DNA of 64,000 nt from Raja brachyura (Eukaryota). How positions within the stretch are numbered: position 1 is the stretch's first letter; the number at the start of each line of letters is the position of its first letter. Below the pieces are notes generated by a model. The model ran no database searches. It had not been told where the DNA came from and saw nothing but the letters and a program-made list of their open reading frames with translations. Of this stretch, positions 1 through 64,000 are shown piece after piece. The translations under genes and the position numbers were made by a program. The stretch spans positions 177,692,001 through 177,756,000 of the forward strand of contig OY740781.1 of the NCBI GenBank assembly GCA_963514005.1, written 5' to 3'.

Positions 1-111
1 TGCATTGCACATCCCCTGTAAACTTTCCCCCTCTCTCAAAGCTATGCCAGAGTATTTGACATTTGCACCCTGGGAAAAAACAATTCTTTCTCTACCCTAT
101 CTATGCCTCTC
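1..111 (-). mobile_element. CR1 LINE 3'-region fragment
   Basis: Reverse complement (gagaggcatagatagggtaga...ttcccagggtgcaaatgtcaaatactc...) resembles the CR1 3' copy at 35198-35495. Confidence 0.65.
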
Positions 112-1212
112 TTGGCCTCGAGGAACTCCAGAAATGACAACAGGGGTTAAATCATCTTAGCGCAACATGTTATTCGACCAAATTGGTAAGAATTCCTTTT
201 AGGGACAGGAAGTAATTGTTGTAAAGAAAAACTTTGATCTATCAAATTTATTATCCCATAAGTGAACCTTGGCAGAACAGACCATATTTTAATCTGCAAA
301 GAGCATGCTCAAGTTCACTGATTTATCTGCAGCCGTGGTTGTCTCATGATCTGTTAATGCGCAACAGATCATGAAGGTGGGGTGTGGAGAGCAAAAAATG
401 AGAAGAGGGGGATTGTCCATGCGATTTGCAGAGCTGCCTTCTGACAGCATTGAAAATTCTTCCGTTTTGTTCAATTTACACTTCTTATAGACAGCACAAA
501 TTTCAAGTTTTCCATTGCTATTTCTCCAGCTGTTTTCCTTGCTTTTGATTTCAAATGTTACCTTCCCTCAGTTTTAATGTTTCTATATTACCTTGAGCCA
601 AACTAAGTGTTACTTTAATTTCTGCAGGCTCTAGTTTTGAATATCAACTTCATTGATATACTCAAATGTTTGCGAAGCAAGATTCAAAGAGTTTATCTCA
701 AATAAACTTGTTAATCTGGCTGTTCGTATATTATCACTTAAAACAAATGGCTTCAAATACAAGATTGTGAGGGAGATGTGGAGAGTTGTAGATCTGCTCA
801 GTCAATGCAGGAATGCAACAACATTTCTTCTCAGAGTAGAGCAAGCAGAGTCTTTGAATATTTTTAAGGCAGACGCAGATTCTATATGAAAATAACAACT
901 GTCCATTTCCTCTACGGATGTTGCCACAGACACAGAGTTCCTCCAGCAGTCTTTTTTCGCTCAATAATCCAGCAGTATTTTGTGTCTCCATTAGAACCAT
1001 TCCTGTTGGCTATCCCTTTTTCTTTTTCTCAGTCTATAATTGTCTGGCTTTGCTGGACATGTACCTATACTGTAGATCCACATCAGCAATGCCATATCCA
1101 GATACTGTATAACAGCTTATCTGATCCTACTTGCCATATGACATTTTATCAGAGATATTCCCTTTGTTCGATATACTTTGGAGCTACCCTGACTAACTTG
1201 CTCAAAAAAGAC

Positions 1213-1345
1213 AGTCTAAAGAAGGGGCCTGACACAAAACATCGCCTTTCCACGTTCTCCCAAAACGCAGCCTAACCTGTCGAGTTACTCCAGCACTTTG
1301 CATTTTTTGCTCAAGATTTCAGCATCTGCAGTTCCTTGTGTCTAC
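1213..1345 (+). mobile_element. Penelope-like terminal repeat (pLTR) fragment, decayed
   Basis: gtctaaagaaggggcctgacacaaaacatc...gagttactccagcac...cagcatctgcagttcc; same family as 45539-45641 and 46556-46678. More decayed relatives lie at about 1378-1470 and 1686-1805. Confidence 0.7.
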
Positions 1346-2709
1346 TGTACACTAATTTGATTATCTTTTTCTTAGATCTAATGAAGAATCCCTCATTGGA
1401 AATGGTCAGATTTTCTTTCCCCAGATGCTACCTGCCCTGCTTGGTTTTTACACAATTTTCCATTTCCTGTTCTTATTATCACATTAGGTCACGTATGAGA
1501 GTAGCCTGCTAAACAGGTCCCACCATCTTATCATTTACACCTTAATGTACAGACCAAAACATTCAACGAGATGATAACTAACTGCCACCATGACACATTT
1601 CCTTTCAACTGACACTCTTTTCTTACTCATCCCTTCCCATCTTCTTCTGACTGAAAACTAATTTGCCTTTGTTTTGTTTCCATTTTTGACAATGGGTCAT
1701 AGACCAAAAAATGTGACTGTTTCTCTTTCCATGGATATTCTCTGATTTGCTCTTTTTCCAGCATTGACTGTTTTTTATTTCAGGTTTCAGGGATCTGCAT
1801 TTTTTAAATGTTTGATAGCAAATAAAAGATAGCAGAGGGTTGGGAAAGATGGGCAAGATAGCACCGAGTACTGTTAAAGTATATGTGAAAACTGACATTG
1901 TGCCTTTGGATTAAGTGATTGAAGGACTGTATGCAAATAAACAGGAAGGCGGCTATGAAGAGAGCCTTGGGGAAACACTAACTTGGTATTTTTAGATGAC
2001 TTTGATAAGGAGCTGCTGCAGTGAGCTTCTTCACATGCAATGTTCAGTATTACACATGAAACCCATTTATACACTGAAGATTTATTAAGTTCCAACAGTA
2101 CTGCATTTATATTAGTGCTAAAACAACATGCTTAGTGGACTGATGCATTGTCAAAATAAAATTTTGCATTCTCTGCCACAAACAAATTCCATTGAGCATT
2201 TGTATGCAGTTTATTTCTAGGTGCAAATAACAACTTCTCACGTAAACAGTAAATCTGAAGCAAATTACATGTAATACTGTGGATCACCACACAAATTGCA
2301 TGCGGAATGGAATTATTTCCATATTTGCAATTTGAATGTAACAAACAAAGTTACTGGGATGTGTATGTGTGCTAATTACTAGAGAAAAGAGTTCCATATT
2401 AAAAGGCAGGATGTGAAGACTGTATATATACCAAATCCTTTCTAGTATCATTATTGTTTTGCAATTCTGTTAAGTCTGACTCCACATGCGGATCAACAGA
2501 TGTGGTTAGAATGTTTTTTTTCTCTGATATAAATATGAAAACAAATCAAAACGTAAATAATGTCCCCATTATTCTGCAAAATATAGATACAAATTCAACT
2601 TTTATCAGAATATATTTACTCAAGGCAAATATTTACTTGGCCAATATTTGAAAATAGTCCACAAGCTAAAGAATCTAATACCACATACAAGCATAAACTG
2701 AACTGTAAC

Positions 2710-3545
2710 AGCAATGGAAGCCATTCAGCCCATCAGATTCATGCTGGCTCCTTGTGGAGCAGGCTATTCAGCCTCATTCAGCTCTTTCATTACAACTCAA
2801 AATATTTTTACTTGGGTGCCTATCCATTTCTCTTTTGAAAGATAGTTTCTCCTGCTTTTGCAAGCTATACATTTAAATCATAACTCTTCCCCACATAAAT
2901 AAAATTCCCCCCCATCCCCACGAATTTGTCCCCCTTGGTTCTTGTACTATCTGGCAAAGAGAAGTGTTTTTTTGGCCTATATTCCCCATATGCTCTTTTA
3001 ATATATTTTTTTAAAGAATAAACTAAGCATCTCAAATCTAAAGTAGTTATATCCATGGAAATAATCTAGTAAATCTCATTTGCACCTATTTTCAGGACCT
3101 TTTATTCTAAAATGTGATGACCAGAACTGGACACAATAGCTCAGTTGCAGCCTAACTAGTGTTATAAGGGTTGAACAGAGTCTACTTGCTTGGTACAACA
3201 GTACTCTCATTATAATGTCTCAGATCCTGTATCTTTAGTAAAGACTCCCTCAATATGCCATGCAACTTCGTTCCCCTCCTTTTCTGCACAGCCTTTACAG
3301 TTGTTCTATTTAGTCGAACATCTGTTGGTCCAAAATGTATCATTTTATTCCACCATTTGTCCATGCGTTCTACCAATCTTCGTACTTTGAGTCTATTCCT
3401 ATTCCCCTCACCATTGCCATACATTAGGTTTGGTGGAGTCTGCAACCTTTGAAATTTAAATCTGTACTTCTATATCAGAGTCATTAATATAGATCAAAAA
3501 GTAGTGGCCCAAGCACTGACCCCAGGTGAGTACCATTCTCCAGTC
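2710..3545 (-). mobile_element. Decayed CR1 LINE (RT C-terminal region and 3' end)
   Basis: Minus-strand remnants such as 'RLVERMDKW..KMIHFG', ccagaactggacacaata (CVQFWS motif) and a CR1-type 3' end (gccattcagccc). Confidence 0.65.
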
Positions 3546-3778
3546 TAAAATACTTTCAGTCCAAGAGTCAATTATTTTGATTCTGTTGGCAGATCAATTT
3601 CCCTCATGGGATAAATAAAGTTCTATTGTATCGTGCCGTTATTCATGCTGCTGCTAACCCTTTGATTCCACAAATTTCCATTCTACTTAGCGGCTTTTTA
3701 TGTAGGTAGCCTAACTTATTTTGATTTCAATAATTTTTCATGATTAAATATCTCATTGCTGCTTTAGCACACGCTAAC

Positions 3779-3920
3779 CTGAAAAGTTTTCAACCAATCC
3801 TGAAGTTCTGGAGGGGGCTGGATAGATGTGATCCGGCGTCGCTGTTGCCCTTGCCCATTTGCTGCTCTCAGATCACCAAAGGTGGTGGGTGTTGCCGAAC
3901 ATGGAACCAGCCCAGCGGTG
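3779..3920 (-). CDS. FBXW7: FBXW7 second shared coding exon (142 nt), leading into the dimerisation domain
   Basis: Minus strand: ...ttttgctggcag|C ACC GCT GGG CTG GTT CCA TGT ... AAA ACT TTT CAG|gttagc, translating as (S)TAGLVPCSATPTTFGDLRAANGQGQQRRRITSIQPPPELQDWLKTFQ. This is nearly identical to recalled vertebrate FBXW7 (STTGLVPCSATPTTFGDLRAANGQGQQRRRITSVQPPTGLQEWLKMFQ). AG/GT boundaries are canonical and the phase fits the preceding 83-nt exon. Confidence 0.97.
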
Positions 3921-4249
3921 CTGCCAGCAAAAGCAAACCATGGTTAAAAACAAAGCTTATGGATTGCAATGCAAGGGGATGTATAGCATAAATCAGAAGT
4001 TATAAAATAACGTTGAAGTAGGAGCCATTAATTCAAAATAAAAATGAGTCTTCAGAATATCTATCCTAATGTATATTGAAAACAACAATTAGCTTAAAAT
4101 TAAACAGACAGCTTTGTAAACATACACACTGTCTACAAAGACAACTGAGTGTTAATTGGCCTACATCAAACCAGAAATCTTCAGTATGTTATTCCACATC
4201 ATAGAACTGATAGAGATGAAGGAAGCTTTCACACCAAACTTATTTTATC

Positions 4250-4640
4250 TAAAACACAAAGCACTGGAGTTACTCGGCAGCATCAGAGAAGGAACGGATA
4301 GGTGACGTTTCAGGATGGAGCCCTTCTTCAGACAGAAGGGTCCTGCATTAGTGGTGCTTCTTCAGGCTGATTGCAGTAAAGGGGGAGAAAGCTGGAAAGG
4401 AGGTGGGAGTGGGACAAAGCCTAGCAAGTGACAGGTGGAGACACAAGAACTGCAGACACAAGAACTGCAGAAATAGTAAAATACTAACACTGGAGTAACT
4501 CAGCAGTCAGGCAGTAACTGTGCAGGGAATGGATAGGCGACATTTCAGGATGGAGCCTTTCTTCAGACAGAAGGGTCCCAGATACGGGTGAGAGGGGTTT
4601 GACTGGATACAGGGGGTTGATTGGAAAATGGATGGACGAG
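4250..4640 (-). mobile_element. Penelope-like 3' region with two tandem/nested pLTR copies
   Basis: Two copies of ctggagt(t/a)actc...ggatagg(t/c)gac(g/a)tttcaggatggagcc(c/t)ttcttcagacagaagggtcc (about 4263-4343 and 4490-4578), plus GA-rich sequence resembling 48180-48300. Confidence 0.7.
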
Positions 4641-4641
4641 G

Positions 4642-5035
4642 AATAACTTGCATTTATGTACTGTCTTTCATTTTCCCAAGATATCAGAAGGCATCCTAAT
4701 ACCAGTAAGCTTTGTTTAAAATGCTAGAATTGTTAGTATGCAGCAAGTATAACAGTCAATTTGCATGCACCATGGTTCCCTGCTAAAAAGTGAGATTAAC
4801 AGTTAATATGCTCATTAGTCGAGGATGAATATTAGCTGGGCCACCAGAAGAACTACTCTGTTTATTGGAGTAGCACAGGAATTTTAATGCCCACCTACTA
4901 CTGGAGGCAAGGTCACAATAAAATACATTCTTCAAAGCATGGTACTGGTGATAATATGCAATTCCCAGCCTTATGTGAGACTGGATTATGAAATATTGGG
5001 GTTTGATGACATGATTTTGACTTGGCTGCAGTACC
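4642..5035 (-). mobile_element. Ancient Deu-domain SINE (SacSINE1/AmnSINE1-like), decayed
   Basis: aacttgcatttatgtactgtctttca...cagtcaatttgcatgcac...gaggatgaatattagctgggccacc...ggaattttaatgcccaccta is colinear with my recollection of the shark Deu-SINE consensus in reverse. Confidence 0.55.
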
Positions 5036-5145
5036 GCTCAGTCATAATGGAACATGAGACGTGGTATTATTTGTACAAATAGTTGTTGTGATTGAGATTG
5101 CTTATATTGGATCATCAAAATGAGGCAACTAAGAATGCTGGAATA

Positions 5146-5625
5146 TAGAAACATAGAAAATAGGTGCAGGAGGAGGCCATTTGGCCCTTCGAACCAGCAC
5201 CGCCATTTATTGTGATCATGGCTGATCATCCACAATCAGTAACCGTGCCTGCCTTCTCCCCATATCCCTTGATTCCGCTAGTCCCTGGAGCTCTATCTAA
5301 CTCTCTTTTAAATTAATCCAGTGAATTGGCCTGATCTGCCTTCTGTGGCAGAGAATTCCACAAATTCACAACTCTCTGGGTGAAAACGTTTTTCTCATCT
5401 CAGTTTTTAATGGCCTCCCCTTTATTCTTAGACTGTGACCCCTGGTTCTGGACTCCCCCAACATTGGGAACATTTTTACGGCATCCAACTTGTCCAGTCC
5501 TTTTATAATTTTGTATGTTTCTATAAGATCCCCTCTCATCCATCTAAATTCCAGTGAATGCAAGCCCAGTCTTTCCAATCTTTCCTCATATGACTGTCCC
5601 GCCATCCCAGCGATTAACCTCATGA
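5146..5625 (-). mobile_element. CR1 LINE 3' end (young subfamily)
   Basis: ORF 5366-5623 (YEERLERLGLHSLEFRWMRGDLIETYKIIKGLD...RTRGHSLRIKG) is the CR1 ORF2 C-terminus; ends in aaacatag tail repeats. Confidence 0.9.
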
Positions 5626-7123
5626 ATATAGTTTAAACCAAACCTCTAATGGGCTTTAATGGCAGTTATGATAAATACGAATATAAATTATCCTGTTCTC
5701 TTTGCTGCACCTATTCAGAGCTCACCTGGTCAGGGCTACACTCAGTTTAATGACCCGTTTGACATGCTCATGCCAAAAACGTTTTTTGAGAGGGGATGGC
5801 GAAGAAACACAAATAAATAGCCCTGTTAAGAGTGGAAGATCTGAAAATCAGGTCATTGCGGAGGCACCTGTGATCACACTAAATGCTCACATTAGCAGCA
5901 GCACCAATTTGAAGTTTATGCTGCACAGCACTAGGGGGAAGATAGATCCACAGAGTCGTACAGCACGGAAACAACTTGTCTATGCCAACTAAGATGCCCA
6001 TCTAAACTAATCCCGTTTGCCTGCATTGGTCTCATATTTATTTAAACCATTACTATTTTAAGCTGATTCAATGGATATTAAATACCTATTCTTTTGAATT
6101 ATATCCAATACTTCCAGTGGTGATTAATATTGTCCCTCGAGTCATAAGCAATTCAAATAAACTTGGTTTGTTATTTTCAGACAATAACTGCAATATACCC
6201 ATTGATTTAAAAAAACCCCCCATCATTTTAACTTGTGTATTGAAGCAGAATGAAGTGACTGGTATTTCTGAAAGAGGTAACAAACTGTTTTATTCATTTA
6301 TATGAAATCTCTTTAATACCTCAGAATTACATTATAATTCATTAACATTTTATTATACTGAAGTGTGTGTTGATGATCACTGAATGTTGTCACTATAAGA
6401 AATTTTGTCAGTACAGGAAACATGTTAACAATTACCAATTAAAATAAAATCTAAAATAATCTTGAAAATTCCAATTTAACTGTAAATAAAGAACAAATAA
6501 GCTTGCACAATTCAAACAAAAGGGTAGAGTTCATGAAGATCCTACTCATCATTTTATGCAATACATATATCATATATATTTAATCAAAGCTTCACAGTTA
6601 AGTATTTTTAAGAGCGTGACACATGAGAACATGACAGGTTAAAATGTTACCACATTAACAAATTATTTTATTTGCCAATAATGAAAACATTACTATGGAT
6701 CTGAAAATCAAATGATGGAAACTGCCGCCCGCAAGGCTGGATCTTGTATCTATGGAATAGAATTTGTTGCCATGTCAGTAGCAGTTGTTTGTTAATGGAT
6801 GTGATGATTTCTACCCTGTGGCCCTATACTGCTAGTTTATAATTGGGCAAAAATTAGTCCAATTTTAATGCTTTGGATTTTAGGCCAAGAACCTGTCTCA
6901 TCACAGCCTCTCTTTATATGGCAACAAGGAACCTAGACAACATGCAATAGTCCTGGCATAATACACCAAATGTTTGGGTTATGCATTTAATGCACATTCC
7001 TTTTTAAAACTCACATCTATCAGTATCAGCTGAGGTCAGTTATTTTCATAAACAGGAAAAATGGAAGTATGCAGTATACAATTTCTGCTAGTAAGCCTTG
7101 ATAACAAAGACATCTTAAAATAC

Positions 7124-7206
7124 CTTTTGTAGTCTGAGCCTTTGCAAGGTTTCTTTCCTGAAGAGAAAGACCGGACCTCAGGGCCAGGGTCCAATTTTCT
7201 CTTCAT
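7124..7206 (-). CDS. FBXW7: FBXW7 first shared coding exon (83 nt)
   Basis: Minus strand: ctatttcttgtttcag|ATG AAG AGA AAA TTG GAC CCT ... GAC TAC AAA AG|gtattt, translating as MKRKLDPGPEVRSFSSGKKPCKGSDYK(S). Matches recalled MKRKLDHGSEVRSFSLGKKPCKVSEYTS. Phase-0 acceptor with a polypyrimidine tract; phase-2 donor joins the 3920 exon in frame. Confidence 0.97.
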
Positions 7207-8803
7207 CTGAAACAAGAAATAGAAGAGATTTGAAAAAAATATTGAAAACTATTTTTTGATTCATTCAAGCCAATTATGTGCGACCACAAATAAACAATTA
7301 CAATAATAATGAAAGCTAATATAATGTTTTCTGGTTTTAAAAGGAATAACAATCACACAGTAGTTTAATAATCTTCATCATGGACTTAGTGCAGGTCAGT
7401 GTAGCTCAGCATTGAACATAAAGGTTGTTAATGCTTATCACTTAAACTTTTCAATGTTTTCAAAGTAGATTTGTGCCTTTTACACAAATTTATGTTTAAA
7501 AGACTGAATCAGAAAGAAGTTAAGCAACTAAACTGAGTGGAATAAATTATGCTCACTGGTATTTTGCAGGGCATGAGAAATTTAGCTTTGCTCGAGTACC
7601 ATAGACTTAAAAAAAATCTAATGGAAATGTAAAACAAGGCAGTTTTAAATATGCAGTTAGGTATTGTTCTGGGAATGATTTTGCATATGCAATCTAGGAT
7701 AGTGGGGAAAAAATGTTAGTGCACACCAAGCTTCCACAAAACAACCACAGAATAGAAATTCATTTTTAATCAAAATATTCAGAAAGGCAGGGGGAATCCT
7801 TGTCAACGGGCATCAGGAACTATGTTTTGTTAAATGCTTCACAGCATTTAACATGGGTTACATTTATTGCATGGATCTTTGGCCTTCTACATTTTTTTTA
7901 TTGAATTAGGCAAATTATTCCGAGTAAATTATCATGAAATAGAACTGTGACCTTGCCCGGGAAATAAATTGAAATAGGTGCTATTGTTGATATTTTTAAA
8001 CCAGATTATTCAATCATTGCATGTTTATGCCTGACCACAGATCCAAATCGTGTGGCATAAAGTCGGCACAGTGTGTACAAAATACAGCAGGGGAATGAGT
8101 CATTCAGTCGGCTAAAACACGTAGACACAGGATGATGCCAACCATCCAGTTGCATTTTTTTCCCTGTTAAAATGAATATATCCTGCTTACTTGGTTGATT
8201 TTTTTTTGTCCCCTCAAGAAACAGGCATTTATACTTCTTTAACCATATACTGGTTTGACTAGTACAATGGAGAAGAAAATTACTAACAAGGTTTGTGGTT
8301 TTAGTATTAAATTACATTGGTATATGTCGTGATGGTCCAATCTCGAAATGTGAAAAAGACTGCAACATAAAGTGTTAGTCATCCATAACTCTAATGTGAA
8401 AGAATTTAAGATTTGCTACACCTTATTCTTGCTTGCTTTTCCTCCTACACAGTGCAGCAGAAAACCTAACATTGCATAGGACAATTATAATCAATAAATT
8501 CTGCATGATTTGATCTAATTGGTAATTTATTGCTTGTCTTACATAAAACAGAACATGATCTACATTGCCTAGCATGATAATTGTCACTGCGACTTCGCCA
8601 CCTTCCATCCAATGACGTGAATATTTGCAGTTATTTGCGAAGATGCGACAGTTTTTTTTTGAGCTGCTATAAAGTCATAGGTCGACCAACTATTTAAACA
8701 TATATCAAAGTCACAGAAAATTAGACACTATCTTGACAGTAAACATTTTCGTAAACCTATTCAATGCTAAAATTCACGTTGAAATGAAGATGATGCCTCT
8801 ATT

Positions 8804-8824
8804 GGGGGGGGGGGGGGGGGGGGG
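8804..8824. repeat. Poly-G tract (21 nt)
   Basis: Homopolymer read directly, in the intron between the beta exon and the first shared exon. Confidence 0.9.
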
Positions 8825-9198
8825 TAGGGTGCAGGAGGAAGGCAACAAATGGTGTTATCATAAAAAACCCAAATCCCCAAATCAATTCAACTCACTCGCA
8901 GGATTACAATGGCAACACTCTTAGCCTTATTCCGTTTTAAAAAAAATAATTAACTGCAGTTATTGGGTAACAGGTAGTAAGATTTCAATAATTTCTAGTG
9001 GACGATTTCCACGGATTACTAAATAATTATTACTGGAGACTTCATATTATTGAAGTGGAGGAAAGATGCCTTTCCTTCAATCAACTAACATTTATTTCGT
9101 GCCGGTAAGTTATTGCCAGTGATTTCCAAAGAACAGAATAATCTGGTGACACTTAAAATGACCGCATTCAGCACAACATTGCATTCGCACCAACTTAC

Positions 9199-9237
9199 TT
9201 TAAAAAAGATCATTTTTAAAGTGCCGTAGAAACCCAT
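9199..9237 (-). CDS. FBXW7: FBXW7 beta-isoform first exon, coding part (MGFYGTLKMIFFK)
   Basis: Minus strand acc ATG GGT TTC TAC GGC ACT TTA AAA ATG ATC TTT TTT AAA|gtaagt. Strong Kozak context (accATGG), consensus donor, phase 0 into the 7206 exon. Matches the recalled end of the mammalian beta exon (MGFYGTLKMIFYK). Confidence 0.93.
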
Positions 9238-9250
9238 GGTGAGTGTTGGT

Positions 9251-9331
9251 TCAGATCCTTGAGAGGTCGGCTGATGGTTGCGGAGACAGTGCTGCTTCAG
9301 GTAGAGGGTGCGATGTCCCCAACATGGACAT
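9251..9331 (-). other. Upstream ORF (26 aa, MSMLGTSHPLPEAALSPQPSADLSRI*) in the beta leader
   Basis: ATG at 9331, TGA at 9253-9251. Ends 13 nt before the main beta ATG at 9237 and is out of frame with it. Relevant only if transcription starts upstream of 9331. Confidence 0.5.
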
Positions 9332-9345
9332 GCTCAGGCACGTCA
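9326..9345. promoter_or_regulatory. p53-family response element (two adjacent half-sites, zero spacer)
   Basis: GGACATGCTC (perfect RRRCWWGYYY) directly followed by AGGCACGTCA (2 mismatches), about 90 nt 5' of the beta ATG. Mammalian FBXW7-beta is an established p53 target. Confidence 0.75.
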
Positions 9346-9380
9346 AAGAATGGGCGAGCTTACACTACAACTAAGCAAAA

Positions 9381-9400
9381 CCTCCTCCTCCTCCTCCTCC
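9381..9400. repeat. (CCT)n / (GGA)n trinucleotide microsatellite
   Basis: cctcctcctcctcctcctcc read directly; a (CA)n tract follows at about 9473-9488. Confidence 0.9.
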
Positions 9401-10599
9401 AGAGCCAATGCAGTTCGCCGGTAATTCTCACACGACAAGCTGTACTTGGGCTTCGGAGGACAAAACAGAACAAACACACACACACACAAAAAGAGGGAGG
9501 GGGAAGCTAGCCTTGGAGAATCGGCTGTCCAATAAACAGATTCTGCTGTGCCTAACAGATGGATGAAACTGCACTGTGTTCCACCCCCTGCCTTGTAAGA
9601 AAGAAATGGCTCGACCCAGCTAGCAACAATGTGAGCTGCACGTCAATTAGATGAACAAAGCCCCAGGGAGCCTGCAAGCTGAGGGCGAGCGAAACGGAAG
9701 GAGAATTGCAGCCGGTTTCACATGATTAAATTCAACTCATTTTCCTCCCACCCTCCCGGTTTGCATTCTGCGGGCAAGTGGAATGTGTGGAATTATTGAT
9801 ACATCCGAGGATTCTGGCGTCGGTGCTCAATGAATCCCATTACTCTTTTTTTTTTGGAAAAGGGACTTTTCTCTCACCATTCACTTTGCGGTGTGTATGT
9901 CGATGCTCACACAGACCAAGCCTCTCCGGCACCCACCCTCTTGTCCTTCACCGTGTTTGAATAATTTCACCTGCCTTTTCTCACAACAAACATCATGCAG
10001 GTGGTATGTGGGCCAGAACTCAGGGTTTTCCATCTGCCAATGATCATTCATTGCCATAGCAATTGAAGCCGCGGTGGCAGAGGTCGGCCACCTACTTTGG
10101 AGTTAGTTTTGCTTCAACCCCTGCGCTCTTGGAACCCCTGAGAGGTAACTCCCAACCTCTGCAGAAATGAGCGGAATGCCAAGCATGCAGAGGTCACGTT
10201 AGTTCTTTGAAGCATCTATGACCCCCTTGACGTTAACCTTCTGGTATGCAATTCTTGATCAACCGCGCCAAGATTTGAGAATGGTGGGCTGAGATTTTCA
10301 GAGCCAGACAAGAAGAACCTTTGCAAAAACAGGTGTCGACGTGATCCTTAACTGTTCAAAATCAGTTTCACACCCAATTCCATTCTGCCCTCCAATGAAC
10401 AGACCAGTGATAGCCCTTCTAAAGTGTCAATCACCTGCATACCTTTTCATTTTCCAACATAGGAAATGTGACTGTACATTGACATTGCACAAGGTTGGTC
10501 AGAAACTGAATTAGCATAAACAGAAAACGTAACTTATATTGTACAAAGGTGGTGTTACTCTTTAAGAACATATAAGAGATAGCAGCAGAAGTAGACCAA

Positions 10600-10775
10600 T
10601 CTATCTGAAGAAGGGTCCCCACATGTAACAGCATCTATCCATGTTCTCCAGAGACGCTGCCTGACCCACTGAACTAATCCAGCACTCTGATAACATAGTC
10701 ATGCTGCCTGACTCGCTGAGTTACTTCACCATTTTGTGTCTTTTATGTAATTGAACATCTGCAGTTCCTTGTGCT
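10600..10775 (+). mobile_element. Penelope-like pLTR copies (partial tandem)
   Basis: tctgaagaagggtccc...ctatccatgttctccagagacgctgcctgaccc and a second gctgcctgactcgctgagttac...catctgcagttcc. Confidence 0.7.
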
Positions 10776-12370
10776 CCGTTGCACTGCAAGTCTGCTCTTT
10801 TATTCAATAGGTTTTGGCTGATCCAACCAGCATGACTTTCTCATTCCCTTCCACATCTTCTGACTGTATAAAAAATGTCACCTTGAATATATCCGATGAC
10901 TCTTCCCATCTAGGATAAAATTCCAATAATTCATGACTATGTGAAATTCCTCATAATTGTCTTAAATAGGCTTTCCCTTCTAAGTTCTAGACTGCCCTAT
11001 CACACTCAGCATTCACTCCATCAATCCACTTCTGAATCTTATCTATTTCAATTAGGTAATTCTCATTCATTTAAAATTCAATGGCCCCACTGCTCAATCC
11101 TTCTTCATAAGTCAACCTCTTCCTCCAGGTGAACCTCCCAATAGCACTTCCAATGCAAGTACAGTATACCATTCCTTAAAATTTGAGACAAAAACTGGAC
11201 ACAGTATTGCAGGTATGGTCTCACCAGCACTCTATAAACTTGCATCATCAGTACAAAGTATTAATTTCAGATGGCAATTAATAGTAAATCCTGCGGGAGT
11301 CATGCTTACATCGAACAGGGGAAGGAGGGCGTATTTCCTTTCCTTATTTTCTATAGTTTCAAGGTTACCATTATTGATAGCAGCTCTTTATTCCACATAT
11401 GTAATTATTTGGATTTAAACTCCTCAGTTGTGATGATGCGATTTGAACTCTTATTTCTGGTAACATTGTAGTGGCCACTGCATTGTCATCCATCTAACCA
11501 CAATGCTTGTGTACCCGATGGCACATATGTAAGCATCAGCAAGGAAGATTTAAACCCTCAAGCTAGTGGAGACTTTCTAAGTGAAGAAGAATCTGAAGGC
11601 TAGATGTCCAGTTTTGCCTGGCATGTACATGTTGAGCTGATTGGGGGGGGGGGGGGTTCCTCGACGTGAATATTTTCTATAAACCTACGGATGTAAAGAG
11701 ATGCTCCCTATCCCGCTGAATTACTCCAGCATTTTGTGTCTACCTTCAATGTAAATAGACAAGGTTTAAATATCTGAGTAATAAGAATTGGAGGCACGTG
11801 GTGTCGGGGGAAGAGTGGGATAGAGGATGTGGGTACAGGACTGGAGGCAGTTGCACAGAGAAGGAATACTGAATGAGAAGGCTTCAGGGAAATTAAGGAC
11901 AACGATTGCTAATACGTGCATAATTACTGAATTTCCTCTCTGGAGAAGAAGATGATCTATGAAGGAATACACTGGGAAGGCACACACTATCCATTCACCA
12001 AAGATGTGTCCAAAACCCATCTGGTGGCAACAGAAACACCTACATTTTGTCTGTGATCCAACAAGATGAAGTGGGAAATTTTACCATTTATACCATTGCA
12101 AAATATATTATCAGAAAACACAATCATAATTGTGTCTATTGTGAGGTTTGTGGACAGAGAAGATCCACTGTGAAAACCTTAAACGCTGATAGCCCACTTA
12201 GTGCTCGCCAAAGAGCACTTGCAAGGTACAAGCACTGCACTCTGAACTAAGCTCGTAATCTCTTATTATCTAGCTCATTATTAAGCTCTGAACTACAGAG
12301 ACTATTATTGTTATTATTACACTATTATTGTTTGTATTTTATGTGTGCATATGTGTGCGCGTATATGTGA

Positions 12371-12580
12371 ATAGACAATAGGTGCAGGAGTAGGCCCTTC
12401 GAGCCAGCACCACCATTCAATGTGATCATGGCTGATCAGCCACAATCAGTACCCCGTTCCTCCCTTCTCCCCATATCCCCTGACTCCGCTATCTTTAAGA
12501 GCCCTATCAAGCTCTCTCCAGTGAACCGGCCTCCACTGCCCTCTGAGGCAGAGAATTCCACAGAGTCGCAACTCTCTGTG
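12371..12580 (-). mobile_element. CR1 3' end inserted into a Rex1-type 3' UTR remnant (about 12250-12690)
   Basis: caataggtgcaggagtaggcccttcgagccagcaccaccattcaatgtgatcatggctgatc...gagaattccacag; same family as 5146-5380. Confidence 0.8.
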
Positions 12581-13434
12581 TGAAATATGCATGCTCTGAA
12601 CTTTCTTTCTCATTTATTATATTGCGTGCAGTGTACTATGTTTCCATATTCTGCTGTGCTGTTGCAAGTAAGAATTTCATTGTTCTATCTGAGACATGTG
12701 TGAATCACTGCCCTCCCTGCTGCTCTACTAGTTTCCTGGGTACCACAGGTGGCCACCGTTGCACTTGCTACCTGAGAGAAATCTTTGGGTTGGGAGAACC
12801 ATGTATAAAGGTACAGGAAAACAGGCTTTCATCATTTCCAACAGGTGGTGCTGAGGGAGACGGTATGATCCTGGCAGTCTGTCAACAATGGAGCAGGTGT
12901 GGTCAGTCTCCCACAATCGGCTTCACTCACTGTGCATAATCTCCACATCTGTACAAATTTCCTGACACCCGGGTTCCCAGTAGAGCAGCAGGGATGCTAG
13001 AGTTCATGCAAGATTTCTGGCAGAGCAGTGTTATCAGTGACACATCTCCTAATATGCAAAGCCATAATGTCCTCTTTTAGCAATAATTCAATTAGTACTT
13101 TCATTCCTGGGGATGCATTCTGCATGTTAAATGAAGTACGACTGTCATATTTAAATTAAGTAGCAATAATTGGCACAGAATTCGGTTGAAGTAAATTGCA
13201 GGGGTAGTACATGAAAATTGCAAAAATCTCCGGAGCACTAAATGTGGGGAATTCAATTAATCGAATATTAACTGGTGTGACCAGTCAGTATAAAAAGTAT
13301 AGCCGGCACGGATTTTCTGAATTGCTTTCAGGACAACGATTCTAGCAAGAATGTAGCAAAGCTACCAAAGAAAAGTATGTAAGAAGTGGTGAGTAATTCA
13401 AAATTTAGTTTTAGGAATTGAAGCTGGCATGTCA

Positions 13435-13737
13435 GAATTCAATTCAATTCCATCTTTAATTGTCATTGTGCAGTGTACAGTACAGAGACAACGAAATGCA
13501 GTTAGCATCTCCCCAGAAGAGCAAACTTAGAATAATGAGTGGTAAAAAAAAATATATGTACAAACAGTATCAGTAGTACAATTATACTGGGGGAAGGAGT
13601 GTCCGGGAGGGTGACTGGCAATCACCGAGGTGCAGAGTTAAATATTGTAACAGCCGCAGGGAAGAAGCTGTTCTTGAACCTGCTGGTCCGGCAACGGAGG
13701 GACCTGTAGCGCCTCCCGGATGGGAGGAGGGTAAATA
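13435..13737 (-). mobile_element. Rex1/Babar-type LINE 3' end, splitting a decayed plus-strand CR1 (about 13150-15000)
   Basis: Minus strand encodes LPSGRRYRSLRCRTSRFKNSFFPAAV followed by a 3' UTR and aattg tail repeats. Flanks carry CR1 RT motifs (ggatttgtgaagggaagg, ctcagggttcagtacttggg). Confidence 0.75.
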
Positions 13738-16700
13738 GACGATTAATGGAAGCATTTGTAATTCACTTAAATTCTGCATAGCTCTGGAAAAAGACAAATG
13801 AGAAAATAGAAGTGAGGGTTCTAAATGGGACGAATAATAAAATAAAATGGAGAAAGGGAATAAAAGGTCTGTTAGTTAATTTTGGTGCTGAGAAAACTAT
13901 TGGAATGAATTCTAATGAACAGTTTAAAACTTAATTTAAAAAGGCATATTTAATCAAGGACAGTCGGTATGGATTTGTGAAGGGAAGGTAACATAATAGT
14001 TAGGGCTTTTGTTGTACTCGACGTGAACGTTATCAAGTCTTTTGATAAGATCCCATATAGTAAGCTGTCGAAAAGGTAAAAGCCCAGAAACATTCAAAGT
14101 CAATTCAAAATTGGCTCAGTGACAGGATACAAAAGGTAATTTTTTAAATGAATGGCAGGAAGTGGAGCTCCTCAGGGTTCAGTACTTGGGTGGCACAGCA
14201 GCTCCCCCAGCTTCCATAACATCCAATAGGAGGTGACGAGAGAGAGCATAGGATCATGGTGAGCCGTCAACTTGTGAAGCAGCTGATGTGTGTCTGTAGC
14301 AATAAACCACACTCACTTTTCTGGGCAGGTTGCAGCCCTGAGTCCTACATCACAGCACTGAGGGCTGACCCTGCTCACCCCAGTCCTCGTAAATACTCTC
14401 TGCGTTACGTCTTGATGGTTCACTCCACACTGAATAATACAGTGATGAAATTCCCAAATCTCCGAGTGCCAAGAGCAATCTAATGAATTAGCTCTGCAGG
14501 GTAGAACTAAGTAAGACCCCAGTGTTAATGGTAGATCTTGACAGGGTGTGGAGGAACATGCCAACCTTGGAATGTATGTACATAGATCCTTAAGAGGTAG
14601 CTGGACAGATAAATAAAATGATTAGAATTGCATATAGGATTTCTTCCTTTATTAGCTGTGGCACAGAATATAACAACAGGAAGTTAGGCTAGAATGGCAG
14701 ACAGACACAACTTGAGTACTGTTTCCAGAGCAGGAAATTTTTAATTGTGCTGAAGTGCTTACAGAGGAGATTTACAAGTTTGTTTTCAGGACTAGAAAAC
14801 TAGTTATGAGGAAAGATTGGATAAGCTAGAGTTAATTATTTGGAACAAAGGAAGATGAAATACCTAACTGTGGTGTATAAAATTCACCAAAAAGAAAATG
14901 AATTTCCCTGTTACATCTAAAAAGAACATAGATGTGTTTCTGAAGAGCCATGATTTGCAGGTCTAGGGACTAAGTGCTAGTAAGTGGGATCGACTTGATT
15001 AGGCTTGATAGCCCCATTTCTCCTTAGATGCTGCTGAACCCGCTGAGTTTCTCCAGCTTTTTGTGTAACCCTTGAATATCCAGCATCTGCAGTTCCTTCT
15101 TTAACCCATTTTAGACACAATGGGCCGTATAACCTCAGATTTATATTTACGTCTCTCTTATGTGGGGGTATAACTTACTGCTCCATTTTCAATACTTCAA
15201 CCAATTTACTATTCATCCTAACACAGTTGCTTTACCACCATGTCCCTTAATTTAATTAACAAGCTTCATAATTTGGCAACACATATACAGGTAGCCTGGC
15301 CTGTTACAAGAAACCTGGTGCCATGGGTTTGGATGCACATATTAGGAAAATCTGTGCACTATTGTTGCATTAACCCATGGTCAATAATATTGCTACTTAT
15401 ACCTGAATGTAGACTGATATTTTTTGTAATTAGTTGGATTTCTTTTACCTTTTGTGAACAAGGCTTATCTGATAAATATCAGCATTGAAATGGCGCTGGA
15501 AGAGCTTGGATAATTTGATAATAAAACTTACTACTATGGACAGATTTTGCCTGACCCCTGCATCCAGGACTTACAACTATTTTTTTGGTAGCATATAGAA
15601 TAAATTAAGTTGGCGAAAGTCTGCAATGGTGGAGATCTCGTGGAAGCTGATATGGATCAATCAAGCAGCACATCTGGGATGAACTGGCTTCATCCTCGTC
15701 TTCAGTAGTCATACATGTGCATATTCTCGCAGCCTCTTCCTCCTGCTCATTATTTAAGTGTTCACTATATTCATGAACAAGGCTCAGTTGTCCAGTCAGA
15801 AGATGCTGATAAAGACTATATACCTGTGGCAAAGAACTGCTGCCACACAGCTCAGGGACCTGGGTTTGTTACTGAGCCAGACTGCTGTCTGTGTGGACTT
15901 TTCATGTTCTCCATGTAACCATGTGTTTTCCCCTGAATGCTTTGGTAAATTTGCCACAGTAAATTGCCCCTGGTGGGTAAATTTACCAACTTTATGAGAA
16001 TTGGCATGGAGGGAATTGATTACAGGGAAAATGTGTGTGCGTTGAGATGACTCATTGGGCCAAAGTACCTTCCTTCTATAACTTTATGAAATATTTAGCA
16101 CATCTCTTGTGATCCTCTCCCCATGTTGCATGAGCAGCATGAACCCAAATTCACAATTACAACTATCATTCAACACTCAATTCTCATCGAAGTGTTAGGC
16201 AAACTTATTATCACTATGAACTTCATAGTATTTTGACAAAGAGCTTTTGGAATTCACAATCTTGATCTAGCATAAACAAATTATTATTGAAGGGCATGAA
16301 GAACCAAAAGGATGATATGCAGGGAATTGATGATCCATGAGAAATACTCATATGCGACTTATTTCAACATGAAGCGCTGCTACACAATACCTGGCAGTAG
16401 TACCGTAAACCAATGCCAACCAAGCTTTAAAAAAACGGGGGGTTAAATTGCAGTGTGTCAAATTTTGGTTGACACCACCCTCTCTGAACACCTTAGGGAA
16501 TTCTGCAGTGTAAAGATCCCAAATAAATAAAAGTAGTTCACTATAAGGCAGGAAAAACAAATGTAGTAATTAATGGGAATTAGCAAGTGCTGATATTTCA
16601 AATTGCCAAACTATTTTAATTAGTTACATCAATTGAATAAAATATTAAATTTTGCGAAATCAAGTGATTTAATTGTTCTGACTGTTGTCCACTGTGACAC

Positions 16701-17414
16701 ACAAAGTTCAAAGGACTGAGAATGTGCGTAAAATATAAAGGAATCTTCTATTTAACAGGGATGTCAAACATTCAAACTGACCTCGGGTTCCAAGGCAAAA
16801 TTTGCATTTTTGGGGCAGGAAGGGAGTAAGAAAATTATTTAATTACAATTCCTACTATTTTGTGTTTGTTAATTTTCAACAAAATCGTTGCAATTAATAT
16901 TTCAATAACTAATAGATATTATTATTATAGTATGTTTCACATTTTCATATTACTTCATACTTGATATTTGAAAAATATACAAATTAACAGAATTGCACAG
17001 GTATAGTTATATAAGCTAAATATTAATCTAATACAACAAGGTAGTGCTTCAGAGATTCACAGATCCAATAGAAGCAACAAAGAAAAGTCCTGTGACAGTG
17101 CCGTGATTAGATACATTTTAGTTTGTAACCTGCATCCAAGGTGCTATTAAAAATATTTTAAAAAGGGGATCATTATGCCAATTCAACAAGTGAGTCAGAA
17201 AGACAATGTTTTTAGCTGCATATGTAGAGGGAAACTAAGAAACATAACCTCCCTGTACCCTCCTAAGAGCATAAGCATTCATGTATGGGATTAATTCCAT
17301 TTGTCAGCACAGAATTTGGATTACTTAACATGTTTATAATGCAAAAGGACCAATAAGCTGTCCCCACAAAAGCCCAAGGAAAATAAACAATCTCCAAAAG
17401 AAACTCAATATGAA

Positions 17415-17621
17415 ATAAAGGATCTGCAAATGCTGGTTTATACCAAAGATAGACACAAAATGCTGGAGTAACTTAACAGGCCAGGCAGCATCTCTGGAGA
17501 ACATGGATAGGGACCCTTCTTCTGTAGTCTGAAGAAGGATACCAGCCCGAAATATCACCTATCCATTTTCTCCAGAGATGCTGCCTGGCCCGCTGAGTTA
17601 TTCCAGCATTTCTTGTCCATC
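17415..17621. mobile_element. Fold-back (inverted pair) Penelope pLTR insertion
   Basis: Minus-orientation copy with tail (17415-17522) abuts a plus copy (gtctgaagaagg...ccagcatttcttgtccatc). Confidence 0.8.
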
Positions 17622-17909
17622 CAAAATAAACCATTAGTTTTAGCTATTATGTTGAGCTATTGATCGCCGTATAAAAGAACAGCAAAATGTAATTGAGGTG
17701 ATCAGCTGCTGAAGTTAAAAGTAAATACATGTAAATAAAATGTGAAAGCAATGAAGAGTGAAAGCAATAAAATCTAACCTCCACTTAGAAATACCAGTAA
17801 TCTGAGATTGCTGGTGCCCAGCATACTCAGTGATGATGGGTGTATCTGTTGGTGTATTTGTTTCTTCCAGTGTGGTACAATGTGGTTCAGGGCATAGTCT
17901 ACTTTAGGG

Positions 17910-18029
17910 AGATAGACACTAAATGCTGGAGTAACTCAGCGTGACAGGCAGCATCTCTGGAGAAAAGGAATAGGTGATGTTTCGGGTCAGAACTCTTCAG
18001 TATAAAACACCATCTGCAATTCCTTCTTA
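17910..18029. mobile_element. Short Penelope pLTR insertion with 11-bp TSD
   Basis: Flanked by ctactttaggg at 17899-17909 and 18030-18040. An inverted pLTR body is joined to a plus-orientation tail (catctgcaattccttctta). Confidence 0.85.
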
Positions 18030-19278
18030 CTACTTTAGGGCGGTCAGCATCCAGTCCTTGTTGTGCCTAGGGCAGTGCATGGTTTCTCAGTACAAGGACT
18101 AGCTGTGCTGACAGAATGGATTTTTCAGTCAATGAGTCCCATTCCCCATGCTTGCTAGCTTTCAAAGCTTTTGTCAAATTTGAATGTCTTTGGTAGTCAT
18201 GCACATTGAGTGATTTGGGATCCATTACAATGATATTAAGTGAAAAAACTTTAAAATGTTCACGCTTGAAGATTGAAAACAGACACACTTAATATGTCTG
18301 AAGTAAATGAATTAAATAAAGACACCTTTGCTTTCTCCATGCAGCCAATTTCTTGCCTTCATATCTTTAGGCTTGCTAGCTTATGCCAGGTTAAACTGAG
18401 AGGTGGGAAAAGTGCTGCCGTGTAAGACTCGACAAGATATCTCCTACCATACATGTGTTCTTGGCTCGTGTTCTGCTAAGTAGAAGGCAGCATTATTGCC
18501 TCTGCTTGGGAATAAACTAGCTATGGGCATACCGGCTACAAGATTTATGCTGAAATTAGCCTCATCAACTACGCAGACAGCAGCTGTATAATGGCATAGG
18601 GACATATAATGACATCCTTTAGCCATGCAGTACAACTGAAGAGATTACTCTCACAGCATTTTAGATTTTTATACATTACAAGACTTCCTCGACGAGCATT
18701 ATGGAATATTCAAGGTATCCATAATGATTAGCATATCCGTTGCAATAAAGAGGCAAATAAAACAACAAATTGATTTACTCAGTTTTGGAATGTGGAAAAT
18801 TTTACATGGAGTTTTACATTTGTGCATTGAATGCTCCAGAGTTTAAAATTAGAATAACAATTAACCATGCAGTGGGAGATATCAACAGTATATGAATTCA
18901 AAGGGGAAACAGAGGCCTTCCACATACAGTGCCCTCCATAATGTTTGGGACAAAGACCCATCATTTATTTATTTGTCTCTGTACTCCACAATTTGAGATT
19001 TGTAATAGAAAAAAAATCATATGTGCACATTGTCAGATTTTAATAAAGGCCATTTTTATACATGTTGGTTTCACCATGCAGAAATTACAGCAGTGTTTAT
19101 ACATAGTGCCCCCATTTCAGGGCACCATAATGTTTGGGACACATGGCTTCACAGGTGTTTGTAATTGCTCAGGTGTGTTTAATTGTCTCCTTAATCCAGG
19201 TATAAGAAAGCTCTCAGCGCCTAGTCTTTCATCTAGCTTTTCCATCATATTTGGAAACCTTTATTGCTGTTTATTAAA

Positions 19279-20811
19279 ATGAGGCCAAAGTTGTGCCAAT
19301 GAAAGTCAAAGAAACCATTATGAGACTGAGAAACAAGAATAAAACTGTTAGGGACATCAGCCAAACCTTCGGCTAACCCAAAATCAACGGTTTGGACATC
19401 ATTAAGAAGAAAGAGAGCACTGGTGAGCTTACTAATCGCAAAGCGACTGGCATGCCAAGGAAGACCTCCACAGCTGATGACAGAATTCTCTCTTTAACAA
19501 AGAAAAATCCTCCAGCACCTGTCCGACAGATAGGGTTGCCAACTGTCCCGTATTAGCCGGGACATCCCGTATTTTGGGCTAAATTGGTTTGACCCATACG
19601 GAACCGCCCTTGTCCTGTGTTTCACTGCTACTGGGTCGAGGGGACTGTTGGGTCGGAGCGCCGCATCCGGCCCCGCCTCACCCGTCCCGACGTAGCCCAT
19701 GAAGGGCAGCAGCAGCGCCTCACCAGCGGCCCCATCAGTCGGCAGCACAGTCAGCTGTCCAACCTTCGGACCTTCGCTTACCGCTGACACCATCACCCCT
19801 CCTTCTCATGGCCGGTCATCGGTTCATGAGTTGAATTGGGGGCCGGACTTTGCGTCTTCAGGCCAAAAGTCTTCAGCTGGCCCACCGGCTGGGCTTTGAG
19901 TGCAGTCCAGCACCCGGGCGAACTCATCATTCACCCAGCCACCGCCGAGTCGGTCAACAAATTGCTGTCGGGAATTTGTCCTGTATTTTGATCTTTTGTC
20001 CCTTTTTTGGGAGTGAGAAAGTTGGCAACCTTACCGACAGATTCGAAACATTCTTCAGGAGTCAGGTGTGGTTTTGTCAATGATCAATGTCCACAGAAGA
20101 CTTCATGAACATAAATACAGAGGCTACACTGCAAGATGCAAACCACTGGTTAGCTGCAAAAATAGGAATGTCAGGTTACACTTTGCCAAGAAGAGCGACC
20201 ACAGTTCTGGAAAAAGGTCTTGTGGACAGATGAGACGAAGATTAACTTATATCAGAGTGATGGCAAAAGCAAAGTATGGAGGAGAGAAGGAACTGCCCAA
20301 GATCTAAAGCATACCACCTCATCTGTGAAACACAGTGGTGGGGGTGTTATGGCCTGGGCATGTATGGCTGCTGAAGGTACTGGCTCACTTATCTTCATTG
20401 ATGATACTACTGCTGATGGTAGTAGCATAATCAATTCTGAAGTGTATAGACACATCCTATCTGCTCAAGTTCAAACAAATGCCTCAAAACTCATTTGCTG
20501 GTGGTTCATTCTACAGCAAGCCAATGATCCCAAACATACTGCTAAAACAACAAGAGTTTTTCAAAGCTAAAAAATGGTAAATTCTTGAGTGACCAAGTCA
20601 ATAACCCAATCAAAACCTAATTGAGCATGCCTTTTATATGCTGAAGAGAAAACTGAAGGGGACTAGCGCCCAAAACAAGCATAAGCTAAAGAAGGCAGCA
20701 ATACAGGCCTGGCAGAGCATCACTAGAGAAGACATCCAGCAACTGGTGATGTCCATGAATCATAGACTTCAAGCAGTCATTGCATGCAAAGGATATGCAA
20801 CAAAATACTAA
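19279..20811 (+). pseudogene. Tc1 DD34E transposase pseudogene
   Basis: WTDETKINLYQSDG, VKHSGGGVMAWAC, QQANDPKH (the catalytic D of QQDND reads A) and terminal GYATKY*. Frameshifts, stops and the hAT insertion disrupt it. Confidence 0.92.
19531..20033. mobile_element. Non-autonomous hAT element nested in the Tc1
   Basis: TIRs tagggttgccaac / gttggcaacctta. Exact 8-bp TSD ccgacaga at 19523-19530 and 20034-20041. Subterminal tgtccc(g)tatt repeats. Confidence 0.93.
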
Positions 20812-21249
20812 ACATGACTACTTTCATTTACATGATATTGCTGTGCCCCAAACATTATAAATGGAGGACTATGTATAAACACTGCTGTAAATTCTACATG
20901 GTGAAACCAAAATGTATAAAAATCGCCTTTATTAAAATCTGACAAAGTACACTTTAACCACAGGTGATTTTTTTCTATTACAAATCCCAAATTGTGGAGT
21001 ACAGAGGCAAATAAATAAATGCTGGGCCTTTGTCCCAAACATTATGAAGGGCACGGTACATATTCCACTTACAACCATGGTTTTAGACAGAAAATGCAGT
21101 TGGGAACATTATGTCCCTTCACATAAATTGACGCCAAAATTATTCCTAATCTATTTTAAGTATCGAGGATATCATGTTTTCATAACTTGCGCTGTTAAAA
21201 TCAAATCCGTTTTTATTTATTCATTCGTTTTGTAGAGCTCGGGCTCTTG

Positions 21250-22110
21250 GTGATAAGGCCTGTGGGTTTACAGGGTGCTGTTGGAGTGACCTCTGCAAAT
21301 ATTTTAGCACATTATTTATTTGGCACACACAGTGGTGGAAAGAATATTAGCGTGGTGGACTCTTGCTGGATGTAAAACATCTTGAGTATTAATGGACCCG
21401 CACATATACATCCATGATATTCCTTATTTATTCCTTATAGAAAGTGAAATAGTTTTGGGGTATCAGTAGGTGTGTCACTCATTGCAAGATAGTCAGCCTC
21501 TGACCTGCATCTGTAGCATTACATTTATGTGGCTCATCCAGTGAGTTTCCAGTCAATGGTTATATTCAAGATATTGATGGTGTGGGAGTTGGCAATGGTA
21601 ATTCCATTGATTATTAAGGGTAGTGGCTTCGAATTTCTCTTGTTAGAGATAGTTATTGTCAAGCACTTCTGTGGTGTGAACATGACTTGCCACTTATCAA
21701 TACACATCTGAATGTGTCTACATTTCCTGCATTCCACTACATTTGCTGATGTGTTGTGAACAGAACTGAATATTGTGCAATCATCAACGAACATTCCCAA
21801 TTCTGACAGTGTGGTGGAAGGAAGCTTATTGAGGAATCTGCACCTCACTGTAATTCCAGGTTTGGTGGGTCTGTCCAGCTGGTGTTATACGATGTACTCG
21901 GGGATTGTGATAGATGAGTCTACTAGTTTGATTACATCCAGTTGTTGTTATCATCTTCAGATACAGCTCTCCCATCTTAGATACCTGAGCCCAAGTGTTT
22001 GTGAGGAACACTTTACAAAGTGAGCAGAGCTGGGAGCGACTTTGAATTCTGCATCCATGTGGATGTTGAGTGGGTTGTCCTGCTTTATTATTTTGCACTC
22101 CACTGGGGAC
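21250..22110 (-). mobile_element. Old CR1-group LINE RT remnant
   Basis: ORF 21534-21848: MFVDDCTIF (F/YADD-like), IDKWQVMFTPQKC, INILNITIDWKL. Confidence 0.7.
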
Positions 22111-22726
22111 AAAGATAGGACATCTAGAAATCACAGGCCATAGAAAGAAAGGCTAGTGTTTTTTTTTCAAGCTTGCTAATGGAAAGGCTTTTCCAAAAAT
22201 TAAGAAATGTAAACTGGGAACTCTCAAGCCAAGATAGCAGAATTGGCAGAAAATTGATATATTAGAAAACTTTTTAAAGTGCATTTCATATTTAACATTT
22301 ATTTACATAATTTGCATATGTTCTTCATGACAAACAACATTATTGAGGTTATGAATGCTGAAAATCACAGCATTGAACTCTGTGAGGAAAGATTGTTATA
22401 ATTTTGTGCAATTGGGCTCATTAAACGCGCAGTGCTATCGAGCTGCTATTATCTCTGACTCAATCTACTGTTTAATAAGCAAAAACCTGTATTAATCTAT
22501 TTTAGTCCATGCCTTTGGCAGTCTCCAGATCTTGATATTTCCTATGTACACCTAGTGACCTGGGGTAACAAAAATGTAGTGTCACTTATCTAATAAGTTT
22601 ATTGCTCCACTGTCTCTCAGGGATGTTTCTGGACTTTGTGTGAGTGAATCATGTTGCCAGTGGCCTCACAAATCAACATATTCCAATTACACTGCTTCAT
22701 ACACCAGAGTTTGATTTCATAAACCT

Positions 22727-22955
22727 GTGTCTGTGGAATTCTCTGCCTCAGACGGCGGTGGAGGCGGGTTCTCTGGATGCTTTCAAGAGAGAGCTAGATA
22801 GGGCTCTTAAAAATAGCGGAGTCAGGGGATATGGGGAGAAGGCAGGAACGGGGTACTGATTGGGGATGATCAGCCATGATCACATTGAATGGCGGTGATG
22901 GCTCGAAGGGCCGAATGGCCTACTCCTGCACTTATTGTATATTGTTTATTGTCTA
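22727..22955 (+). mobile_element. CR1 LINE 3' end
   Basis: LWNSLPQTAVEAGSLDAFKRELDRAL followed by the CR1 3' UTR gaagggccgaatggcctactcctgcac. Confidence 0.88.
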
Positions 22956-23350
22956 TAAATGCTGTAGAATTTCAAGCACTATAGAATGAGCAATGGAAAA
23001 TTAGGTGCTTGGGCAAAGAGGGAGGCCAAAGGAGTATCAGAGATGTAATCTGTAAATCAAAACCTAAGAGGGAAGCAATACTGAGGAGGAACGCGACAAT
23101 ATCTGAGAATGTATTTATGAAGAAGAGCAGTACAGAAATGGCGAGATTTGAGGCAAGAGCCAGAAGTGAAGTCAATGAGACTGAGGGAGTGTAACAAGTG
23201 CACTGGGTGTAGGGCCCTGTAAAAACGTTCAGATAAAACTGCCTGTGAATATGTCAATCAGTACATGACTGATGTGGGTGAAGGATAAGATTGATTGGAA
23301 ATCAATTACAATTGATTGGAAGTAAAATTACAGTTACGGGACAAAGTTCT

Positions 23351-26300
23351 TTTTTTTTTTTTTTTTTTTGTAATATTTTTTTATTTGAAGTAAACCGTTT
23401 ACAATGTAAAGCTTACTTTATAAACTAACACCTTAATTCAATATTACTACAAATAACATATCAATACTTAATATCTTCTATTTTTTGGAAATAAAGAAAA
23501 AGATATATAAAAGAGAAAAGAAAAAAGAGTAAATAAAAAGGAATAAAAAATTCTTCCCACATACTTCAATCGTAAATAAAAAGAAAATAAAAAGGGAAAA
23601 TTTGAAAAACAAAAATATTACATATATATAAACAAAAACTAAAGTCATTATACGAAATACTATTTCATTCAGAAATATCTCTAATAAATGCACAATAATA
23701 TCAATTATAAGTAAGTTATTCGCATCGGATCCGTAGGGTGTCCGTCGAGCCGTGATTCCAAGAATAGCTACTTTTCTAAATACTGTATATATGGAGACCA
23801 TATCGATTCAAAAGAATTATACCTGTCCAAAAGGACAAATCTAATTCTTTCCAAATTCAACGTCTCCAACATCTCTACTTTCCACATTTTAATTGTTGGA
23901 GATAATGTTCCCTTCCAAAATTTAAGTATCATTTTTTTCCCTATTATTAAACAGTAATCAAAAAAATTTCTTTGATTAACCGTGAGTACCAAATTTGGCT
24001 CCGGGATTCCGAATATTATTAATTTTGGGTCTGGGTCGAGTTCAACCTTAAGAACTTCCGAAATAACTTTAAAAATTTCAATCCAATAATAATTCAACCG
24101 TGGACACGTTACCAAACTATGTATTAAATTTGCTTCAAGATTCTTACATTTATCACAAATAGAGGAGAGACTAGGAAAAATACTTTTTAATTTGGTTTTC
24201 GAGTAGTGTAATCTATATATAACTTTAAATTGTATCAGTGTATGTCTGGCATTCAAAGAACACCAATGTATTCTTTGTAAGCATTCTTCCCAAGTTTCTT
24301 TTGTTATAGGTAATCCGATTTCATTTTCCCATGCTTGACGATATGTTTCAGTTGTTGGGTTCTCTTTATCTAAAATAATATTGTATATATAAGCTATAAG
24401 CTTATCCGTATTTGGATGTAAATTAAACAGCTCATCTAATAAGCCTGGTTCTTTTTTTTTATAGTCTTGTGTGTTACATTTAATAAAATCTCTAATTTGT
24501 AAATACCTAAAATGGTGTTGTGAAGGTAATCCAAAAATATCTTGTAACTCTTCAAATAATAAAAATTTTCCATTTCTATAAAGGTGTCCTATCCTTTTAA
24601 TTCCTAAATCCTCCCACAGTCTAAACCCCGCATCTAAGATTGAGGGTTTAAACAGTGGGTTATTCCTAATTGGTAACCTAAAAGAAAGATTATCCAGATA
24701 TAGGGTCTTAACTATCTGTTTCCAAATACGCCTATTATTATGAATTATAGGGTTGTCCCTATAAGTCTTTTTTTGTACTTCCTTTGGTGCGAAAATAATC
24801 GACTCTATATTGAAAGGTAAACAGTCTTCCTTTTCCATTTTTAACCACATTGGTTCAACATCCATATTTACCCACCAAAAATTCATATTCTTAATCTGGA
24901 CTGCCCAAAAGTAATATAGAAAATTTGGAAGTGCCAGCCCTCCATTTATCTTAGACTTACATAAGTGTTTTTTACTTATTCTATGACTTTTGTAATCCCA
25001 GACAAAATTATTAACTATAGTATCAATTTTTAAAAAAAAACTTTTTGGGAGAAAAAAAGGAATTGCCTGAAATAAATATAACAATTGTGGTAAAAAAATC
25101 ATCTTTATAGCATTAATCCTACCGATCATAGATATAGGGAGTGTTTTCCAATACGAAATGTTTTTTTTAAGTTTCTCTAATAATTGATAATAATTAGCTT
25201 TAATTAATAATTTATAGGATTTAGACACATTGATTCCTAAATATTTAAATTTATCTGTAACTATTTTTAGTGGGTATTTTTGTAATATATTTACATTTAT
25301 ACCAGTTATAGGCATAATATCACTTTTATTCCAATTAATCCTATATCCTGAAAATACGCTAAATTCATTTATAACATTAAATAACTTGGGAATACTACAT
25401 TCCGGCTTAGTAATATAAATCAGAATATCATCTGCATATAAAGATATCTTATTATTTGTTGTGTCAGTATTATACCCATATATTTCGGGTTCTGATCTGA
25501 TTCTTTCGGCCAGAGGTTCTATCACCAAAGCAAATAATAAAGGGGATAACGGACATCCCTGTCTGCATCCCCTAAAAAGTCTAAATTTAGGTGATAGTAT
25601 TTGATTCGTTAAAATTCTTGCTGTAGGGTTAGAATATAATATTCTTACCCATTTACAAAATCCATCCCCCAGTTGATACTTTTCCATTATATTAAATAAA
25701 TATGACCATTCCACCTGGTCGAATGCTTTTTCAGCATCCAACGATATAACTGCTAATTCAATATCTCTCCTTCTTCTCGAGTATATAATGTTAAACAAGC
25801 GTCTAAGATTATGTGATGAATAACGTTTTGGAATAAAACCTGTTTGATCATAATGTATTATTTTGGAAATCACTAAGCTTAGCCTCCGAGACAGTACTTT
25901 AGTTAATATTTTTTGATCAGTATTTAAAAGGGCAATCGCTCGATATGATCCAGGATCTTCCAGATCCTTATCTAATTTAGGAATTAATGTAATTGTAGAT
26001 TCATTTAAAGACTCTGGTAACTTTCCTAACTCATAGGTGTGTCTATACACTGTTTGTAATCTTGATGAAAGTAGATCATGAAATTTTTAATAAAATTCTG
26101 CACTCAGGCCATCGGGGCCCGCTGTTTTACCATTTTTTAACGATCCAATTGATTCTTCGATATCTATTACCGATATTTCAGCATTTAATAATTGCCTACT
26201 CTCAAAATCTAGCTTATTAAAATGACATTTTTCTAAAAATGTTTCCATTTCATCTGTTTGCCCTGTTAATTTAGATGAATAAAGATTTTGATAATATTGT

Positions 26301-28143
26301 AAAAATGTGTCATTAATGTCTTTTGGTATAGTCAACGTATTTCCCTGTACCGATCTAATACTATGTATAGTTTTTTCATCGTCTAATCTTCTGAGTTGTC
26401 GTGCTAATAATTTTTGAGGTTTATCACCAAATTCAAAATGAACTTGTTTAGTTTGTTGATATAGTTTTATCACTTGATCAGAGTAAATTTTATTTAATCT
26501 ATATTTTAATATAGCAATTTTATTACTCAACTCTTTAGAAGGATGTATTATATTTTCACTATCTAATTGTTTTATCTCTTTTTCTAACTTTTGCTCCATT
26601 TTTCGATTTACTTTGTTAAAATGAGCTTGTGCTGATATTATTGCACCGCGCATAAATGCTTTAAATGTATCCCATAATAATAATGGGGAAGTCTCAGATT
26701 TATCGTTAGTTTCAAAAAATAATTTAATCTGTTTCTCCACATAGTTACAGCAATCTTTATCCTTTAATATCTGTGTGTTGAATCTCCAAATATTAGTTTT
26801 ATTAACTATATCTTTTAATTTTATCTTAAATGTTAATGGAGCATGATCTGAGATAATAATATTATGATACTTTGCATCATACGTAAAGGGGAGTAATTTT
26901 GAGTCGACTAAGAAATAATCTATCCTCGAGTAGGTTCCGAATACCGGCGAGAAAAATGAATATTCCCGTCCGGTTGGATTATCCAATCTCCAAATATCTT
27001 TAACATTCGATGTCTTAATAAAAGAATTTATAAGCTTACTTGATTTAGAAAGAGCCTTACTTTTTGTAGAAGATCTGTCCAAATAATTATCTAAAGTACA
27101 GTTTAAATCACCTCCAATTATTAAATTATATTGGGTGGATATAGGAATACTATTAAATATTTTCTTAAAAAATAGTGGATTATCAAAATTAGGTGCGTAT
27201 ATATTCATAAGAATTACTTTTTTTAAATGTAATTCCCCTGTAATTATTAAATATCTACCCTCCTTATCCTCTATTATCGAATTAAGTTTAAAAGGTATAC
27301 CTTTACGAATAATTATTGCAACCCCTCTAGATTTGTGTATAAACGAAGAATGATATACTTTTGAAATCCATTTAGCTGTTAATCTATATTGAGCATCTTT
27401 TTTAAGATGTGTTTCTTGAAGAAACGTAACTCCAGATTTCAATCTATTCAGCTGAGCTAATACCTTTCCCCTTTTAATTGGTTCATTGATTCCTTTAACA
27501 TTCCAACTACAGAAGGTGATTCCATCACCCCCATTCCTTACATTCATATCTTGCATTTTATTGTTAGGGTGGCTTTTTTTGGAGTAGCCTTCTTGGCTCC
27601 TCCAGCCCGACATTACACCCCAACTTCAATCCGATGCGAATTTCCAATTCCATTAAACCATATCCATTTAATCTGATTATATAAAATAGATAGAAGTCAT
27701 GATTATATAATATATAATATAAAATCAAGTATGTGTTATACAAAAAATAATAACGAGTGTAAATATAAAAAAAGTAAAGGGTGATAAAAGGTGATCAGAA
27801 AAAAAAGAGACTACACTTTTATAGTGTGTAGTGTGCACGGGTGAAAGCCACACTAACATGGCTACTAATCTAGCGACTTCCGTTTTCTAAAAAAAAAAGA
27901 TGTTAAATATTCCAGCTCTTATTTGGAATACTGTATATATTGGGGTGGGGGTGCTAACTTTATATTCTTAATAACTTTTTCTATTATTCATATTAATAGT
28001 TTTTAGTTGTTAATTTCAACTATAATTAGTATCATAATTAGTAATACTATATAAGTGGAGTAAGGGAAATCAAACTAATTAGTGATTAGCAATTAATAAT
28101 TACAAATTAGTATTTATTAATTAATTAGTAAGCAATATAATAC
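23351..28143 (-). mobile_element. 5'-truncated L1-clade LINE (4.8 kb), young
   Basis: Poly(A) tail (T-run about 23351-23369) with AATAAA just upstream. Exact 16-bp TSD tacgggacaaagttct at 23335-23350 and 28144-28159. Contains ORF2 and about 530 bp of AT-rich upstream spacer; no ORF1. Confidence 0.96.
23768..27613 (-). pseudogene. L1 ORF2 (APE endonuclease + reverse transcriptase + CCHC), one in-frame stop
   Basis: EN motifs SWNVKG, LQETH, GGDLN, SRIDYF, SDH; RT motifs LDAEKAFD, RQGCPLSP, YADD; C-terminal CDKC-x8-H-x4-C. The listed ORFs 26087-27613 and 23768-26050 share one frame and are separated only by TAA at 26089-26087. Confidence 0.95.
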
Positions 28144-28312
28144 TACGGGACAAAGTTCTGTCACTAAAAATGGTTCTGTACAACAGGGAACCTGTCATGT
28201 ACTCAGGAGGTCTGGTTGCACATATGTCGAGAGAAACAGAGTTAATATATTAGGTCGATGACTTTTGTCAACATTTCAGTGCTTCAAATGATCTTTCAAC
28301 CTGAAACATTCA

Positions 28313-28984
28313 AGGGCAAGTCCCACTTAGGCTATTTTTTAGGCAGCTACAGGTATGCCTGTATGGTCATGAGCAGTCTCCTTAGTTGCCCAAAGAGTTG
28401 TAGTGTCTTTCTGGTCGCCGCTGGATTTTCAAAACGTTCAAGAATTTTCGGCGACAGTCGGCGAGTGGGTTTGACACCAATGAGCATAGCTTGACTTCTT
28501 GTGACATAGGTGCTGTCGTAGGTTGTCGCCAGGTGACGTAGGTTGTCACCGATGCTGACCGGTGAATTCCATTGGCGCCTACCTACGTCAACCTACGTCA
28601 ACCGGCAACAGGTACCAGCGTTAAGAGAAGTCAAGTAGCGACAGGCATCATCTTCAGCTGTCGCCAACAGGGTCGTGGCTTGTCGCAGGTAGACCTAGGT
28701 TGATTTTGGTTGTCATAGGTTGTTGCATGTGTGGTCATAGGTTGTCGTAGGTGTCGTCTCAGGTTGTGGTAGGTGTGGTCGTAGGTGGACATCCTAGGTC
28801 GCGATCATTGGGTCGCCGGTTGTCGGTAGCTTGCTGTAGCTTGACGTCGACTAGGTGGTAGGTTGTTGTAGCTTGTCGTCGACCTTGCCGTAGAGAGTTC
28901 CAGTCGCCGGCTTTTCGGCGACCTGCTAAGACTAAAACAGTCGCCGGCAGTCGCCTAAAGAATCGCCTAAATGGGCCAGACCCT
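28313..28984. mobile_element. PIF/Harbinger-type MITE inserted into an older Penelope pLTR
   Basis: Ends agggcaagtcccacttaggc / gcctaaatgggccagaccct, flanked by tca/taa. Internal gtaggttgtc repeats. Removing it restores cctgaaacattaactc of the older pLTR family (about 28222-29075). Confidence 0.8.
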
Positions 28985-29334
28985 TAACTCTTCTTCTCTC
29001 TCCATGAATGTTGCATGGTCTGTCTGTATTTCCACCATTCCTGCTTATAATTCAGCTTTCCAGCATCTGCTGATTTTTCATTTTCAGTGCAACTTTACAA
29101 TTCATCCGTGTTATCTCTTAACCCTCCAAAGTAAATATGTTAGGATGTGCATTGTTATTTTTATAAAGGAGTAAGTAGGATAGTGTATGCCCATTAGCCA
29201 CTAACAAAAGTCTTGCTACAGGACAAATGTAATTGAACAGCACACATACATCATTATTCTTATCTTATAATGGATCAAAAATCGATGACGCACCTGAAGA
29301 TGTTTGTTCCTGCGATTGTGTTCTAAAGAACAAA

Positions 29335-29852
29335 GGAAATACATTCTTGCCGTAGAGGGAGTACAGAGAAGGTTCACCAGACTGACTCCTGGGATGGCAG
29401 GACTTCCATATGAAGAAAGACTGGATAGACTCAGCTTGGACTCGCTGGAATTTAGGAGATTGAAGGGAGATCTTATAGAGGCTTACAAAATTCTTAAGGG
29501 GTTGGACAGGCTAGATGCAGGAAGATTGTTCACGATGTTGGGGACTCCAGAACAAGGGGTCACAGTTTAAGGATATGGGGGAAGTCTTTTAGGGCCGAGA
29601 TGAGAAGGTCTTTTTTCACACAGAGAGTGGCAGAATTCTGTGGAATTCTCTGCCACAGAAGGTAGTTGAGGCCAGTTCATTGGCTATATTTAAGAGGGAG
29701 GGAGGTAGATGTGGCCCTTGTTGCTACAGGGATCAGGGGGTATGGAGAGAAGGCAGGTATAGGATCCTGATTTGGATGATCAGCCATGATCATATTGAAT
29801 GGTGGTGCAGGCTCGAAGGGCCTACTCCTGCACCTATTTTCTATGATTCTAT
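29335..29852 (+). mobile_element. CR1 LINE 3' fragment
   Basis: ILAVEGVQRRFTRL..YEERLDRL..RRLKGDLIEAYKILKGLD plus a 3' UTR ending in ctatg repeats. Confidence 0.9.
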
Positions 29853-30288
29853 GAACCTCTGTGATGCTGTCCTTGAGCTGAAATTATTAACTTTCAACCA
29901 CTACAAATGCATCTTCTTAGATACAATGAATAACTGTACTGCTGTTTTCCCTTTGGTGCTCATTACTGTATGTTTCCCAGGGATACTTAATGTCTTACAT
30001 GATAACCAGTTGATTTATAAGTGCTGCTTGAGAGCACTGTCAGTGACACCTTCCATCACTTTGTATGTGCACTGATTGGGCTGTAATTTGCTAATTGACT
30101 TTATCTTGCATTTTGTGAATCGGATAACTTGGAATTTGTGCCCAAACATGATTTTAAACACTTTATCCAGGACCATTATGTCTTCACACTGGGTCAGACC
30201 AATGCTGAGAATGTGATTGTGGATATTCTCAGTGCTTCCCACTCCTCCCATTAGCTGTTTAATTGTTCACCACCATTCACAACTAGAT

Positions 30289-30452
30289 GGGAGGTGCAGA
30301 GGCAGAGTTGATGCCTCACAGCGCCAGAGACCCGGGTTCGAACTTGACTACGGGTGCTGTCTGCACAGAGTTTGTACGTTCTCCCTGTAACCACGTGGGT
30401 TTTCCCCAGGGGCTCTGGTTTCCTCCCACACTCCAAAGATATACAGGTTTGT
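30289..30452 (+). mobile_element. HE1 (V-SINE) 5' half
   Basis: tRNA-like head (gcctcacagcgccagagacccgggttcgaac) and V-domain (gtgggttttcc...ggtttcctcccacactccaaaga). Confidence 0.85.
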
Positions 30453-31361
30453 TGGTGAAATGTAACATCTCCAAGTTTGCAGATGAGTGGCAGTGTGAGC
30501 TGCGAGGAGGATGTTATGAGGCTGCAGGGTGATTTGGATAGGTTGGGTGAGTGGATAGTTTCAGTATAATGTGGATAAATGTGAGGTTATCCACTTTGTT
30601 GGCAAGAACAAGATGGCAGATTATTATATGAATGGTGTCAGATCAGGAAAAGGGGAGGTGCTAGGAGACTTGTACATCAGTCACTGAAAGTAAGCATGCA
30701 GGTACAGCACGCAGTGAAGAATGCAAATGGCTTGTTGGCCTTCACAGCAATAGGATTTGATTATAGGAGCAAGGAGGTCCTACTGCAGTTGTATAAGGCC
30801 CTGGTGAGACCACACCTAGAGTGTTAGTTTTGGTCTCCTAATGTGTGCAGTTTTGGTCTCCTAATTTGAGGGTAGCGCAAGTTCACCAGGTTAATTCCTG
30901 GGATGGTGGAACTGACATATGTTGTAAGAATGGGTCGACTGGACTTACAGTATATTCACTGGAATTTAGAAGAATGAGAGGGGATCTTATAGAAACATAT
31001 AAAATTCTTAAGGGATTGGACAGGCTAGATGCAGGAAACATGTTCCCGATGTTGGGAGAATCCAGAACCAGGGGTCACAGTTTAAGAATAAGGGGTAGGC
31101 CATTTAGGACTGAAATGAGGACAAACTTTTTCACCCAGAAAGTGTGAATTTGTGGAATTCTCTGCCACAAAAGGCAGTGGAGGCCAATTCATTGGATTCA
31201 AGAGAGAGTTAGATATAGCTCTTAGGGCTAAGTGAATCAAGGGATATGGGGAAAAAGCAGGAACAAGTTACTGATTCTATATGATCAGCCATGATCATAT
31301 TGAATGGCGGTGCTGGCTCGAAGGGCCAAATAGCCTACTCCTGCACCTACTTTCTATGTTT
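30453..31361 (+). mobile_element. CR1 LINE RT C-terminus and 3' end; an opposite-strand CR1 fragment follows at about 31365-31572
   Basis: CNISKFAD, KCEVIHF, LYKALVRPHLE, VQFWSP, RRMRGDLIETYKILKGLD, CR1 3' UTR. Confidence 0.9.
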
Positions 31362-33197
31362 GAATGTCCCAACTTTACTTGTCCCACCTGCCTATGTATG
31401 GTCCATGTCCCTCCAAACCTGTCCTATCCATGTACCTGTCTAACTGTTTCTTAAATGTTGGGATAGTCCCTACCTCAACTACCTCCATACACCCACCACC
31501 CTTTGTGTGAAAATGTTATCCCACAGATTCCTATTAAATCTTTTCCCCTTCACCTTAAACCAATGTCCTCTTGGCCCTGTGTTCTCCTCCCACACACTCT
31601 CATCCGTCCACCTAATGTTATTCTTCCTTTCTTCACCTTAAGGGTTCCCAGTTTTTTGAGCGGTCAGATGCGTTCTGAATCCATCCCTTCTAGCCCAATT
31701 ATGGTTCCACACAACACAATGGAGCCCTTTCTCATTATGAAGATGGAACTTAGTCTCCACGAAGTTTGGGCTGGGATCATTCCTACCAATGCAAATATGG
31801 ACAGATGCATCTGGGACCATTAGACTGGCCACGAAGAAATAAAGTATTTCTGGGAATAAAGAGGTGATTCATGACTGTCTCACACACTTCTACAAGAAGA
31901 GTGAGAGGGGAATTTTGAGCTCATTACCAAAGTGATCGTGAGTGAATGTCATTTGAGTCCATTAAAAATCATATCTGGTCTGTACTAAATTTCTGTTAAA
32001 ACTTTTAAATTACCGCCAATTCTAATAAATATTGCCTGACTGGAGATAATTCTTTTTCAAACCCATATAATCTTCAGAGGTATACTACTCTAACAATGGC
32101 CAAGGAATTTGAGACCCATATTGGAAGGAAGTTAACATCCCAAATAGAAGGAGATAGGAATCTTAATGCACAGGCAGGGAATGAATTCACTTTACTACTC
32201 ATATCTTGACAGCAATCATTTACTAACAGGGCTGCATTCATTGGTGACTGATGGCTTTAAACTAGCAATGTAGAGACTATGATGGTGTTCATTGTTTTGC
32301 AGATCTCATAGTTAAAGGATGGACTTCTTGATTACAGTGCTACAGATTTGATGGTAATATTGTGTTAACTGATTATGTCAATGTAAACCTTTCACTCAGC
32401 ACAATTTCTGTGGCGGTGCCTCTGCTTAATAATTTTTCATCTTTCTCTGATTAAGTTCATAATTGTATGTAAGTTTATATGCTGTCAGCACACGATAGAT
32501 GGAGTCTGACTGGAAAGCATATTTTTTAACAATTATGAATGATGCCTCATTGCCTCATGGCATAGAAGTTCACCAATATGAAATAATATATTCTGTCATT
32601 TATTTTGCAGCAATTGTAGTTGCCAAGCAATTCAAATAATGGTTGGTGCATCTGGCTTACCTGCAAAAGTACATTGTGCTCTGATTACCAACTTTATTCG
32701 GTGAGTTGCTATTATAAGGCTCAGTTACAACTCTCAATCTGTGCCACATCAGCTGATGCCACAGGGACAAAGGTAATCTTACTTCAGTGAGGTGGGGGAT
32801 GGTGAGAGAGAATTGACTAATAATTATCCAGTGACCTTTTCTGCTTGTCATTCACTCCTACTCTTTACTGTGTTGGTTGATTTTGAACAAGAAAACTGGA
32901 TTCAGAGTGGGTTTAAAGTGGTTTACAGATGGATTATTTTAAAATTTTATTTTTGACTATTGAGGCACACATAGGTATTATAGAAGGGTGATTTTATTTT
33001 AAATGTCATGTTTTTGAACACTTTAGTCCAAATATTCATTTGAAGGTTAAATCAACCTGGGATTTTATCCCTTAAGTAACCTCATAAGTAACCACAATAA
33101 TTGGGACGTATCACATGAGAACATTTTAACTTGGATGATGATTTATATGTTTTAATAACACGTGGAATCATGAGAAAGCAAGGAGTGAAAGATGTAA

Positions 33198-33589
33198 AGG
33201 GCCTGTCCCATTGCCCCGAGTTATTCACAAATTCTCCTGAAAAATTTTCACAAATTCTCCCGAGTTTTCAAACTCGCAGAATGTTTGTAACGAGTCCGTG
33301 GGAGGCTGTAGGAGTTCGTGGATATATCATAGCGGCTCGTTATGACAGCCGTAGGTACTCGAGTCTATTTTCTTACTCGTGGACATTTTTCATCATGCTG
33401 AAAAAACGTCCCGACTTACATGATGCCCCGAGTACCTACGGCTGGAATAACGAGCCGCTACGATATATCCACGGACTCCTACGGCCTCCTACGGACTCGT
33501 TACAAACTTTCTGCGAGTTTGAAAACTCGGGAGAATTCATGAATAACTCAGAAGAATTTATGAATAACTCGGGAAAGTGGGACAGGCCT
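33198..33589. mobile_element. PIF/Harbinger-type MITE
   Basis: TAA|agggcctgtccca...tgggacaggcct|TAA, long subterminal inverted repeats and a central palindrome. The ORF 33131-33592 is an artefact of this element. Confidence 0.88.
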
Positions 33590-35509
33590 TAAGCAGTTCA
33601 CAGTGACTTGAGAAAGTTGGCAAAACCTATCAAGGTGGGTAAAAGGTGCATGGCAGCCAAAACTAAATATTTATATGGTAAAATCCAGTAAAGCTTTTTG
33701 TAGGGAGAAATCATAGTCACAACTTTTCTGTCACAATCAGTCAATTGCAAGTGTATCAAAGGTTCGAAGTTATATAACTTATGATGCCCTGCACTGTGTC
33801 CACGAGAAATGATTACTTAGAAAAATAACATAATTCATCTGTTATTTTGTATGCCTCTTCGATAATTTGTAGACTCCCCTATTTCAGCCTTAATAGTAAG
33901 GCTTTTTAAAGTTTGAACAACCACAAGAAAACTATTGTTTTTTAATAAGCTGAACATTATCATAAAGACAATAACAGTACTATTTAAAGATACATTTGTT
34001 TCAGAAGTGATTCAGTGTTTTGCAAGCAGATACAGTTTGCTAGCAAACACCCTAGTGTAGGATCCATTTGCAAAAGGAAAAAATGAGATAAATTTGCGAG
34101 TACTTAATAACCATTATTTAGCATATTTAGCTGATACACTTCACCACCCCAGATGCAATGATCTGGTTTCAATATTAAAATAGTAAATTATAGTTGTTGC
34201 TCAATGCTGCAGCTACAAGAAACAGTATGTGTCAAACATCTTCTTTAAGATCTATACCAATGTTAATATAATTCCCACACTAAGTTTTACAAACAGATTT
34301 ATTTCATGATCAGTCATGATTTAATTGAAAGGCAGAGCAGGCTTGAAATACTTCAAGGCCCATAACTGGTTTCATCTCTTGGATTCTTATTCAACGTCAC
34401 ATTTCATTAAATTTGAGATTATTTCTAGTTTATCAAAGACACGGTTTGTCTAAAAATAATCAAAGCAATTAATTTGTTTTTGGAGTAGCCGATGGTTCTT
34501 TTCTAAACGCAACAGATACAATCACCGGGGAAAATATATTTTAACAAAGTGTTTTAGCTATAGATTTTAAAATTATGGTTCTGATGGACCATTGTTGGGT
34601 CTTTAAAGGAACTGGCTAATGAGTCGATTGTTACATTGGTATTATTAATTTTCTAAAATTCCTTTGTTCCATTTTTCAATTCAATTATACCATCCCTGAA
34701 TCTATGTACCTTCATGTGCACCCACATCCCCCGACAACACTGTGATCTTATTATTGAAGGCTAATGTGAGAAGATCCTTCATGAGGTGAACACTAGGAAA
34801 CCTGGCCGCGTCGTTAAAACCAATGCAAACCAAGTGGCTGGCGTTTTCTCGCGCATCTTCACCCTCTGAGTGCCCCACCTGGTTTCAGACATCATCCATT
34901 ATTCTGGTGCCCAAGAACAGCAAGGTGACATGCTTTTTCAATTACCAACCAACGACACTCATGTCTGTTGTGGTGAAGTGCTTCGAGATATTGGTTATAA
35001 CATACATCTGTTCTTGCCTCTGTAATGACCTTGACCACTTCAAGTTGCCTACCGCCACGACAGATCGGCAGCAAATTCGATCTCACTGGCTCTCTGTACT
35101 GGACCACTTAGACACCAGGAAACATCTACGTCAGGCAAGGACTACAACTTGGTGTTTGATAGCATCATCCCTTTCAAACTCTTCAAAATGTTATCAGAAT
35201 GCTGCCTGAATTAGAGGGTTTCAGCTACAGGGAGAGGTTGGATAGATTTGGATTGTTTTCTCTGGAATGTCGGAGGTTGAGGGAAGACGATAGGTGTATA
35301 TAAAATTATGAGTGGCATAAATATGGTAGACAGTCAGAACCTTTACCCTAGGACGGATATATCCAACACTAGAGGGCATAGCTATAAGGTGAAAGGGGGA
35401 AAGTTTAATGGAGATGTGCGGGGCAAGTTTTTTTACAGAGAGTGGTGGGGGCCTGGAACGCACTGCCAGGGTAGTGGTGGAGGCAGATAACTTTATGGCT
35501 TTGCAATTG

Positions 35510-36265
35510 CCGTCCCCCCAATGCATTATTGCACCACTCACGCATAGTCCCCAACTGCACAGGCACATTTCATTTCCCCTCATCCCCCAGTACACCCTCC
35601 CCCTCCTTTTCACCCTCCCTCCTTTCCACTCTCCTCCTCCCCTCCCCAATGTCTCCTTCACCTCTCCCTCCCTCTCCTTTCCCTTACTCTCAGTCACTCC
35701 CTCCCTCCCTCCATAATTCCTCTCCCTTCCCTCTACCCCCCCACACCTCACTTCCCCCTATCCAACCACTATCCCTCTTGACCTCCCCCACTCCCCTCCT
35801 ATCCCTCTATTCCCCCTCTTTCCCCACTCTCCTCACCTCCTCCTCTCCCTCCCTACCTCTTCCTCTCCCCCAATTCCCCCCATTCTCCCTCCTCACCTCC
35901 CCAGGATCTTTCCCCTCTCCTCCTCCCCTCCCCCAATCCTTCCCTCACCTCTCCCTCCCTCTCCTTTCCCCTACTCTCAGTCAGTCACTCCCTCCCTCCC
36001 TCCCTCCATCCATAAAAAGCAGCATATGCAGTTCCTTCCTCCACAGGTCATTCATTGTCATTAGCTGTGGACCAGTTTGCATCGTGTGTGTCGATAACTT
36101 TTACAATATACCACCGATCGGAACGGAACTTGTTGCACTCGCAGCACAGGTGAACGGTCAGTATCCTGGCGAAATATCGTAGTGCTACAGCGTACCGTTT
36201 TTGCGCAAATAGAAAAACCCCGCACACCGGACGAGCACAAGATCAGATTTTTAGTTATGTATACA
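35510..36265 (-). mobile_element. Non-autonomous Helitron, 3'-truncated copy
   Basis: Reverse-complement match to both the 5' terminal ~175 bp and the purine-rich 3' body of the element at 51677-53158, but without its central ~640-bp cargo. Confidence 0.8.
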
Positions 36266-36599
36266 TCCATATCACAGCAGTTAGAAAAAATCAAGTAAAC
36301 ATAATTTTGTGAAAGGGAAATCATGTTTGAGGTATTTACTGGAGTTCCTTGAAAAAGTGACATGAGCTGTGGATAAAAGAGAACAAGTAGCTGGAATAAT
36401 CTCAGATATCCGGAAGGCATTTCATAGGGTGATGTGTCAGAAGTTATTTTTAAACATAAATACTCATGGTGTAGCAGGTAACACACTGGCCAAGACAGAA
36501 GATTGGCCGACTAACAGAAAACAGAATGAGAATAAATGGATCTTTTTGGCAAGATGTAACAAGTGATGTGCCATGGCGATTGATGTTGGGGCCTTGACA

Positions 36600-37202
36600 T
36601 TGGGGTGGGGTGGGTTGAGTTCGTGTGGGGGGAAGGAGGAGGAACGAGGGAGGGGTAAAGGGGGGATGTAGGGGGGACGGGGTGTGTGGGGAGGGATGTG
36701 TGGGGAGGAGAGGGAAGGGGGAGGGAGCAGGGGGGAAGGGGTGTGTGTGGGGGGGGAAGGACTCCACTCAGCGGCCACCGACCGCGGCAACACACATCAC
36801 CCCCCGGCTCCACTCAATGGTTTCCCTGACTCCACTCAGCGGCTTCCCCGATTCCACTCTTGCCGACTCAATCAACACGGATTGTGGACTCAATCAGCAC
36901 GGCTTGTGGACTCAGTCCCGCCTCCGGGGATTTATTCTCCTCGCCCCGGTAATTGACAGCAGGTGCCAGAAGGGTGATTGACAGGCGAGAAGACCAATCT
37001 GCTGATCTCACAATTGTTTAAACCTTCATAACTTTTGTAATATTCCACCGATCGGAACAAAACTTGGTGCGCATGGAGCAGAGGAGAACAGTGAGTAAGG
37101 TGTCGAAAAAAATCCTAGCGATGTACGGTACCGTTATTGCACAAATTTAAAAGAAATCCAAACCAGAAGAGGACAAGATGAGAGTTTTAGTAATATTATA
37201 GA
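36600..37202 (-). mobile_element. Non-autonomous Helitron, related subfamily, 5' part with internal ~21-bp minisatellite
   Basis: 5' end A|TCTATAATATTACTAAAACTC...; shares ccaccgatcggaac and gaagaccaatctg with the other copies; gactccactcagcggc-type repeats at about 36759-36915. Confidence 0.72.
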
Positions 37203-37940
37203 TAGATGTAGATAGATGTTTTAAATTCAGGGAACTGGGTCTCTGCTTGTCTTAATGCAAATGGATACTGGACTTCCTCATCAGCAGATCTCAATCAATA
37301 CGAATTAGTAACATGTCCTTCTCAGTGACTATCGCCAAAAGGCTACCTCAAGGCTACATGCTCAGTGCCCTGCTTTACTTTCTCTATATCATGACAGTTC
37401 AATGAGACACAGCTCGAACACCATCTTTGAATTTACCGATGATGCCACTGATGTTGGACGAATGATGGGTAATGACTAGTCAGAGGCCAAGAAAGAGTTT
37501 GATAATCAGGTTGAGTGGGGACAGAACTACAATCTTGCTTTCAATATTAGCAGGACAAGGAGCTGATTATTTATTTCAGGATTGGAAAGCGAGAATCTTT
37601 GCACCTGCCTTCGGCAGCGAGATTGCAGTGGAGAGAATCAACAGTTTCAGGTTCCTGCGCATATGCATCTCTGATAATCTGTCCTAGGCCCATATCATTG
37701 ATGCAGTTACAAAGAAAGCTCACCAATGCCTCTACTTCCTTAGTAGTAAGAGGAGTTGTCATTGAATACACTTGCAAACTTCTGCAGGTATATGGTGTAG
37801 ACATATTGATTAATAGCATCATGGCTTGGTTCGGTAATCCAAATGCTAAAGAACACAGGAGGCGGCAATACGTGGTGGACATTATTTAACCATCACAGGT
37901 ATTGACCTCCTAACCAATAATAGGATTTGCAGGAAGCATT

Positions 37941-38530
37941 GTCGATAATTTTTACAATATACCACCGATCGGAACGGAACTTGTTGCACTCGCAGCACAG
38001 GTGAACGGCGAGTATCCTGGCGAAAAATCGTAGCGTACCGTTTTTGCGCAAATAGAAAAACCCCTCAAACCGGAAGAGCACAAGATCAGTGTTTTAGTTA
38101 TGTATACATCCATATCACAGCAGTTAGAAAAAATCAAGTAAACATAATTTTGTGAAAGGGAAATCATGTTTGAGTTATTTACTGGAGTTCCTTGAAAAAG
38201 TGACATGAGCTGTGGATAAAAGACAACAAGTAGCTGGAATAATATAAATGGGAAAATAATTGGTCGGCATGGACTGGAAGGGCCGAGAAGGCCTGTTTCC
38301 GTGCTGTAATTGTTATATGGTTAATAATCTTAGATATCCGGAAGGCATTTCACAGGGTGATGTGTCAGAAGTTATTTTTAAACATAACTACTCATGGTGT
38401 AGCAGGTAACACGCTGGCCAAGACAGAAGATTGGCTGACTAACAGAAAACAGAATGAGAATAAATGGATCTTTTTGGCAAGATGTAACAAGTGATGTGCC
38501 ATGACGATTGATGTTGGGACCTTGACATTT
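37941..38530. repeat. Local direct duplication of about 36090-36600 (Helitron 5' end plus flanking CR1 RT fragment)
   Basis: Near-identical sequence from gtcgataa.ttttacaatataccaccgatcgg to gatgttggg.ccttgacatt in both places. This copy has an extra insertion at 38244-38322. Confidence 0.92.
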
Positions 38531-39140
38531 ACTATTTATATAAATTACTTTGATGAAAGAACCAAAGGGATATGTGCAAAATTTGCTCAGGCTATGAAGC
38601 TAGGTAGAAAAGTATGTTTTGAAGGGGATGTAAACAGGCTATTAAGGAATGTAGATTGGGTAAGTGAACGGGTAAATATCTAGCCAATGGAGTGCAATGT
38701 GAAAATATGTGAAACTGTCCATTTTAGCAGTAAATTTTAAAATAGTATATCGTAATATTTAAAATATGTTTAAACCAGAGATGAGGCAAACATTTCTCTC
38801 TCAGCAGGCCATGGGTCTTTGGAACTCTCTTCCTCAAAAGGCTGTGGCTTTGAATATTTTTAAGCCAGAGGTGGATACATTTTTGAAAAGAACAGGGTCA
38901 AATATTATCGCAGAATTAAGGTTATATTCGGATCAGCTTTGACTGGAGGTGACTCTATGGATTAAATGGCCTGGGAGTGTTTGAAATTGTATGGCCATTT
39001 GTAAATATTTGAAGAAAATAATCATTATGTTTTTGCATTCATAGAATCTTTAATTATACATAAATGATAAAATAAAGATCTTAATGTGTTGGTATGAAAT
39101 ATGTGAGTCCATGGGAAAGATGGATTTTTACTATTATGCA

Positions 39141-39389
39141 GACCCACACCAACCACCAATCACCCGTACCCTATCCTACACACTAGGGGGTAAGTTACAG
39201 AAGCTAATTTAACCTACAAGCCTGCACTTCTTTGGAATGTGGGAGAAAACCGGAGAATACAGAGAAAACCCATGTGGTCACAGGGAGAATGTACAAACTT
39301 CATACAGTTAGCACCCGTAGTCAGGATCAAACCCATGGTCTCTGGCACTGTAAGGCAGTTGCTCTACCGCTGCACCACTGTGCCGCCCC
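39141..39389 (-). mobile_element. HE1 (V-SINE)
   Basis: Reverse complement begins gggcggcacagtggtgcagcggtagagcaactgccttacag; V-domain present. Confidence 0.88.
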
Positions 39390-39669
39390 AATAGATATGA
39401 TTATAGAATTATAGTATTTTAAATGCATAGGATTAGGCCTTTCCCACGACTTTGTTCCTGCTGACCATGATGCATATGCAACCATCTGATGCATTAGGTA
39501 CCCATAACACTAAATGCCATTTCTTTCTAGTTACCTGTTCAAATACAATTGTGGACTGAAGGCAGATGCTTTGCAAATTGATCAGCCAATCTGCAACTGG
39601 TTTATTCATTGCGGAGAAAGCCTCAATGTGGACATCGAAAGCAGTACTACGGATTCATACTCAAAATAA

Positions 39670-40080
39670 TGGGGAGAGATTGGACAGGCTGGACTTAATT
39701 TCCCTGGAGTGAAGAGGGCTGATGGAAGTATGCAACGTTATGAGAGGCAGAGATAAGTCAGTCAAGTCTATTTCCCATGGTAGGGCATATCAAAACAAAG
39801 AGAGCATAGTTCTTAAGGTGAAAGATAGCAGTTTCAAAGGTGATCTGCGAGGCAATTTTGCATTTACACGGAAAATAATTGATATCTGGAATGTACCAAC
39901 AAAAGAGGTGGCAGAATCAGATATCATGACTATGGATATTTTGACAGATAATTAAACAGACAATGCATAGGAGGATACAATTCTAATAGTGGCAAATGGG
40001 ATTGGTGTAGATGGGCAAAAAGATTGTCATGGAGTTGGTGGGCCAAAAGGCCTGTTTCTGTGCTGTATGATTTGATTCTA
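39670..40080 (+). mobile_element. Older CR1 3' fragment
   Basis: MEVCNVMRGRD..LKVKDSSFKGDLRGNF..IWN and 3' UTR gggccaaaaggcctgtttctgtgctgtatga. Confidence 0.75.
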
Positions 40081-43000
40081 AGTGTAACTAACCTGGAAAG
40101 TTTGTTTAAGTCATGGATGGTGAGACGGAAAGAAGTGAAAGGGTAGGTGTTGCTTCAGCTGAGGTTGCATAGGTAAATGCCGTTGCTGAGTTCTGAGTTA
40201 CTGGCTCAGCTTTTAGCTTTAGCAACCCCCAACCTGCTATTTGCAAACCTCTTTGTCATCCACTAACTGCACACATTAACAACTAATCCCCATAGCATCC
40301 TTGGCCATAAACTGTCCTAAATATTCCCTTTGATTAACCCATAAAATTATAAAATTGACTTTTTTTCCTCTTTCCCACTTCTGACAAAGGGTTTTTGACC
40401 TGAAACATTAACTTGTTTTTCTTTCCACAAACTGCTCAGTATTTCCAGAATCTTTTGTGAAAGTTGTCACCATTTGAAAATATTGTACACATTTCAAGTT
40501 TAGGGGGGAATAAAATGATATTAATTAATCAGCTTTCTGAAAAAGTGTCCAGAAGTACCAGTATTATACCTTTCAGTTAACATTTTAGGCAAATGTGCTT
40601 TAATCAGAATCAGTTGAAAGGTCATAGACCTGAAACGTTACCTCTTTTTCTGCACAAATGTTGACTAAACTGCTCTGAATTCCCAGGACTTTTTGTTTTT
40701 ATTTTCTAATAAAATTTGTCACTGACAGATTCAAAAGATATATCCTGATAATACTATATATATTATTCAACAAGCATTGTTGATAAAACATTAAGATCGT
40801 TGAAGAGTCAAGAGTGTTTAGTAGAAATAATAATCTGTTTAATATTTGATTTTTTAAATGCACTAATCAAATGGATTTGTAGTAAACAACGCACAATCTG
40901 AGTTTCAGTGCTAAGGTCACAAGCCTTTTCGATAGTCAAGCAACTTATGTATCCCAAGATCACGACAACAGGCTTGCATTTTTGAATTTGTCCTTGGAAT
41001 GTGATTATTATTAGCATGCCCATCATTTATTGTTCATCTCTCATTCTTTTAAACCAATGGCGAAGTCCTGCCAATTTGAACTGCTGCAGTCCCAGTTGTG
41101 AAAGTACTTCTGTGATGTTAGGTACTGAGATCCAGGATTTTAAATCAATTGCAAGAAGGAACAGCAATATATTTATATTCTAATGGGTTGCATCTATCTA
41201 TCGATGTACCTGCTATCTTTAACCTTCTAGTTGTTAATTGGTTTGGGAGTTGCTGTCATATAAGCTTGGCTGAGTTAGTGCAGTGCATCTTTTAGACTAT
41301 TCGCATGGTAGTTATATTAGCCAATTGTGAAGGAAGTGAATACTTAATGAGATGGATAGACTGCCAATCATGCTGCTTTGTCCTAGATGGTTGAGCTGCA
41401 CGTATCCTGACAAGTGGAAAATATTCCATTACAGTGCTGATGAAAGAAAGGATTTAAAGCAGAGGTCCACAACATCTGGCCTGAAGGGTAGTTTGATCTA
41501 GCTCACCTAGGTGAGTGACATATTGACCACTGCCTGCAATTCTCACATCAGTAATTTTCTGTGGTGGAAATTTGGTTCTTAATGCTAGCTCCTAATCAGT
41601 GGGGCTTTGTGGAGTACAAGGCCTTCCTCTCAGAAATGCAAGACCCAATCTCAATAATGCATTGACTGCTATTTGATGTCGGGTATATTGGCTGTCCAAA
41701 ATGTTAAATGCTAAACATCTACAAATGGTTTTTAGGCATTGAATCATACTCAAAACCTTGTACGAAATTAAGATTAAGCTAAACAAAATCTAAAAGAAAT
41801 AATGGGTTTCTAATGCGTTCTGTTTGAGACACTCTAAAAGAGTAAACAATTCTTAATTAAATGTTTAATGTTCATTCAATTAAAAAACTGTATATTACTA
41901 TAAACTTGTCAATCTTCTCAGAGGTTGTGTCTCTCTGTGAAACAAATTGACTTGCTGTACATGTGCTCAGTTCAATTAGGCATAGGTTTAATGCCTTGAT
42001 TCCCTACCATATCTGTTGGAAAATGCAGGGAGCTGCCTCTTTGGCACAGGACTACTCAAGAAAGTTCAAGATTTTTGTGTGTGCAAGTGCGGCTCACAAA
42101 AATGATTTTAATTTTCAGTCCGGATATTTAATCTGCTAGTCTTAGCTCGTTAGGCCTGCATGCAACTCCAGATCCAAGGCATTGAGACAGTTGAGCATGC
42201 CGTTTGATTATATCAAATCTGCTATGTTAAGAATGAGCCGACCTGCTGGCATTCAGTTAGTCACTGAATGTTGACAGGGCAATGCCACTTGCATCCCAAT
42301 TAAACTAGCAATGTCTTCCTTGTGAACCTTTGTGGAGCAGTTTCTAAGATTGAAGAGGTTTTGGAACAGTCTGACGTGGTTGTGTACATAGAATATCTAA
42401 CAGCAAACATCTAACTTCATCCAGCATAATACCTAGGTATGTTTCATCAAACAGGTAGGATCGATTCACCAGAGATTGCAGTGCAGTGGTAGGTCGGCAC
42501 AGGGTAATGTCCCTGGGGAGTTTCATGGAATTAGGAAAACAAAGGGAACCTAACTCCTGTTAATTACTGACCTGCCCTCAGGTGATGAATCAATACTCCT
42601 CTATGTTTAACAACACTTGGAAGAAGCAGTGGTGGCAAAGATGTAAGATATTATCCGGAGGAAAGTGGTAGCTTTGTACCAGCACCATTGATTCCAGATC
42701 ATCAAGAAAATAACTGACAGACTGGATCTATAGCAGATAGTGAAAGAATCAACATAAGCGATAAACGTACTTGGCCCTGTCCTTACCAATCTATTTATTG
42801 CGATCTGAGTCAGTGGTTGGAGTGATCATCATATAGCTCTTGTAGGGTCACAGTACCACCTTTACAACAATGCTATTTTGTGCTCTCCTATTACCTAGAT
42901 AAATTCAGATCATATCTGGTGGCTCAAAACTACTAATCCAAAATGTGCTTCAGGCTATCAGCGGAAGTAATGTATTCCCCAACCATCCGTAAACTCCTGA

Positions 43001-43139
43001 CCCAGCATATCTTCTGCTTCACCATGCAAATGAGGCCAAGGAACTAGTATTAGTTCATGGAGGAATGAAGAATGACACATTCCAGGCAGCATTTGTCTGA
43101 ATGTAGCATTCAGGAGCAAAACTGGCTAAAATTGGTCAT

Positions 43140-43490
43140 TCCTTCATCTTCCTCTTTTCGTTGGGCAAAAGATGCAGGTTGAAAATGTGCACCACCAAAC
43201 TCAGGAATAGCTTATTCCACTCTGTTATCAGGCTCTTGAATGGTCGTTCCATAAGCTAGGGTACTGTTCGATTCATCACTACTCCATTACGGTCATTGGA
43301 ACTGTTGCGCTACAATGATGAGAACTATATTCTGCACTCTGTATCTTTCGCTTTGTTCTACATATTGTACTTGAGTTTGACTTGATTGTATTTATGTATC
43401 GAATTATCTTATCTGACTGGATAGCATGCAAAACAAAGCTTTTCACTGTACCTCGGTGCACATGACAATAATAAACCTAAACCAAGGTCA
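43140..43490 (+). mobile_element. Rex1-type LINE 3' end
   Basis: TTKLRNSLFHSVIRLLN remnant; 3' UTR aaagcttttcactgtacctcggtgcacatgacaataataaac, which also recurs in reverse at about 50095-50150 and 63415-63600. Confidence 0.75.
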
Positions 43491-45397
43491 ACTAGAAAAC
43501 ACTCCAATGTTTAGTGTGATAACTCACACAAAGGAAGAAAGCTATAATTTTGTAGGTCATTTAGCTCAATCCTTGGACATCATCTCAACATTTTCTTGGG
43601 ACAGCATTATGTGCGCAATCATTTTCTGCCGTGTCTTCAGTAGTTACTTTCCACCTCTAGCTTAGAAATTTGGATGATGGTATCATGTTCAATTTTATTC
43701 TTAATTCCTCAGGATATGAAATGTATTGCCTGGATGCAGTGAGACTTGGACAATATTCTGAATATATAGTTTGAAGAAGTGTCCCAACTCGATATGTCAA
43801 CTATCCATGTTCTCCAGAGATGCTGCCCGATTTGCAGAGTTTTTCCAGCATTTGTATTTTTTTTTGTAAACCAGCTTCTGCAATTCCTTGTTTGTCCAAT
43901 ATTCTGACAAGTGAATAGTGACAAGTGACATTTATGGCATAAAAGTGCCAGACCAAGACTATTTCCAACATGAGAGAATTAATAATCATCATCACTGATT
44001 CTTCTGTCTTCAATATACTGGGTTTCCCCAATGATCAGAAGCTCAGCTCGACCAGCAACATACATATTTCAACTGGAAGAGCAATTTAGAAGCTGTGTAG
44101 TCTGTGGCAAGTGACTTCTTCCCCTAATACCAAAAATACCCATTATCTTCAAGGCCAAAATTAGGCTTGTGATTAAGTCTGAAGAAGGGTCCTGACCCAA
44201 CACGTTGTCTGTCCATTTTTTCCACAAATGCTGCCAGAGGCAGAGTTCCCTCAGCACTTTGTATTTTGCTTGTGATTTAATATTCTGCACGGTGCACATG
44301 TATATTCTCCACCAGGTCACGCATGATCTTAGCATAAAAATACATTCTTCTTTCTTCATCAGTGCCGTGCCTAAATCCTGGAACTCCCTACTCAGCAGTT
44401 TGTGGGACCACCATCAGCATTAGCACTGCAGTTGTTAACGGTAATGCTCATTGAAACTCACTCAGTTTTGAAATATCCCCAGGCCTAGTGACTATGGCAG
44501 GGGTGTTTCAGGGAGATGGAAGCGGGCAAGATTAGTAGAAGAAGCAAGATTTGGGACGTGACAAGTGTGTGGATGAAGTGAACCAGGTTTGTAGAAGGAA
44601 CACGGCTGGGAATAGGGGTAGATGAGATATTACAATATGTTGTAGTGATTGGTAGAGGTTTTTAATTTCCATATTTAGATGTTGGATTGAAGATTCATGT
44701 TTAATTTTGGTGTTTCCAACAATTTCCCTCACAGAAGGTTAGTGCGGGTTAAGGTGGTTGGATCATTTCTTCCCGGTTTTCATAAGTTGGAGCCTGGCAT
44801 TAAAAAAATAACTAACCTATCTCTGCACAGTCCTTGTTGAACAAATCTCTTAAAATTACCTTAAAATCGCACCTGAAAAGACATGAGTTGATGTTTTGTT
44901 GATTTGAATTGTAACGAGTGTGTAGGATAGAACTAGTGTACGGGTGCTTGCTGGTCGGTGTGGACTCGATGAGCCTAAGGGCCCATTTCCACACTGTATC
45001 TCTAAAATTAAAAACTAAAACATAAATGGTCTCTAATTTAAATATAATTCATCTGTACATCTATAATAAAATAGAATGTCTGTGTGTTCTACACATTGCT
45101 CTGTAATGAAACAACCTATAAATGTTACATGTAGGTTTGATTCAGCATAACCTTTAGTTTTTCCAAAACCTCAATAACAAGCCCCTCATAGAGCAAAAAA
45201 TTATATAATTTTAATCTTTCCCATAAAAAAAAAGTTGACATTTTTCATACTTAGTTTTGAGGTATTAAATATATGGAGAGACATGACCTAAGTACATTTG
45301 ATCTCTCTGAACCAAAGATACAAACTAGAAATTTGTGCACTGTGGCAGATGAGCTATGATTTAAGTCAGGTGGTTAACATATCCAAAAGAACCATGT

Positions 45398-45641
45398 GTT
45401 AAAGAAGGAACTGCAGATGCTGGAGAATCGAGGGTTACACAAAAAGCTGGAGAAACTCAGCGGGTGCAGCAGCATCTAAGGGGCGAAGGAGATGGGCGAC
45501 GTTTCGGGTCGAGACCCTTCTTCAGACGGGTCTCTTTCAGACCCGTCTGAAGAAGGGTCTCGACCCGAAACGTCACCTATCTCCTTCGCCCCTTAGATGC
45601 TGCTGCACCCGCTGAGTTTCTCCAGCTTTTTGTGTAACCCT
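45398..45641. mobile_element. Palindromic Penelope pLTR insertion with 15-16-bp TSD
   Basis: 103-bp arms at 45431-45533 and 45539-45641 (2 mismatches, 5-nt loop), with a 33-nt extra tail on the left only. TSD (t)ccaaaagaaccatgt at 45382-45397 and 45641-45656. Confidence 0.92.
45547..45574 (+). ncRNA. Minimal hammerhead-ribozyme-like core (mirror copy on the minus strand at 45498-45525)
   Basis: CTGAAGA-A-GGGTC tc GACCC-GAAA-CGTC: CUGANGA box, stem II, GAAA box, palindromic ACGT stem III and a GUC triplet. Minimal hammerheads are an established feature of Penelope-like pLTRs. Stem I is only about 2 bp here, so activity is uncertain. Confidence 0.6.
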
Positions 45642-46111
45642 CCAAAAGAACCATGTTTTGTGAGATAACAGAGAAATGTCTTGGATACCATTACAGAGTC
45701 TGTTCAGGATGTTCACAATGATCATGGATTTTTTTTATAACACTTCTGGTGAAACATAAGAAACCTTCCTTATAAATCCACTTCTGCTTAAAATTCAAAG
45801 ACAAATCTTGATTGCCCTGGCCATGGCATCATTTGTCATTGCTTTGATGCTTTTGAGGGGAAGACAAATGCATATTTGTTTTTTAAACTTTTTAAATTTG
45901 ACAAATGTGGACTCTCCAACATGTAACATTGATTGGGAAACTGCAAAGGCACAACTTCTGCGGGTAGAATTTTGAGGCTACAATATATAATGACTCACAA
46001 ATTAGCTGTTGAAGCACTAGAATGAACATTGTATGATGTGAGACACACTAATCCATTAATGTATTATTATAATGTATTATTATAAGTCGGTGATTTTCAT
46101 CAGTAAATTTC

Positions 46112-46465
46112 ATGATATTGGGGATATTGCGACCAAACGCTGCGTGTCTAAGGCCAGCAGTATTATAAAAGACCCCACACATCTCCATCACGGACTGTTC
46201 ACTCTGCTGCCCTCGGGAAAAAGATATCGCAGCATAAGGAGCAGAACATCAAGGTTCTGCAACAGCTTCTTCCCACGAGCCATCAGACTCCTGAATGCCA
46301 TGTAATGAGCTGCCACCATTGTCTATTTATCCTTTTCACCCATGCCTATCCTTCGGTTAATTTATTGCGTTGCACAGGGAGCCAAATGCAACGTAATTTC
46401 GTTTGGAACTGCATATATCAATGTATTTCTAAATGACAATAAAGTTTATTTGACTTTTGACTTTG
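46112..46465 (+). mobile_element. Rex1-type LINE 3' end inserted into the Helitron fossil
   Basis: SIIKDPTHLHHGLFTLLPSGKRYRSIRSRTSRFCNSFFPRAIRLLN*, then AATAAA and tttgac tail repeats. Confidence 0.88.
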
Positions 46466-46555
46466 ATACCGAACAGACAAATTGAAAGCCTACATTAAAA
46501 TTATTGTATTTTGGGGAAAATGTGAAATGATTACACTTGAAAACCAATATGTAAG

Positions 46556-46678
46556 TAGGTCTCGACCCGAAACGTCACCCATTTCTTCTCTCCAGAGATG
46601 CTGCCTGTCCCGCTGAGTTACTCCAGCTTTTTGTGTCTATCTTTGGTTCAAACCAGCATCTGCAGTTCCTTCTTACAC
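46556..46678 (+). mobile_element. Penelope pLTR fragment with 7-bp TSD
   Basis: ggtctcgacccgaaacgtcacc...cagttccttcttacac flanked by atgtaag (46549-46555 and 46679-46685). Confidence 0.85.
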
Positions 46679-48102
46679 ATGTAAGAACATTTGACTGGTG
46701 ATCCATCTGAGAGAGTTTACCTCAAGTTTACTCAAATTAGGAGATGTGAAACTGTACACGAAGGCTCAACAGATTTTGATGAAAAACTTGGGTCAAACTG
46801 TTACATCACTTCATGATCTAATGCAAGTTGTTTTGTCAAGTCACTCAACATTATTTGAATTAACAATGGTTGTGTAAAAGAGCTATTTTAGCACTTAGCC
46901 AACTGCAGACCATGAATAAAGACCTTTCAAACAACCAATGCAATATAATTCTATTGACAACGTGACTTTGATGATGCCATTATATACTTTTGAACAAAAT
47001 ATAACTCCAATCATACTATTCAGGAGTTAGGGTCCACCAATCCCGTGCAATACCATATGGTTATCATTACTATCGCATGATATTGAGGGTACAATAATGA
47101 TTGGCAATGTTGTGGAAAAATTGTCCCTTTTGATCTTTTTCAATTCAAGAAATTTCAGTTCCATGTTCAACTTAGTTTTGCAATAGGCATTAACAAGTTG
47201 CAAGGAAATCACTAAAAAATGTTGGCATTTATCCCAAAATTCCATGCTTTTCCCATGGTCAGCTACATTGGTTGCTCCAGAGTGAGAGATAAAAATAATA
47301 AGATATATTTTTATATCAGATTCAAAATATCTTCTTAAGTGCCACAAGATTGAAATCAAATAAATTTGCACATTGTGCATAGGTATGTACCTACTTAAGA
47401 ATTATATTAAAGGTAATTTTTATGCACATATTTTCAACGTGTATTTTTTGATTGGCAACTTAAGTTAAATTATATAATTCTTATTCCCCAATTATATTAG
47501 TCATGGATTAATTATATTTTAGTGCTGGAAGGATAGTTTGGCACTAATTATGACATTATATCGATAAGAAATCACTTATACTTGAATAAGATGTCCCAAC
47601 TTTTTTAGCATATTTATTGATGGATGTGCATTAAATAAATTCTGCAAGGTCATGGTGTCCGTGTAAATAAATGTGTAGTCTCTACTCAAGATAGCAACGT
47701 TTGTAGGGAAGACGAGCACAGCAATTTATTTTAATATCTGTTTTTAATTTCATATACATAAACCTAGAATTTGTTGTTCTATTTACATCTTAATACAAGC
47801 GAGTATTGATAGACTCAGTTATTTTCATCTCAAAATCTGGGCCATAATGTTTTAAGTACTTCAGGTGCCACAAAACGATTCACATGCAATTATTTACATT
47901 GAATTATAGTTACTGCTGTTTTCCCAATAAATCTGCCTTTCAATTTGCATACATAGAAACATAGAAAATAGGTGCAGGAGTAGGCCATTCGGCCCTTCGA
48001 GCCTGCACCGCCATTCAATGTGATCATGGCAGATACACAAAAAGCAAATGGAATAGTGACCTGGAAATCTATTTTAGCATTATTAACTATGGAATTAAGC
48101 AA

Positions 48103-49120
48103 AACATAAAGTGCTGGAAAAAATCAGTTGCTCAGGCAGCATCTGTGGGCGGAGCTGACAGGCAATGTTTTGGCACAGGACCCTTCTTCAGACTGATTGT
48201 AGTAGAGGGGAGAAAGCTGGAAAAGAGAGGCGGGGGGAACATTGTGGTTAGCGATGGGTGGATGAGGGGGTTTCATTGGCAGATGGGTGGAGTAAGTAAC
48301 ATGTTAAAGGTGAAAATAAATCCAATAATCAGACAGATAGAGATAAAAGGAGTGAAAAGTAAAGCCAGGGGAAGGGATATAGATGGAAGGAAAGGGGGAG
48401 GGAAAAGAGAGGGAATGAAAGGGAAATGAAGGACTCGGGGTGGGAAATGAATGTACGATAGAGGGGAAAGGAGCATGGTGGCTCAGTGGGAGGGGGCGGA
48501 AGATTGTGGGAGAAAAGCACAGGAAAGAAAGAAGAGGTACGGGTATCATTTGAAATTGGAGAATGTTCATACACTTGGGTTGCAGCTACTCAAGCTAACT
48601 AAGAGGTGCTGTTCCTGCACTTTATGTGTGGCCTCACTCTGGCCATGGAGGAGGCCAAGGACAGAAAGGTCGGTATGGGAATGGGAAGGGGAGTTAAAAT
48701 AGCAACTGGGAGACCTAGCAGGCGTTGGTGGACAGTACAAGGGTTTGCATTATCTATGTTTGGTCTCGGTGATATAAATGAGGACACATCGAGAGCACTG
48801 AATGCAGTAAACAACGTTTGACGAGATGCATCTCTCCTATTGTCTAAACTGGAAGGGCGGTTGGGGTCCCAGGGTGGAGTCAGGGGAGGAGGTGTAAGGA
48901 CAGGTGTTACATCTCCTGAGGTTGCTGGGGAGTGAGTGGACTGAGTGAACCAAGGAGTTGCCGAGGGAGTGCTCTCTGCAGAATGTGAAAAGGATTGGGG
49001 TTGGGAAGATGTGACTAGTGGTGGGATCATGTTGAACTTGGAGCAAAACGTCAGAGAATGATGTGTTGGAATGTGGAGCCTAGTGGGATAAAAGGTGAAG
49101 ACCAGGGGAACTCTATCATT
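48103..49120 (-). mobile_element. Penelope-like element 3' part (GIY-YIG endonuclease remnant plus pLTR)
   Basis: QHDPTTSHIFPTPILFTFCREHSLGNSLVHS..RRCNTCPYTSS..FQ, followed by the 3' UTR that ends in the short hammerhead-bearing repeat. Confidence 0.85.
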
Positions 49121-50152
49121 GTGCTTAGGAACTTATGTTGGCTAAGTCATTAGCTGGAATACCTGATCGTACAGGGGGTTTGTTTATTTTTTGTGCACAA
49201 AATAGAATTTCTAACAATAAAATGAATTCTCATTTGTGTCACAAGTGTCAATCAGGTTTGTGTGTTCATGTCCCAGTATAATGCTTCAACAAGTTCACTC
49301 TAGACATTAAAATATGTTGTATTAAAAAAAAATCAAACCGGATGATTGCAATTCTCTAGGTCTGGAAGTCAAAGTCCACTGATGAGATGCCTGGTAGGTA
49401 GCTTGCCCTTTTAGTCAAGGAAACTCATTGTCTGTTTAACTGAAAAAACCCTGATGCTAGTTTTGTATTTTATGCTTATTTTCGAGCTGTGCTATGAAAT
49501 AATGCAAATTAACTTAGTCTTGAACCATGAAGGAAACATGTATGTATTACAACTCTAAACTGAACTCAAGTATCAGTGGTCAAGTTAATTAGGCATGCCA
49601 CCAACATGTTTGTTACTTTTTTGCATATCTTTCATTCATATGTTCTATATCTCTCTACATTATCATCTATATCTTGTTTCGCTTTTCCTTGACTTTCAGT
49701 CAGAAGACGGGTCTCAACGAGAAACATCACCCATTCCTTCTCTCCAGAGATGCTGCCTGTCCTGCTGAGTTACTCCAGCATTTTGTGTCTATCTTCGGTT
49801 TAAACCAGCATCTGCAGTTCCTTCCTACCCATCCTGCCCACTGCTGTTGGCTTCAGGCATAACCTGCCACAATTAATTTCCCTGTCATGTTGAGTAACCA
49901 CATCGATCCTAGTGTTTCCAGCATTTCCCTTGTGCACCGTAGGACATTGCTCTTTGTCTGCCGAATTTGGATAAAGTTGTGCCTGTGAGTGTTTTGCACC
50001 ATGACAAAGTGATCTGCTGCAGTACTAATATGCAGTAGTTTTTAATTATTTTCTTTATCATTATCTGTGATATAAATACCATTTGGTGTTTAATTTAGTT
50101 TACTATTATCACACGTATGGAGGTACAGTGAAAAGCTTTTGATTGCACACCA

Positions 50153-50436
50153 GGCACGGTGGTGCAGCGGTAGAGTTGCTGCCTTACAGCGCTTGACGAG
50201 ACTCGGGTTCGATCCCGATTACGGGTGCTGTCTGTACAGAATTTGTGCGTTCTCCTCATGACCGTGTGGGTTTCAGTTTCCTCCCACACTCCAAAGACGC
50301 ATAGGATTGTAGGTTAATTGCCTTGGATAAGTGTAAATTGCCCCTAGTGTGTGTAGGATAGTTTTAATGTGTGGGGATCGCTGGTCGACTGGGTTTACCG
50401 AAGGGCCTGTTTCCGCGCTGTATCTCCAAACTAAAG
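50153..50436 (+). mobile_element. HE1 (V-SINE), full length
   Basis: ggcacggtggtgcagcggtagagttgctgccttacag (A box), gggttcgatcc (B box), V-domain and CR1-like tail ccgaagggcctgtttccgcgctgtatctc. Confidence 0.92.
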
Positions 50437-50700
50437 TTAAAAGACTGTATAGTCGCAATCAGTGTACAGTGTACAGATAAAGGATAAAGGGTACAGCATT
50501 TAGTCCAAGATGAAGCCCGATAAAGTCTGATTAAAGATAGTTCTTGGCCAATGCTTCGATGTGGCTGGTCCACTGCAAATTGCTGGTGATATTTATTCCT
50601 AGGAAGTTGAAGCTTTCAACTATCTGTACTTCCGCGCCATCAATGTACACTTGATGTGTGTACTGCTTTGTTTCCTGAAGTCAATCTCAATCTCCTTTGT

Positions 50701-50840
50701 GTAGGAAGGAAATGCAAATGCTGGTTTACACCGAAGATAGACACAAAATGCTGGAGTACCGATGAAGGGTCTCGACCTGAAACGTCACCCATTCCATCTC
50801 TCCAGAGATGCTGCCTGTTACTCCAACATTTTGTGTCTAT
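50701..50840. mobile_element. Fold-back Penelope pLTR insertion with 10-11-bp TSD inside a Rex1 RT remnant
   Basis: (a)tctcctttgt at 50690-50700 and 50839-50849; an inverted tailed copy is joined to a forward copy. Confidence 0.85.
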
Positions 50841-51676
50841 CTCCTTTGTCTTGACAATGAAGCAGAGTTCGTTGTCTTTACACCAGGTTACGGGGTTCTC
50901 ATTTACTCATCTACTTCCTAAGTATTCAAGGCATTCCTCTGGGATTGCTCTGCATATTCCTGCAAGACATGCCTGGATTGAGCTTCCAATATTTGCTATA
51001 TTCTGTCTGTTTTTGTCATGTCCAATGTGATACATGTGCTATTTTAGGATAAATATCACAATGGGCTCTTTTGAATGGATAAACCAAACCTGCTTCATTT
51101 CTATGGCATCAACAGCAGGAACGTTGTCCTTTTGTAAACAAGTGAACTGCAGGTTTCCTGCCTTTCAGAAAAAAGTGGCTTCCAGTTTCTGGCCCAAACT
51201 GCCTTATGCGTTGATGACACCGTACCATAAAGATGAAGACATTTAACTCTACCATTACCAACAGTGTCTTTTCAAATATGAGGTCTGGAGTGTTAAAAAC
51301 TCGACTTGAGTAGCTGATCAGCTAATCTGCACACTTATCTGTTTCCCCATGCTCAGTCCAAGGACATTCTGAAATTGGAATATCTCACTAACACAATGTC
51401 TCAAACTCACAATGTAATCGCCAATTGCCTCTTTTGGAATTTAAATATGCAGAATTTGTATCTTTGAAATATTATGGATGGACCTGGGTTGAAATGTTAC
51501 TTGAATTTTATTTTACCATTTCATCAAATAGAACTTTAAACGCGCTATGTGGTTTTGAAACATTAGCCAGTGTCACATCCGTATCCCTGGCCTCCTGCAA
51601 TAGTATGTTTTACCTTCACTCAAGGGGTCCTGTTTTTTGTTCTTTGTAATTAAAAAAATGACATGTATGTAAAGTA

Positions 51677-53158
51677 TCCATACATGACTAATACTTTGAT
51701 CTTGTGCTCTTCCGGTTTGCGGGATTTTTCTATTTGTGCAAAAGCAGTAAGCAATAGCGCTACGATTTTTTGCCAGGTTACTCACCGTTCTCCTGTGCTA
51801 CGAGTGCAACAAGTTTCGTTCTCATCGGTGGTATATTGTAAAATTTATCGAGGTTTAAAAATCTTTTAAAACGCGCGTGCGCAGATTCCTTCAGTCAGCG
51901 CCACACAGATTGGTGTCTTCCCCTGTCAGTCAATGCCACGGCCGGGATGGTGACGCCCCTTTCTGCCCCACCGGCGGAGGCCTGTCCTGCCTCACTCACA
52001 AACTCCTCTCTCCCCTCCTCACAGTAACTTGTCTATCGTCCCCCCCCACTACCGGCGGCGGCCATGGGGGAGTAGACTTGAAGGCCCTGGTCCCGTCTCT
52101 CCCTCATCCCCTCTCCCCGCCCACCCTCTGCGACAATGGTGGCCCCGTCGAACCGCCCCCCCCGGGTCCGTCTCCTCGGCCGCCACCGCCGTCATGGTAA
52201 CTCACCTTCATGGCCTTCTCGGAGATCTTCTCCACCTGCACATCAAAACTCGTGGTACCCACCGTGACGAACACCGACTCCACCGCCCCCACCCCCCCTC
52301 GAGGTCCGGCGGCGGCGGCAGCGAGCAGGTGGGCAGGGCAGGGCAGAGTGGGGACGGGCCGAGCCCAGCAGCAGGCAGTCGAACAGGACGGGGACGGGCC
52401 GAGCGGCGGCTGAGCCGGAGTGGGCTGAGGGAGGGAGGGAGAGTCTGGTTGCAGGGTGGCCGAGCAGTTTGCGCGGAGTTTGAGTAACTCTCACACACAT
52501 GATACAAACTGGTCCAATCGTCAAGTCAACGGGATCTAAACCATAGCTAACAATGAATTACCTGTGGAAAAAGGAACTGCACTTGCTGCTTTTTATGGAT
52601 GGAGGAGGGAGGGAGGGAGGGAGGGAGAGGAGAGGGAGGAATTTGGGAAGAGAGTGGAAAGATCCTGGGGAGGTGAGGAGGGAGAGTGGGGGGATTGAGG
52701 GAAAGGAAGGGGTAGGGAGGGAGAGGGGAAAGTGGGGGTTGAGGAGAGTGGGAGAGGAGAGCGAATAGAGGGAGAGGAGGGGGGTGTGGGGGGGGATAGG
52801 GGGAGGTGAGGAGTGGGAGATAGAGGGATAGGAGGGGGTGGGGCGAGGAGTTATGGAGGGAGGGAGTGACTGAGGGTAAGGGAAAGGGGAGGGAGAGGTG
52901 AGTGAGGGATTGGGGGGGAGGAGGAGAGGGGAAAGAAGAGGGAGGGTGAAGTGGAGGGGGAAGGAGTGCTGGGGATGAGGGGAAATGAGCTGCGCCTGCA
53001 CAGTTGGGGGCTATGCGTGAGTGGTGGAATATTGTGCTGGGTGGACGGGTTGAATTGGGGGAACGGGTGAGTGGTAGAATATTGCATTGGGGAACGGGTT
53101 GCGTTGGGGGACCAGGCCTCCCGTGTAACAGGGACCCAACGGGTCCCACTTAGTCTAG
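51677..53158 (+). mobile_element. Complete non-autonomous Helitron with captured cargo
   Basis: A|TC 5' end, 3' hairpin GGGACCC-aac-GGGTCCC (53131-53147) followed by CTAG|T, no TSD. Termini shared with the copies at 35510-36265, 36600-37202 and 37941-38107. Confidence 0.88.
52206..52283 (-). pseudogene. ALG13: Captured ALG13-like first exon inside the Helitron
   Basis: GTG GAG TCG GTG TTC GTC ACG GTG GGT ACC ACG AGT TTT GAT ... GCC ATG AAG|gtgagt = VESVFVTVGTTSFDVQVEKISEKAMK. VFVTVGTTSFD is the recalled N-terminal signature of ALG13 (MKCVFVTVGTTSFDDL). The donor falls about where I recall ALG13 exon 1 ending. Confidence 0.8.
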
Positions 53159-53438
53159 TCTAGGAATCAGGGCAGCATGAGGGAGCTTCTGGGCTGACAA
53201 TAGAACTATGCCAAAGGAGCTCCTATGCTATCAGCTGTAGTGTCAGGATATTTCTGGTCTGACATCGAGGAGCACCCAGCTCCCAGGACCAACATCTAGG
53301 CAGTGCTAGTCCCAGTTCAACACTAGGTTAACCAGCATAGTTGATTAATCACGACAAGATCAACCTTGCTGTTTATTGCTTCAATATTAAATGACCTGCC
53401 CTCCTGTTTTGCCGCGCTTCTCTTAAGTTGCAGACTTA

Positions 53439-53642
53439 CGGGCCTGTCCCACTTTCACGACCTAATTCACAACCTTTTTTACTCGTGGATATTTTTCATC
53501 ATGCTAGAAAAAACGCCCTGACCTACTTGATGCCACGAGTACCTACGACTAGCATCACTATCTGCTACGACCTACCTACGGCCTCCTACGACCCCGTGAC
53601 GACCATGTTGTGAGTATGAGTCAAGGGCAAACTCAGCAGAGG
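53439..53642. mobile_element. PIF/Harbinger-type MITE, one end only
   Basis: TTA|cgggcctgtcccact; internal sequence related to 33375-33500. Confidence 0.7.
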
Positions 53643-53969
53643 TTTGGGTTTTGGGTTTTGTTTGTAACAATAACATAAACACATTTTAACTTGAAGCATC
53701 AAGATGGCATGTCAGTATGGTGGTAGTTGACTCCCCAAAATGTACTGAAGCATTGTAAATACATTATTTTTCCTCCCCATGACACAATTCTTTAAGATAA
53801 TAGCCAACTAACATCCAGTTCAAAGTAACAATTACAGCCACATATTTCAGTATTACGTATTGCATATTGTAGAACACAAGTCACAGGCCAATATACATAT
53901 ATACACCATAGCAACAGCTTCCAGGAACTCAGAAAAAAAGGCACAAGACAAGAAACGAAAGAGAACTCG

Positions 53970-54182
53970 AAACAACGAGCTGCAGATGCTGGTTTACCAA
54001 AAAAAGACAAATTACTGGAGTAACTCATCGGTTCAGTCATCTTCTCTAGAGTACATGGATAGGTGACATTTCGGGTCGGGGCTCTTATTCAGACTTGGAA
54101 GGGTCCTGACCCGAAACATCACCTATCTCTGTCCTCCAGAGATGGGGTCTGACTCGTTGCGTTACTGCGGGACTGTGTGTCT
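53970..54182. mobile_element. Fold-back Penelope pLTR insertion (decayed)
   Basis: Inverted tailed copy (gctgcagatgctgg...ttcagac) joined to a forward copy (gaagggtcctgacccgaaacatcacc...tgtgtc). Confidence 0.78.
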
Positions 54183-54485
54183 TTTTTTAAACAGGAAGAG
54201 ATAGAACTGATAGCAGATCTCTAGGTAGCCATGTTCCTCATGAAGATAAGAAATTAAGATAAGCTATACAAAGAAGAATTTCCTTTATGGCAGTTAGGCT
54301 CGAGGCATGGGAAAGAAGCAATACAGTTCAGAGATAAATAAAACGGCAGGAGTAGATACAAGTGGTTAGATGGGATGGCATTCATTAAATAATCCAAGAG
54401 GGTTTTTGAAGCAGCATGTAAAGTCTTACTAGTGAAGGGGTTGTACTTGACCTTACAGAAATGAGTCGAGTCAAGTTGAGTTTAA

Positions 54486-54776
54486 GGTGGCACAGTGGCG
54501 CAGCGGTAATTTTGCTGCCTTACAGTGCCAGAGAACCGGGTACGATCCTCACTACGGGTGCTGTCTGTACGGAGTTTGTATGTTCTTCCTGTGATAGCAT
54601 GGGTTTTCTCCGGGTGCTCTGGTTCCCCCCCTCCCCCGCACACACCTGAAGACGTAAAGGTTTGTAGGTTAATTAGCTTTGGTAAAATTGTAAGTTGTCC
54701 CTAGTGTGTAGGATAGTGTTTGTGTATGGGGTGATCGCTGGTCGGTGCGGACTTGTTTCCATGCTGTGTCTCTGAA
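54486..54776 (+). mobile_element. HE1 (V-SINE); a further, more decayed copy lies at about 55422-55727
   Basis: ggtggcacagtggcgcagcgg head, V-domain and tail as in 50153-50436. Confidence 0.88.
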
Positions 54777-55752
54777 GTAACGTCATATGCATAAGTATGG
54801 TGAGGTACAGGTACCATGAAAATTTCATTTATGGTAGCATCATGAGCACATAGACTCGACAACACAGCAAACAAAAATGACACAAATTCTACAAGGCAGT
54901 GAAAAGAAAAGCAAAAAAAAGACATCCCGGTAGTTGGAAACAAGTTTGTGGGTAGTGTAAGAGCTATTTCAAAATGTTCTGTTGCTGTCGTGAGATTAAG
55001 ATTGTGCAGGTATGTACTAAAATATATACAACATGGAAAAATACCATTGTGTAGGAAGGAACTGCAGTTAGACACAAAAAGCTGGAGTAACTCAGTGCGA
55101 TAGGCAGCATCTCTAGAGAGAAGGTGTTGGTGACGTTTCGGATTTCAATAGTGTAAGACAGGACCTTGTGGAAATAAACTGGGAGCAGCTGCTAGAGGGG
55201 TAAATCGCAAATGAGAAGTGGGTGGCATTTACATGTAACATAGTAAGAATTCAGAGTGGCTACAAGAAGCTAAGTTGACAAGTTTAGGAAACAAAGTTTG
55301 ATCAAGGAAAGGGAGGAAAGGTTTGTCAGGTATAGAAGATTAGCAATGAATATGTCCTTTGAGGTTTAGAGGGAATATGGGAGAGAACTTAAGAGAAAGA
55401 GAAATTAGGAGGGCAAACCCCAGACAGTGGTGCAGCTGGTAGAGCTGCTGCCACAGTGCCAGAGTGCCAGGTTTGACCCTGACGCCATGCGCTGTCTGTG
55501 TGGAGTTTGCATGTTCTCCCTGGGACCGCATAGGTTTCCTTCGGCTACTTCCCTTTCGTCCCCCATACCAAAGATATGTGGGTCTGTAGGGTTATTGGTC
55601 GCTGTAAAATGTCCCCAGGGTATAGGGAGTGAATGAGAAAGTGGGGTAACACAGAACTGGTGTGAAAGGGGGATCAATGGTTTGTACGGACACGTTTACA
55701 TTGCTGTATCCCTAAACTAAACTAAAAAGAGACCATGAAATAACCTTGGTAA

Positions 55753-56070
55753 AGGGGCTGTCCCACTGTATGAGCTAATTCAAGAGCTCTCCAGAGTTTA
55801 AAAAAAAAATCAAACTCGTGGTAAGCACGTAGAATGTACATAGCGGGTACATCGGAGCTCGGGACGCCTCTTAGCGGCTCCTAACACTAACGGCAGGTTC
55901 TTGGGAAACGCGGTAAGCTCGTGAAGACTCGTGAAGATTTTTCAACATGTTGAAAAATGTCCACGAGAGCCCCGAGTACCGACGAGCGGCTATTACCGTA
56001 ATTCTCCGAGTTCGAATCAGGGGAAACTCGGGAGAACTCTTGAATTAGCTCGTACAGTGAGACAGCCCCA
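55753..56070. mobile_element. PIF/Harbinger-type MITE inside a decayed CR1 (about 55140-56930)
   Basis: TAA|aggggctgtcccactgtatgagctaattcaagag ... ctcttgaattagctcgtacagtgagacagcccca|TAA. Confidence 0.9.
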
Positions 56071-57586
56071 TAAGTAGGATTAATGGAGAATCCTAAATTG
56101 TTAAAAAAAATTGTAGAAGCCAGAAGATTGTTAAGGAAAGAGTAGGTCTATCAGGGACTAAAGCGGTAATCTGTGCGTGGAGCCGGAAATTATGAGCTTG
56201 GTCCAAAATGAACATATCTCATTGGCATTCGCCAGCAAGATGGGTGTGCAGGCTGCAGAGTAAATGAGGGGTATACTGATATTTTGGAGCATTTCTCTAT
56301 CAGGTTGGTGGAATTATGAGAAATATTAGAGCACAAATGGGTGGATATATTCCCACAGCCTGACTGGATGTACCTCAATATTCTAAGGGAAACACTGAGG
56401 AGATTGCTGGGGTTCTAGTGGTGTTTTTTACCCTTGCCAGAAGATTGGAGGATATTCAATATTGTCCCCTTGATTAAAAAGGACAGTATGGATCAGTCTG
56501 GAAAGAATTGGCTGGTAACATATCAGTGGTTGGGAAGTTATTGAAGATTGTGAGGAAAGATAGGGGTGAATTTAGAGGGAGTCAACGGGTTTTGTGTAGG
56601 GGAGAGAACAATTAAAAATTGATAACAGAGAAGTAGACATGGCTTACACGGATTTTGATAAGGCTTTTGACAAGGCCCTGTATGGTAGATAGAACCAGAA
56701 AGGATCGGCAGCATTTTGGCAAGCTAGTTCTGAAATTGGCTTGGTGACAGGAGGCAGAGGGTAGTGGTGGATGGATGTTTTTCAACTATGTCTGCAACAA
56801 GTAGTGCACCGCAGGGATTAGTGCTCAGACCTATTGTTAGTAATACTGTACATATATATAATGACTTGGATGAGAATGTAGGGCGGTCTGATTGGAGTCT
56901 GATGATTGATGACATGAAATTATTCTTGAACATAGGTTCTCATGCTCTTGTATCATCTTCTCGACGATAGCAGCAGGATGAGAGTGTGACCAGGGTGGCA
57001 TGTTTCTTTATGATATTTGCTGTCCTCTTTGGGCAGAGGTTCCTGTAGATCCCTTTGATGGTCGACAAGTGCTGGACCAGAGAAATGTCTACCACTTTCT
57101 GCACACTCCAAGGTTCTTGGCGCTTGAGTTACTGAATCAGGCCGTGCTACAATCAGTTATTATGCTCTTCACCATACACCTTGGAAGTTCAAGAGAATAT
57201 TTAGTGACGTGCTAAATCTCCTCAAACTTCTGAGGAAATAGAGATGTTGATGAGCTATTTTTATGATTGCATCCATGTGTGGACAGATCATCAGAGATGT
57301 GCATGTCCAGGAACTTGAAGCTGTTGACTCTCCTCATCCAATGAAGGCAGATTCATAGATCTTGGTTTTCCCTTATAAAAGTCAATAATTAGGTCTATGG
57401 TCTTGCTAATGTTGACAGCAGGTTTATTGATCTGGCACCACTCAACCAGATTATTGATCTCCCTACAGTACTCTGACCAATTTTTACCCTTTATTTGTCC
57501 AACAGTGGTGCTATTACCAGTGATTTTAAAGATGGTTTGGCACTTTGCCTGGTTACATAGTAATGGGTGTAGAGAGAGTAGAGTAA

Positions 57587-58176
57587 AGGGCCTGTCCCAT
57601 CAGCATGCGACTCCACGCGGTGAGCGCGACCTAACGTGGTCGCTTGAGCCGTCCGGCCTTGTGGGGCCGGTCCCACTTGGATCGCCGGAGCCGTATGGAG
57701 TTTTGCGGAGTTGGTCCCGACATCGCGCGGGGCTCCGAAAAACTGACCGTGTTCAAAAATTCCGTGCGGCAACGGCTTGTCGGCCCGCAGCCGCCGCGAC
57801 GCATTACGCACCGCCTCGACGTCGTGCCTCCGTGACCCTCTCTATATGTGCCTCTGTGACCCTCTCTGTGTGTGCCTCCATAACCCTCTCTCTCTCTGCC
57901 TCCGTGCCCCTCTCTGTGTGCCTCTGTGTCTCTCTCTCTCTCTGTCCCTCTCTGTCCTTGCGAGCTTACCGCGGACATCGCTCCAACTTCGAGCCACGTC
58001 GCGCCACTCACCCGACCTCCGCACAGCCCCCGCTGCCGGTTTGGTCGCGCTCGCCGCACGCAGGCGCATGCTGGTGGGACCGGCCCTGTACGGGGATCAC
58101 CCGACCTCCGCGCGGCCCCCGTTTCCAGTTTGGTCGCGCTCACCGCATGGAGTCGCATGCTGGTGGGACAGGCCCT
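57587..58176. mobile_element. GC-rich PIF/Harbinger-type MITE with duplicated right end; a second short MITE abuts it (58179-58289)
   Basis: TAA|agggcctgtccca.cagcatgcgactcca ... tggagtcgcatgctggtgggacaggccct|TAA. Internal copy of the right end at about 58009-58087. Its left flank is a minus-strand Rex1 RT remnant (about 56935-57583, LLYSLYTH). Confidence 0.88.
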
Positions 58177-58439
58177 TAAGGGCCTTGAGTTGCCACTGTG
58201 CTGATTGTCAGTTAGGAGAAAGTGTTGTTGAAAACATTTCGGCAGTCGCCTGTGGTTGCCTAAAAAATTGCCTAAGTGGGACAGGCCCTTTAAGAAGCAA
58301 AGATAATGGTGCATGGGTTAACAGAAGAAAGGGAATATTTCTGTTAGGTGAGTCCAGAGTTGGTGTCGGATAGCTATAGATGAAGTCAATGGATATATCA
58401 GAATAGGAATGAGATAGAGAATTAAAGTGATAGGCCACA

Positions 58440-58720
58440 GGATGCTGAGCTTCACACCTGCAGACTTAATTCAAATGCTCCACAAAGTGGTCACCTAATC
58501 TGTGTCTGGTTTCATCATTGTAGAGGAGCCAACACTGTGAACATGAAGAGCAGGACACTAGTTTGGCAGAAGTGCTGGCGAATTGCCCGTTCACGTGTAA
58601 AAGTTGTTTCGGCTTCTGAATGGTAGAAAAAGTTAAAAGGACAAATGTTGCATCTTCAGTGGTTGCACAGGATGGTGCCATAAGCAAATGAGTGGTTGGT
58701 GTATATGGAACAGGGAACAA
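58440..58720 (-). mobile_element. Penelope GIY-YIG remnant
   Basis: FASTSAKLVSCSSCSQCWLLYNDETRHRLGDHFVEHL, cf. FTCTSSNLIYCIRCSRCGLLYIGETKRRLGDRFAEHL. Confidence 0.75.
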
Positions 58721-61700
58721 GGAACTTGTGAAGGCAATTTCTGTGTTTGTTGTTTGTTTAATGATTATTTTCTGATTATATTTAGTTATTCTTCAAACTA
58801 GCCACTCTAAATCTAAGATATTGTTTGCTACATAAAAATGTGGTACCTCAAAGTGTATCCTGAAATTAATAATGAAAATTAATATTAGTCACATAACTAA
58901 CCTTGTATTCCAGCAGCAGCAGTAAAAAAAAATCAAAATATCACAAAATACGTTAAATGTGTCAAAGCCCTAGACTCTATAACATCTATGTCAGGATGCT
59001 ATTTGTTTCTTGCCATCCATAGCCTGCTCCCATCACATTGATGTAATCATCAAGAAAGCACATGCTCACGAGGATTCTCTTGAACTTCTACAGGTATGGA
59101 AAGTATTTTGATGTGATGTTCTCCGCCTGGGATGGCATCTCATCCTCTCTTGACCATGTGAACCCGCAGACTGTAGTGAACACAGCAAAGTTTACTTCCC
59201 TCCATTGAGTCCATCTTCACAGTGCCTTGCATCAGGAAGGCTGGATGAATTTCAAGGATGCCTGTCACCCGGGCCATTCTCTTCTGGGAGTAGATACAGG
59301 GGGCTGAAAGCCTCAATGCCCAGACTTGAGAACAACTTAAGTCTGGGCATCAGATTCCTGAATCAATCACTTTTTTCATACCCCACGCTCAGAAATGTTA
59401 CTCTTGCTCTCAACTCAATCTGAGTTGGTTATACCGTTATTGCATTTTAGTGCTTTTCTACGCTACCTCAGGCTGCACTACAATCATGCACCATTCTGTT
59501 GTTTTCCAGTAATTACTGTATTTATCATTACTGTATGTATACTGTTTCCTCTATGAACTTCATGCAAACAAGGAATTGTATCCTGGTGTATATAACAATA
59601 AACCAATCAAAATCCTTACAAAATGAGACATTTTCCTAATTTATGATATAGATAAAAATCAAGCAGACTACAATTTTTACTTGTTTTTAGCGTTAGAATT
59701 CTTTCACCTTCTGACTGTTCAGATATGTTTGCTAATTAAAAATACTTCAATTCCAAATAAAAGTTTAGACTGATTTTATTTAGTGCATAAGTAGCTGCCA
59801 TGCATTGTTTTATTAAGCAACCCTGCAATGAAAAAAAGACATGCAATTGTTAAGAACACCCTACACGAATGCTACAAGACCTGATGATTATTTACGGCAT
59901 TTTCCGCTTGAATGTTGACAATTGCTTTCTTCAAATCCTGATAAATAGAACTTTGTAAAAGTGCTTCACAAAATCTATGCAGCAGATATTCACTTCAAAA
60001 GAATGATTCTTAATGCAGTCTGTTATCTGTATAATCATTTTAAACTGAAGGCTGCATCTGTCACAGCCAGCATTGCTAAATGCTTTTTATCCAGATGGAC
60101 AACTTTAGCCGCTGCCTGCCTCATTACTCGACAGGCCAGCTGTATGGAAATGAGCAGGGACAGCTGAGAAACACTGCACAGCAATAAGCCCAGTATGAAT
60201 AATACTTGCATTCAACAGATCTTTAGTGTTATGAACTTAAGAGCTATTCAGGAAAAGTACAACAGATTTACTGAATTTACATGTTAAAAAGTTAAAGATA
60301 AGAAATTTACAAAAAATAAAAAGGCACTCAAAAGTCTTGAGAATACAATTAGAATACAGGAATTTATTTTTAAAAGACTCAATTTTATATTTTTGATTTA
60401 TAATTAGTGTCCAACATGACATACTATGTGTGCAGATTCCGCAGATTCACAGATTATTTATATAAAGAGATAGTTTTAAAAAGGTAATACAAAATAGTGT
60501 GCTAGAAAGAAAAGAGAAAGGGAATTAAGGAGAACAAAGACAAGTTGTGGATATTGTAGGCTAAAGAACACATTATAAAAAACCATTCCAGACAGTCTTT
60601 CCTCATGTCTGACCTCTTTGCCATTCAACAAGGAGCAGGTATATAGATTTATGGTAAATTAACTGTGGGTGTAGTGTCTGCCTTCTGTCTCTTTTGCAAT
60701 ATTGGTAAAGATGAATAGAACTTCAGACATAGGTACAAAGCAGCAGATTTAATGTTATTTTCCAAACTCAGGTGTCAAAATATCTAAGCACATCATGATG
60801 ATTTAGTGAAAGCAAAGATTAAAGATAAAGTTAGCTTTATTTACAATAGGTTTGTGCCAAAGTAGCAACAGATGAAAACCCTTCCTCACTTAATAACCCA
60901 ATTTATTCTGAGCAAGAAGCAACTACCAGCAAATGAAATAGAGTACAAAGAATATAATTGACTATAGTTTTTCTTTGTATAAAATTGAAAGTTTGGAGGA
61001 AAACAATGGGAAGGATAGAATACCAAAAAGAGGAAGTAATGATCTGTGGTCAAATTTTGGAAATATTTTGATATAATAAAACTACTAGGTTAGGATGATT
61101 AGAATGGACTTTGAAATAAAAAGAGTAACAGTCATTCTGAAATAGATCAGTTACATTTTTTGTTCAGAGATTCATTTTAGTTGGATTAAAACCTTGGTTT
61201 AAATGTAGCTTGGCTGAGATAAGTTAACAACTCTAACTTTGAATCAAAATGAGGGTTATATTTTCCCTATGTATTTAAACGGCACCAGAGACATGTTTTG
61301 TATGAGAAGTTATAGGGTAGACAGCATATACTAGCTAAAGTGGACATGAGAGGTAGTGTCAGTAATCAAAAAGTTAGTTCTCAAGAAATCTGGAACATGG
61401 TTGTCTCAATCAACATCACTGAACTCAGATCATTTTAACGTCGTTCATTCCCTATTTGTGAAACAATGCAAGTAGAAATAATCCATCAGTTTGAAAAGGA
61501 TTAACCAAATTTTGATTTGGGGATTTACCGAATAGATGGTATTACTGTTTAAATATAAGTTTTTCCGGTCAAAATGGGGGAGGAAGCTTGCTTCATATTC
61601 ACATTTGGCAGGTCTGGAAACGGTATCAATTAGGAAAACTGTTGTAGTTTACTTTTTAAAAAATCTAGCATTTGCAGGTCTATAGGGAAACTTCAGGATA

Positions 61701-62584
61701 ATGGAACAAGATTCATTTAGAGAAAATTTGAATCCAACAGACCGAATTACTTCTTTTTATGTTGTAACCATTTAGTGATTCTGTGAATTAATGCATCAGT
61801 GTGTGTGGATTGCCTTTCCTTCCATACATGATTTGAAGTCCATTCAGCGATATTATCATCATTCTATACAAACAAGCAATTCTGACAATAATTCAAATTA
61901 CTAGACGAGCCCATGTTACACTTGCGTCAAAGCATTACAGATGGCAGTGAGTTAAAAAAAAAAGTTGAATGAACACATAAAGGTAATTTTGTTAATTAAA
62001 AAAAGGAAAACAAAAGGCAACCACAGCATTATTCACTGAACTCGCTCATTCCTGGCACAAAAATACATTTTCAAGTAAACAAACACATCGCTACTGAGGA
62101 ATTTCACACAGGAAGGAGATGACCCAAATTGTAACAACATTTCAGCTACTTTCCCCATCAATTATGCCCTGGGCTGCATGAGTACTGCTCCGATAACTGA
62201 AGGAGCTCAATACCAACCAGGACAAAGGAGCCCACTTTATTGAATACTGAAGGTAGTGGTTGAGTTGGGCTGCCATTCTCTGCACCACAATTGCACAGTA
62301 GCCATGCCAATTTATCAATACTTTCCAATAGCAACTTGCAGTGACCTATGCTAAATACAGCATTGTGGTAAGAGGCACACAGGAACATCAGTGGTGTATT
62401 TGGTTAATTGATCTCTATCAAGCAGAGGCAGTGCATGTGTGGCCTTTACCCTAATGTTGTATCATAGATATGCAACTTGGAAATAGGCTCTTCAGTCCAA
62501 CTAGTCCATACTGACCAAGGTGCCCAATAAACCAAAAACATATGTTCATCTGCTCAATTAAACTATGTAGAAACAGTACCTCAA

Positions 62585-63412
62585 AATAGTTCCGACACCT
62601 CCTACGGGATCCCACCCCGAATCACATTTTCCCATCTCCACGTCTTTCTGCCTTCTGCAGAAACCACTCCCTCTGCAATTTCTTGGTTCTCTCATCTCTT
62701 CCCACCCAAATCACCGCCTCCCCAGGTACTTTCCCCTGCAACCACAGGAGATGCGACACCTGTCCTTATGCCTCCTCCCTCAATTCTAACCAGGCATCTC
62801 ACAGCCCTTTCAAGTGAGATAGAGGTTCACATGTACCTCCTCTAATCTCATCTACCGCATCCGCTGTTCCCGATGTGGACTCCTGTATATCGTAGACTCA
62901 GCAACCATTTTGCTGAACATTTACGCTTGGTCCGCCGGGACCTACGGGATCTCCTGGTTCCCAACTATTCCAACTCCCCGTCCCATTGCCATACTGACCT
63001 TTCTTTCCTGGGCCTCCTCTATTGCCAGAGTGAGGGCACGTACAAATTGGACGAACAGCAAATCATATTTTGCTTGGGTAGCTTACAACTCCACAGTATG
63101 AACGTTGAATTATCTAATTTTAAGTAATTTCTACCTACACTTCCTTGCCCTCCCCCCTTTCTCCCCCTATTTGTTTCACCTATACCTCAGCTCTCCACAT
63201 TGTATCCCTCCAGTTCACAATTCCTAGACAACAATGGGCCCACCAGAGCACCGTGCCTGAGGTCATTTATGGCCGACCCTGATAGGTCCTAGCCTTTTCT
63301 CGCTTCCAGATCTTCACACTCCCCTCCCCTCACCCCCTACTTTCAGACTTCTCCTTCTCTCCAGAGGTGCTGCCCGTCCCGCTGAGTTTCTCCAGCATTT
63401 TGTGTCTATCTT
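62585..63412 (+). mobile_element. Penelope-like element 3' part (GIY-YIG endonuclease remnant plus pLTR)
   Basis: RHLLRDPTPNHIFPSP..GTFPCNHRRCDTCPY..RFTCTSSNLIYRIRCSRCGLLYI..RLSNHFAEHLR, then a 3' UTR ending in ccagaggtgctgcccgtcccgctgagtttctccagcattttgtgtctatc. Confidence 0.88.
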
Positions 63413-64000
63413 TAATTAGTTAGTTAGTTTAGTTTATTGTCACGTGTATCGAGGTGCAGTGAAAAGCTGTTTATGTTGCGTGCAGTCAGCGGAAAGACTA
63501 TACATGATTACAATCAACCCGTCCACAGTGCACAGATGCAGGATAAAGGGAATAATGTTTAGTGAAATCCGATCAATGATAGTCCGAGGGTCTCCAACGT
63601 AGACCGAGCGAGCCCTGATCAGTTTAAAGAGAGCATGGGAACTAGAGCTAGTGCTTTGGTGAGTTGTAAGGACGACAGGAACTGGGGCCCCTGTAAGTAC
63701 AAACAAAGCACCAAAAAGGGCCTTTAACACATTAGTGTTAAAGGGGTGTGTCAGAAGTGGGGCCCCAGCAAGCTGAAAGTGAACACAGGAAATGGGGCCC
63801 AGAGAGTTGAAAGAGAGCACTGGAATTGTGAGTTGAGAGGGCGTACATCAAATATCACCCCTGAGCCCGATGCCGAACCTTTGGGATTTCTGAGTAGTTG
63901 GACAGTGGAAATCTGGAATTTATCTGAAGCTTTAGCACCATTTCCCACATCATACAACCATATCTAGTTTTCAAACATAGAGTGACACTTTAACCTTATT

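Follow-up and report, generated by a model that had tools for sequence, protein, structure and literature searches.

A p53-family response element in the first exon of skate FBXW7-beta matches its human counterpart and probably dates to the jawed-vertebrate ancestor

The closest described system is human FBXW7-beta (hCDC4b), whose p53 site was reportedly placed in exon 1b in the original report by Kimura in 2003. The supplement of Riege et al. 2020 (PMC7735755) lists a "primary p53+p63RE" at chr4:152352621-152352640, under a p63 peak that is assigned to NM_018315 and backed by 16 of 20 datasets. The accessible part of a second p53 supplement, searched with the same human coordinates, holds no entry for this element. 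The available sections of Fischer 2019 (PMC6755996) record p53 peaks close to FBXW7 in 20 of 28 human datasets: 19 fall between -209 and -383, with a median of -305, and the other is at 649. Mouse Fbxw7 has p53 peaks in 9 of 9 datasets, six of them at +185 to +248. The same source includes FBXW7 in an 86-gene core of p53 targets common to mouse and human, reports that about 9-13% of alignable p53 sites keep p53 binding between these two species, and predicts the persistence of a few promoter and 5'-UTR p53 sites across vertebrates. Only 11-12 p63 sites are given as common to human and zebrafish (PMC7200997). Sites of the p53 family are thus replaced quickly in evolution.

In zebrafish, fbxw7 is among 137 p53-induced genes shared with mouse (Wang et al. 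2025, PMC12145846, as far as its text was available). After irradiation, its log2FC is 0.97 with p53 and -0.19 (not significant) in p53 nulls, a gene-level induction given for no particular isoform or site. The gene is described there as a p21-independent arrest effector whose loss partly relieves arrest. The accessible main text of another zebrafish p53-target paper (PMC5007497) does not name fbxw7, and among the rows examined of a zebrafish p63 supplement the gene appears in two ortholog lists only. The shared target sets (PMC6755996, PMC12145846) present FBXW7 as a deeply conserved p53 target, as does the present analysis, but they work with gene-level or averaged conservation scores and, in the portions available, do not trace the element to cartilaginous fish. 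A literature search, which covered papers outside subscription, likewise found none among the top matches listed that traced the element to cartilaginous fish or noted a start codon in its core.

A second comparison is provided by the p53 element in the PPM1D 5'-UTR (Rossi et al. 2008, PMC2602757). Like that of the skate, it sits inside a 5' leader close to a CRE. At PPM1D, p53 shifts initiation to downstream start sites. As the available sections of that paper describe it, the element is conserved among mammals only, the chicken promoter being divergent, the CRE is separate from the p53 element, and no start-codon role is described.

The 5' part of FBXW7 is found on the minus strand of the window, the whole 64-kb stretch of skate DNA that was analyzed:

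FBXW7-beta first exon: 9199..9721, minus strand; spliced at 9199 in 4 of 4 sequencing runs, with the X4 contig spanning 9199-9721
Beta exon coding part: 9199..9237, minus strand; 13 codons, main ATG with A at -3 and G at +4
FBXW7 common exon 2: 7124..7206, minus strand; located by tblastn and spliced contigs, ends loose
FBXW7 common exon 3: 3779..3920, minus strand; located by exon search and tblastn

The exon 3 search returned FBXW7 of cartilaginous fish as top matches, and the peptide of exons 2-3 equals that of a Rhinoraja longicauda record but is distinct from 13 other records compared, which makes a skate the most likely source of the window. The beta coding residues match the Cetorhinus beta isoform P0003 at 13 of 13 positions, and a GT donor directly follows the coding part. 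Relatives are represented by four of the 20 sequencing runs listed, none of them recorded as RNA, with one run each from organisms A, B, C and D. In all four, a contig covers 9326-9345 and then exits at 9199 into exon 2, arguing that the site lies within the spliced beta leader and, because the contigs are spliced, that the runs are RNA. The 13-residue beta start and this splice to the common exon bear out the identification of the FBXW7-beta first exon by an earlier, sequence-only reading of the window. Since the contigs agree with the window for 30 letters at their exon-2 ends, where they encode a variant found in all cartilaginous records compared, organisms A-D are presumably cartilaginous fish. 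The contigs are uninformative on start sites or levels: their ends at 9359 and 9482 were not taken as start sites, and 9721 marks the reach of the relative's longest contig (X4) rather than a mapped start site, the true 5' end lying there or beyond. A tblastn search of the window, including the 54 kb upstream (9722-64000), revealed no alpha or gamma first exon; these either lie further out or are too diverged for tblastn. A Pfam search of four frames of the beta exon yielded 0 families.

Within this exon lie the site and a motif that overlaps it:

p53-family response element GGACATGCTC-AGGCACGTCA: 9326..9345, no strand assigned; two half-sites without spacer, 18/20 to the doubled consensus
TGACGTG: 9339..9345, minus strand; created where the weaker half-site departs from the consensus at two bases; shared with human

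A recount agrees with the original description of one perfect and one 8/10 half-site without a spacer (10/10 at 9326-9335 and 8/10 at 9336-9345). The core bases C4, G7, C14 and G17, positions whose importance is noted in PMC7735755, are all intact, and this is the sole match to keep them among the nine in the window with at most 3 mismatches; the weaker half-site keeps C4 and G7 and lacks the CWWG core. The site is about 380 nt from the 5' end of the X4 contig, within the first exon, and its letters, searched in literature full text, matched 0 papers. At the scale of the whole window the motif alone is unremarkable. Two p53-consensus matches with at most 2 mismatches were observed vs 2.34 expected, and a core-intact match of that quality arises in 36 of 100 shuffles of the 64-kb window (P 0.36); in shuffles of the 523-nt beta exon a core-intact match arises in about 1% of 5000. 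The window shuffles, and the fact that the flanks are homologous as well, would suit a chance match or a neutral leftover. That explanation is nevertheless largely refuted, and we give it very little credence, in view of the 18/18 identity to a human element that has ChIP support and lies in the orthologous exon between diverged flanks. It is this identity that raises the motif above chance.

The human string was located in the supplement of Riege et al. by chr4 coordinate prefixes. It is printed there offset from the skate 20-mer, for which reason the exact 20-mer is found in neither of the two supplements. Comparison of 19 printed human letters shows window positions 9328-9345 to be the same at 18/18 site positions; the comparison covers 9328-9345, the second site base being deduced from a serine codon and the first lying outside it. 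The first human-skate difference is at 9346, which is outside the site and a synonymous position. The human letters encode human beta residues 31-37 (record P0023), which places the human element in exon 1b, and the peptide LTCLSMS that had been named as human is found at exactly these residues. On this sequence evidence, 9326-9345 is the ortholog of the known human FBXW7-beta element. The two share the exon, the orientation, 18/18 bases and a similar distance from the 5' end. They differ in setting, the human element lying in annotated coding sequence (codons 31-37) and that of the skate in a 5' leader with an out-of-frame uORF, and in that occupancy has been seen only in mammals.

The derived position of the human element is about 328 nt from the start site (about +320 to +340). 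The median of the p53 peaks is -305 vs -328 computed for the element, if the same start site and sign are assumed. On that assumption, and mapped by distance, 19 of the 28 p53 datasets would mark the human element, in agreement with an overlap with human p53 ChIP peaks, which the sequence-only reading had proposed as a check. The bound human element also proves to be the same sequence and not one elsewhere, since the element under the p63 peak is the one with 18/18 identity.

The sequence-only reading had further raised the idea that conservation peaks on these 20 bp irrespective of frame, and between skate and human this is the case. With the flanks scored by best-case back-translation of the human peptide, so that mismatch counts are minima, there are 0 mismatches in the site, at least 16/48 in the next 16 codons downstream and, after a 1-nt shift, at least 7/24 in the 8 codons upstream (Fisher P 0.0025 for site vs flanks). 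All five of the five checkable wobble bases in the site are common to the two species. Similarity to the human peptide does not end with the site but goes on for a further 16 codons (13 of 23 residues identical; P 0.00025 against random DNA), so by sequence the flanks are homologous to human but diverged. Among cartilaginous relatives, the peak is less sharp. Organisms A, B and C have no listed change within the 20-bp site, but the contrast of 0/20 vs 19/168 changed positions is not significant (P 0.105), and 35 of 119 windows of 20 nt are as invariant as the site; for organism D the position is displayed for one of six differences, and the other five could fall in the site. The site is at the center of a longer unchanged run, whose length has a P of about 0.02:

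Invariant block: 9312..9365, no strand assigned; 54 nt, no substitution listed for A, B or C, centered on the site

The DNA-level comparison comprises skate, the cartilaginous relatives A-D and human; fish and amphibian protein records stop short of the leader, and a search of metagenome and viral contigs for vertebrate DNA around the beta exon gave 0 matches. For amniotes the evidence is at the protein level. Across 11 named amniotes, invariant protein columns number 5/7 in the site, 34/37 downstream of it and 9/26 in the first 26 residues. The residues encoded by the site differ among 44 long-form records only by L/P (9) and T/A (9), and these changes can keep the consensus Y and R, although transitions are also the commonest changes anyway. 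Bird records, read back from protein, imply that the purine run of the weaker half-site has been lost, and in bird genomic frames no more than the end of that half-site survives.

Both non-consensus bases of the site are conserved between skate and human, and for this p53 binding alone is an insufficient explanation. The TGACGTG that they form at 9339..9345 is, we assume, a CRE/ATF-like motif. It recurs at 9639 and 8613, with three of the five window copies within 1.1 kb and two in the exon vs 0.04 expected (a post hoc count), and the 54-nt invariant block exceeds the site. The conserved feature might then be some other DNA or RNA element (CRE/ATF-like, HIF-like, core-promoter or 5'-UTR) in a slowly evolving leader, with p53 a later co-option in bony vertebrates. 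This is unlikely in our judgment: the perfect half-site, which such factors do not need, is equally conserved, a rat-type T-to-A change (deduced from protein) would break TGACG and keep the p53 purine, and Rfam gave no family at gathering score, the four weak matches over 8400-10600 falling far under their thresholds.

The preferred reading is that the skate carries the ortholog of the human exon-1b p53/p63 element and that its DNA sequence has been selected since the jawed-vertebrate ancestor. We consider this probable, and the stress-response link is, from the sequence comparison, probably older than the split of sharks and bony vertebrates. It seems equally probable that in the skate, too, a p53-family tetramer would bind the element and induce the beta promoter under stress as in mammals. 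Following the known p53 pathway, stress-stabilized p53 would sit as a tetramer on both half-sites and increase transcription from the beta promoter, and more beta would in turn mean more SCF substrate receptor degrading cyclin E, MYC and Notch. The original proposal of a p53-to-FBXW7-beta link dating from the jawed-vertebrate ancestor is supported as regards the element, by 18/18 human identity in the same exon. As regards the protein it was too specific, because the human site is also a p63 site and the ancestral reader need not have been p53.

Indeed, p63 or p73 could have been the old selected reader, in developmental or germ-line control of FBXW7-beta, with p53 secondary. This is compatible with the preferred reading, and we hold it possible but doubtful. 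The human element is classed "primary p53+p63RE" with a p63 peak in 16 of 20 datasets, and its weaker half-site has no CWWG, which p63 is described as tolerating (PMC7735755). All three family members are present in the elephant shark, and between lamprey and human the DNA-binding domains of p63 and p73 are more conserved than that of p53 (PMC4743058, available text). However, induction in zebrafish and mouse is gone in p53 nulls (PMC12145846), most p53 sites are also p63-bound and expression of p53 targets is largely independent of p63 (PMC7735755), and the supplement rows examined do not establish a p63 peak at zebrafish fbxw7.

The gene-strand peptide LTCLSMS begins at 9346, and its frame, which stops at 9253-9251, is offset by 109 nt from that of the FBXW7 ATG at 9237. 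That this frame is unjoined to FBXW7 was correctly noted from the window and applies to cartilaginous relatives as well: organisms A, C and D have no indel between 9199 and 9375, the count resting on these three runs since 3 of 9 gap letters in organism B are not displayed. The frameshift is therefore real, and assembly error as its source was rejected. Under the preferred reading, the element in cartilaginous fish belongs to the 5' leader, the protein begins at 9237, and the obligatory CATG core supplies the only upstream ATGs of an otherwise ATG-free leader and so opens a short uORF:

26-codon uORF: 9251..9331, minus strand; start codon inside the CATG of the perfect half-site, A at -3

A second in-frame ATG lies at 9325, and the uORF ends 13 nt before the main ATG. 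Apart from those at 9331 and 9325, the 484-nt leader has no ATG, and the 390 nt upstream of the uORF contain none vs 3.9 expected (P 0.007). By the listed changes, the uORF ATG and stop are unchanged in A, B and C, and A, C and D have no indel in it. Changes in relatives are mostly non-synonymous, about 4 of 11 being synonymous vs 27% expected (small numbers), and the excess of synonymous change that marks a conserved peptide was not found among these relatives.

The history of the frame can be read from protein records, which are automatic annotations gathered by searches that favored in-frame forms. The beta start is present in 118 of 321 fetched proteins, 51 of which begin at the short start and 67 of which are extended. 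Named short-start records come from sharks, skates, teleosts, coelacanth, lungfish, frogs, salamanders and one bird, Sturnus. In 64 of the 67 extended records the site ATG is in frame with FBXW7, 33, 39 or 40 codons before the short start (those named are from mammals, crocodilians, turtles, a gecko and birds); the remaining three are teleosts with unrelated extensions. Other frames of the site occur in none of the 321 proteins. Parsimony over the beta records argues that the short start is ancestral and that the fusion took place in the amniote stem. On the preferred reading, a frame change in the amniote lineage would have linked the site ATG to the FBXW7 frame, to judge from the annotations. 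The earlier suggestion that mammals came to translate through the binding site is right as far as the mammalian frame goes, but this is not peculiar to mammals, since crocodilians, turtles, a gecko and birds do so too. In birds and the gecko, most records begin at the ATG of the site. Amniote beta varies in, or lacks, its annotated first Met and hydrophobic segment (birds, gecko and one further record; P0130, P0133, P0142, P0145, P0170), while what follows the site ATG is strongly kept. Nine residues of the human hydrophobic segment match a GT-rich tract of the skate (9482-9456), a match that was dismissed as low-complexity.

The site might instead be conserved for translation, its ATG being kept as a uORF start or as the start of an ancestral longer protein that was lost in cartilaginous fish by a frameshift. 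The A at -3 and the ATG-free 390 nt upstream fit such a constraint, as do the human-peptide similarity 16 codons past the site (P 0.00025), the strong retention of downstream codons in amniotes and the whole-codon indels of birds (33, 39, 40). Yet the ATG is preceded by 15 of the 20 conserved bases, the proportion of synonymous uORF changes gives no clear sign of peptide selection, the short start is ancestral by parsimony with the three extended teleost records unrelated, and the whole-codon pattern is partly an ascertainment effect. We judge this account quite improbable. The initial view that the conservation is unlikely to be for protein draws support from the unjoined frame, with the qualification that the site ATG itself may be under translational constraint.

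Much more tentatively than the preferred reading, it can be suggested that the p53 site seeded a protein N-terminus, the CATG having served as an upstream start since the jawed-vertebrate ancestor and having later been fused to FBXW7. The uORF would damp translation of long FBXW7-beta leaders, and p53 would relieve it by moving initiation downstream as at PPM1D; by analogy, such a shift at FBXW7-beta would drop the uORF start. The frame change in the amniote stem would then have fused the uORF, so that the conserved beta N-terminus would start inside the p53 site, and the annotated membrane segment further upstream would be a variable appendage that bird and gecko records lack.

The short beta start itself (9220-9237, minus strand) has Gly at position 2 and Thr at position 6 in the beta records fetched. 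We take these residues to fit the N-myristoylation consensus, and in non-amniotes beta may carry a lipid anchor in place of the membrane segment ascribed to the amniote form. A literature search on beta-isoform myristoylation or start choice found nothing relevant among the papers listed.

Several other features of the window were recorded. The same 9-mer with TGACGTG occurs at 9638-9646 and 9338-9346, 300 nt apart and both in the beta exon. In the intron after this exon, a CCAAT box adjoins TGACGTG at 8609-8619, and the 200-nt stretch around it has a CpG o/e of 1.05 vs 0.42 for the window; 8609-8619 is a possible intronic regulatory element. Frame fragments at 5369-5632, 30842-31144 and about 19900-20800 presumably represent remnants of LINE reverse transcriptase and Tc1-type transposase.

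Skate and human diverged roughly 450 million years ago, and the element at 9326-9345 is real and unusually old. The link between p53 and FBXW7 was already known, and what is new here is its age and anatomy, with no new mechanism. A site unchanged between skate and human would place FBXW7-beta among the oldest established connections of the vertebrate p53-family network, and its age fits the role of zebrafish fbxw7 as a p21-independent arrest effector (PMC12145846). For editing in fish and mouse it supplies a single, precisely defined element, and the ATG within it raises a testable doubt as to where the amniote beta protein starts.

Follow-up and report, generated by a model that had tools for sequence, protein, structure and literature searches.

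The element at positions 51677–53158 of the window (the whole 64,000-nucleotide stretch of Raja brachyura DNA analysed here) is very probably a non-autonomous skate Helitron that carries the start of the host gene ALG13, now found at hundreds of sites. Its spread was likely a single old burst with RepHel acting in trans, and the copies have since decayed without sign of selection. Alignment to the host gene confirms that the window copy contains ~530 bp of the ALG13 5′ end on the minus strand (~52061–52592), comprising ~310 bp of upstream DNA, exon 1, its donor, and ~140 bp of intron 1. The original prediction that the ALG13 5′ region was captured as DNA by a cartilaginous-fish Helitron is borne out: the source lies elsewhere, intron and upstream DNA are included, and hundreds of dispersed copies exist. 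The parts of the element and its relatives within the window are listed in Table 1.

Table 1. Parts of the ALG13-carrying Helitron (family A) and related insertions in the window
Feature	Position in window	Strand	Remarks
Whole non-autonomous Helitron, ALG13-carrying family A	51677..53158	+	Inserted between A and T; ends match dispersed copies
5′ Helitron backbone	51677..51973	+	Common to families B (positions 1–297, 89%) and C (1–256, 95%)
~87 bp GC-rich piece	51974..52060	.	No match in 50 kb around host ALG13
ALG13 intron 1 start, donor GTGAGT at 52205–52200	52061..52205	-	Aligns to G000:C13 ~8803132–8803265
ALG13 coding exon 1 copy	52206..52283	-	tblastn to host exon and Leucoraja ALG13; per-copy table
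ALG13 5′ UTR and upstream (putative promoter) DNA	52284..52592	-	Aligns to G000:C13 8802704–8803050
Purine-rich low-complexity spacer	52593..52946	+	Partly common to family C
3′ Helitron backbone with hairpin 53131–53147 and terminal CTAG	52947..53158	+	~92% with families B and C
Sister copy, internal deletion derivative of family A	35510..36263	-	Family positions 175–832 lost, 833–932 kept
5′ fragment of sister insertion	37942..38106	-	Duplicated together with flank

The capture claim implied an ALG13 source at another locus, and the true multi-exon gene was found on G000:C13, a contig other than that of the window. A Pfam search of the genome with PF04101 gave two exon-sized matches on this contig, which holds exons 1–4 and later exons; residues 1 to 350 of Leucoraja ALG13 align in nine exon-sized pieces within the 50 kb around the locus, and host exon 2 shares 93% identity with Leucoraja ALG13. 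The captured segment matches the true locus with E 3e-67, a value not attributable to chance, and the element aligns to C13 ~8802704–8803265 over upstream DNA, exon 1, donor, and the start of intron 1. The captured piece is collinear with this single host locus, and the inclusion of intron and upstream DNA makes this a capture at the DNA level. Nor does the window hold further ALG13 exons near the first, as a true locus would; with Leucoraja ALG13 as query, none beyond exon 1 was found in the 64 kb. Transfer from host to element is indicated by the upstream border of the segment (at 52592), where the captured DNA includes just the final ~25 bp of an unrelated dispersed repeat, the rest of which is found, further upstream, at the host gene alone; the lack of the ALG13 segment in the sibling families B and C was counted in favour of the same direction.

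The predicted 78-nt minus-strand exon with its GTGAGT in CpG-rich DNA is present in the window copy at 52283–52206, where it reads VESVFVTVGTTSFDVQVEKISEKAMK and is followed by GTGAGT; its start codon is GTG, and one codon has been deleted. Between 51900 and 52500, the GC content is 0.63–0.70 and the CpG observed/expected ratio is 0.5–1.0, compared with 0.40 and 0.42 for the whole window. Searches of Pfam and PDB with the 26-residue peptide of the window copy, too short a query for this purpose, gave no match. The family A majority exon, with its ATG, 27 codons, and donor, equals the host exon at 77 of 81 bases; across upstream, exon, and intron sequence there are 53 mismatches to the host in 490 aligned bases. 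Residue 2 is E in the family majority, in Leucoraja, and in most elasmobranchs, and A in the ALG13 gene of this genome, so the capture is likely to be older than the E-to-A change. At the host locus, intron 1 contains a GC-rich minisatellite of ~1 kb (L048:3280–4272), before which the Helitron copy stops, and a perfect 3×45-bp repeat lies upstream of the ATG (L048:2887–3023), with fewer units in the Helitron copy.

The termini are those of a canonical Helitron (5′ TC and 3′ CTRR, without terminal inverted repeats). In the window copy, A (51676) is followed by TC at 51677, and a CTAG closing at 53158 is followed by T. The hairpin has a 7-bp stem and ends 11 nt short of the element end (−7.5 kcal/mol); its z of −1.82 is modest when taken alone, and it is kept in copies. 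All the end features named originally (TC after A, the hairpin, and CTAG before T) are therefore in place. When families A, B, and C are pooled, A precedes TC in 78 of 85 distinct 5′ flanks and T follows CTAG in 63 of 66 distinct 3′ flanks, and a target duplication of >3 bp is absent from all 23 two-ended copies of the families on this backbone. No empty pre-insertion site was found among the 15 joints listed (of which there are 874 more) in other organisms. The 5′ flanks end in TCTA in 32 of the 85 cases, often as (TCTA)n runs, and several copies directly adjoin the 3′ end of another Helitron.

The genome contains 96 matches to the Helitron Rep domain PF14214, and of nine RepHel loci that were compared, one is flanked by related ends on both sides, 5′ upstream and 3′ downstream. 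This full-length but decayed element of ~6.8 kb (G000:C13 ~50163903–50170735, L075:6903 to L076:3735) starts with TC after A, shares 69% identity with the first 197 bp of the 5′ backbone, contains broken Rep and PIF1 helicase frames, and closes with a related CTAG before T. It appears to be a decayed relative and is at most a candidate driver; mobilisation of the ALG13-carrying family by RepHel through a rolling-circle intermediate is putative.

The captured piece was amplified as part of the element, and the termini are common to the dispersed copies; the original prediction had looked to such copies for support. A search with the ALG13 segment gave 711 first-look candidates; the 40 of these that were scored were all matches and lie on many contigs. 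A 27-nt exon motif gave 203 matches at ≤1 mismatch (45 exact) and none for the reversed control. Among 19 copies that were picked by their 5′ end and span the motif, six pass the ≤1-mismatch filter and two are exact; scaling by these rates gives a rough estimate of 400–700 exon-bearing copies, with a wide error and a floor of at least 203. The majority sequence is 1535 bp long and the median K2P distance of the copies to it is 0.10. The tree of 105 rows is star-like (mean terminal branch 0.117, internal 0.009), with no supported long internal clade, and together with the K2P distance this points to one old burst. An older, host-like subfamily was considered and rejected, given that the host-state bases are scattered, lie mostly in CpG or repeat columns, and form no supported clade. 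L095, L103, and the sister copy (sibling family or deletion) were left out of the family A statistics, as was L088, a duplicate of L013; L107 and L110 were also left out of the tree and of the 126-copy CpG dyad count given below, which in addition excludes copies with <30 CpG dyads.

Contigs of four other organisms pile up on the element, exon included, at depths that do not represent copy numbers. In two of the four, X2 and X5, one contig each bridges the locus flank and the same 5′ junction, with 53 and 33 bases inside the element and flanks that are 3.5–4.6% different, whereas the contigs of X10 and X20 stop short of this junction. The insertion is thus older than the X2 and X5 splits.

The original prediction was right about the ALG13 capture and incomplete in that it missed sibling families carrying other captured gene starts. 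A 38-nt 5′ motif has 93 exact matches, the first 30 of which comprise eight of the ALG13 type, 13 of family B, two of family C, and seven of none, two of these seven being one locus. In all three families the insert lies between the same 5′ module of ~260–300 bp and 3′ module of ~210 bp. Family C (L143–L172; 1026 candidates) carries, in sense orientation, most of SAC3D1 exon 1, the donor, and the intron start, and its source is SAC3D1 on the minus strand at G000:C32 ~6963360–6964450 (L176). Its cargo includes a coding repeat that is found in Amblyraja and Rhinoraja and not in Pristis or Narcine, which places the SAC3D1 capture in the skate lineage. In the family C majority, an ATG has also arisen within GCCATGG, immediately behind a CCAAT-like box, and there is a second CpG-rich piece of ~160 bp without a match at SAC3D1. 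Family B (L113–L142 and L303–L332; 3080 candidates), the commonest in the 5′-end sample, carries a CpG-rich piece that looks like an exon: it contains a CCGGAAG motif and an open frame, and its end resembles a donor (GTGAGT). Its source gene was not found, all 30 fetched loci being Helitron copies, and protein searches with one reading frame gave no match. More captures on this backbone are likely. Further inserts occur on it at L189 and L197, ~250–450 bp from the element start, and at window 36975–37202 (minus strand).

With regard to mechanism, we propose that one master element would have taken up the ALG13 CpG island in antisense orientation, at an internal site ~300–380 bp from its 5′ end, most likely when gap repair or template switching took place in open chromatin of the germline. 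In the sibling families, SAC3D1 exon 1 and the third exon-like piece would likely have entered their own masters at this same internal position; RepHel transposase acting in trans may then have spread the copies, likely in one old burst, and the dispersed copies would subsequently have decayed. The internal junctions are scrambled, and the route of capture is not readable from them. We incline, with limited confidence, to internal capture by gap repair or template switching, because the three families share the insertion position and because the 50 kb surrounding ALG13, like three loci around SAC3D1 exon 1, contain no Helitron end. A possible but doubtful alternative is composite (end-bypass) transposition, in which transposition would have begun from a 3′-defective Helitron within ALG13 intron 1 and, passing exon 1 and the promoter, stopped only at the 3′ end of another Helitron further upstream, both parents having later been lost or never fixed. 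Such read-through capture was demonstrated by experiment for Helraiser in the available part of PMC4778049, and the composite route is documented for the bat HelibatN539 in the accessible text of PMC4224331, where the parents are missing in 26 bat cases too. However, no Helitron 5′ or 3′ end lies near either gene in these stretches, and each of the three families would need a similarly cut 5′ piece of ~260–300 bp joined to the same 3′ module. Since missing parents are the rule in bats, the absence of Helitron ends at the parent genes is weak evidence. According to the available part of PMC4778049, Helraiser inserts into CpG islands 6.9-fold more frequently, a preference that offers a reason for the gene-start bias under either route. 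With three families on one backbone, the capture route becomes testable.

The decay of the copies bears on their possible function. CpG transitions occur at 3.3–4.2 times the non-CpG rate in every segment, captured or backbone, and 35% of CpG dyads have decayed across 126 copies, with a minimum of 15%. There is mild overdispersion in this decay (p=0.003), with the window copy at 14/56, and a few copies could thus be less methylated. At non-CpG exon sites pN/pS is 0.81. The copies decay like methylated neutral DNA, and their resemblance to CpG islands is inherited and fading, given that CpG decay is equal in the captured and backbone parts and that conservation of the donor was not repeated in new copies. 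The notion that the copies are maintained as unmethylated CpG islands is rejected for the family by the CpG decay. It is very unlikely that the dispersed copies have been selected as promoter, first-exon, or splice-donor cassettes. In the first set of 42 copies, the donor did rank among the three non-CpG hexamer windows, out of 452, with the fewest changes, and bat NUBPL copies drive some transcripts (available part of PMC4778049), but in 88 independently picked copies (from which L220 and L241 were excluded as duplicates) the donor came 77th of 292 and had 26 changes where 35 were expected, and CpG decay is the same as in the backbone. Selection on the splice donor, striking in the smaller set, therefore failed in the new one, and the family-wide claim is contradicted. 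At the level of single copies, the ATG, an open frame, and GT persist in 22 of 42, some of which could thus be in use, and each intact copy would constitute a putative portable cassette of upstream DNA, exon, and donor.

The borders of the capture required correction. The captured segment had been set at ~51852–52493 from comparison with the sister copy; the capture is real, but its borders are those given above, because 51852–51973 is backbone common to the sibling families and 52493–52592 is ALG13-upstream DNA that the sister keeps. For the same reason, the sister does not represent a form lacking the captured segment, as had been proposed. Besides its internal loss, the sister is missing the 3′ terminus and has a changed 5′ TC. 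That it is an empty ancestral element, the 640-bp difference being the captured piece, is highly improbable: the two flanks are directly joined in the sister, but it retains ~100 bp of ALG13-upstream DNA, lacks 120 bp of backbone that the siblings share, and has a junction spanned neither by any of 38 top-scored matches outside the window nor by the in-window duplicate (best 40 of 4350 candidates), and other copies have different internal deletions. The empty-precursor reading is rejected in favour of a deletion derivative of family A. A local duplication (36089–36601 versus 37940–38529, 94–97%) takes in the sister's 5′ end and flank.

There is next to no chance that the window segment is a processed pseudogene, a segmental duplicate, or the true ALG13 locus, since the exon match alone speaks for this, whereas intron and upstream DNA are present, later exons are absent, and homology is confined within the Helitron ends in dispersed copies. 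A retrocopy, which would show spliced exons, is likewise rejected, as exon 1 runs into intron 1 and the window holds no exon 2.

High-copy capture of vertebrate gene starts by Helitrons has been described from vesper bats, in which, in the available literature, gene 5′ ends are over-represented and amplify best. In HelibatN3 of Myotis bats, the NUBPL promoter, 5′ UTR, exon 1, and intron start were amplified to about a thousand copies, and bat Helitrons captured the promoters of 15 genes (accessible text of PMC4224331). The anatomy of HelibatN3 is nearly the same as that of the skate element, which is an object of the same kind in another lineage, with another gene and another Helitron family. 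Promoter activity and exon trapping were demonstrated in the bat system, according to the parts of the bat reports at hand, whereas both are putative for the skate element. In HelibatN217.1 (TMBIM4), as described in those parts, the 5′ UTR, exon 1, and intron start were captured in reverse orientation to the Helitron, as here; a related 3′ end adjoins the bat parent gene, whereas none lies beside skate ALG13. The bat promoter captures there resemble the skate families in their bias to gene 5′ ends and the high copy number reached. The claim that such a capture had not been described thus holds for cartilaginous fish, for which no report was found, and fails for the phenomenon, which HelibatN3 had already exemplified. 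Neither ALG13 nor SAC3D1 occurs in four of the five supplementary files of PMC4224331. A search of the openly accessible literature gave, among the papers listed, no Helitron report with ALG13, SAC3D1, or cartilaginous-fish gene capture, and the family may already have an entry in a repeat library such as Repbase or Dfam. Helitrons of maize capture pieces of genes at the DNA level, typically many fragments at low copy number. The skate elements likewise capture at the DNA level, but with one gene start per family and hundreds to thousands of candidate copies.

The capture of gene starts, known from bats, is thus likely to have happened again in skates. That another, independent vertebrate lineage shows the same bias points to a general rule by which Helitrons pick up open CpG islands, and CpG-island cargo may help them to spread. 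A bolder and rather speculative reading, on which we would not rely, is that one skate backbone is a serial collector of CpG-island gene starts (ALG13, SAC3D1, and at least one more) at a fixed internal site, scattering thousands of promoter–exon–donor cassettes through skate genomes, some of them now first exons of skate genes. If true, the bat case would have been replayed independently, and skates would offer a second vertebrate system for testing whether promoter capture helps a Helitron to amplify. On a practical level, the hundreds of sequences resembling ALG13 and SAC3D1 exon 1 can be a source of error when skate genes are annotated, CpG islands are called, or primers are designed.

The window contains other repeats. 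A frame at 20166–20570 without a Pfam match resembles, by eye, a fragment of a Tc1-type transposase. Palindromic repeats, either MITE-like or tail-to-tail repeat ends, lie at 33200–33588, 45430–45642, and 17448–17621. A LINE at 23768–27625 (minus strand), probably young, has long open frames for an endonuclease (512 aa) and a reverse transcriptase (772 aa), with one stop between them.
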